From positions 360,001 to 392,000 of the forward strand of contig NZ_JBHSTI010000008.1 of the NCBI RefSeq assembly GCF_042660085.1: 32,000 bases of DNA. The letters are read 5' to 3'. The notes beneath the pieces are model-generated. The model had not been told where the DNA came from. It did no database searches and saw nothing but the letters and a program-made list of their open reading frames with translations. The translations under genes were made by a program, and so were the position numbers. Below, one piece after another: positions 1-32,000 of this stretch. The stretch is from Longivirga aurantiaca. GTDB lineage: Bacteria; Actinomycetota; Actinomycetes; S36-B12; CAIYMF01. Each line of letters starts with the position of its first letter. Position 1 is the stretch's first letter.

Positions 1-951
1 CTCGCGGCGTCGATGCTCGGCATCTCCGCGACGGTGTTCATGCCGGTGGGCGCGCCGCTGCCGAAGGTGGCTGCGACCCGCGGGTACGGCGCGGAGATCC
101 GCTTCATCGGTACGGCGATCGACGAGTGCCTCGTCGCCGCGCAGGAGTTCGCCGACGAGACGGGCGCGATCCTCATCCACCCGTTCGACCACAAGGACAT
201 CGTCGCGGGGCAGGGCACGGTCGGTCTCGAGATCCTCGAGCAGCGCCCGGACGTGAAGACCATCGTCGTGTGCACCGGCGGCGGAGGCCTGCTCGCCGGG
301 ATCGCCGTGGCGGTCAAGGCAGTTCGGCCCGACGTCCGCATCGTCGGCGTCCAGGCGGCGGGCGCCGCGGCGTACCCCGGCTCGCTCGCCGTGCACCACC
401 CGGTGTCGCTCGCGTCGATGTCGACGATGGCCGACGGAATCGCCGTGGGGCGGCCGGGCGACGTGCCGTTCGCGCTCATCGACGACCTCGTCGACCAGGT
501 GGTGGTCGTCGACGACGAGACGATCGCCCGTGCCCTGGTCCTCACCCTCGAGCGAGGCAAGCTGGTGGTCGAGCCGGCCGGTGCCGCAGGGCTGGCCGCC
601 GTGCTCGACGACCCGGCGGCGTTCGAGCCGCCCGTGGTCGTCGTGGTGTCGGGCGGCAACGTCGACCCGCTGCTGCTGCTGCGGGTGATCCGGCACGGCC
701 TCGCTGCGGCCGGGCGGTACAGCACCCTCACGGTGCGCATGCCCGACCGGCCGGGCTCGCTCGCCTCGCTCCTCGCAGCCCTCGCGGCGGCGGACGCCAA
801 CGTGGTCGAGGTCGAGCACGCGCGGGCCGACCCCAAGCTGCATCTCGACGAGGTGCAGATCGAGGTGCAGGTGGAGACGCGGGGGCCCGAGCACCGGGAC
901 GAGGTCCTGGCCCGGCTCGCCCGGGAGGGGTTCCACGTCACCACCGGATAG
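1..951 (+). CDS. ilvA: Threonine ammonia-lyase (threonine dehydratase), 5'-truncated by the window edge
   Basis: Frame +1 is open from base 1 (track ORF 13..951). It looks like a PLP fold-type II enzyme (GQGTVGLEILEQ, VCTGGGGLLAGIA) with a C-terminal ACT-like regulatory segment (TLTVRMPDRPGSLASLL). The N-terminus lies upstream of the window. Confidence 0.9.
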   Translation, partial: LAASMLGISATVFMPVGAPLPKVAATRGYGAEIRFIGTAIDECLVAAQEFADETGAILIHPFDHKDIVAGQGTVGLEILEQRPDVKTIVVCTGGGGLLAGIAVAVKAVRPDVRIVGVQAAGAAAYPGSLAVHHPVSLASMSTMADGIAVGRPGDVPFALIDDLVDQVVVVDDETIARALVLTLERGKLVVEPAGAAGLAAVLDDPAAFEPPVVVVVSGGNVDPLLLLRVIRHGLAAAGRYSTLTVRMPDRPGSLASLLAALAAADANVVEVEHARADPKLHLDEVQIEVQVETRGPEHRDEVLARLAREGFHVTTG

Positions 952-1022
952 GGCGCACCGGCCGGCTGCGCTGCCGGGCGCCCGCACCCCGTCGGAAGAA
1001 TGCCCGGTGGAGAGATGCGATG

Positions 1023-1069
1023 TACTTTGGCAAGCAGGATTGCCAAAGTAGAAAGAATGGCTTTACAGT
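1023..1069 (+). promoter_or_regulatory. Candidate leaderless promoter (-35 TTGCCA 1040-1045, -10 TACAGT 1064-1069) containing the perfect palindrome TACTTTGGCAA-N6-TTGCCAAAGTA (1023-1050)
   Basis: Read directly. This is a locally AT-richer patch in a GC-rich genome. The -10 matches TANNNT and ends 6 nt before the ATG at 1076, with no Shine-Dalgarno, which fits a leaderless transcript. The right palindrome arm covers the -35. Confidence 0.5.
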
Positions 1070-1075
1070 CGTCTC

Positions 1076-1852
1076 ATGAACGAGGACCTGAACTCCCTGC
1101 GCGACCTGCTCACCCGCGTGGCCTCCGGCGAGGTAGACCCCGCCGAGGCCGCCCGCCTCCTCGACGAGGACCCCTCGGTCCCCACCGTCGACCGCCGCGA
1201 CGACGTGCGCTCCGAGGCGCCCGTGTCCGCCCTGGCCATCCATGCCGGCGGCGTCAAGCTCACCGTCGTCGCCGACCCGACCGTCGCGACGGCAGTCGCC
1301 GACGGACCGCACGCCATCCGGCGCGAGGGCTCGGTCCTCGTGCTCGACGCCCCGAGCGAGGACGGCTACCGCACCACTCCGCCGCCGCGCTTCCTCGGCT
1401 GGGTGCCGGCCGCCTGGACCGGCGGACGCGGCCAGAAGGTGATGGTGCGGGTCAACCCCGCGCTCCCGCTCACCGTCGAGGCGACGGCGTGCTCGGTCGA
1501 CATCACCGGGCTGCGGGCACCGCTCACCCTGGGCGGCAGCGCGTCGGCCGTGAAGGTGCACGACCATGTCGGCGGCCTGCACGGCAGCCTCGCGATGGGC
1601 TCGGCCGAGATCGCCGCGACGGTGACCGAGCCGAGCGACCTCGCCTGCGAGCTCGGGAGCCTCGAGCTGCTGCTCGCTCCGGGCTCGGACGTCACCCTGA
1701 CCGCCACGTGCGACCTCGGCGAGGTGAAGCTGCCGCACGCCGCGTCGCGGGAGGCTGCGTCCGCGCGGCAGACGAGCGTGATCGGGGCCGGCACCCATCC
1801 GTTCACGGTGGCGGTGCGCCTCGGCTCGGCCACGGTGGCGGTGGCGTCGTGA
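1076..1852 (+). CDS. Hypothetical soluble protein: N-terminal SHOCT-like helix plus a beta-strand-repeat (DUF4097/LiaG-like) body
   Basis: 258-aa ORF with high GC3. N-terminus is LTRVASGEVDPAEAARLL. The rest shows alternating short beta-strand periodicity (VKLTVVAD, LTVEATACSVDITG, VTLTATCDLGEVKL, FTVAVRLGSATVAV). No TM helix. The stop overlaps the next gene's GTG (GTGA at 1849-1852). Confidence 0.7.
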   Translation: MNEDLNSLRDLLTRVASGEVDPAEAARLLDEDPSVPTVDRRDDVRSEAPVSALAIHAGGVKLTVVADPTVATAVADGPHAIRREGSVLVLDAPSEDGYRTTPPPRFLGWVPAAWTGGRGQKVMVRVNPALPLTVEATACSVDITGLRAPLTLGGSASAVKVHDHVGGLHGSLAMGSAEIAATVTEPSDLACELGSLELLLAPGSDVTLTATCDLGEVKLPHAASREAASARQTSVIGAGTHPFTVAVRLGSATVAVAS

Positions 1853-2235
1853 CCCCCGTCCCGGACGTCACCCGTCGGCCGCCCCGGGCGTGCCCGGTCT
1901 GCTCGTCCGAGCTGATCATCACCGGCTGCGGCTGCCCCGAGTGCGGCACCGGCATCTCCGGCGAGTTCCGGATGAGCGCGTACGACGCCCTGACCGACGA
2001 CGAGCTCGAGATGCTGCGGGTGTTCCTGGTCAGCCGCGGCAACATGCGCGAGCTGGAGAAGCACCTGGGCGTCTCGTACCCGACCACCCGGCAGCGGTTC
2101 GCCGACCTGCTGGCCAAGCTCGACCTCGAGGACCCTGCCGAGACCAAGAAGTCGGTCGACCGCGACGCCGTGCTCGCCGACGTCGCCGCCGGTCGCCTGT
2201 CGGTCGACGAGGCCGAGAAGCTGCTCACCGACTGA
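1849..2235 (+). CDS. DUF2089-type protein: CxxC...CxxC zinc ribbon, HTH, and a C-terminal SHOCT-like helix
   Basis: The 3' third of track ORF 1000..2235. GTG at 1849 is in frame and overlaps the upstream stop. Motifs: CPVCSSELIITGCGCPECG and LEMLRVFLVSRGNMRELEKHLGVSYPTTRQRF (HTH). The C-terminus is AAGRLSVDEAEKLL. Confidence 0.75.
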   Translation: MTPVPDVTRRPPRACPVCSSELIITGCGCPECGTGISGEFRMSAYDALTDDELEMLRVFLVSRGNMRELEKHLGVSYPTTRQRFADLLAKLDLEDPAETKKSVDRDAVLADVAAGRLSVDEAEKLLTD

Positions 2236-2239
2236 GCGT

Positions 2240-2260
2240 CCGGGGTGCCCGGCACCCTGG
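2240..2260 (+). terminator. Short GC hairpin (CCGGGGTGC-ccg-GCACCCTGG) 5 nt after the DUF2089 stop; possible terminator or attenuator
   Basis: 9-bp stem including one G.U pair, read directly. There is no U-tract, which is common in high-GC actinobacteria. A second hairpin lies at 2297-2325 (CACGGGTT-N13-AACCCGTG). Confidence 0.35.
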
Positions 2261-2359
2261 ACCTTCACGCGACGTCAACCGTCACGCTCGTTCCGGCACG
2301 GGTTCCGCGAGGGGCGAAACCCGTGTGCGCGCACCACCATCGAGGGGAAGGCTCTGCCC

Positions 2360-3379
<1,020 letters not shown>

Positions 3380-3380
3380 G

Positions 3381-4241
3381 ATGGCTGCCACCACCGCCCC
3401 GACCCCGGTCCCCACCGAGCTCACGCGGCCCGGCATCGGCTGGTTCCTGCACGACGGGATCGTGGTCGCCAAGCGCAACCTCATCCAGGCGCTGCGGGTG
3501 CCCGAGAGCATCTTCTTCTCGCTCGTGCAGCCGGTGATCTTCGTCTTCATGTTCGCCTACGTGTTCGGCGGCGCGATCCCCATCCCTGGCGATGCCGCCG
3601 CCGACGCCTACCGGCAGTACCTGATCCCGGGCATCTTCGGGCAGACCGTCGCGTTCGCGGCCGCGGCGTCCACCGTCGGGCTCGCCGACGACCTCCACAA
3701 GGGCATCGTCGACCGCTTCCGCTCGCTGCCGATGGCGGCGTCCGCCGTGCTCTTCGGACGGACGGCGGCCGACGCGCTCCAGCAGATCGCGGTGCTCGTG
3801 GTGCTCTCGATCACCGGCTTCATCGTCGGATGGCGCATCGAGAACGGCCTCTGGAACGCGGCGCTGGCCTACCTGCTGCTCCTGCTCTTCGCCTACACCG
3901 TGGCGTGGGTCGGCGCCTGGGTCGGCCTGCACATGCCCAACCCGCAGACCGCGAGCACCGCAGGGCTGATCTGGCTGTTCCCGCTCACCTTCCTGTCGAA
4001 CGCCTTCGTGCCTCTGGCCGGCATGCCGCCCGTCGTGCAGACGATCGCGGAGTGGAACCCGGTGTCGTCGCTCGTGCTCGCCTGCCGCGAGCTGTTCGGC
4101 AACCCGACCGGCCTCGTGCCCCAGCTCGAGTCGGCGGCGTGGCCGATGCAGAACCCCGTCGCCTACACGCTGATCTCGTGCACGGTCGTGATCGCGGTCT
4201 TCAGCGTCCTCGCCGTCCGCAAGTACCGCGCGACCAGCTGA
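3381..4241 (+). CDS. ABC-2 type transporter permease (DrrB-like)
   Basis: ATG at 3381 follows the ATPase stop directly (TGAGATG) and has an AGGAGG upstream. The protein has six predicted hydrophobic spans typical of ABC-2 permeases. Confidence 0.88.
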   Translation: MAATTAPTPVPTELTRPGIGWFLHDGIVVAKRNLIQALRVPESIFFSLVQPVIFVFMFAYVFGGAIPIPGDAAADAYRQYLIPGIFGQTVAFAAAASTVGLADDLHKGIVDRFRSLPMAASAVLFGRTAADALQQIAVLVVLSITGFIVGWRIENGLWNAALAYLLLLLFAYTVAWVGAWVGLHMPNPQTASTAGLIWLFPLTFLSNAFVPLAGMPPVVQTIAEWNPVSSLVLACRELFGNPTGLVPQLESAAWPMQNPVAYTLISCTVVIAVFSVLAVRKYRATS

Positions 4242-4248
4242 CGACGCA

Positions 4249-4282
4249 CGAAGGCCCGGCACCTCGAGGTGCCGGGCCTTCG
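4249..4282. terminator. Bidirectional intrinsic terminator hairpin between the permease (+) and greA (-)
   Basis: Perfect 15-bp stem CGAAGGCCCGGCACC-tcga-GGTGCCGGGCCTTCG between convergent genes. Confidence 0.8.
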
Positions 4283-4297
4283 TCGTACGCGGGGCGC

Positions 4298-4789
4298 CTA
4301 TCCGGTGTAGGGCTCGGCCTTCAGGATCTCGACGTTGAGCGTCTTGCCCGCCGGAGTCGTGTAGCTGACGGACGTGCCGACCTTCCGTCCGAGCACCGCA
4401 GCACCGAGCGGCGAGGTGGGGGAGTAGACCGAGATGGAGGCGGTGGCGGCCTCCTCGCGCGAGCCGAGCAGGAAGGTCTCCTCCTCGTTGAACTCCACGA
4501 GGCGCACCGTGACGACCTGGCCCTGCGCGACCTCGCCCTCGGTGGCCGGAGGGGCGCCGATCTTCGCGTTCTCGAGCAGGTGGGTCAGCACCTTCACGCG
4601 GGCCTCGTTCTTGCCCTGCTCCTCCTTGGCCGCGTGGTAGCCGCCGTTCTCCTTGAGGTCGCCCTCCTCGCGCGCGGCCTCGATGCGCTTCACGATCTGC
4701 GCACGACGCGGTCCCGACCGGTCGGCGAGCTCCTCCTGGAGGCGCTCGAAGGCCTCCTGGGTCAGCCAGGTCTCGGTCGTCTGGGTCAC
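4298..4789 (-). CDS. greA: Transcription elongation factor GreA
   Basis: 163 aa. WLTQEAFERLQEEL, the LKENGGYHAAKEEQ coiled-coil tip and the C-terminal FKBP-like domain are all classic GreA. GTG start. Confidence 0.95.
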   Translation of the reverse strand: MTQTTETWLTQEAFERLQEELADRSGPRRAQIVKRIEAAREEGDLKENGGYHAAKEEQGKNEARVKVLTHLLENAKIGAPPATEGEVAQGQVVTVRLVEFNEEETFLLGSREEAATASISVYSPTSPLGAAVLGRKVGTSVSYTTPAGKTLNVEILKAEPYTG

Positions 4790-4862
4790 GGGAGGTCTGC
4801 CTTCGTTCGGAGGTGGCTCGTGGTCAGGGGGATCAGCGTACGGCGCGACGCCGGGGGACGGC

Positions 4863-5306
4863 CTACGAGCCGTCGACGACCGGGATCTGCGGGGGGTTCG
4901 TGGTGCCGGGCAGGAAGCCGGGCGGGTCGACCCTCGGCGGCTGCCCCGCGGTGCAGTCGAGCACCTCGGCGCTCGTGGCCTCGGCGTACGTCGCGAGCGG
5001 GTAGGTCACCTGGACGTAGTCCCGGCCGGGCGTGATGCGGATCGACGCGTAGCCGACATCGGTGTGGTCCTCGGCGCGGGCCCGGAGCACGCAGAAGGTC
5101 TCGTCGAGGGAGTTGCGGCGCACCTCGAACGTGACGTCGACCTGCTGCGGGGAGACGACCGTGAAGGCGAGCAGCTTGGACTGGGTGTCCGGCGTCGCAA
5201 GCCGGTAGCCGAGGCCGAGGACGCCGGCGACGAAGCCGATCACGAGCACTGCGAGGACGCCGATCACCACGGGGTTCGTGCGGCGGACGCCGTACCGGGC
5301 GGCCAT
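4863..5306 (-). CDS. DUF4307-type single-pass membrane protein (Rv1081c-like)
   Basis: Only the 3' 147 codons of track ORF 4863..6251 look coding. They give a short N-terminus, one TM helix (VVIGVLAVLVIGFVAGVLGLG) and a ~100-aa ectodomain. ATG at 5306; an upstream GTG at 5369 is an alternative. Its position between greA and mca matches mycobacterial synteny. Confidence 0.7.
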   Translation of the reverse strand: MAARYGVRRTNPVVIGVLAVLVIGFVAGVLGLGYRLATPDTQSKLLAFTVVSPQQVDVTFEVRRNSLDETFCVLRARAEDHTDVGYASIRITPGRDYVQVTYPLATYAEATSAEVLDCTAGQPPRVDPPGFLPGTTNPPQIPVVDGS

Positions 5307-5453
5307 GGCCGGGGTGAGCAGCAGGCCGGTGCGCGCCTCACGGCGCGGCTCGGTCGCGGGCTCGGTCACCGGGCTGCTCCTCACGGTCGTACGGGTCTGG
5401 GAGACTGTGGCGGTACCGGGGCGCCGAACGTCCTGGTCCAGTACCAGTGACCA

Positions 5454-6443
5454 GTGTCCCTCACCCGGACCGAACCGCCACGACCAGGAGCGACCGTGAC
5501 CGCTGCACCCCACCTGCCGGGGCCGGGCGAGCCCCTGCGCCTCATGGCGGTGCACGCCCACCCCGACGACGAGTCGAGCAAGGGGGCCGCGTCCGCCGCG
5601 CGGTACGTCGCCGAGGGCGTCGAGGTCCTGGTGGTCACGTGCACCGGCGGCGAGCGCGGCGACGTGCTCAACCCGAGCCTGGCGCACGACCCTGCTGTGC
5701 TCGCCGACCTCGCGGCCTACCGCCGCACCGAGATGGCGCGCGCCGCGGAGATCCTGGGCGTGCAGCAGACCTGGCTGGGCTTCCACGATTCCGGCCTCCC
5801 CGAGGCCGACGAGGACGGCGTCGTCCCCCCGCTGCCCGAGGGCTGCTTCGCGCTCGTCCCGCTCGACGAGGCGACCGAGCCGCTGGTGCGCCTCGTGCGC
5901 GAGTTCCGCCCGCACGTGCTGACGACGTACGACGAGAACGGCGGCTACCCGCACCCCGACCACATCAAGACGCACGAGATCTCGATGCGCGCGTTCGAGG
6001 CGGCCGGCGACCCCGAGCAGTTCCCCGGCACGGGCGAGCCGTGGCAGCCGGCCAAGCTCTACTACCACCTGACCTTCCACAAGGCCCGGCTCGTCGCGCT
6101 GCACGAGATGTGCCTCGCCGAGGGCATCGACTCGCCGTTCGCCGACTGGCTCGCGGGCTGGGAGGACAAGCCGGAGGACGCCGCCCGGCTCACGACGCAG
6201 GTGGAGTGCGCAGCCTGGTTCGAGGCGCGCGACGAGGCGCTCAAGGCGCACGCCACGCAGATCGACCCCGACGGCCGCTGGTTCGCTGTCCCCATGGACG
6301 CGCAGCGCGCCGCCTGGCCCACCGAGGACTACCAGCTCGCGCGGTCGCTCGTCCCTGTCGGCGAGGGGATCGAGGACGACCTGTTCGCGGGCGTCCGGCC
6401 CGAGGCCCAGTCCGACTCCTCCGAGATCACGAGGTCCGCGTGA
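5454..6443 (+). CDS. mca: Mycothiol S-conjugate amidase (LmbE/PIG-L family)
   Basis: LRLMAVHAHPDDESSKGA...VVTCTGGERGDVLNP closely resembles M. tuberculosis Mca. The greA-adjacent position favours Mca over its paralogue MshB. The true start may be the GTG at 5496. Confidence 0.85.
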   Translation: MSLTRTEPPRPGATVTAAPHLPGPGEPLRLMAVHAHPDDESSKGAASAARYVAEGVEVLVVTCTGGERGDVLNPSLAHDPAVLADLAAYRRTEMARAAEILGVQQTWLGFHDSGLPEADEDGVVPPLPEGCFALVPLDEATEPLVRLVREFRPHVLTTYDENGGYPHPDHIKTHEISMRAFEAAGDPEQFPGTGEPWQPAKLYYHLTFHKARLVALHEMCLAEGIDSPFADWLAGWEDKPEDAARLTTQVECAAWFEARDEALKAHATQIDPDGRWFAVPMDAQRAAWPTEDYQLARSLVPVGEGIEDDLFAGVRPEAQSDSSEITRSA

Positions 6444-6745
6444 ACCACCTCTGGCTGCTGGCAGCCGCTGTGTCGCCGTCGCCGTCGCCGTCGTCCACCG
6501 AGCCGGCGATCGACCCCGACCGCGTCTCGCCCGGCATCCTCGGCTTCCTCGCGGTGGTGTTCCTCGCCCTCGCGATGGTCGTGATCTGGAAGAGCATGAA
6601 CAAGCAGCTCACGGGCATCGACTTCGACGAGAACGACACCGAGAACCCGCGCTACACCCGCAAGAAGGCCGAGCGCGCCGCGCAGCGTGCGGCCGCCGAG
6701 GGCGCGCTCCCGACCGGCGACGCCCCCGGCGCCCCCGACGCCTGA
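6440..6745 (+). CDS. Small membrane protein (Rv1083-position hypothetical)
   Basis: GTG at 6440 overlaps the mca stop (GTGA). The protein has an SPSPSPSS linker, one TM helix (ILGFLAVVFLALAMVVIW) and a charged C-terminal tail. It is the 3' part of track ORF 5447..6745. Confidence 0.6.
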   Translation: MNHLWLLAAAVSPSPSPSSTEPAIDPDRVSPGILGFLAVVFLALAMVVIWKSMNKQLTGIDFDENDTENPRYTRKKAERAAQRAAAEGALPTGDAPGAPDA

Positions 6746-6905
6746 CCTGCCTCACGCACTGAACGGCCAGAAACCGCAGGGATTCTCGGTCACTTCCGTG
6801 CGTGAGCCGGGTGCCATCACGCGCCGACGAGCGGCGAACCGAGCGACATCGCCGGAGGACCGTGCGATCCTCGAACCATCTGCCGAGCGACGAGGGGATG
6901 CCGTC

Positions 6906-7571
6906 ATGGTCGAGGTCGTGGAGTCCGAGGTCCTGGACAGGGAGCCCGAGTCGCTGCTGCTCCGTCTCGAGCAGAAGCTGCAGCAGGTGGTGCTCGACGT
7001 CGTCGACCACGGCGCCGGGCCGCTCGTGGGCTCCGCGGCGTACGGCGACGCCCGCCTCGCCGACACCGGAGACCGGGATGCCGCGATCGCGCTCATGATC
7101 CGCGAGTCGGGGATGGCCACCGGCGGCACGGGGTTCCTCACCGGTTTCGGCGGCTTCCTCGCCCTCCCGCTCACCTTCCCGGCGAACGTCGCGGGCAACC
7201 TCGTCTTCAACTCGCGCATGGTGGGTGCCATCGCCCACCTGCATGGGCACGACCTCGACGACCCGCACACGCAGGCCTCGATCCTGCTCACCGTCGCAGG
7301 TGCCGACGCCGAGAAGGTGCTGACCGAGCTCGGCGTCGACATCGGCGACTCCGGCACCCACGAGGCCATCAGGAAGCTGCCCGTCCCGGTCGTGCACGAG
7401 ATCAACAGGCGCGCGGGGATCTTCCTCGTGGCGAAGTACGGCGGCAAGCGCCTGGCCTTCACCGCCGTACGGTCGATCCCTCTCGTCGGCGGCCTGGTCG
7501 GCGGCGGCATCGACGCGGCTCTCACGCAGTACGTCGGCGGCCTCGCCACCCGCACGTTCGCCGCGTCCTGA
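6906..7571 (+). CDS. EcsC family protein
   Basis: ATG at 6906 within ORF 6687..7571. The Gly-rich core GGTGFLTGFGGFLALPLTFPANVAGNLVFNSRMVGAIAHLHGHD and the tail IPLVGGLVGGGIDA are typical of EcsC (PF12787-like). Confidence 0.7.
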   Translation: MVEVVESEVLDREPESLLLRLEQKLQQVVLDVVDHGAGPLVGSAAYGDARLADTGDRDAAIALMIRESGMATGGTGFLTGFGGFLALPLTFPANVAGNLVFNSRMVGAIAHLHGHDLDDPHTQASILLTVAGADAEKVLTELGVDIGDSGTHEAIRKLPVPVVHEINRRAGIFLVAKYGGKRLAFTAVRSIPLVGGLVGGGIDAALTQYVGGLATRTFAAS

Positions 7572-7583
7572 CCGGGCGCCGTC

Positions 7584-8009
7584 CTAGTCGGAGTCGCTGC
7601 GCCGCAGCCGCTTGGTCTCTCCCCGGCGCTTCTTCTCGGCGATCCTCCGGTCGACCGAGCCCCGGGTGGGCTTGGTGGCGCGCCGCGGCCGTGGCGGCGG
7701 CGCGATCGCGGCCGTGACGAGCTCGACCAGCCGCCGCTCGGCCGCGAGGCGGTTCTGGTACTGGCTGCGCTGCTCGGACGCGGTCACCGACACGACACCG
7801 TCGACGAGTCGGTCGGCCAGCCGCTCGAGCGCGCGCTCCTTCAGGGCCGGCCCGAGCGCGGAGGTCGCGGCGACGTCCCACAGCAGCTCGACCCGGGAGT
7901 CGGTCGTGTTCACGCCCTGGCCGCCCGGCCCGGACGACCGCGAGAATCGCCAGGAGAGCTCGGCCTCGGGGATGACGACCGAGCCACGGATCTGCAGATC
8001 ACCGGGCAT
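7584..8009 (-). CDS. arfB: Alternative ribosome-rescue factor ArfB (peptidyl-tRNA hydrolase, GGQ class)
   Basis: 141 aa from ATG 8009. It has the GGQ motif (SSGPGGQGVNTTDSRV) and a basic C-terminal tail (KKRRGETKRLRR). The rest of track ORF 7584..8813 is a non-coding extension. Confidence 0.85.
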   Translation of the reverse strand: MPGDLQIRGSVVIPEAELSWRFSRSSGPGGQGVNTTDSRVELLWDVAATSALGPALKERALERLADRLVDGVVSVTASEQRSQYQNRLAAERRLVELVTAAIAPPPRPRRATKPTRGSVDRRIAEKKRRGETKRLRRSDSD

Positions 8010-8063
8010 GCGCCCATCCTGGCCCGTGGCGATGGCTCCGGCCGCGCGGGTTACCGTGGGCGG

Positions 8064-8804
8064 GTGCTGCGGATGCTCGCGACCCCGAGGTGGATCGGGC
8101 TGTCGGTGACGGCCCTTCTCCTCATCGTCGCGTTCGGCGGCATGTCGTACTGGCAGTGGCAGCGGGCCCAGCGCGACGAGATCCCGGTGCGCGAGACGGT
8201 CGCCGCCGCGGAGCTGCTCACCGCCGACGCCCCGCTCGCCGGTTCCGACTACGGAGCCCCGGTCGAGCTCACGGGGACGTACGACCTCGCGGCGCAGGTG
8301 CTCGTCGACCACGGGCAGGGCGAGTTCTGGGTCGTCACCCCGCTCCGCCCGTCGACCGGCCCCGCCGTCCCGATCGCGCGCGGCACCGTCACCAGCCCGA
8401 CCGACCCCTCCGCGGCGTCGGTCGCGACCGGCGTCGTCACCGTCCGCGGGCTCGCGCAGCCGTTCGAGGGCGACCCGGGCACCGCGGTCCCGGGCGAGGA
8501 AGGCATCGTCGAGCGCCTCACGGCGTCCGGGCTCGCCCTGCCGTACCCCGCGGTGCAGGGCTGGGTCGCGCTCACCGGGCAGGAGCCGCAGGCGCAGCCG
8601 GCGCTCGTGCCGGTGATCCCGCCGTTCGGCGTGGCCAGCGGCTCGGGCATCCGGCTGCAGAACGCCGGGTACGCCGTGCAGTGGGTGCTCTTCGCCGCGT
8701 TCGTGGTGTTCGTGTGGTGGCGCTTCCTGCGCGAGGACGCCCGGCTCGCCGCGGAGCAGGCGCCGCCTCCGGTGGCAGAGCCCTCCCGGCCCGAGATCTA
8801 CTAG
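8064..8804 (+). CDS. SURF1 family (cytochrome oxidase assembly) membrane protein
   Basis: N-terminal TM helix followed by WQWQRAQ, and a C-terminal TM helix (GYAVQWVLFAAFVVFVWW), as in SURF1/Shy1-like proteins. GTG at 8064 (alternative ATG at 8073). TACCGT lies 6 nt upstream, so the transcript may be leaderless. Confidence 0.75.
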   Translation: MLRMLATPRWIGLSVTALLLIVAFGGMSYWQWQRAQRDEIPVRETVAAAELLTADAPLAGSDYGAPVELTGTYDLAAQVLVDHGQGEFWVVTPLRPSTGPAVPIARGTVTSPTDPSAASVATGVVTVRGLAQPFEGDPGTAVPGEEGIVERLTASGLALPYPAVQGWVALTGQEPQAQPALVPVIPPFGVASGSGIRLQNAGYAVQWVLFAAFVVFVWWRFLREDARLAAEQAPPPVAEPSRPEIY

Positions 8805-8830
8805 ACGCAGCACCCCGAGAGAGGACCCTC

Positions 8831-9199
8831 GTGATCACCGCCCCTGTGCCCATCGTCCGCAAGGCCCTCACGCGCTACCGCGTGATGGCCTGGATCGTCG
8901 GCGTCATGCTGCTGCTGCTCGTGACGGCCATGGTGCTGAAGTACGGGTTCGGCGTCATCGAGACGACAGCCCCCGTCGCGATCGCGCACGGCTGGCTCTA
9001 CATGATCTACGTGATCGTGGCGCTCGACCTCTGCCTGCGCATGCGCTGGCCCTTCCTGCGCATGGTGTTCGTCGTGCTGGCGGGGACGATCCCGTTCGTC
9101 TCGTTCGTGGCCGAGCACAAGGTGCGGCTCTGGGTCGAGGCCGAGATCGCCGGCGTCGAGGCCGCGCAGACCGCTCCGCAGGAGCCTGCGGCGTCCTGA
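8831..9199 (+). CDS. DUF3817 domain membrane protein
   Basis: GTG at 8831 preceded by GAGAGAGGA. Four hydrophobic spans, with the motif AHGWLYMIYVIVALDL...GTIPFVSF typical of DUF3817. Confidence 0.72.
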   Translation: MITAPVPIVRKALTRYRVMAWIVGVMLLLLVTAMVLKYGFGVIETTAPVAIAHGWLYMIYVIVALDLCLRMRWPFLRMVFVVLAGTIPFVSFVAEHKVRLWVEAEIAGVEAAQTAPQEPAAS

Positions 9200-9200
9200 C

Positions 9201-9875
9201 TCAGCGGCTCGCGGCGTCGAGGAACGCGAGCACCAGCGGGTGCACGGACCCGCCGTCGAGCGAGGTCATCTGGGGCTGGAACAGCGTGCCCAGGTAGAAC
9301 GGGTGGCCCTCGAGCTCGACCGCTTCGACCCCGGCGTCCGGGGCGAAGGCCGAGAACGTGAGCCCTGCCTCCACGAGCATGTCGCGGTAGCGGAGGTTCA
9401 CGCCGTAGCTGCAGAAGTGGAAGCCGTCGAACGGCTCGAGCCCGCAGATCCCCGCCATCCGTGTGCCGGGCACCGCGGTCACCGGCCGGACCTCGCCCAC
9501 GAGGCTGCAGGCGAGCGCCGCGACCACCACCTGCTCGGCGTCGGGCTCGGTCTCCTGGTGCCCGGCCTCGTGCACGCCGATGTGGTTGCGGGCGAACTCG
9601 AGCACGAGGTGCTGGAACCCGCCGCACGTGCCCAGGGTCGCGAGCCCGTTCTCGCGCCGGTGGCGAAGGACGGCGTGGACGGCGTCCTCGTCGGCGTACG
9701 GCGTGCCCGGCACGGCCCACACGCCGTCGGCGTCGGCCAGCGCGGGGTCGTCGGTCCGCGTGGTCGGCACCCAGGCGAGGGTCGCGTCGGGCGCGAGCCT
9801 GTCGACGAGGACGTCGAGGGCACGGTGGGTCACGAAGGCCGGGTCGCGGTCGCCGAGCAGCGCGATCGAGGTCAC
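9201..9875 (-). CDS. Stand-alone class I glutamine amidotransferase-like protein (CTP synthase C-terminal domain type)
   Basis: The nucleophile motif GTCGGFQ is present. The C-terminal block VELEGHPFYLGTLFQPQ aligns with the CTP synthase block ...HPWFVACQFHPEF. The stop is 1 nt from the convergent DUF3817 stop. Confidence 0.75.
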   Translation of the reverse strand: MTSIALLGDRDPAFVTHRALDVLVDRLAPDATLAWVPTTRTDDPALADADGVWAVPGTPYADEDAVHAVLRHRRENGLATLGTCGGFQHLVLEFARNHIGVHEAGHQETEPDAEQVVVAALACSLVGEVRPVTAVPGTRMAGICGLEPFDGFHFCSYGVNLRYRDMLVEAGLTFSAFAPDAGVEAVELEGHPFYLGTLFQPQMTSLDGGSVHPLVLAFLDAASR

Positions 9876-9894
9876 GAGTCCGCCGTCGGTCGCG

Positions 9895-10365
9895 TCACGT
9901 GCCCGGGTTGACGAGCTGGCAGGCGTCGCCGAAGGCCCGCGCGCTGGAGACGACCTTGGCCTGGTCGGCGAACTCGACGGCCTCGAGCACGGCGTCGGCC
10001 TTCTGGGCGAGGCCGGAGCCGTCGTCGACGTACTCGGCCCGCGCCTGCTCGGCGATGGTCCTCCCTTCGGCCAGCTGCTCCGGAGCGACCTGCCCGATGA
10101 AGCCCGCGGCGAGCCCGAGCACCGTTCCGCACAGCTGGAACGCCGCGATCGCGGGCGGCACCGACGTGGTCGGACCGAGCGTGGGCTCCTCGCTGGCCGT
10201 CTCGGAGGGGGTGTCCGACGCGCTCGGCGATGCCGGTGCGCTCGACGTGGCCGCAGCGGACGACGACCCGGGTGCGGACGACGTGGCGACGGGGTCGGTG
10301 CCGCCGGTGCACGCGGTCACGGTGAGAAGCAGCAGGGCTGCTGCCGCGATGGCTCTCGTGCGCAC
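9895..10365 (-). CDS. Putative lipoprotein
   Basis: GTG at 10365 with GGGAGGA upstream. Signal peptide plus lipobox (LLLLTVTAC), a Ser/Ala/Pro/Thr-rich linker, then a small helical domain with 2 Cys. It is the 3' part of track ORF 9895..10803. Confidence 0.7.
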   Translation of the reverse strand: MRTRAIAAAALLLLTVTACTGGTDPVATSSAPGSSSAAATSSAPASPSASDTPSETASEEPTLGPTTSVPPAIAAFQLCGTVLGLAAGFIGQVAPEQLAEGRTIAEQARAEYVDDGSGLAQKADAVLEAVEFADQAKVVSSARAFGDACQLVNPGT

Positions 10366-10425
10366 GTCGTCCTCCCGGGGTCTCGCACCGAGGCTAGGCG
10401 ACGGCCGGCCGGTACGGTGCACCGC

Positions 10426-11358
10426 ATGGCCGCCTCGCCCTCCGTCGCGCCGGCGACGGGAGCGGTGCTCCGCTCGGGGCTGGTCTGGGCGTTCGTCGGC
10501 GTGCTGCTGTTCTCGATGTCGGTGCCGATGACGAAGGTGGCGGTCGGCGGCTTCGACCCATTCTTCACGGCCGCGGGTCGTGCCGTGATCGCCGGCGCTC
10601 TTGCCCTGGTGCTGCTGGGGATCCGGCGGGTGCCCTTCCCCGAACGACGTCACCTCAAGCCGCTGCTGTTCACCATGCTCGGAGCTGTGTTCGGCTGGCC
10701 GATCCTCATCGCCCTGGCGCTGCAGCGCACCACGTCCGCGCACGTGGCCGTCATCGCCGCCTTCATGCCGTTGACCACGGCGCTGTTCGCGGTGCTGCGG
10801 CACCGCGAGCGGGTGTCGGGCCAGTTCTGGCTCGCGGCCTGCGCCGGCACCGCGGCCCTCGTGGTCTTCGCGCTCAGTCGCGGAGGCGCGGACGGGGCCG
10901 ACCTCACCGCAGACCTGCTCGTGGTCGGAGCGGTCCTCGCGTCGTCGTGGTGCTACGTCGAGGGCGCCGCCGTCAGCCGCGAGGTGCCGGGGTGGCAGGT
11001 GATCTCGTGGGTCGTCGTGCTGGCCCTGCCCGTCACGGTGCCGTGGATGCTCGCGCTCTGGTTCACCGCGCAGACGGCGTACGACCCGACAGGCGTCGAG
11101 TGGCTCGCCCTCCTCGGGCTCGGCGTCTCGTCGATGTACCTCGGCTTCTTCGCGTGGTACCGGGGTCTCGCGCTCGCCGGCACTGCTCGCGGCGGTCAGG
11201 TGCAGCAGCTGCAGGCGCCGCTGACCCTGGTGTGGTCGGCATGGTGGCTCGGCGAGGCCGTCACGCTCGGCACCGTCCTCACGGCGCTCGTGGTGATCGC
11301 GTGCGTGGTCTGGGCCCAGCGCGCGCGACCCGCGACGGTGGTGGCACCGGAGGAGTGA
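10426..11358 (+). CDS. DMT superfamily transporter (EamA-like, two EamA repeats)
   Basis: ATG at 10426 within ORF 9463..11358. About 10 TM spans in a duplicated EamA pattern. Confidence 0.85.
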   Translation: MAASPSVAPATGAVLRSGLVWAFVGVLLFSMSVPMTKVAVGGFDPFFTAAGRAVIAGALALVLLGIRRVPFPERRHLKPLLFTMLGAVFGWPILIALALQRTTSAHVAVIAAFMPLTTALFAVLRHRERVSGQFWLAACAGTAALVVFALSRGGADGADLTADLLVVGAVLASSWCYVEGAAVSREVPGWQVISWVVVLALPVTVPWMLALWFTAQTAYDPTGVEWLALLGLGVSSMYLGFFAWYRGLALAGTARGGQVQQLQAPLTLVWSAWWLGEAVTLGTVLTALVVIACVVWAQRARPATVVAPEE

Positions 11359-11429
11359 GCGCGGCGCGGGTCTGCAGGTCGCGCCGCATCCCGAGAGCCG
11401 TCGACGGCCGCGGCCGTGCCTCGGGATCG

Positions 11430-14078
11430 TCAGGTGGCCACGCCGGCGTCGGCGAGGGCCTTGGCGACGCCGCCGCGTGAGCGCACGCCGAGCTTGCGGT
11501 AGATACGGGTCAGGTGGGTCTCCACGGTCTTCACCGAGAGGAAGACCGTCGAGGCGATCTCGTTGTTGCTCAGGCCCTCCGCCACAGCAAGGGCGATGCG
11601 CAGCTCCTGAGGCGTCAGGCCGACCGTTGCGATCCTGGCGGGCGACGAGAGGCTCCCGCCTGCGGCTGCGAGCTCGCGCTCGGCGCGCTCAGCCCAGGGC
11701 GCAGCGTCGCTCCGGCGGAAGAGCTGCGTCGCCTCGGTCAGGGGTGCACGGGCGTCGGCGGGCCTTCGCGATCGTCGCAGCCACTCGCCCTGGAGGAGGA
11801 GTATCCGTGCGAGCTCCCAGGCGTTCGTGCCGAGGCGCCCGAGCCGCACAGCCTCGTCGAACCGCCGCTCGGTGTCGTCGGTCTGGGCGAGGGCGTGCCC
11901 GAGCTCGACCAGTGCCGCCGCCCGTCGCGACCCCAGGCCGCGGGACCGATGCTCGAGCTCGACGGCGATGCGTTGGGCTTCCCCGGTGCGTCCGAGCCCG
12001 CTGAGCACCTCCACCTTGAGCGCGAGCGACGCGAAGGCCACCCCCCGTGGCCGGGTCGACTGCAGGGCCTCGACGTCCGCCAGCTCGGCCAAGGCCTCCG
12101 CGTTGCGCCCCGATCGCAGGTGCAGGAGCGCGCGGCAGTAGCGGGCCTGGCGGGCCGTGTATCGGAAGTCGTCGATGTCGCATGCAGCCGCGAGCGCCTC
12201 GATCGCGATCTCCGCCTCGATGTCGTCACCTCGGCGCGACTCCACGATCGCGAGCAGCTCGTACACATCCGTGACGAGCCAACCCAGCGAAGGTGCGAGC
12301 GACAGCAGGTTGCGGAGGATGCCGGCCGCCTTGGCGTGCTGGGCGCGGTCCAGGGCTTCCTCTGCGTCGAAGCGATCGGCCAGAGCAGCCCAGCGAGGCT
12401 CTCGGGACCGACGGAAGAGCGAGCATGCGGTGCGTTTGCGGCTTGCCAGCGTTTCGCCGTCCCACGAGGCCTCGTCGAGCCACGCGGGCGCCATCAACCA
12501 GAGGGACAGGTACGGCAACGGCAGCTGCTCGGGGTCGACCTGCTCGCTGGCGACCAGCCCCTGACGCAGCAACGGGAGAGCGCGCTCATTCTGTCCGAGG
12601 AACTGCCACATCCCTCCCGGCATCAGCGAGTCGAGGCCGAGCGACCCTTCAGGGCCCCAGCTCTCGAGCATCTCGGCGGCACGCTGCACGCCGTCGTAGT
12701 CGAGCCGCTGCATGAGGATGTCCCCGTAGACCTCGACGAGCTCTCGTCCCGCCGGTCCGTTGCTGATCCACGTCAGCGACTCCCGGAACAGCCCGGTCTG
12801 CTCCTGGCCCGTCAGGTGCTCCTCGCCCAGCACGATCGCGGCACGTGCTCGTAGCTCCGGGTCGGAGCAGCGCTCGACGACCTCGCGGGCCGCTCGGGCG
12901 GACGAGGCCCGGAACCGGTCGAGCTCGAGGGACAGCACCAGCCGTCGCCAGCGCGCGTCAGGGAGGGGGGACAGGGCTGCCGCCTGCGCGGCGAGGGCCC
13001 CTGCCGCCGCTGTGCCGCGCCTCGCCGCGACGTCGGGGACCATGGCCTCCAGCCCCGCGGCCAGGTCCTCGTCCGGGCCGACTGCTGCGAGGGCGGAATG
13101 CCGCAGCATCAGCTCGGCGTCGTCCAGCTCGCGATGGACCTCGGCCAGCAGCCTGTGCGCGGCACGGCGCTCGGCCTCCGTCGCGGACCAGTGCACCGCA
13201 GCGCGGACAAGAGGGTGGCGGAAGCGGAGCTCGGCGCCCGGGAGCAGCAGCCCAGCATCGACGGCGGGCTCGAGGTCGCGCGGCGAGAGCTCGGCGCGCA
13301 GGAGCGCCCGCGCCAGCACCGTGGTGTCGCCGGAGTCCTCGGAGGAGGCGATCACGAGGGCTCGTCGTGCGGGTGCCGGGAGCGCGTCGACCCCTCGTGC
13401 GTAGTGCGCCGATACCGACCGTCCGACCGGCAGCGTGGGGGGCAGCGGCGCCGCTCCGCTCATCACCTCGGGTGCGAGGAGCGCGGGGGCCTCGACGAGG
13501 GCGAGGGGCACGTCCCCGAGCGAGGCGGCCAGCTCGTACGCGACCTCGGGCGGGGTCGAGGGCGAGACCGTGAGCAAGAGCGCCGCAGCCTCCGCCCGCG
13601 GCAGCGCCTCGACTGCGAGGTGCTCGATCTCGGGCAGGCGCGGCGGGTCATCGATCTCGGGCCGGGCCGCGAGCAGCAGCGCGACCGCGTCGTCGAGGAG
13701 CCGCCGCGCCGCGAAGCGCAGAGCTGCGAGGGATGCCTCGTCGAGCCACTGCACGTCGTCGACGACGAGCGCCAGCGGCTGCAGGGCCGCTGCCTCGCTC
13801 ACCGAGCTGAGCAGCGTCCATGGATCTGCGAGGTTGCCTTCCCCGAGCAGCGGGCGCAGCAGCGACAGGCCAGACCCGGAGATTCCTGACTCGGACTCGA
13901 CCGCGGTGATCCTGAACGTCGTCATGCCGGCTGCGCGGGCCGTCGCCTCGCCGTGGTCGAGCAGGGTCGTCTTGCCGATCCCGGGGAGCCCGACCAGGAG
14001 CAGCGCACCCGCGCGTCCGGAGCGCGCGGTCGCCAGCAGGTCGTCCACGGCCTGCTTCTCGTGCTCCCGTCCCATCAT
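11430..14078 (-). CDS. Large ATP-binding LuxR-family regulator (LAL/MalT-like STAND NTPase, helical-repeat region, C-terminal LuxR HTH)
   Basis: Walker A GLPGIGKTT, Walker B LALVVDDVQWLD, a long helical/TPR-like middle region, and a C-terminal LTPQELRIALAVAEGLSNNEIASTVFLSVKTVETHLTRIYRKLGV. The start is taken as the first ATG of MMGREHEK, using the ORF-track frame. My reading of printed bases 14041-14100 disagreed with the track by 1 nt, so treat the start as +/-1 codon. Confidence 0.88.
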   Translation of the reverse strand: MMGREHEKQAVDDLLATARSGRAGALLLVGLPGIGKTTLLDHGEATARAAGMTTFRITAVESESGISGSGLSLLRPLLGEGNLADPWTLLSSVSEAAALQPLALVVDDVQWLDEASLAALRFAARRLLDDAVALLLAARPEIDDPPRLPEIEHLAVEALPRAEAAALLLTVSPSTPPEVAYELAASLGDVPLALVEAPALLAPEVMSGAAPLPPTLPVGRSVSAHYARGVDALPAPARRALVIASSEDSGDTTVLARALLRAELSPRDLEPAVDAGLLLPGAELRFRHPLVRAAVHWSATEAERRAAHRLLAEVHRELDDAELMLRHSALAAVGPDEDLAAGLEAMVPDVAARRGTAAAGALAAQAAALSPLPDARWRRLVLSLELDRFRASSARAAREVVERCSDPELRARAAIVLGEEHLTGQEQTGLFRESLTWISNGPAGRELVEVYGDILMQRLDYDGVQRAAEMLESWGPEGSLGLDSLMPGGMWQFLGQNERALPLLRQGLVASEQVDPEQLPLPYLSLWLMAPAWLDEASWDGETLASRKRTACSLFRRSREPRWAALADRFDAEEALDRAQHAKAAGILRNLLSLAPSLGWLVTDVYELLAIVESRRGDDIEAEIAIEALAAACDIDDFRYTARQARYCRALLHLRSGRNAEALAELADVEALQSTRPRGVAFASLALKVEVLSGLGRTGEAQRIAVELEHRSRGLGSRRAAALVELGHALAQTDDTERRFDEAVRLGRLGTNAWELARILLLQGEWLRRSRRPADARAPLTEATQLFRRSDAAPWAERAERELAAAGGSLSSPARIATVGLTPQELRIALAVAEGLSNNEIASTVFLSVKTVETHLTRIYRKLGVRSRGGVAKALADAGVAT

Positions 14079-14132
14079 CACCAGCACACCGTCGCACCGC
14101 CGGGGCGTGAGCGGGAGACGTCTGGCGAAGGT

Positions 14133-14156
14133 AGGGGGATTTCCCTGATACCCCCT
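14133..14156. promoter_or_regulatory. Near-palindromic G5/C5 element (AGGGGGAT-ttccctg-ATACCCCCT) in the divergent LAL / repeat-protein intergenic region
   Basis: Read directly. Imperfect inverted repeat about 70 nt upstream of the ATG at 14223. Candidate operator. Confidence 0.3.
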
Positions 14157-14222
14157 CCTCGCCGCCGTCCCTAGCGTTCGAGATGTCGGGAAACGGCCCG
14201 GCACCCGAACCTGGAGGACCCG

Positions 14223-14747
14223 ATGACCACGCAGACGATCTCCGCGATCAGCACCCCGTCCCGTCGCGCCCTCGCGCTCGGCGCCGCCGTATCCCTCACC
14301 GTCGCGGCCCTCCTCATCGGGGCGATCGCCGGCGCAGGTGCCGCGGCCTGGTGGCAGTCCCGCACCGCCGCCGCCGCCACGACGACCACCGCCCTCGTGG
14401 TGCCCCGCACCGCGCTGGACCCCGCGACCCACCACTACGGCGCCCGCGCCGCGCAGTTCGAGGCAGCCCCCGCTCTCGCCACCGCCGCCGCCGCCCCGGT
14501 CGCCGTCGCCCGCCCGGCGCTGGACCCCGCGACCCACCACTACGGCGCCCGGGCGACGCAGCTCGAGGCCGTGCCGGCACTCGCCGCGACGGGCACCGTG
14601 CTGCGCACCCCGGTCGACCCCGAGAGCCGCTTCTACGGCCGCACCCGCCTCGCCCGCACGTCGTCTCCCGACGTGGTGGCGCCGGTCGCTGCCGCTCAGG
14701 TGAGCACCCCCGAGACGCACCTCTACGGGGCGCGCTCGGGGTCCTGA
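14223..14747 (+). CDS. Membrane-anchored hypothetical protein with four P-x-T-H-x-Y-G-A-R-type repeats
   Basis: GGAGGA lies 5 nt upstream of the ATG, and GC3 is high. It has an N-terminal TM helix (aa 16-43) and an Ala/Thr-rich ectodomain. Motifs: ALDPATHHYGAR (aa 64-75 and 99-110), VDPESRFYGR (aa 131-140) and TPETHLYGAR (aa 162-171). The antisense extension of the LAL ORF across this region is Arg/Gly junk. Confidence 0.65.
   Translation: MTTQTISAISTPSRRALALGAAVSLTVAALLIGAIAGAGAAAWWQSRTAAAATTTTALVVPRTALDPATHHYGARAAQFEAAPALATAAAAPVAVARPALDPATHHYGARATQLEAVPALAATGTVLRTPVDPESRFYGRTRLARTSSPDVVAPVAAAQVSTPETHLYGARSGS
14412..14551 (+). repeat. Direct repeat: exact 35-nt copies (14412-14446 and 14517-14551) at a 105-nt period inside the CDS
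   Basis: GCGCTGGACCCCGCGACCCACCACTACGGCGCCCG occurs twice. The flanking parts of each 105-nt unit have diverged. Confidence 0.85.
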
Positions 14748-14764
14748 GCGACTCGACCATCTGC

Positions 14765-14795
14765 GGGAGCCGGCGCCGACGGGGCGCCGGCTCCC
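14765..14795 (+). terminator. Intrinsic terminator hairpin after the repeat-protein gene
   Basis: Perfect 13-bp stem GGGAGCCGGCGCC-gacgg-GGCGCCGGCTCCC, 18 nt after the stop. Confidence 0.7.
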
Positions 14796-14874
14796 GCTCG
14801 TGCGTGCGCGGGCGGCCCGCTGGTGCGGATACGTTGTCTGTCGAAGAGGGGACCCCGTCACGGTCGGAGGACGC

Positions 14875-15645
14875 GTGGGCTCGTCATACGTCCCGCCGCA
14901 GCATGGCGCGTGGGCATTCCTGGCGCTGCCCGTCATGCTGGGGGTGCTCGTCACGCCGTGGACGCCGCTCATCCTGCTGCTCGCCCTCGCCTGGGTCGCG
15001 GTCTACCCGCTGTCGTACGCCGCTTTCGGGCTGGCCCGTGCGCGACGCGCGACCCGCTTCCGCCGGCCGCTCGCGGTCTGGGCGGTCGTCACGCTCGTGC
15101 CGGCGATCGCGCTGGTCGTCGCTCTCCCGTGGCTCGCGTGGGTCGGCGCGGCGTACGCCGTGTTCTTCCTCGTCAACCTCCAGTACGCACGACGGAACGA
15201 CGAGCGCGCGCTGACCAACGACCTGGTGTTCGTGTTCGAGTGCGCCGCGATGGTGCTGGTGACCTGGGCGGTCGGCGTCGGAGAGCAATCGCTCGTGCCG
15301 CCGCCCGTGGTCGACGTTCCGATCGAGGTGTGGGTTCTCGTCGCGGTGACGGCGCTCTCGCTCACGGGGTCGACGCTGCACGTGAAGTCGCTCATCCGGG
15401 AGCGGCGCGACCCGCGGTTCAGTCGCGCCTCGCAGACGTTCGCCGTGCTCTCCGTCGTCGCGGCGGGCGCACTGGCCGTGGCGTGGGGCCTCCCGTCCGG
15501 CTGGTGGCTCGTGGTGCCCTTCGTGCTGCTCGCGATCCGTGCGTTCCTCGTCGGCCGTCGGCCCCGCAAGCCGATGGTCATCGGCCTCGTGGAGCTCGCG
15601 GGCCTCGTCGCCGTCTGGATCGGCGCGCTGCTCGCGAGCATCTGA
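14875..15645 (+). CDS. YwiC-like family membrane protein
   Basis: GTG at 14875 with GGAGGA 4 nt upstream. The N-terminal motif YVPPQHGAWAFLALPVMLG is characteristic of YwiC-like proteins. About 8 TM spans. Confidence 0.7.
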   Translation: MGSSYVPPQHGAWAFLALPVMLGVLVTPWTPLILLLALAWVAVYPLSYAAFGLARARRATRFRRPLAVWAVVTLVPAIALVVALPWLAWVGAAYAVFFLVNLQYARRNDERALTNDLVFVFECAAMVLVTWAVGVGEQSLVPPPVVDVPIEVWVLVAVTALSLTGSTLHVKSLIRERRDPRFSRASQTFAVLSVVAAGALAVAWGLPSGWWLVVPFVLLAIRAFLVGRRPRKPMVIGLVELAGLVAVWIGALLASI

Positions 15646-15703
15646 CGCGCCAGCGGTCCGAACCCGCACGACCGGCAGCAGGTCGCGCTGCCAGACTGCC
15701 GCC

Positions 15704-16345
15704 GTGGACATCCTCTCCGTGCTGCCGGCGTTCCTCGTGGTGGTGCTCGTGATGGCGGCCAGCCCCGGCCCCGCGATGGCGCTGATCCTGCAGCGCGCGG
15801 GCCTCCACGGCTTCCGCGCCGCGGTGCCCACAGTGCTCGGGGTCGAGCTCGGGCTGTTCCTGTGGGCTCTCGCGGCCGGGCTCGGGCTCGCCGCCCTGAT
15901 CGCCGCCAGCGAGACGGCGTTCCTGGTGCTCAAGGTGGTCGGCGCGGTGTTCCTCGTGTACCTCGGCGTGAAGGCGATCCGGTCGGGCTGGGCCCTCCGC
16001 GACCGCAGCGGCGTCGAGCCGATGCCCGCACCTCCGAAGCCGCACTCCGACCGTGGCGCGTTCGCCGAGGGCCTGATCGTGCAGCTGGCCAACCCCAAGG
16101 CGGCGGCGTTCACCTTCGCGTTCTACCCGCAGTTCATCCCGCACGAAGGCCCGGTGCTGGCGACGACGCTCGTCCTCGCCACGATCCAGGTGGTGATCGA
16201 GACGGCTCTCTACCTCGGTCTCGCCGCCGCCGTCGGGAGCGCGTCGGTGTGGTTCAGCCGCACGAGGATCCGACGCCGCATCGACTACATCAGCGGATCG
16301 GTGCTGATCCTGCTCGGCCTGCGCGTCGCCACCGCGTCGCGCTGA
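15704..16345 (+). CDS. LysE/RhtB family amino-acid exporter
   Basis: GTG at 15704 within ORF 15539..16345. Motifs ASPGPAMALILQ and QLANPKAAAFTFAFYPQF; six TM spans. Confidence 0.85.
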   Translation: MDILSVLPAFLVVVLVMAASPGPAMALILQRAGLHGFRAAVPTVLGVELGLFLWALAAGLGLAALIAASETAFLVLKVVGAVFLVYLGVKAIRSGWALRDRSGVEPMPAPPKPHSDRGAFAEGLIVQLANPKAAAFTFAFYPQFIPHEGPVLATTLVLATIQVVIETALYLGLAAAVGSASVWFSRTRIRRRIDYISGSVLILLGLRVATASR

Positions 16346-16367
16346 CCCCATCCGAAGGGCGCTGGCA

Positions 16368-16868
16368 ATGGCCACAACCGAGGACGTGCTGCTCGCGGAC
16401 GAGCGAGCGACGCTCCAGGCGTTCGTCGACGACCAGCGGCGCGAGATCGCGTCGCTGCTCGACGGTGTCTCCGAGGAGGAGGCGCGTCGCAGCCTCGTGC
16501 CGTCGCTCACCACCCTCGCGTCGATCGTGAAGCACTGCGCCTTCGTCGAGAGGGTGTGGTTCCAGGTGGGGCTCGCCGGTCGCACCCGCGCCGGGCTCGG
16601 GCTCCCCGACGACGTCGACGACAGCTTCGTGCTCGACGACGCCGACACCGTCGAGTCGCTGCTGGCGGACTACGCCGAGGCATGTGCGGAGTCGGACCGC
16701 ATCGCCTCGGGCCACAGCCTCGACGACCTCGTGCTGCACAACCGCCGCAGCCCGCTCACGCTCCGCTGGGTCTACGCGCACATGATCCGCGAGCTCGCCC
16801 GGCATGCCGGTCACGGCGACATCCTGCGCGAGCAGATCGAGGCTGCCCGCGGTCGGCAGGACCCGTGA
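16368..16868 (+). CDS. DinB-family protein (DUF664 / mycothiol-dependent transferase-like)
   Basis: Four-helix-bundle DinB pattern with metal-ligand histidines (IVKHCAFVE ... YAHMIRELARHAGHGDILRE). Confidence 0.8.
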   Translation: MATTEDVLLADERATLQAFVDDQRREIASLLDGVSEEEARRSLVPSLTTLASIVKHCAFVERVWFQVGLAGRTRAGLGLPDDVDDSFVLDDADTVESLLADYAEACAESDRIASGHSLDDLVLHNRRSPLTLRWVYAHMIRELARHAGHGDILREQIEAARGRQDP

Positions 16869-17587
16869 CCGAGCAGAGCGCCGGACCGCTGCCTGCAGTT
16901 CTCGCCGGGGCAGCCATCGACGACGAGGTGCACGCGCTGGTGCCCGGCTACCGCGCCCTGCTGATCGCGGCCACCGGCGTGCGGGGCGGTCCCAGCGACG
17001 AGCGCAGCGACGCCGCGCTGCGCAGCGCCGAGGGCTCGGCGCGGGCCCGTCTCGACGGGGGAGCGCCCGAGTCGCTTCCCGAGATCGCGGCGTGGCGCGA
17101 CGCATTCCTCGCGTTCGGCGTGAAGCCCCGGCAGGCGCGCAGCAGCGTCGAGGCCCTCGTACGCCGGGTCGACGCCGGGCTCCCGCGCATCGACCGGCTC
17201 ACCGATCTCTACAACGCCGTCTCGGTGGAGCACCTCATCCCGATCGGTGGCGAGAACCTCGCCCGCTACGCCGGGCCGCCGCGACTCGTGCGCGCGGTCG
17301 GTGACGAGCCGTTCGACACCGTCGCCGACGGCGAGCTCGTCACGGTGAGCGCGGACCCGGGCGAGGTCCTGTGGCGCGACGACCTCGGCGCCACGTGCCG
17401 GCGCTGGAACTGGCGGCAGTGCGTCCGCACCCGCCTGGACCCGACGACGACCGACGTCCTGTTCATCCTCGACGGGCTCGACCCGCTCGACGCCGGCCGG
17501 CTGCACGCGGCGGGCGAGGCGCTCGTCGAGCACCTGCGCGCCGACGCCCCCGCCGTGGAGGTGTCATGGCGCCTCCTCGACTCGTGA
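16865..17587 (+). CDS. Stand-alone B3/B4 domain protein (related to the PheRS beta-subunit editing domain)
   Basis: GTG at 16865 overlaps the DinB stop (GTGA). PEIAAWRDAFLAFGVKPRQARSSVEALVRR ... DLYNAVSVEHLIPIGGENL is typical of free-standing B3_4 proteins. Confidence 0.72.
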   Translation: MTEQSAGPLPAVLAGAAIDDEVHALVPGYRALLIAATGVRGGPSDERSDAALRSAEGSARARLDGGAPESLPEIAAWRDAFLAFGVKPRQARSSVEALVRRVDAGLPRIDRLTDLYNAVSVEHLIPIGGENLARYAGPPRLVRAVGDEPFDTVADGELVTVSADPGEVLWRDDLGATCRRWNWRQCVRTRLDPTTTDVLFILDGLDPLDAGRLHAAGEALVEHLRADAPAVEVSWRLLDS

Positions 17588-17618
17588 GCACCGAGCAGAC
17601 CGAGTGCCGGAGGCCCTC

Positions 17619-17942
17619 ATGATCTGCTGCCAGTTCATCTTCATGCCCGGCCAGTACGACGACGAGTTCCATCGGCTCGACGGCGAGATCGAGGCCTTCG
17701 CGCGCAGCCTGCCGGGGTTCGATCGGGTGGAGACCTGGCAGTCGGCCGACGGCCGCACCGTGAATGCGACGTACTACTTCGCGAACCGCGCGGCGCTCGC
17801 CGAGCTCTCCTCGTTCCCGCTGCACCTCGAGGCGAAGGGCAAGGTCGCCCGCTGGTCCGACGGCTACCGCATCGTCGCGAGCGAGGTCGACGGCCTGGCC
17901 GCGATGGGGCTCAGCCCGGGCGGTCGGTGGCGCTGCGAGTGA
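17619..17942 (+). CDS. ABM (antibiotic biosynthesis monooxygenase-like, ferredoxin-fold) family protein
   Basis: GGAGG at 17609-17613 is 5-6 nt before the ATG at 17619. FMPGQYDDEF...LPGFDRVETWQSADGRTVNATYYFANRAALAELSSFPLHLEAK fits the ABM/Dabb pattern. Confidence 0.65.
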   Translation: MICCQFIFMPGQYDDEFHRLDGEIEAFARSLPGFDRVETWQSADGRTVNATYYFANRAALAELSSFPLHLEAKGKVARWSDGYRIVASEVDGLAAMGLSPGGRWRCE

Positions 17943-19788
17943 CGTGCACGATGTCGAACAGCGCGAAGTTCCAGCCCAGCCACGGGATCGGGAATCGGGC
18001 GCGGCGGATGTGGTCGCCGGCGAACTCCGTCTCGATCCATGCCCGCATCGCGGGGTAGTGGTTGCGATGGTCGATGGCGACGGTGCGCTCGTGGTCCTGG
18101 CCGAGCTTGCGCGCCTTGGGCACCATGACGATCCGACGTAGCAGCCGGAGCAGCATGCCGGGTTCCATGGGCAGGTAGATCGTGATCGTGCCGCCCGGTC
18201 GTGTCACCCGCCTCCACTCGGAGAGCGCCCGGTGCGGATGGTGCAGGTGGGCCAGGAGGCAGGTCGCGATGACGCGGTCGAACGAGGCGTTGTCGAGCCC
18301 GCCGAGGTCCTCGGCGTCGAGCCGGGCGCGCACGACCGAACCGCCTGGCTCGACGCGGCGTACGGCGTCTCCGGCAGGCACCAGCAGGTCGGTCTCCAGG
18401 TAGGAGTCGAAGTCCCGCACGTACGCGGCGTGCTGCCCGGCGCCGGCGCCGAGCTCCAGCACCCGTCCCGAGGAGCTCGCCCTGAACGGGCGCTCCATGA
18501 GCCGGTGCACCCAGTCGGAGACGAAGCCGACGGCGCCGGTGTACATCACGGACTCGTACGCCTCGCCGTAGTAGCGGTCGAGTGAGCGCGACAGGCGCCG
18601 GTCGGTGGCGGCCGAGGCCTGCCAGACAAGGACAAGGAGCCAGCCGAGCAGCACCACGTAGAGCATCGTGTAGCGGTCGGGCAACGGTGCGGGCACCCGC
18701 GCCGGCAGCATGAGCAGCACCGTGATCAGAGTGGCGCCGGCCAGCCGCACCCGATGCCGGCCGTCGCCCACAAGGGCCAGAAGCGCGGTGACCACCCACA
18801 CTGCGTGGTGGTGCCAGGAGATAGGGGTGACCAGCACGCTCGCGAGCCCGAGGATGCCCACGGCCGCCACAGGCTGCTGCACCCGCACTGCGCGCGAGGC
18901 GCCGGTCAGCCCGAGTGCGAGTGTCAGCGCGATCAGGACGAGCCACAGCGTGCTGGCGGCTGGCGACGGCAGGCCGTCGACCAGCCCTCGCCACGACTGG
19001 TTCATGACGGAGTCGCCGAACCCGTCGATCTGCTCGTTCGTGCGGAACAGCACGAGTCGCTCGACGTATGTCGCGGTGTCGCCCCGCAGGACAACAGCAG
19101 CCAGCAGCCAGCAGCCGGCCGTCGTCGCGAGAGCTGTGACCGCCGCGCGGTACTGGCGCGTGGCGAGCCAGTGCAGCACGAAGATGCCAGGGGTCAGCTT
19201 CACTGCCGTCGCGATGCCGACCAGGACTCCTTGCGCGCGGGGGAGGCGGCGCCCGACCACGAGGTAGTCGATGCAGCAGCCGAGCATCAGGAGCAGTCCG
19301 AGCTGTCCCAGAGCCAGGACCTCGGCGACGGGGGTGACGGTCAGCGCGACGAGGGTGAGCCCGACCACGAGGAGTGCACGCCCGAAGGCGTCCGGGGCTC
19401 GGCGCAGCAGCGGCTGTCCCGTGAGCAGGATGACGAGGGCGAGGGCGCCGGCGTTCACCACGTACGAGAGCGGGAAGAGGATCTCGAGCGGTGCCATCGT
19501 GAGCGGCGTCATGACCAGACCGCCGAAGGGCGGGTAGGTCCAGTAGCCCGGCGCGAACTTGACGTCGTACAACGGCTGCCCGGAGGAGATGACCTCGCCC
19601 GCTTGGCGGTAGACGGAGAGGTCGGACGCATCCCAGGTGATGAAGGCCCAAGCGGTGTACCACTGCATCAGGGCCGCGATGCTGGCGGCCGCGGTCAGGA
19701 CGAGGATCACGCTGACGACGAGGAGCTTCGAGTCGCGGGCATCCTCGGCGCGGACGGCAGGCGTCTGCTGTACCCCGCTGAGAGTCAT
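17911..19788 (-). CDS. Fusion protein: N-terminal GT87/DUF2029 polytopic (GT-C type) glycosyl/mannosyltransferase, C-terminal class I SAM-dependent methyltransferase
   Basis: ATG at 19788 (MTLSGV...). About 400 aa with at least 10 TM spans carry DUF2029 hallmarks (WDASDLSVYRQAG, YPPFGGL, AVKLTPGIF). The last ~229 aa (about 17914-18600) carry SAM motif I VLELGAGAG and the downstream FDRVIATCLLAHL...RPGGTITIY. Confidence 0.8.
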   Translation of the reverse strand: MTLSGVQQTPAVRAEDARDSKLLVVSVILVLTAAASIAALMQWYTAWAFITWDASDLSVYRQAGEVISSGQPLYDVKFAPGYWTYPPFGGLVMTPLTMAPLEILFPLSYVVNAGALALVILLTGQPLLRRAPDAFGRALLVVGLTLVALTVTPVAEVLALGQLGLLLMLGCCIDYLVVGRRLPRAQGVLVGIATAVKLTPGIFVLHWLATRQYRAAVTALATTAGCWLLAAVVLRGDTATYVERLVLFRTNEQIDGFGDSVMNQSWRGLVDGLPSPAASTLWLVLIALTLALGLTGASRAVRVQQPVAAVGILGLASVLVTPISWHHHAVWVVTALLALVGDGRHRVRLAGATLITVLLMLPARVPAPLPDRYTMLYVVLLGWLLVLVWQASAATDRRLSRSLDRYYGEAYESVMYTGAVGFVSDWVHRLMERPFRASSSGRVLELGAGAGQHAAYVRDFDSYLETDLLVPAGDAVRRVEPGGSVVRARLDAEDLGGLDNASFDRVIATCLLAHLHHPHRALSEWRRVTRPGGTITIYLPMEPGMLLRLLRRIVMVPKARKLGQDHERTVAIDHRNHYPAMRAWIETEFAGDHIRRARFPIPWLGWNFALFDIVHVTRSATDRPG

Positions 19789-20012
19789 GCCGTCCTTCGT
19801 CCGCCGCCCGATGGTCACAGGATGTAGTGGGGCGGGTGGTCGCTTCGTCGGCCGAACGGCTGATTCGTCGCCGCATGAAGGCGATCCCCGCACACCCCGG
19901 GCACATCGCGGCGCGTGACGAGCACCGGATGGCCCAGCGAACGGCAGAGGCTTGCCCTCGACCGTTCAGTGGACCGGGGGCGCCCGAGCGTGCGCTGGGT
20001 GAGGATGGGGAG

Positions 20013-22037
<2,025 letters not shown>

Positions 22038-22082
22038 GCGATCAGGCTGGACGCAAGCCTGTAATGAAGTAATCATGCTTGC

Positions 22083-22592
22083 ATGACAACAGAGGAGATC
22101 CGGGGCTGGCTCGTGGGCCGGCTCCCGCAGGACTGGTTCGACGGCACCCCCGAGGTGACGATCGACCGCGAGGAGATCACCGTCGTCGGCACCCTCACGG
22201 TGCCCGACCTCCCCGACACCGCGTCCGACGCCGAGCGCGCAGCCGCTCGTCGCGGCCGGGTGAAGGGCTTCCGCGAGGACACCCGCGATAAGCGCATCGA
22301 GATCGCGCGCGAGATCGAGCACCGCACGGACCGCAAGGTGGCGTGGGGCGTGAAGGTCGGCGACGAGCAGGTGCTGTTCACGCACCTCGCCGTGCCGGTG
22401 ATGACGCGGCTGCGTCAGCCGGAGCGCGCGGTGCTCGACACCCTGGTCGACGCCGGCGTGGCACGCTCGCGCGCCGAGGCGCTGGCCTGGTGCGTGAAGC
22501 TCGTGGGCAAGAACGCCGACGACTGGCTCGGCCAGCTGCGGTCGGCGATGGAGGAGGTCGAGCGCGTGCGCGCGACCGGCCCGACCAGCTAG
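22083..22592 (+). CDS. Conserved hypothetical protein with a C-terminal ribbon-helix-helix-like segment
   Basis: 169-aa ORF with high GC3. VMTRLRQPERAVLDTLVDAGVARSRAEALAWCVKLV has the strand-helix-helix pattern of CopG/RHH domains. The N-terminal ~110 aa are unassigned. Confidence 0.6.
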   Translation: MTTEEIRGWLVGRLPQDWFDGTPEVTIDREEITVVGTLTVPDLPDTASDAERAAARRGRVKGFREDTRDKRIEIAREIEHRTDRKVAWGVKVGDEQVLFTHLAVPVMTRLRQPERAVLDTLVDAGVARSRAEALAWCVKLVGKNADDWLGQLRSAMEEVERVRATGPTS

Positions 22593-22603
22593 ACCCGTTC
22601 GAC

Positions 22604-22641
22604 ACGACGGCGCCCGCACCGAGAGGTGCGGGCGCCGTCGT
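22604..22641. terminator. Bidirectional terminator hairpin between the hypothetical gene (+) and hemolysin-III (-)
   Basis: Perfect 17-bp stem ACGACGGCGCCCGCACC-gaga-GGTGCGGGCGCCGTCGT. Confidence 0.8.
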
Positions 22642-22653
22642 CGTACGTGCGCG

Positions 22654-23325
22654 TCAGCGGGTGGAGTACAGGACCAGCGAGACGGCGATGTACTGGGTGA
22701 TGAAGCCCGCGAGCGTCAGCGCGTGGAAGATCTCGTGGAAGCCGAACCAGGTCGGCGACGGGTTGGGCCGCTTGAGCGCGTAGACGATGCCGCCTGCGGA
22801 GTAGCAGAGGCCGCCGACCGCCAGCAGGATCACGACGGCCGGTCCGCCCGCGGCCCAGAACGCCGGCAGGTAGAAGACCGCGACCCAGCCGAGCGCGATG
22901 TAGATCGGCGTGTAGAGCCAGCGCGGGGCGCCGACCCAGAACACGCGGAACAGCACGCCGAGGATCGCGCCCGTCCAGACGAGGATCAGCAGCGTGCGCT
23001 CCTGCTCCCACGGCAGCAGCACCACCGCGAACGGCGTATAGCTGCCCGCGATGATGAGGAAGATGTTCGAGTGGTCGAGGCGCTTGAGCAGCACCGTGAC
23101 CCGCGGGCTCCAGGTGAAGCGGTGGTAGACCGCGCTCGTGCCGAAGAGCATCACGGCGGTGATCGAGTAGAGCGCGGCGGCCCAGCGGTACTCCGCGGGC
23201 GTCAGCGCCACCAGCACGATGCCCAGCACGAGCGCGACCGGGGCCATGCCGGCGTGCAGCCAGCCGCGCAGGTGCGGCTTCTCCGGGGCGGCGGCAGGGG
23301 CGACGGAGGTGTCAGCGGCGTTCAC
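22654..23325 (-). CDS. Hemolysin III / PAQR family membrane protein (Rv1085c-like)
   Basis: Motifs LRGWLH, SAVYHRF, LDHSNIFLIIAGSYTP and FHEIFHALT; seven TM spans. GTG at 23325. The rest of track ORF 22654..24087 is an antisense extension. Confidence 0.88.
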   Translation of the reverse strand: MNAADTSVAPAAAPEKPHLRGWLHAGMAPVALVLGIVLVALTPAEYRWAAALYSITAVMLFGTSAVYHRFTWSPRVTVLLKRLDHSNIFLIIAGSYTPFAVVLLPWEQERTLLILVWTGAILGVLFRVFWVGAPRWLYTPIYIALGWVAVFYLPAFWAAGGPAVVILLAVGGLCYSAGGIVYALKRPNPSPTWFGFHEIFHALTLAGFITQYIAVSLVLYSTR

Positions 23326-23336
23326 TACTAGAGCGT

Positions 23337-23356
23337 AACCTACGCAACCGTAGGTT
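23337..23356. promoter_or_regulatory. Perfect inverted repeat AACCTACG-caac-CGTAGGTT in the hlyIII / prenyl-synthase divergent region
   Basis: Read directly; 8-bp arms with a 4-nt spacer, 12 nt upstream of the hlyIII GTG. Confidence 0.35.
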
Positions 23357-23428
23357 GGCACGTGGCGGGGGCCGCGCTGATCGCCACGCACGGGGTGCCG
23401 CCCTGCGGCCGGCAGGGGAGACCCGACC

Positions 23429-24295
23429 GTGTCCCGGCAGTCCCCCGTACGCGACTCGGACGCGGGTACCCTCGCGCATGGACGTCCGACCGCAGGGTCG
23501 GGCGTCGACCTCACAGGAAGGGCGCGAGCTGCGGTGGCGCTGAGCGATGTCCTGTACGGCGTGTACGAGCGCCGGCTCGTCGCCTCGCTGGACCGCACCA
23601 GGATCCCGCGGCACGTCGGCGTCATCCTCGACGGAAACCGGCGCTGGGCGGCCGACCAGGGCTCGAGCACGGCGCACGGGCATCGCGCCGGTGCCGCCAA
23701 GATCGAGGACCTCCTCGGCTGGTGCGAGGAGGTCGACGTCGAGGTCGTCACGCTGTGGCTGCTCTCGACCGACAACCTCGAGCGCCCGGCCGGCGAGCTC
23801 GACCCGCTCCTCGCGATCATCGAGGAGACCGTGACGGGCCTGGCCTCGCACGGCACCTGGCGGATCCACCCCGTCGGCGCGCTCGACCTCCTGCCCGCGC
23901 ACACCGCCGAGGTCCTCAAGAAGGCCGAGTCGGACACCTCCACGCGCAGCGGCATCATCGTGAACGTCGCGGTCGGGTACGGCGGGCGGCGCGAGGTCGT
24001 CGACGCCGTCCGCGCCCTGCTCGCCGAGCACGCGGCACGCGGCACCACCCTCGACGACCTGGCCGCCGCGGTCGACGTCGAGCACATCGCCGAGCACCTC
24101 TACACCGCCGGCCAGCCCGACCCCGACCTCGTCATCCGCACCTCGGGGGAGCAGCGGCTGTCGGGGTTCCTGCTCTGGCAGAGCGCGCACACCGAGCTGT
24201 ACTTCTGCGAGGCCTACTGGCCCGACTTCCGCAAGGTCGACTTCCTGCGCGCGCTGCGCGCCTACGCCGCACGCGGCCGCCGCTTCGGCTCCTGA
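23429..24295 (+). CDS. uppS: Cis (Z)-prenyl diphosphate synthase, short-chain Z-FPP synthase type (Rv1086-like)
   Basis: IPRHVGVILDGNRRWA, LWLLSTDNLERP, VAVGYGGRREVVDAV and DPDLVIRTSGEQRLSGFLLWQSA closely parallel M. tuberculosis Rv1086. The real start may be the GTG at 23534 (VALSDVLYGVYERRL). Confidence 0.9.
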   Translation: MSRQSPVRDSDAGTLAHGRPTAGSGVDLTGRARAAVALSDVLYGVYERRLVASLDRTRIPRHVGVILDGNRRWAADQGSSTAHGHRAGAAKIEDLLGWCEEVDVEVVTLWLLSTDNLERPAGELDPLLAIIEETVTGLASHGTWRIHPVGALDLLPAHTAEVLKKAESDTSTRSGIIVNVAVGYGGRREVVDAVRALLAEHAARGTTLDDLAAAVDVEHIAEHLYTAGQPDPDLVIRTSGEQRLSGFLLWQSAHTELYFCEAYWPDFRKVDFLRALRAYAARGRRFGS

Positions 24296-24576
24296 GCCGC
24301 CTCCGGCGTGGTGAAGGCCGGGAATGGTGCGCTCATAGCAGCGAAGTCCCCTACCGGGCGAGGGCTTCGCCCATCGTCGCCCGGCGGGGGCCCACCCTTC
24401 ATCGCATACAGAGGGGCGGGGTGGAGGGCGCGTAACCCGGTGTTCGCACGGGTTCGGCCGGTGGGCGGACATCGACCCCCGCGCACGGCGTGTCGGGACG
24501 GGAACGGCTCGGAGCAGGCATAGCGTCGCAGTCATTCGGGCTGCCGCCCGGGCGGCCCGCCTTCGGGGAGGCCCTT

Positions 24577-25908
24577 GTGCCCAACGCGAGCCAGAGCCCG
24601 TCGTCCACCCCCGCCACCGGTGTCCGCACCCACGTCCTCGACACCTCGGTGCTGCTCTCGGATCCGCACGCGATCCTGCGCTTCGCCGAGCACGAGGTCG
24701 TCATCCCGGTCGTCGTGGTGGTGGAGCTCGAGGCCAAACGCTCGCACCCCGAGCTCGGGTACTTCGCCCGGCAGGCGCTGCGCCTGCTCGACGACCTGCG
24801 CGTGAAGCACGGCCGGCTCGACGACCCGATGCCCGTCGGGGATCGCGGCGGCACGCTCCGCGTCGAGCTCAACCACTCCGACGTCTCGGTGCTGCCCAAG
24901 GGGATGCAGCTCGCCGACAACGACACGCGCATCCTGGCCGTCGCCAAGAACCTCGCCGCCGACGGCCGCGACGTCGTGCTCGTCAGCAAGGACCTGCCGA
25001 TGCGCGTCAAGGCCTCGGCGGTCGGACTGGCCGCCGAGGAGTACCGCGCGGAGACGGTGGTCGAGACCGGCTGGACCGGCATGACCGAGCTCGACGTGCC
25101 GGGCACCGTGGTCGACGCCCTGTACGAGGAGGACCGGATCGACCTCGAGGAGGCGCGCGAGCTCCCGTGCCACACGGGTCTCGTGCTGGTCTCCGAGCGA
25201 GGCAGCGCCCTCGGCCGAGTCACGGCCGACAAGCAGGTGCGCCTCGTGCGCGGCGACCGCGAGGCCTTCGGGCTGCACGGTCGCAGCGCCGAGCAGCGCG
25301 TGGCCCTCGACATCCTCCTCGACCCCGAGGTCGGGATCATCTCCCTCGGCGGACGGGCCGGCACCGGCAAGTCCGCGCTCGCCCTGTGCGCGGGCCTCGA
25401 GGCGGTGCTCGAGCGGCGCCAGCACCGCAAGGTCATCGTCTTCCGGCCGCTCTACGCAGTCGGCGGCCAGGAGCTCGGCTACCTGCCCGGCAGCGAGAGC
25501 GAGAAGATGTCGCCCTGGGGCCAGGCGGTGTTCGACACCCTCGGCGCCGTGACGACCCAGGAGGTCGTCGAGGAGGTCGTCGAGCGCGGCATGCTCGAGG
25601 TGCTCCCGCTGACCCACATCCGCGGCCGCTCGCTGCACGACGCGTTCGTCATCGTCGACGAGGCGCAGTCGCTCGAGCGCAACGTGCTGCTCACCGTGCT
25701 GTCGCGCATCGGCCGCGACTCGCGCGTCGTCCTCACCCACGACGTCGCGCAGCGCGACAACCTGCACGTCGGCCGGCACGACGGCGTCGTGGCCGTCGTC
25801 GAGAAGCTCAAGGGGCACCCGCTGTTCGCCCACATCACGCTGACCCGCAGCGAGCGGAGCCCGATCGCCGCGCTCGTCACCGAGATGCTCGAGGACCTGC
25901 CGGTCTAG
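24577..25908 (+). CDS. phoH2: PhoH2: N-terminal PIN-domain RNase fused to a PhoH-like ATPase (Rv1095-like)
   Basis: GTG at 24577 with GGGGAGG upstream. PIN acidic residues ([22 protein letters not shown]) and PhoH Walker [13 protein letters not shown]. An in-frame alternative GTG lies at 24490. Confidence 0.88.
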
Positions 25909-26446
25909 GCCCCCACCCGGCTGCCCGACGCGGACCGTCACCCGTTCGGCGGGTGGCGGTCCGTGGTCGTCCCGAGACCCTCCGTGCGCCGGTATCCCTC
26001 GATCTGGTGTTGAGACTCCGCTCACCCGCCGCCCGTGGCTTTGTGGCGCCCGTCACAGGTTGTGTCCGATTCGCCCTAGAACTGCCCGAACATGCCCTGT
26101 GGACAAACCCTCGAGGTGACCCTGAGCACGTCCGAACGGGTTGGCGCTGTCGGAGATACCGGGCAAGGTTGATAACGAAATGATCCCGCGCCCGGGATCG
26201 AGAGGGGCCCGGAGGCCCGCGACACCACGCTCCACCGGCGTCGCAGCACCGGGCAGGTCGCACGCTGGAGCGCGACCGCTCGTCCTCCTCGCACCAGGCG
26301 CCGCCCCGGCCGTCAGGCCGCACCACCCAGGGGCCAGCTCGTCCGGCTCGCACCGAGTGTTCTCCGGTTCGCGTGCGCGTCGGACCCGTGCCAGGGATCT
26401 CACCGCGGGGACGTCCGGAGCGTCGCCGCCTGATGAAGGACTGCAT

Positions 26447-27049
26447 GTGAGCACGACCAACCTGTACGGGGATCTGCGTCGCCGCGCCAGCGTCGTCGTC
26501 GGAGCCGCCGTCACGGTGGGCCTGCTGGCGTCCGTCGCCCCCGCTCCCGTGGTGTCACCGGCCAACGCCGAGATCGGCACCACGACCACCTCCACCTCGG
26601 GCCTCGCGGCCGGCGCGGTGACGGCCACGAGCCTCACCCCCGTGATCGCGACGTCCACCACCTCCACCACGAGCCGCCTCGCGACCACGTCGCGGTCGAT
26701 CACGCGCGTCGCGGTCGTCGCGCCGTACGCGTTCGGCACCACCTCGTACAACAAGTGGTGGGCCCGCTACTACATGGTCACCAAGTACGGCTGGAAGACC
26801 ACCAGCCAGTACACGTGCCTGGTCAACCTGTGGCAGCGCGAGAGCAACTGGCGGCACACGTCGCACAACGCCTACTCCGGCGCGCACGGCATCCCGCAGG
26901 CCCTCCCGGGGTCGAAGATGGCCGTCGCCGGAGCCGACTGGCGCACCAACCCCAAGACCCAGATCCGTTGGGGCCTGTCGTACATCAAGGGCCGCTACGG
27001 CACCCCGTGCGGCGCCTGGAACGCGTTCCAGTACAAGGGCTGGTACTGA
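26447..27049 (+). CDS. Secreted protein with a C-terminal lytic-transglycosylase-like (Apf C-terminal / Streptomyces Swl-like) domain
   Basis: GTG at 26447 with GAAGGA 6 nt upstream. Signal peptide RRRASVVVGAAVTVGLLASVAPAPVVSPANA and a Thr/Ser-rich linker. The C-terminal domain reads WQRESNWRHTSHNAYSGAHGIPQALPGSKM...RWGLSYIKGRYGTPCGAWNAFQYKGWY. The upstream in-frame part of track ORF 26141..27049 has low GC3 and Arg/Pro/Gly junk composition. Confidence 0.8.
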   Translation: MSTTNLYGDLRRRASVVVGAAVTVGLLASVAPAPVVSPANAEIGTTTTSTSGLAAGAVTATSLTPVIATSTTSTTSRLATTSRSITRVAVVAPYAFGTTSYNKWWARYYMVTKYGWKTTSQYTCLVNLWQRESNWRHTSHNAYSGAHGIPQALPGSKMAVAGADWRTNPKTQIRWGLSYIKGRYGTPCGAWNAFQYKGWY

Positions 27050-27070
27050 CGCCCCGCGTCACCTGACCTG

Positions 27071-27117
27071 AACGAAGGGCCGGTATCCGTTGCACTGCAA
27101 CGGATACCGGCCCTTCG
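27071..27117. terminator. Long bidirectional terminator hairpin between the transglycosylase-like gene (+) and fumarate hydratase (-)
   Basis: ACGAAGGGCCGGTATCCGTTGCA-c-TGCAACGGATACCGGCCCTTCGT, a near 23-bp perfect palindrome. Confidence 0.85.
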
Positions 27118-27129
27118 TCGTTCGTCGGG

Positions 27130-28797
<1,668 letters not shown>

Positions 28798-28930
28798 GGG
28801 GCGAGCCTACGTCCGGGGCGTCCTGGGCGTCCGTGTCAGACCCGTCACTCCAGGGGAATGGCAGCAGTCGGGCGGTGGTTGCGGTCGTGGCGGAGTTACG
28901 CCACGCGTATCCCCCATGAGAGGCCCGTCC

Positions 28931-29995
28931 ATGAGCCAGCTCTTCGCGCCGATCACGCTGCGCGGCACGACGTTCGCCAACCGCGTGTGGGTGAGCCCCA
29001 TGTGCCAGTACAGCTCGGTGGAGGGCTTCCCGACCACGTGGCACCTGCCGCACCTCGGCGCGCTCGCGACAGGCCGCCCGGGGCTCCTGCTCACCGAGGC
29101 GACGGCCGTGACCCCGGAGGGCCGGATCAGCCCTGAGGACCTCGGGCTCTGGAGCGACGGCCACGCCCAGGCGATCGCACCCCTCGTCGACTTCGCCCAC
29201 GGCCAGGGGGTGCCGTTCGGAATCCAGCTCGCGCACGCCGGACGCAAGGCCTCGACGTGGTCGCCGTGGAAGGGTCACGGCTCGGTGCCGGAGGCCGACG
29301 GCGGATGGCAGACGATCGCGCCGTCCGCCGTCGCGTTCGGCGACTTCGCCGTCCCGCGCGCGATGGCCGAGCACCACCTCGACGCGATCCGCGAGGGCTT
29401 CGTCGCGGCCGCGCGGCGCGCCCACCGCATCGGCGTCGACACCGTCGAGATCCACGCGGCGCACGGCTACCTGCTGCACGAGTTCCTGTCGCCGCTGTCG
29501 AACCTGCGCGAGGACGAGTACGGCGGCAGCCTCGAGAACCGCATGCGCTTCCCGCTCGAGATCGTCGAGGCCGTCCGTGCCGCCTGGCCGGACGACAAGC
29601 CGCTGCTCTTCCGGGTGTCGGCGACCGACTGGGTCGACGGCGGGTGGGACGTGGAGTCGACCGTCGTGCTCGCGGGCGAGCTGAGGGCCCGTGGCGTCGA
29701 CCTCGTCGACGTGTCGAGCGCAGGCCTGCACCACGACCAGAAGATCGAGGTGGGTCCGGGCTACCAGGTGCCCTTCGCCGCGCAGGTGCGGGCGGAGGCG
29801 GGCATCCCCACGGGCGCCGTGGGGCTCATCACCGAGCCGCACCAGGCCGAGTCGATCGTCGCCGAGGGCTCGGCCGACGTCGTCCTCCTCGCCCGTGCGC
29901 TGCTGCGCGAGCCCCGCTGGCCGCTGCTCGCCGCGCACACGCTCGGGGCCGACATCGCCTGGCCCGAGCAGTACCAGCGCGCGCAGCCCCGCTGA
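28931..29995 (+). CDS. NADH:flavin oxidoreductase (Old Yellow Enzyme, YqjM/NamA type)
   Basis: ATG at 28931 (alternative 28916). Motifs NRVWVSPMCQYS, LLLTEATAVTPEGRIS, QLAHAGRKAS, HAAHGYLLHEFLSP and ARALLREPRW. Confidence 0.9.
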   Translation: MSQLFAPITLRGTTFANRVWVSPMCQYSSVEGFPTTWHLPHLGALATGRPGLLLTEATAVTPEGRISPEDLGLWSDGHAQAIAPLVDFAHGQGVPFGIQLAHAGRKASTWSPWKGHGSVPEADGGWQTIAPSAVAFGDFAVPRAMAEHHLDAIREGFVAAARRAHRIGVDTVEIHAAHGYLLHEFLSPLSNLREDEYGGSLENRMRFPLEIVEAVRAAWPDDKPLLFRVSATDWVDGGWDVESTVVLAGELRARGVDLVDVSSAGLHHDQKIEVGPGYQVPFAAQVRAEAGIPTGAVGLITEPHQAESIVAEGSADVVLLARALLREPRWPLLAAHTLGADIAWPEQYQRAQPR

Positions 29996-30009
29996 TCGGG
30001 GCGGCGCCG

Positions 30010-31716
30010 CTACTTCCTGCTGAGGCCGAACACGCCGGCCAGCACGCCGATCGTGATCAGGATCGTGCGCGCGATCCCAGCTCCGCTCGAGCTGGAGGTC
30101 TGCCCGCTGCTGCCGAAGGTCGTGGCTGCCACGAGCAGGATCACGGCCGCGCTGCCGATCATGAGCCACGAGCCTGTGCTGCGGCGCCCGTTCTGGCGCT
30201 CCCAGAGGCGGCCCAGCCCGGTGGACGGCGGCGTCGGCGGCAGGGGGATGTCCTCGGGGTTGCGGGCGGTGCGCGGCACGCGCACGCCCGCCGTGGCGGC
30301 GTCGACGACGGTGACGATCTGCTCGCCCGACTCCCAGAGCGTGGGCTCCACCGTGACGGTGACGCCGTCGGGCGCGATGAGCACGCGGCGGCCGTCCGGC
30401 CAGGCGAGCACCGCGCGGGCGGTGGCGAAGCGGACCGTGGCGTGGACGCCGTCCGCGCGGACCCCGGAGATCCCCTCGGGCGCCACGACCATGCGGTCGG
30501 ACCGGCTGTTGCCGCCGATGAGGGCGTGGGACGTGCCCTCGACCGGCTCCTCGGTGGAGAGCTCGGGGGCCGGTTCGGCCTGCCCGGCCGTCAACTCCGC
30601 CCCCTCGGGCAACCCGTAGAGGAGCGAGTCGCGCACCGTGCGGGCGAAGGCGTGCACGTCGTCGAGGGTGACCGCCTCAACCTCGGCGATGCGCTGCTGG
30701 AGGGGCGTGACTGCGCCGGTCATGAGCAGCTCCATCGCGGCGGTGTAGGCAAGGGCGACGGAGGCGTCCGGGGAGTCCCACAGCTTGCGAGCGTTCGTGC
30801 GGTACTCCTCGAGCCGCTCGGACGAGGTGCCGTCGTCGGCGAGCGAGGCGATCGTGCCGGCGAGCACCTGCGCGACCTGGTCGAGGTGCTCGGGGTGCGA
30901 GTCGCCCGTGATCCACATGAGCGCCGTGCTGCCGTCGTACGGGTCGTAGTCGACCGTCGGGCTGTAGGCGACGCCGAGCTCGAAGCGGAGCTTGTCGACC
31001 AGCGCGTTCTGGAGCGCGTACGAGTAGGCGACGGCCGCGACGCTGCGCGGCACGGGCGCCAGTGCCGCGACATCCGGGAAGCCGTGGCGGAACCAGGCCG
31101 GTGTGGCGGGGAGCACCTCCTCCAGCGCCGGGACGTCGCGGCGCGGACCGGGCGGCAGGGGCAGCGTGAGGCCGGGCGGCGGCGGTGCGCTGAGCACGAG
31201 GACGGCGTTCTCGCGGGTGAAGCGCTCGGTCGCCCACTGCTGGAGCGCAGCGCCGTCGACGGTGGCGGTGGCGAACTCGTCGAACGACCAGAGCCCCGGC
31301 CCAGCGGGCCCGAACCGCCAGGAGAGCAGTGCCGACGAGGTGCCGTAGCCGCGCTTGCCCGCCTCGGTGTCGAGCACGCGGACCTCGGTCTCGAGCCGGT
31401 CGACCGGGAGTGAGCTGAGCCCGGTGCAGACACCGGTGAGGAAGCGCGCGACCTCCTCCGGCTCTCCCGAGGTGTCGAACGTGGTGACCGACGTCCGCAC
31501 CGATCCGTTCTGGTAGTGCGGCCTCTGGCCCAGCGGGAACAGCGTCAGGTGCTCGACGAGGTGCGTGATGCCGTTCGTCGGCAGCGTCTCGTCGGCCTTG
31601 CCGACGCGGAACGTGAGGGTCGCGCGCAGCGGTCCCGGCTCGTCGGCGTGCACCACCCAGACGTCGTCGACCTTGGTCCAGGACACGCGCGCGCCGGTAC
31701 CGGCTTCCCCCGTCAC
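30010..31716 (-). CDS. M16 (pitrilysin/insulinase) family zinc peptidase-like protein with a C-terminal extension and two C-terminal TM helices
   Basis: HxxEH motif (THLVEHL) with a downstream Glu block (ETEVRVLDTEAGKRG). After the two M16-like halves comes a ~120-aa extra segment, then the TM helices WLMIGSAAVILLVAATTFG and IARTILITIGVLAGVFGL. GTG start at 31716 without a clear SD, so the start is uncertain. Confidence 0.7.
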   Translation of the reverse strand: MTGEAGTGARVSWTKVDDVWVVHADEPGPLRATLTFRVGKADETLPTNGITHLVEHLTLFPLGQRPHYQNGSVRTSVTTFDTSGEPEEVARFLTGVCTGLSSLPVDRLETEVRVLDTEAGKRGYGTSSALLSWRFGPAGPGLWSFDEFATATVDGAALQQWATERFTRENAVLVLSAPPPPGLTLPLPPGPRRDVPALEEVLPATPAWFRHGFPDVAALAPVPRSVAAVAYSYALQNALVDKLRFELGVAYSPTVDYDPYDGSTALMWITGDSHPEHLDQVAQVLAGTIASLADDGTSSERLEEYRTNARKLWDSPDASVALAYTAAMELLMTGAVTPLQQRIAEVEAVTLDDVHAFARTVRDSLLYGLPEGAELTAGQAEPAPELSTEEPVEGTSHALIGGNSRSDRMVVAPEGISGVRADGVHATVRFATARAVLAWPDGRRVLIAPDGVTVTVEPTLWESGEQIVTVVDAATAGVRVPRTARNPEDIPLPPTPPSTGLGRLWERQNGRRSTGSWLMIGSAAVILLVAATTFGSSGQTSSSSGAGIARTILITIGVLAGVFGLSRK

Positions 31717-31784
31717 ACGGACATTGTCGACCGCGAGTGTTCGACCTTGAGGCAGCGACGCGCTCGATTGCCTAGCCTCGCGGC

Positions 31785-32000
31785 ATGGCCACGTGGGAGG
31801 ACGTCGAGCGGATCGCGCTGTCGCTGCCGCTCGTGCACGAGAAGGACGCAGGCACCGGCTTCGAGGGCTGGCGCGTCTGGAAGATCGAGGGTGCCTCGGG
31901 CAGGCAGGTCGTGTGGGAGCGGCCGATGCGGCCGTCCGACCTGAAGGTGCTCGGCGACGCTGCGCCGACGAAGGAGAGCATCGCCGTGCGCGTGCCCGAC
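31785..32000 (+). CDS. MmcQ/YjbR-like protein, 3'-truncated by the window edge
   Basis: Not in the ORF track because it has no stop inside the window. My translation from ATG 31785 gives MATWEDVERIALSLPLVHEKDAGTGFEGWRVWKIEG..., a typical YjbR-family N-terminus, with high GC3. Confidence 0.6.
   Translation, partial: MATWEDVERIALSLPLVHEKDAGTGFEGWRVWKIEGASGRQVVWERPMRPSDLKVLGDAAPTKESIAVRVPD

Follow-up and report, generated by a model that had tools for sequence, protein, structure and literature searches.

The two genes ORF1 and ORF2 constitute a genuine, tightly coupled two-gene unit encoding a soluble Toastrack protein and a small zinc-ribbon DNA-binding protein respectively. They lie near the left end of the window, the whole 32,000-nucleotide stretch of the Longivirga aurantiaca genome that was analyzed. 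We interpret the pair as a self-contained, autoregulated two-gene signalling module, a reading to which we assign a probability of about one half. A signalling pair of this kind was predicted by comparative genomics in 2024, and the locus represents a minimal actinobacterial variant of it in which the gene order is reversed and both proteins are soluble. Coordinates of the features are listed in Table 1.

Table 1. Features of the ORF1-ORF2 locus and of the exporter genes downstream (positions are those of the window).
Feature	Position	Strand	Description
Perfect 11-bp inverted repeat	1023-1050		Palindrome region of candidate operator
Candidate operator, three hexamers	1028..1054	+	TGGCAA 1028-1033, N6, TTGCCA 1040-1045, N3, TAGAAA 1049-1054
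Sigma-70-like promoter	1040..1069	+	-35 TTGCCA, 18-nt spacer, -10 TACAGT
ORF1	1076-1852	+	258 aa; SHOCT-like hairpin, disordered linker, Toastrack-type beta-helix
SHOCT-like two-helix module of ORF1	residues ~3-30, nt 1082-1165	+	AF2 model, family profile
Disordered linker of ORF1	residues 31-50	+	AF2 model, family profile
Toastrack-type (DUF4097-type) beta-helix of ORF1	residues ~52-256, nt 1229-1843	+	AF2, Foldseek
ORF2	1849-2235	+	GTG start, 128 aa; DUF2089 protein
Zinc ribbon of ORF2	residues 15-43, nt 1891-1977	+	Zn_ribbon_DUF2089 (PF22747)
GerE/LuxR-type HTH of ORF2	residues 48-93, nt 1990-2127	+	DUF2089-HTH (PF09862)
SHOCT-like hairpin of ORF2	residues ~105-127, nt 2161-2229	+	AF2 terminal helices, profile alignment
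ORF2-drrA spacer	2233..2325	+	Hairpins 2233-2267 and 2297-2325 (inverted repeats); possible terminator/attenuator, no T-tract
DrrA-type ABC ATPase	2360-3379	+	TIGR01188 drrA above cut-off
DrrB-like ABC-2 permease	3381-4241	+	DrrB families below cut-off

The end of ORF1 and the start of ORF2 overlap by GTGA, and the coordinates, frames and overlap given in an initial annotation of this DNA are all correct. Its proposal that the two genes are translationally coupled is supported by their relatives, with a stop/start overlap (ATGA, GTGA or TGATG) in 38 of 53 related loci and a gap of 8 nt or less in 48 of the 53. ORF1 and DUF2089 genes are near-obligate neighbours: they lie side by side in 55 of 57 related loci, including those of Dormibacterota and Chloroflexota. 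Among 201 sampled Actinomycetes genomes a DUF2089 gene is present in 32 and a strong ORF1-family gene in 32, with an adjacent same-strand pair in 30 (30/32 in each direction; one exception is a contig end), and the two families thus co-occur far beyond chance. In the complete genome G043 this site retains a Toastrack gene but lacks DUF2089, implying that the partner can function alone. ORF2 is the single DUF2089 gene of the L. aurantiaca genome. Two database entries have no Rosetta-stone value: an ORF1-DUF2089 'fusion' (P0237), which is a frameshift artefact since its middle part is out of frame, and P0238, a chimera with an MFS protein. An Rfam search of positions 900-2500 gave no match beyond one meaningless sub-threshold miRNA match.

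The AF2 model of ORF1 (pLDDT 85) has helices at residues 3-17 and 22-30 ahead of the beta-helix. Its best Foldseek match in the PDB is 4qrk (E 3e-7, probability 1.00, with a moderate TM of 0.45/0.52), followed by the DUF4097/DUF2807 structures 4ygu, 3lyc, 3jx8, 3pet, 3ljy and 4opw; 4QRK and 4OPW are Toastrack exemplars named by Ravi et al. 2024 (mSystems, PMC11237479). There is no significant Pfam domain in ORF1, PF13349 (DUF4097) matches neither ORF1 at E<1 nor anything in a six-frame search of the whole genome, and PDB sequence searches with ORF1-family profiles return no beta-helix relative. Forty distant members of the family, each with an E-value of 1e-38 or better against the ORF1-family profile, are more readily recognized: PF13349 is matched by nine of them (best 4.9e-5), and SHOCT-like_DUF2089-C (PF22746) at E<0.01 by 24 (best 3e-7), compared with a sub-threshold PF22746 score for ORF1 itself (E 0.061, 13.4 bits vs cut-off 27). 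The NCBIfam LiaG model (NF049997) matches residues 141-252 weakly, its 18.1 bits lying far below the cut-off of 285. ORF1 has no transmembrane (TM) segment (maximum Kyte-Doolittle 19-residue mean 1.42) and begins with a polar helix hairpin lacking a signal peptide or TM segment, as in intracellular Toastrack proteins. The description of this protein in the initial annotation, as a soluble DUF4097/LiaG-like beta-helix with no TM segment, agrees with the model, the match to 4qrk, the PF13349 matches in the family and the hydropathy profile.

ORF2 was described as a CxxC...CxxC ribbon followed by an HTH, and both domains score above their cut-offs: Zn_ribbon_DUF2089 with E 1.6e-10 (41.4 bits vs 27.6) and DUF2089-HTH with E 1e-15 (57.5 bits vs 33.4). 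None of the four cysteines (C15, C18, C29, C32) varies among 22 homologues. Like them, the recognition helix V75-S-Y-P-T79 plus R81 and R83 is invariant across phyla, which for the helix is as expected with a conserved DNA target. The AF2 model (pLDDT 81) ends in two helices; PF22746 matches ORF2 below threshold (E 0.018, 15.1 bits vs cut-off 27) and reaches E<0.01 in 4 of the 22 homologues. By Foldseek the HTH (residues ~44-90) resembles VraR, LiaR, DosR, GerE and sigma region 4 with probabilities of 0.96-0.99, while a PDB sequence search with the DUF2089 profile gives insignificant matches only. No characterized family claims either ORF1 or ORF2.

The promoter upstream of ORF1 is the sole promoter-like site between 900 and 4400. 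Its -10 box TACAGT ends 6 nt ahead of the ATG at 1076 and there is no Shine-Dalgarno sequence upstream of that ATG; the position of the -10 box implies a leaderless mRNA. In about 50 related loci, too, a -10 box (TACAGT, TACTAT or TCTAAT) precedes the ATG by 6-7 nt. The TTGCCA at 1040-1045 is both the -35 and the central hexamer of a candidate operator, whose arrangement TRGMAA-N6-TTGCCA-N3-TRGMAA recurs in four lineage groups, among them Dormibacterota and Chloroflexota, when about 50 loci are aligned at the ATG and at the -35. The ORF1 proteins of these four groups are only 28-40% identical. Self-complementarity between the -35 hexamer and the hexamer 3 nt downstream averages 3.78/6, compared with 1.46/6 for 681 control TTG sites. 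The 3.67-Mb genome contains the three-hexamer pattern a single time, and no second site exists genome-wide at two or fewer mismatches of the 18 defined positions; a search for a regulon found only three one-mismatch core sites elsewhere in the genome, none of them in a convincing promoter context. Given this uniqueness, the element probably serves as the operator for DUF2089. HTH domains of the GerE/LuxR type characteristically bind as dimers to palindromes, and the element, being palindromic, is in keeping with this. Promoter constraints or another factor might account in part for the conservation of the hexamers, and the upstream palindrome, centred near -40, would also suit a class II activator. 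A sigma-54 promoter reading of TGGCAA...TTGC was rejected, as the GG and GC are spaced by about 14 nt instead of 12 and an ordinary -35/-10 promoter fits. Actinomycetota are generally not known to carry rpoN.

A short motif shared by the two proteins at opposite ends had been pointed out, and the quoted motifs are found at residues 16-29 of ORF1 and 113-126 of ORF2. Judged by profile comparison they belong to homologous SHOCT-like modules, with hhalign aligning the ORF1 N-terminal and DUF2089 C-terminal profiles at a probability of 95-96% (P about 1e-8 to 1e-9), and the resemblance is not one of chance. Docking of ORF1 with ORF2 through SHOCT-SHOCT pairing is proposed on this basis. An alternative, which we consider unlikely, is that the hairpins do not bind each other and that each directs its protein to a third site shared by both, such as the inner membrane leaflet or another partner, such that regulation would occur by co-localization or by sequestration of the transcription factor off the DNA. 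Ravi et al. propose that SHOCT-like domains anchor diverse domains at the inner membrane leaflet (PMC11237479), and the sole published experiment on a canonical SHOCT domain did not support self-oligomerization (PMC3581485). Three of the four helices in the two hairpins are amphipathic (hydrophobic moment 0.51-0.57), and the same module is found on unrelated proteins, such as at the N-terminus of LarB. However, both ORF1 and ORF2 are strongly acidic (net charge -11 and -7) and their hairpins contain few basic residues, which does not favour simple electrostatic membrane binding; the two-gene version lacks a TM partner gene, and the strict 1:1 pairing and translational coupling are a better fit to a stoichiometric complex.

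For the autoregulated module we envisage the following sequence of events. Transcription would start at or beside the ORF1 ATG from the near-consensus promoter, yielding a leaderless mRNA on which translation of ORF2 is coupled to that of ORF1, such that both proteins would be made together. The DUF2089 protein probably binds the element as a dimer through its GerE/LuxR-type recognition helix, and because the candidate site overlaps the -35 and the spacer, binding would most likely repress its own operon. With no other such site in the genome, regulation would act mainly on the SHOCT-like-Toastrack protein, and also on downstream genes reached by read-through (here drrAB). The Toastrack protein could feed back on the regulator either by contact through the homologous hairpins or by co-recruitment to the same site, with a signal, probably envelope-proximal, altering DNA binding. 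Such a system would be a kinase-free analogue of PspF/PspA or Lia logic. A more ambitious version, possible although rather doubtful, is a complete kinase-free one-step circuit in which the only regulated effector is the soluble Toastrack protein, which is also, via SHOCT-SHOCT pairing, the direct anti-factor of the GerE-type regulator; TRGMAA-N6-TTGCCA-N3-TRGMAA would then be the first DNA target to be defined for the DUF2089 family, with conservation extending from Actinomycetota to Chloroflexota and Dormibacterota. If so, the widespread DUF2089/SHOCT-like class becomes directly testable with two proteins and one promoter.

The neighbouring genes are ilvA, drrAB, greA and mca, and there is no histidine kinase, response regulator, sigma or anti-sigma gene among the flanking genes. 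The DrrAB-type exporter is a facultative neighbour, and between ilvA and greA its presence or absence is independent of that of the pair. This bears on a second alternative, that the pair is a dedicated sensor/regulator of the exporter, operating a Bce- or Lia-like strategy of detecting a membrane-active compound and switching on efflux, with the exporter as the real output. Pair and drrAB are adjacent and on the same strand here and in 15 of 20 Actinomycetes loci with the pair, representing many families, and four loci have drrA abutting or overlapping the stop of DUF2089. Transporters also recur in other settings: loci of Dormibacterota and Chloroflexota have an MFS_3 exporter after the pair, a DUF2089 gene is listed with ABC transporter genes in leaderless-bacteriocin loci, DrrAB is listed in the flank of a Streptomyces biosynthetic cluster along with two DUF2089 proteins and a DUF1707 protein of 254 aa (PMC11007384), and Toastrack is found in actinobacterial transport operons according to Ravi et al. 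(PMC11237479). Nonetheless, neither the pair nor the exporter needs the other, as drrAB is present at 17 of 40 sampled ilvA-greA sites without the pair and the pair is present without drrAB in five loci (L002, G062, G135, G113 and G151). A third lineage group has Acyl_transf_3 and WS/DGAT genes beside the pair and no transporter, and the adjacency counts are not independent because the synteny is inherited. There is also no operator-like element ahead of drrA, and two hairpins and a 124-nt gap separate it from the pair here. The spacer has no canonical terminator and no Rfam match, and among relatives the spacing ranges from direct abutment up to 453 nt. We regard control of the exporter as an improbable primary role, and its optional presence should temper 'efflux regulator' annotations.

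A selfish or defence-type module of the toxin-antitoxin kind, suggested by a small HTH protein that is translationally coupled to a larger partner and appears to autoregulate, and by the patchy distribution of DUF2089 (32/201 genomes), is highly implausible given that PADLOC has no match for ORF1 and only a Csa3 HTH match at E 0.031 for ORF2, that the Toastrack has no known toxic activity, that the HTH gene is second rather than first, and that the pair is single-copy at one conserved chromosomal ilvA-greA site across many families, which indicates long vertical inheritance and not mobility.

The autoregulated module can be compared with several known systems. That neither family has an established function, as the initial annotation stated, is true experimentally, although Ravi et al. 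had already reported in 2024, from computational analysis, that DUF2089 (ZnR-HTH-SHOCT-like) is associated with Toastrack and with 'SHOCT-like+X' partners (PMC11237479). The locus shares with those contexts a zinc ribbon, GerE-like DUF2089 HTH and SHOCT-like domain encoded beside a SHOCT-like-bearing partner, the association with Toastrack, and the proposed Lia-like signalling near the membrane. One of their examples is a set of four genes with a sigma factor, a zf-HC2 anti-sigma receptor, membrane-anchored Toastrack proteins and DUF2089, and another has the gene order DUF2089 -> SHOCT-like+X (PMC11237479). In contrast, the locus described here has two genes only, with a soluble Toastrack encoded first and no adjacent sigma or anti-sigma gene; the components and same-strand adjacency of the second example are present, but the order is reversed and X is an upstream Toastrack. 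The promoter/operator element of the present locus does not feature in Ravi et al. (PMC11237479).

ORF1 resembles LiaG in its Toastrack beta-helix and weak NCBIfam match, and differs in falling far short of that model's cut-off (18 bits vs 285) and in having no membrane anchor; neither a LiaRS two-component system nor a PspC gene lies nearby, and the partner regulator is a one-component ZnR-HTH protein. A Bacillus subtilis protein relevant to this comparison is CAB15517.1, which we take to be YvlB. It is a Toastrack protein with N-terminal SHOCT-like helices, implicated in liaFSR activation and in protection against membrane permeabilization (PMC11237479). The PspF-PspA system is alike in proposed logic only, with a transcription factor made together with a non-enzymatic scaffold that is its main regulated product and likely modulator. 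There is no homology, PspF being a sigma-54 AAA+ activator and PspA an ESCRT-III-like helical protein. The four-helix HTH fold of ORF2 is common to the GerE/LuxR family (LiaR, VraR, DosR, GerE) and sigma-70 region 4, although sequence matches are insignificant (E 0.06-0.9), and ORF2 lacks a receiver domain, its HTH lying instead between a zinc ribbon and a SHOCT-like hairpin.

Although DUF2089, Toastrack and SHOCT-like domains occur widely, for no DUF2089 protein has a function, partner or DNA site been established by experiment. The locus is the simplest form seen, with two soluble proteins, one leaderless promoter and one genome-unique candidate operator, and offers a compact model for three questions: the target of DUF2089, whether the SHOCT-like hairpin is an interaction handle or a membrane tag, and the role of Toastrack. 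In a variant lineage the body of the partner is not a Toastrack, and the protein still begins with PF22746, above threshold at 42.6 bits, matching the 'DUF2089 -> SHOCT-like+X' context of Ravi et al. (PMC11237479).

The initial annotation read ORF1 and ORF2, encoding a SHOCT-like plus Toastrack protein and a DUF2089 protein, as a coupled cassette; they overlap by GTGA, and the neighbourhood check it proposed bears the pairing out. A DUF2089 gene lies directly 3', on the same strand, at 55 of 57 loci gathered with an ORF1 profile, including loci of Dormibacterota and Chloroflexota at 28% ORF1 identity. Of 53 loci, 38 show a stop/start overlap (ATGA, GTGA or TGATG) and 48 have at most 8 nt between the genes. 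An even sample of the class Actinomycetes (201 genomes) contains 32 with DUF2089 above cut-off, 32 with a strong ORF1-family match and 30 with both genes adjacent on the same strand, counts in which related genomes are not independent. The exceptions are one at a contig end (G022), two genomes with DUF2089 first, and the complete genome G043. The latter has a 318-aa SHOCT-like plus Toastrack gene beside greA and mca (locus L059:2936-3892) and DUF2089 nowhere, so the Toastrack partner is evidently able to persist alone. The pair occupies three neighbourhoods: ilvA/drrAB/greA, Acyl_transf_3 with WS-DGAT, and metallophosphoesterase with MFS_3. Two apparent database fusions of the ORF1 family, with DUF2089 (P0237) and with an MFS transporter (P0238), are artefacts, a frameshift and a chimera respectively.

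Features of the locus (window positions) and of a variant pair in another genome
Feature	Position	Strand	Remarks
ilvA (threonine ammonia-lyase), 3' part	13-951		upstream of ORF1
Perfect 11-bp inverted repeat	1023-1050		spans the -35
Sigma-70-like promoter	TTGCCA 1040-1045, TACAGT 1064-1069		18-nt spacer; sole such site in 900-4400
ORF1	1076-1852	+	258 aa
ORF2	1849-2235	+	GTG start, 128 aa
DrrA-type ABC ATPase	2360-3379		downstream of ORF2; TIGR01188 above cut-off
DrrB-like ABC-2 permease	3381-4241		downstream of drrA
greA	4298-4789	-	convergent
mca	5454-6443		downstream of ORF2, beyond greA
Variant pair	L062:1909-2985 (genome G098; G163 alike)		ribbon-less DUF2089, 120 aa, then PF22746 hairpin plus unassigned C-terminal domain

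Pfam finds only PF22746 in ORF1, sub-threshold at residues 11-30; the NCBIfam LiaG match is weak, a PF13349 search of the whole genome gives no match, and close homologues are without Pfam annotation. Searching with a family profile built from 22 homologues yields 2,923 cluster representatives at E<=1e-3 (251 at E<=1e-30), and 40 distant members include 24 that match PF22746 (best 3e-7) and nine that match Toastrack DUF4097 (best 4.9e-5). The AF2 model (pLDDT 85) begins with two helices (residues 3-17 and 22-30), which residues 31-50, as a disordered linker, connect to an all-beta body. Its top PDB match is 4qrk (Foldseek E 3e-7, probability 1.0, TM 0.45/0.52), followed by further DUF4097/DUF2807 'putative adhesin' structures including 4opw; 4QRK and 4OPW are Toastrack exemplars in the paper that defined this domain (Ravi et al. 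2024, PMC11237479). No transmembrane segment is found in ORF1, which is therefore a soluble SHOCT-like plus Toastrack protein that has diverged beyond the reach of the Pfam model. Both proteins of the pair are acidic.

ORF2 exceeds the Pfam cut-offs for Zn_ribbon_DUF2089 (1.6e-10) and DUF2089-HTH (1e-15), shows a match to SHOCT-like_DUF2089-C (residues 108-126) that stays below threshold, and is the sole DUF2089 gene of the 3.67-Mb genome. In its AF2 model (pLDDT 81), residues 44-90 make up a helical HTH core, which is accompanied by a beta ribbon and a terminal pair of helices. The core resembles GerE/LuxR-type domains (VraR, LiaR, DosR, GerE) and sigma region 4 at Foldseek probabilities of 0.96-0.99 with weak E-values, and Ravi et al. 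2024 (PMC11237479) likewise assign DUF2089 a GerE-like HTH. Comparison of 22 homologues, drawn from Actinomycetota, Dormibacterota and Chloroflexota, shows no variation at the four cysteines of the ribbon or in the recognition helix (V75-S-Y-P-T79, R81, R83). Most DUF2089 homologues of the ORF2 clade have an extra Cys pair just past the ribbon (consensus R-M-C-x-Y-C); residues 43 and 46 (1975-1986) are Ser and Asp in ORF2 and the proteins most closely related to it, whose lineage may have lost a second metal site.

The initial annotation also noted the same motif at opposite ends of the two proteins, and this resemblance reflects real homology, since hhalign aligns the ORF1 N-terminal and DUF2089 C-terminal profiles over 21-26 columns (probability 95-96%, P 5e-8 to 1e-9). 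Both motifs are predicted members of PF22746. In another actinobacterial family a ribbon-less DUF2089 gene precedes one for a 144-165-aa protein that starts with PF22746 above threshold and has a non-Toastrack body; thus the hairpin, not the body, appears to be the constant feature of DUF2089 partners, in agreement with the 'DUF2089 -> SHOCT-like+X' arrangement of Ravi et al. (PMC11237479). The ORF1-family profile also matches, at residues 6-30 (1091-1165), the N-terminus of LarB, the pyridinium-3,5-biscarboxylic acid mononucleotide synthase (E 0.0014; PDB 7mj0 and 8soq, residues 4-52), so that a LarB crystal structure may already hold a SHOCT-like hairpin of the ORF1 type.

The -10 box TACAGT ends 6 nt 5' of the ORF1 ATG and no Shine-Dalgarno sequence precedes this start, which implies that the ORF1 mRNA would be leaderless. 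Approximately 50 related upstream regions, aligned on the ATG or the -35, share a common geometry, with 6-7 nt between the -10 box and the ATG, a -35 of TTGCCA or TTGACA, one TRGMAA hexamer 3 nt downstream of the -35 and a second 6-7 nt upstream. Many related loci have a perfect TTGCCA-N3-TGGCAA palindrome; self-complementarity between the -35 and downstream hexamer averages 3.78/6, versus 1.46/6 at 681 control TTG sites, and 32 of 50 loci have an upstream hexamer without mismatch. The full element (TRGMAA-N6-TTGCCA-N3-TRGMAA) is unique in its own genome, no other site occurring at <=2 mismatches of 18. An element conserved between phyla and a recognition helix without variation together make DUF2089 the probable binder and suggest autoregulation. 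Binding at this candidate operator, which overlaps a near-consensus -35, would probably repress transcription, but the upstream dyad has its centre near -40, a position that also fits activation. Outside the window in the same genome, an intergenic site at C8:1024709 between two same-strand ORFs differs from the core element at one position (TTGCCCTCTTAGCAA); it may be a second, weak site or a chance match.

This kind of system is already known, as prediction only: Ravi et al. 2024 (PMC11237479) divided DUF2089 into ZnR, HTH and SHOCT-like parts and proposed Lia-like, membrane-proximal signalling. The locus differs from the predicted kind in being a minimal, all-soluble two-gene form with Toastrack first, and in the putative leaderless promoter and candidate operator defined here. 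A literature search found no experimental work on DUF2089, and self-oligomerisation found no support in the sole published test of a canonical SHOCT domain (PMC3581485). Any contact between the ORF1 and ORF2 proteins is hypothetical, as are the signal and the direction of regulation.

The block ilvA-pair-drrA-drrB-greA(-)-mca is kept across many Actinomycetes families at 26-39% ORF1 identity. The exporter genes drrAB are present at 15 of 20 sampled pair-carrying loci. There are four loci in which drrA abuts the DUF2089 stop; for one Streptomyces cluster flank, DrrAB is listed along with two DUF2089 proteins and a DUF1707 protein (PMC11007384). Where the ilvA-greA site lacks the pair, drrAB stands alone in 17 of 40 genomes and others have neither, and five pair-carrying genomes lack drrAB; pair and exporter are therefore gained or lost independently. 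No operator-like site precedes drrA, and the exporter is a frequent, optional neighbour. Throughout Actinomycetes the ilvA-greA interval (952-4297) is a hot spot for insertion and deletion, with all four states found (direct, plus drrAB, plus pair, plus pair-drrAB).

The 124-nt ORF2-drrA spacer contains two hairpins without a T-tract (within 2233-2325). They may serve in termination or attenuation or as a site for another regulator, and read-through across them possibly influences the exporter. In relatives the spacer ranges from direct abutment to 453 nt, and parts of the first hairpin (CTGGACC...GTCAACC) recur in close ones.

Follow-up and report, generated by a model that had tools for sequence, protein, structure and literature searches.

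Several described systems resemble the locus analyzed here. The regulator MalT is held inactive by MalK, MalY or Aes, and TPR-like sensors typically bind short linear peptides. In Streptomyces, the STAND regulator AfsR activates the adjoining gene for a small repeat-containing protein, AfsS. In pherotype loci, the sensor and part of a small gene are variable and the output domain is conserved. Tandem duplication of pheromone propeptides is documented for Rap-Phr systems (PMC11343458). STAND proteins with small membrane-effector genes occur in Actinobacteria (Dyrka et al., bioRxiv 10.1101/2020.01.06.895854).

The analyzed stretch of 32,000 nt, herein referred to as the window, originates from the high-GC actinomycete Longivirga aurantiaca. 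The locus includes a gene on the minus strand for an 882-aa LAL/STAND LuxR-family regulator (11430-14078), a divergent intergenic control region of 144 nt (14079-14222), a plus-strand gene for a 174-aa protein (14223-14747), a hairpin, and a gene of the YwiC family. This divergent arrangement was described in an earlier sequence-only reading, and everything described there was found, with small corrections. The genes located within 14 kb on either side encode EamA, LysE, mycothiol S-transferase, a B3/4-domain protein, GT87, SURF1, and similar core functions. No rSAM, P450, YcaO, lanthipeptide synthetase, peptidase, or dedicated transporter was found in these 14-kb flanks, and the loci of the relatives likewise have no RiPP-type modifying enzyme, peptidase, or dedicated transporter. 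The expectation that a LAL regulator usually controls specialised-metabolite loci is not applicable here; the same reading had called a RiPP interpretation weak, which agrees with a housekeeping neighborhood having no tailoring enzyme.

The small gene and its surroundings

The 174-aa ORF (P0001) is a genuine gene of an orphan family, because its GC3 is 0.94, indels among homologues are in frame, and motif cores are 83-90% conserved. GC content by codon position is 0.73/0.68/0.94, unlike that of the antisense and +1 ORFs overlapping it, whose patterns are of the non-coding type. The homologues hold the frame through 9-nt and 105-nt indels, differences are commonest at the third codon position, and dN/dS of ~0.55-0.6 indicates moderate constraint only. 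The strong Shine-Dalgarno sequence claimed for this gene was found as GGAGGA at 14212-14217 (plus strand), five nt before the ATG at 14223. Searches against Pfam, NCBIfam, PADLOC, PHROGs, and PDB profiles gave no matches, in agreement with the family being an unrecognised one. High-GC genomes do yield long chance ORFs, and the second codon position is unusually GC-rich (0.68), which, together with dN/dS of ~0.6, is compatible with a spurious ORF whose conserved sequence is non-coding or coding in another frame. However, high GC3 is confined to the small-gene frame, homologue indels include an in-frame deletion of a whole repeat, a second clade retains a collinear homologue with 30% identity in the corresponding place, the Shine-Dalgarno sequence and start codon are conserved, and the differences fall mostly at third positions. 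This is the least credible of all the explanations considered.

The protein has a single hydrophobic segment at residues 16-44 (14268-14354, plus strand; Kyte-Doolittle maximum 2.36), either a signal anchor or a long signal peptide. The N side of this segment has a flanking charge of about +2 and the C side one of about +1, a difference that weakly favors the predicted topology, probably N-in/C-out; in some homologues the two sides are balanced. From the previously proposed combination of a TM helix and an ectodomain, the one hydrophobic segment is retained, and the ectodomain is an assumption. Small residues occupy positions -3 and -1 before a conserved WW, which is preceded by AAA, SAS, or AGS. 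AlphaFold2 predicted a helix at residues 14-52 (pLDDT up to 84) and pLDDT below 50 for the remainder, an Ala/Pro/Thr-rich tail having no predicted secondary structure; this disorder call rests on an input alignment of 3 sequences.

The tail contains four motif copies, all on the plus strand: DPATHHYGAR at residues 66-75 (14418-14447), DPATHHYGAR at residues 101-110 (14523-14552), the variant DPESRFYGRT at residues 132-141 (14616-14645), and TPETHLYGAR at residues 162-171 (14706-14735), three residues from the C-terminus. The family consensus is 3-4 copies of (D)P-x-[TS]-H-x-[YF]-G-x-R. The motif P-x-T-H-x-Y-G-A-R, originally ascribed to all four copies, is exact in three of them. The Tyr-to-Tyr distances are 35, 31, and 30 aa and not 32-35 aa as had been given, and the protein does end three residues (SGS) past the last copy. 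Copies 1 and 2 were carried by a 105-nt tandem duplication (14365-14574, plus strand) found in a repeat search; its units, 14365-14469 and 14470-14574, are 75% identical, and a 138-aa relative (P0003) has just one of them. At least two copies of P-x-[TS]-[HR]-x-Y-G appeared in none of 200,000 composition-preserving shuffles, against 4 observed, and 86 unrelated actinobacterial loci, translated in six frames, did not contain the motif in tandem. Outside the motif cores, identity across homologues falls to 68-73% in the spacers and to 39-54% in the N-terminus and TM segment.

In total, the family includes about eight sequences in two clades, found among billions of proteins. An exhaustive HMM search of 1.84 billion representatives recovered only the family itself, and P0002 and the second clade (P0127-P0129) came from word-indexed searches of 5.8 billion proteins. 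All members are encoded divergently from an orthologous LAL (48-89% identical), adjoining LysE, at the same chromosomal site, and more distant LAL orthologues (46% identity or less) have no small-protein gene. The two-gene cassette is lineage-restricted, having been found in Longivirga and close relatives (Sporichthyaceae). The pairing is conserved in every relative found, which fits LAL controlling the small gene.

The hairpin downstream of the small gene (14763-14797, plus strand) has a 15-bp perfect stem (arms 14763-14777 and 14783-14797), a 5-nt loop, and no U-tract, for which reason it fails a canonical intrinsic-terminator scan. Its folding energy is -48.2 kcal/mol (z = -3.6). Its conservation across both clades, with 6 compensatory base pairs, agrees with the monocistronic unit proposed earlier; the stem is perfect as reported, with a length of 15 bp and not 13. 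The following gene (14875-15645, plus strand) encodes a polytopic membrane protein matching Pfam PF14256 (2e-30; 106 bits vs. a cut-off of 25). Its ORF is open from 14800, and the likely start is GTG 14875, with GGAGGA ahead of it. The gene is missing between the small gene and LysE in L001, L004, L007, and L093 and lies on the opposite side of LAL in L002. Its YwiC-like nature is confirmed, whereas it is not a conserved partner, being absent or moved in all relatives examined.

The LAL regulator, the control region, and allelic variation

The LAL sequence is identical to the NCBI entry [quoted passage not shown] and comprises a P-loop NTPase, a helical sensor, and a GerE HTH. The AAA_16 NTPase core (Pfam, 4e-13; residues 3-127; 13698-14072, minus strand) contains Walker A GLPGIGKT and Walker B LVVDD. 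The GerE/LuxR HTH (9e-15; residues 821-869; 11472-11618, minus strand) has PDB sequence matches to the HTH domains of VraR, DosR, and ComA and is conserved among alleles, with 100% identity to L006 and L005 and 90% identity to L002 and L007. The most variable part, residues ~437-730 (11889-12770, minus strand), is the presumed sensor and has 22-34% amino acid identity to the L006 allele. A TPR assignment of this sensor comes from a faint Pfam match in orthologues. One strain has a tandem LAL paralogue.

The control region contains an operator-like block, AAGGTAGGGGGATTTCCCTGA (14128-14148, plus strand), with the short palindrome GGGA-TT-TCCC. The pattern AAGGTnGnGGGnTTyCCCTGA was found in 7/7 alleles from both clades, at a fixed distance of 23 nt from a -10 element; the block occurs once in the 32-kb window, for which 0.02 chance matches are expected. 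The -10-like hexamer of the small gene, TAGCGT (14172-14177, plus strand; TAnnnT type), is invariant as TA[GA]CGT in the 7 alleles, and no -35 element is recognisable for this gene. A scan for E. coli-type promoters found nothing. The conservation and position of the block suggest it as a putative LAL-binding site, from which LAL may activate the small-gene promoter.

The allelic hypervariability of the LAL/small-gene pair is a new finding, missed in the sequence-only reading. Sliding-window identity to L006, L001, L002, and L005, together with BLAST segments, delimits a hypervariable cassette of ~3 kb (approximately 11560-14620), which spans LAL except for its HTH, the intergenic region, and the small gene up to about codon 134, its first two-thirds. 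The flanks of L006 are 98.3% identical to the window in nucleotides and 99.2-99.7% in amino acids, and its LAL is 53% identical overall. L001, from another sample, belongs to the same allele class as L006; it has 95-100% identity from ~14625 onward, and its LysE-side flank is 94.7% identical to the window. To our knowledge, such hypervariability of sensor and NTPase in near-identical genomes has not been described for LAL regulators.

Because all relatives other than the window are metagenomic contigs, the mosaicism of the cassette could in principle be an assembly artefact. Against this, L001 and L006 represent one allele class in two samples with high-identity flanks on opposite sides, and identity falls off gradually, not abruptly. 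The combination of a variable sensor, control region, and small-gene part with a constant HTH, operator-like block, -10 element, and C-terminal motifs of the small protein points to a recognition or signalling locus, presumably shaped by diversifying selection or recombination. The LAL/small-gene pair may be such a recognition or signalling module.

Proposed mechanism and alternative explanations

Our best reading, which is tentative, is that LAL activates a protein that displays motifs and is probably exported, and that the locus is a diversifying one with a role in recognition. The LAL/STAND factor would most likely bind the G-rich palindromic block at 14128-14148, located 23 nt upstream of TAGCGT in a promoter without a -35 element, and this binding would activate the small gene on triggering of the sensor. 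The small gene would be transcribed as a monocistronic unit closed by the conserved hairpin. Its product would be a single-pass protein, signal-anchored or signal-peptide-bearing and probably N-in/C-out, whose disordered Ala/Pro/Thr-rich tail would display 3-4 short linear motif copies. At the cell envelope, these copies would most likely act as multivalent sites for docking or processing; both the export and the role of the motif are putative. As one hypervariable allelic cassette, the NTPase and sensor of LAL would be swapped along with the control region and the initial two-thirds of the small gene.

Foremost among the alternatives, and still improbable, is a peptide-pheromone cassette with an exported multi-copy pro-peptide that is cut at Arg-flanked sites, re-imported, and sensed by LAL, leading to autoinduction. 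A cytoplasmic receptor-type regulator indeed adjoins a small gene with an export-type N-terminus, most motif copies are bracketed by Arg in both clades with the last one at the extreme C-terminus, the variable cassette takes in the sensor and a portion of the small gene but leaves out the conserved output domain, as in pherotype loci, and tandemly duplicated propeptides have a Rap-Phr precedent (PMC11343458). However, the motif hardly differs between the two LAL alleles that are furthest apart, with copy 1 identical in the window protein and P0002 despite 22-34% sensor identity, so there is no sign of signal-receptor co-diversification. Moreover, no homology of LAL to RRNPP receptors was found in Pfam and profile searches, no protease or Opp importer is encoded near the locus, the small protein, with 174 aa and a hydrophobic segment of 29 residues, exceeds the typical size of propeptides, and Arg is also present inside motif copy 3. 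We know of no precedent for a pheromone cassette of this kind in Actinomycetota. The constancy of the motif when the sensor changes also argues against a membrane-tethered feedback partner, N-out/C-in, whose motifs dock in the helical-repeat sensor and sequester or modulate LAL, an arrangement that would resemble the inhibition of MalT by MalK, MalY or Aes. C-in is compatible with the weak charge bias across the TM segment, the typical binding of short linear peptides by TPR-like sensors counts in favor, and LAL is inherited and varies together with the small gene as a single cassette. The juxtamembrane linker, rich in Thr/Ala/Pro, and the small residues before WW nevertheless resemble those of an exported protein, and the TPR assignment is as faint as noted above; this explanation is second among the alternatives and doubtful.

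Extreme sensor hypervariability in a conserved background could also reflect NLR-like defence or allorecognition, where the STAND sensor detects a variable invader or non-self cue and turns on a small membrane effector damaging or altering the envelope. The tandem LAL paralogue suggests birth-and-death dynamics, and Actinobacterial pairs of STAND proteins with small membrane effectors offer a precedent (Dyrka et al., bioRxiv 10.1101/2020.01.06.895854). In contrast, a PADLOC search found nothing but a generic HTH, phage, plasmid, and viral collections do not contain the locus, which occupies a fixed, vertically inherited site of the core genome, and the output comes from a transcription factor instead of an enzyme effector. 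The LAL N-terminus contains no copy of the small-protein motif and thus lacks the pairing that defines amyloid signalling. Defence is an unlikely explanation, ranking below the two preceding ones. Far less probable is a multi-core RiPP precursor with YG-containing cores and modifying enzymes encoded elsewhere: the motif is short and repeated, with conserved Tyr/Gly and a C-terminal copy, but the flanks and the relatives' loci are devoid of modifying enzymes, peptidases, and dedicated transporters, and leader peptides do not typically have an N-terminus of the TM type. Equally remote is a repeat protein that binds metal through His/Tyr, for instance to buffer copper or nickel at the envelope. 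His-x-Tyr is present in 3/4 copies of the window protein, and the second clade has His in copies 1-3, but His is not invariant (ESRF, ENRF, or EQRY in copy 3; AALRYGAR and AALRCGAR in L005; ATYH in P0003), Tyr is replaced by Cys or Leu in some copies, and no metal transporter or metalloregulator adjoins the small gene. These substitutions weaken the metal-binding idea put forward originally.

Comparison with known systems

The downstream gene is a clear member of the YwiC-like family (PF14256), yet it lies outside the conserved cassette. The locus resembles AfsR-AfsS in having a STAND ATPase beside a small protein with three or four short-motif copies, the presumed direct target. However, AfsR has an N-terminal SARP DNA-binding domain, whereas the LAL has a C-terminal LuxR HTH, and AfsS is a cytoplasmic protein of 63 aa with an unrelated motif and without a hydrophobic segment; Pfam, HMM, and profile searches detected no sequence similarity between the two systems. 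With the bacterial NLR/Bell-domain amyloid-signalling (BASS) pairs (Dyrka et al. 2020, bioRxiv 10.1101/2020.01.06.895854), the locus shares a STAND protein with a variable sensor, an adjoining small protein that targets the membrane and has a short motif at its C-terminus, and occurrence in Actinobacteria. In contrast to these pairs, the LAL has no shared N-terminal motif and ends in an HTH, and the motif contains Pro and Arg in a disordered Ala/Pro-rich context, unlike amyloid-forming motifs.

RRNPP(A) and pherotype systems (Rap-Phr, PlcR-PapR, Rgg-SHP; ComQXP, Agr) likewise combine a sensor-regulator with a small export-type gene, a polymorphic sensor with a conserved output, and repeated candidate peptide units, as in tandem Phr propeptides (PMC11343458). 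Here, the receptor is a STAND/LAL protein and not an RRNPP TPR protein, the host is an actinomycete, the small protein is larger, and its motif does not co-vary with the sensor. With the LAL/MalT-type regulators (MalT, PikD, GdmRI/II, Rv0890c-like), the LAL shares a size of ~880 aa, an N-terminal AAA_16 P-loop NTPase, a long helical middle part, a C-terminal GerE/LuxR HTH, and, putatively, action on a neighboring promoter. It differs from them in its location outside sugar-uptake or biosynthetic clusters, in having an orphan small gene as its sole conserved partner, and in the allelic hypervariability of its sensor and NTPase in near-identical genomes.

Regulator and small tandem-motif protein

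The 882-aa protein encoded at 11430-14078 of the minus strand, previously proposed to be a LAL/STAND LuxR regulator, was recognized as such by profile searches. The other elements of the sequence-only reading were likewise found at the positions it gave. It begins directly with a P-loop NTPase domain matched by Pfam AAA_16 (4.1e-13, 50.6 bits against a cut-off of 32.6) and AAA_22, and both Walker A (GLPGIGKT) and Walker B (LVVDD) are visible in the translation. The C-terminal LuxR/GerE HTH (residues 821-869; Pfam GerE, 9.1e-15, 54.5 bits against a cut-off of 23.5) has PDB sequence matches to the DNA-binding domains of VraR, DosR, and ComA. No significant Pfam match to TPR was found in the middle region of the window protein, and faint TPR_12 matches were found in its orthologues P0012 and P0014. 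Its NTPase and HTH domains place the regulator in the LAL/MalT-type STAND family as a new member. When a genome collection was scanned with the LAL alignment, the matches listed were only generic LALs at 30-41% identity, with Longivirga absent.

The small gene (14223-14747, plus strand) encodes a 174-aa protein; for both this protein and the regulator, the identical sequence is on record from Longivirga aurantiaca (Sporichthyaceae, Actinomycetota). The GC content of the window is about 72% throughout, and in the small ORF it is 0.73/0.68/0.94 at the three codon positions, unlike the antisense and +1 ORFs that overlap it, whose profiles are of the non-coding type. Homologues keep the frame, with in-frame indels of 9 nt and of one whole 105-nt repeat, and their differences are commonest at the third codon position. 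The dN/dS ratio is about 0.55-0.6, and identity is highest in the motif cores (83-90%), lower in the spacers (68-73%), and lowest in the N-terminus with the TM segment (39-54%). Because of the in-frame indels, the third-position differences, the dN/dS ratio, and the conservation of the motif cores, the ORF is regarded as a gene, and the chance that it is spurious is very small.

The protein has one N-terminal hydrophobic segment (residues ~16-44), followed by the four motif copies described earlier: DPATHHYGAR twice, DPESRFYGRT, and TPETHLYGAR (tyrosines 72, 107, 138, and 168). The consensus P-x-T-H-x-Y-G-A-R proposed for them does not hold for the third copy. Copies 1 and 2 form a 105-nt tandem duplication, and the protein ends with SGS after the final copy. 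At least two copies were obtained in 0 of 200,000 shuffles and the tandem motif in none of 86 other actinobacterial loci, and the array is far beyond chance. The invariant core is (D)P-x4-[Y/F]-G-x-R. The motif His is common, yet it is replaced in several copies or alleles (ESRF, EQRY, ATYH, AALRYGAR, AALRCGAR). AlphaFold2, run with a shallow alignment, predicted only a helix at residues 14-52, the remainder having pLDDT below 50. Export through the Tat system, prompted by the sequence SRRALAL, was rejected since the twin arginine is missing in the relative P0002.

The family of this protein is tiny. A word-indexed search of 5.8 billion proteins returned only the protein itself and P0002 (73% identity). 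When the 34-aa repeat unit was searched exhaustively as an HMM, a check of the kind proposed in the sequence-only reading, 1.84 billion representatives yielded only one further relative, P0003, which is 138 aa long and has three motif copies. The other matches of this HMM are considered chance resemblances because their architectures are unrelated: WHYGARSG in an ankyrin-like repeat of eukaryotes, CDPATHAYGAC in a Cys-rich repeat of myxobacterial type, and a fragment of low complexity. The small-protein alignment gave 121 pattern matches among GTDB representatives, none of them a relative, and no relative was present among 600 pattern matches in JGI metagenome contigs either. A second clade (P0127-P0129), about 30% identical to the window protein, was reached through the LAL orthologues. 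Its members are collinear with the window protein, share the N-terminal helix, and contain four recognizable elements: GLDPETHAYGAR, PREAHFRSGELR, LLDPEAHHLGR, and xPxFGR near the C-terminus. No relatives were found in Pfam, NCBIfam, PADLOC, PHROGs, or a PDB profile search, and Rfam had no match in 13900-15000; the protein belongs to no described family. In UniRef it is named 'ABC transporter permease' and in NCBI hypothetical; the family searches do not back a transporter name. An identical P0003 is encoded in two metagenomic loci, L003 and L004. The DNA beyond the terminator differs between them (L003 2653-2827 against L004 855-1037), and LysE follows only in L004.

Control region and 3' hairpin

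The two divergent genes are separated, as reported before, by exactly 144 nt, and a GGAGGA Shine-Dalgarno sequence lies five nt before the ATG at 14223. Along with this Shine-Dalgarno sequence, two intergenic blocks with a fixed 23-nt spacing were found in seven of seven alleles, including both clades. The first is an operator-like block at 14128-14148, AAGGTnGnGGGnTTyCCCTGA, containing the short palindrome GGGA-T(T)-TCCC; it occurs once in the window against 0.02 expected. The second is a -10-type element, TA[GA]CGT, at 14172-14177. No conserved -35 element was found at the proper spacing, and an ECF-type or sigma-70 assignment for the -35 was therefore rejected. Since the LAL HTH is 90-100% identical among the alleles and the block is conserved with it, we infer that the block is a putative LAL operator, which would overlap the -35 position of an activator-dependent promoter of the small gene.

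A perfect hairpin follows the stop codon, as the sequence-only reading held, but its stem is 15 bp rather than 13. It is stable (-48 kcal/mol, z = -3.6), and six compensatory pairs preserve it across the two clades, which indicates that the small gene is a self-contained transcription unit. No U-tract or T-run follows it, and a scan for consensus intrinsic terminators was blank. In high-GC actinomycetes, 3' ends are commonly formed by such hairpins without a tail.

Synteny and the hypervariable cassette

In all family members, the small gene is divergent from an orthologous LAL gene (48-89% identical), and the pair occupies one chromosomal site, with the EamA side on one flank and LysE on the other. 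A STAND/LuxR regulator and the gene for a one-helix, disordered, motif-repeat protein are co-inherited. More distant LAL orthologues, with at most 46% identity (loci L008, L009, and L012), have other neighbors. In a crude scan of divergent upstream ORFs at 80 background LAL loci, no general pairing of LALs with small TM repeat proteins was seen. Literature searches on LAL/STAND sensors and YwiC gave nothing that deals with this particular pairing.

The gene 3' of the small gene (14875-15645) does encode a YwiC-like protein (PF14256, 106.1 bits against a cut-off of 25, E = 2e-30), but it was not supported as a partner of the pair, being absent or relocated in L001, L002, L004, L007, and L093. 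In the window, it lies in an 866-nt segment (14815-15680) replaced by 32 nt in L001; in L004, L007, and L093 the small gene leads straight to LysE; and in L002 the LAL gene stands between the small gene and a ywiC-like 3' end. The segment begins just past the small-gene terminator, and the junction 3' of the hairpin seems to be a rearrangement hotspot.

The other neighbors in the window have ordinary core functions according to Pfam and NCBIfam. On one side these are threonine dehydratase, an ABC-2 transporter, GreA, PIG-L deacetylase, EcsC, SURF1, a glutamine-amidotransferase-like protein, and the EamA transporter. Beyond the small gene and ywiC, they are LysE, mycothiol S-transferase (MST), a B3/4-domain protein, a GT87-methyltransferase, DUF255 thioredoxin, UPP synthase, PhoH, fumarase, and an OYE reductase. 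Several of these genes have features of their own. The MST/DinB ORF (16368-16868) and the B3/4-domain ORF (16556-17587) overlap out of frame; the overlap could stem from a sequencing error, from a frameshift, or from the fusion or fission of genes. In L007 the two are fused into one gene of 423 aa, and in L093 only MST is present. The ORF at 17911-19893 (minus strand) encodes a 660-aa GT87 glycosyltransferase fused to a class I SAM methyltransferase domain, and its counterpart in L093 is 414 aa long with no methyltransferase match. The C-terminal 220 residues of a 371-aa ORF at 9201-10316 (minus strand) match the NCBIfam model 'CTP synthase C-terminal region-related (seleno)protein' at 1e-65, under the cut-off of the model; its N-terminal 150 residues have no assignment.

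The main new observation, invisible from the window sequence alone, is a hypervariable cassette at this site. L006 matches the window at 98.3% identity across a 6-kb left flank, and for EamA, SURF1, and two further proteins the identity is 99.2-99.7%. The LAL proteins of the two are 53% identical overall: 54-73% in the NTPase arm, 22-34% in residues 437-730, and 100% in the HTH. L001, from another sample, has the same allele class (93.5% identical to L006) and marks the right-hand boundary of the cassette: it matches the window at 48-91% until about 14620 and at 95-100% across the last 40 codons and the hairpin, with 94.7% on the LysE side. Further alleles have LALs 89% (L005) and 81% (L002-L004) identical to that of the window, and in L007, a different species, the flanks are 77-89% identical at the aa level, the LAL 48%, and the small protein about 30%. 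These patterns point to the exchange or diversification of a ~3-kb unit (about 11560-14620) that keeps the HTH, the -10 element, the operator block, and the motif copies at the C-terminus constant. Diversification is strong on the sensor side, with the control region and terminator conserved. We know of no description of a bacterial LAL with a sensor so variable inside near-identical genomes.

An assembly chimera is an unlikely source of this mosaic because independent samples contain the same allele class and the fall in identity is gradual. The identity at the 3' end (14625-14800 against L001) includes synonymous sites, with a dS of 0.07 against 0.73 in the 5' part. It is most simply explained by a recombination breakpoint inside the small gene; RNA-level constraint on the 3' end is a conceivable alternative. 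In L005, an extra, divergent tandem LAL paralogue (3142-3600) lies directly downstream of the first LAL gene, with overlapping stop and start codons. Over its first 150 aa it shares 66-69% identity with each of the allele classes, and an origin of 'allele B' by differential loss of tandem paralogues was rejected on account of this equal distance. The cassette was not found in viral contigs, phage records, or plasmid records, so these collections give no sign of it on mobile elements.

Possible functions and known systems

The reading that we tentatively prefer, while holding it to be somewhat short of probable, is that LAL activates the small gene and that the repeats of an exported or anchored small protein act at the envelope. 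A triggered sensor would allow LAL to activate the gene from the conserved block; the product would then be exported or anchored N-in/C-out, and its repeats may be multivalent docking or processing sites. The N-in/C-out orientation is faintly suggested by the N-side arginines, the small -3/-1 residues before a conserved WW, and the Thr/Ala/Pro-rich linker. An opposite arrangement, in which the protein is a membrane-tethered feedback partner of LAL with its repeats in the cytoplasm, is rather doubtful. What makes a peptide-pheromone or pherotype system attractive is the layout, a variable sensor and small exported protein with constant output, which resembles ComQXP/Agr cassettes, together with the documented existence of tandemly duplicated propeptides (PMC11343458). 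In an RRNPP-type pair, a small propeptide encoded next to the receptor gene would be secreted and cut down to a short peptide; the small protein here has a hydrophobic N-terminus and repeats flanked by Arg and may or may not undergo either step. Against such a system, motif copy 1 does not differ between the two alleles that diverge most, so no signal-receptor co-variation is evident, and LAL has no homology to the Rap/NprR/PlcR/PrgX/Rgg TPR receptors, Pfam and NCBIfam giving only AAA_16/AAA_22 and a LuxR-type HTH. We consider such a system unlikely. Its specific form, LAL/STAND-based actinobacterial peptide signaling or kin recognition, appears improbable as well; there, the sensor would read the product of an exported multi-copy pro-peptide and autoinduce its gene, the (D)PxxHxYGxR units would be processing or recognition sites or the signals themselves, and allele classes within one species would be mutually non-responsive pherotypes.

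An NLR-like defense or allorecognition switch with a membrane effector would also involve a STAND protein, but among the PADLOC defense HMMs only the generic HTH was matched, by a CARF3-associated model, and the small protein had no match; this reading is quite improbable. Its amyloid-signaling variant, an NLR/Bell (BASS) pair, was rejected: such pairs are defined by one short motif shared between the STAND N-terminus and the C-terminus of the small partner, and a regular-expression search of seven LAL alleles found no motif copy. A RiPP precursor, already considered weak in the sequence-only reading, is highly improbable, as no tailoring enzyme, peptidase, dedicated transporter, or other biosynthetic machinery was found by Pfam in the 32-kb window or the loci of the relatives. 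The metal site once suggested by the His/Tyr motif was not supported either; the His replacements weaken it, and metal binding is now barely credible.

To our knowledge, ligands and direct targets are not known for almost all of the LAL/STAND LuxR regulators, which number thousands in actinomycete genomes. Here, the regulon appears reduced to one conserved neighbor gene with a conserved operator-like site, and nature provides an allelic series, with sensor domains 22-34% identical in genomes otherwise about 99% identical, so sensor specificity is directly testable. If the small repeat protein is a processed signal or a surface recognition tag, it would represent a new type of cell-cell recognition module in Actinomycetota. 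Otherwise, what stands is an orphan family that is clearly delimited and has a defined short linear motif, and the locus is an example of NLR-like diversification in a bacterial transcription factor. The nearest functional analogies are AfsR-AfsS, where a STAND regulator likewise adjoins a small repeat protein, and the RRNPP/pherotype cassettes; both are analogies and not memberships.
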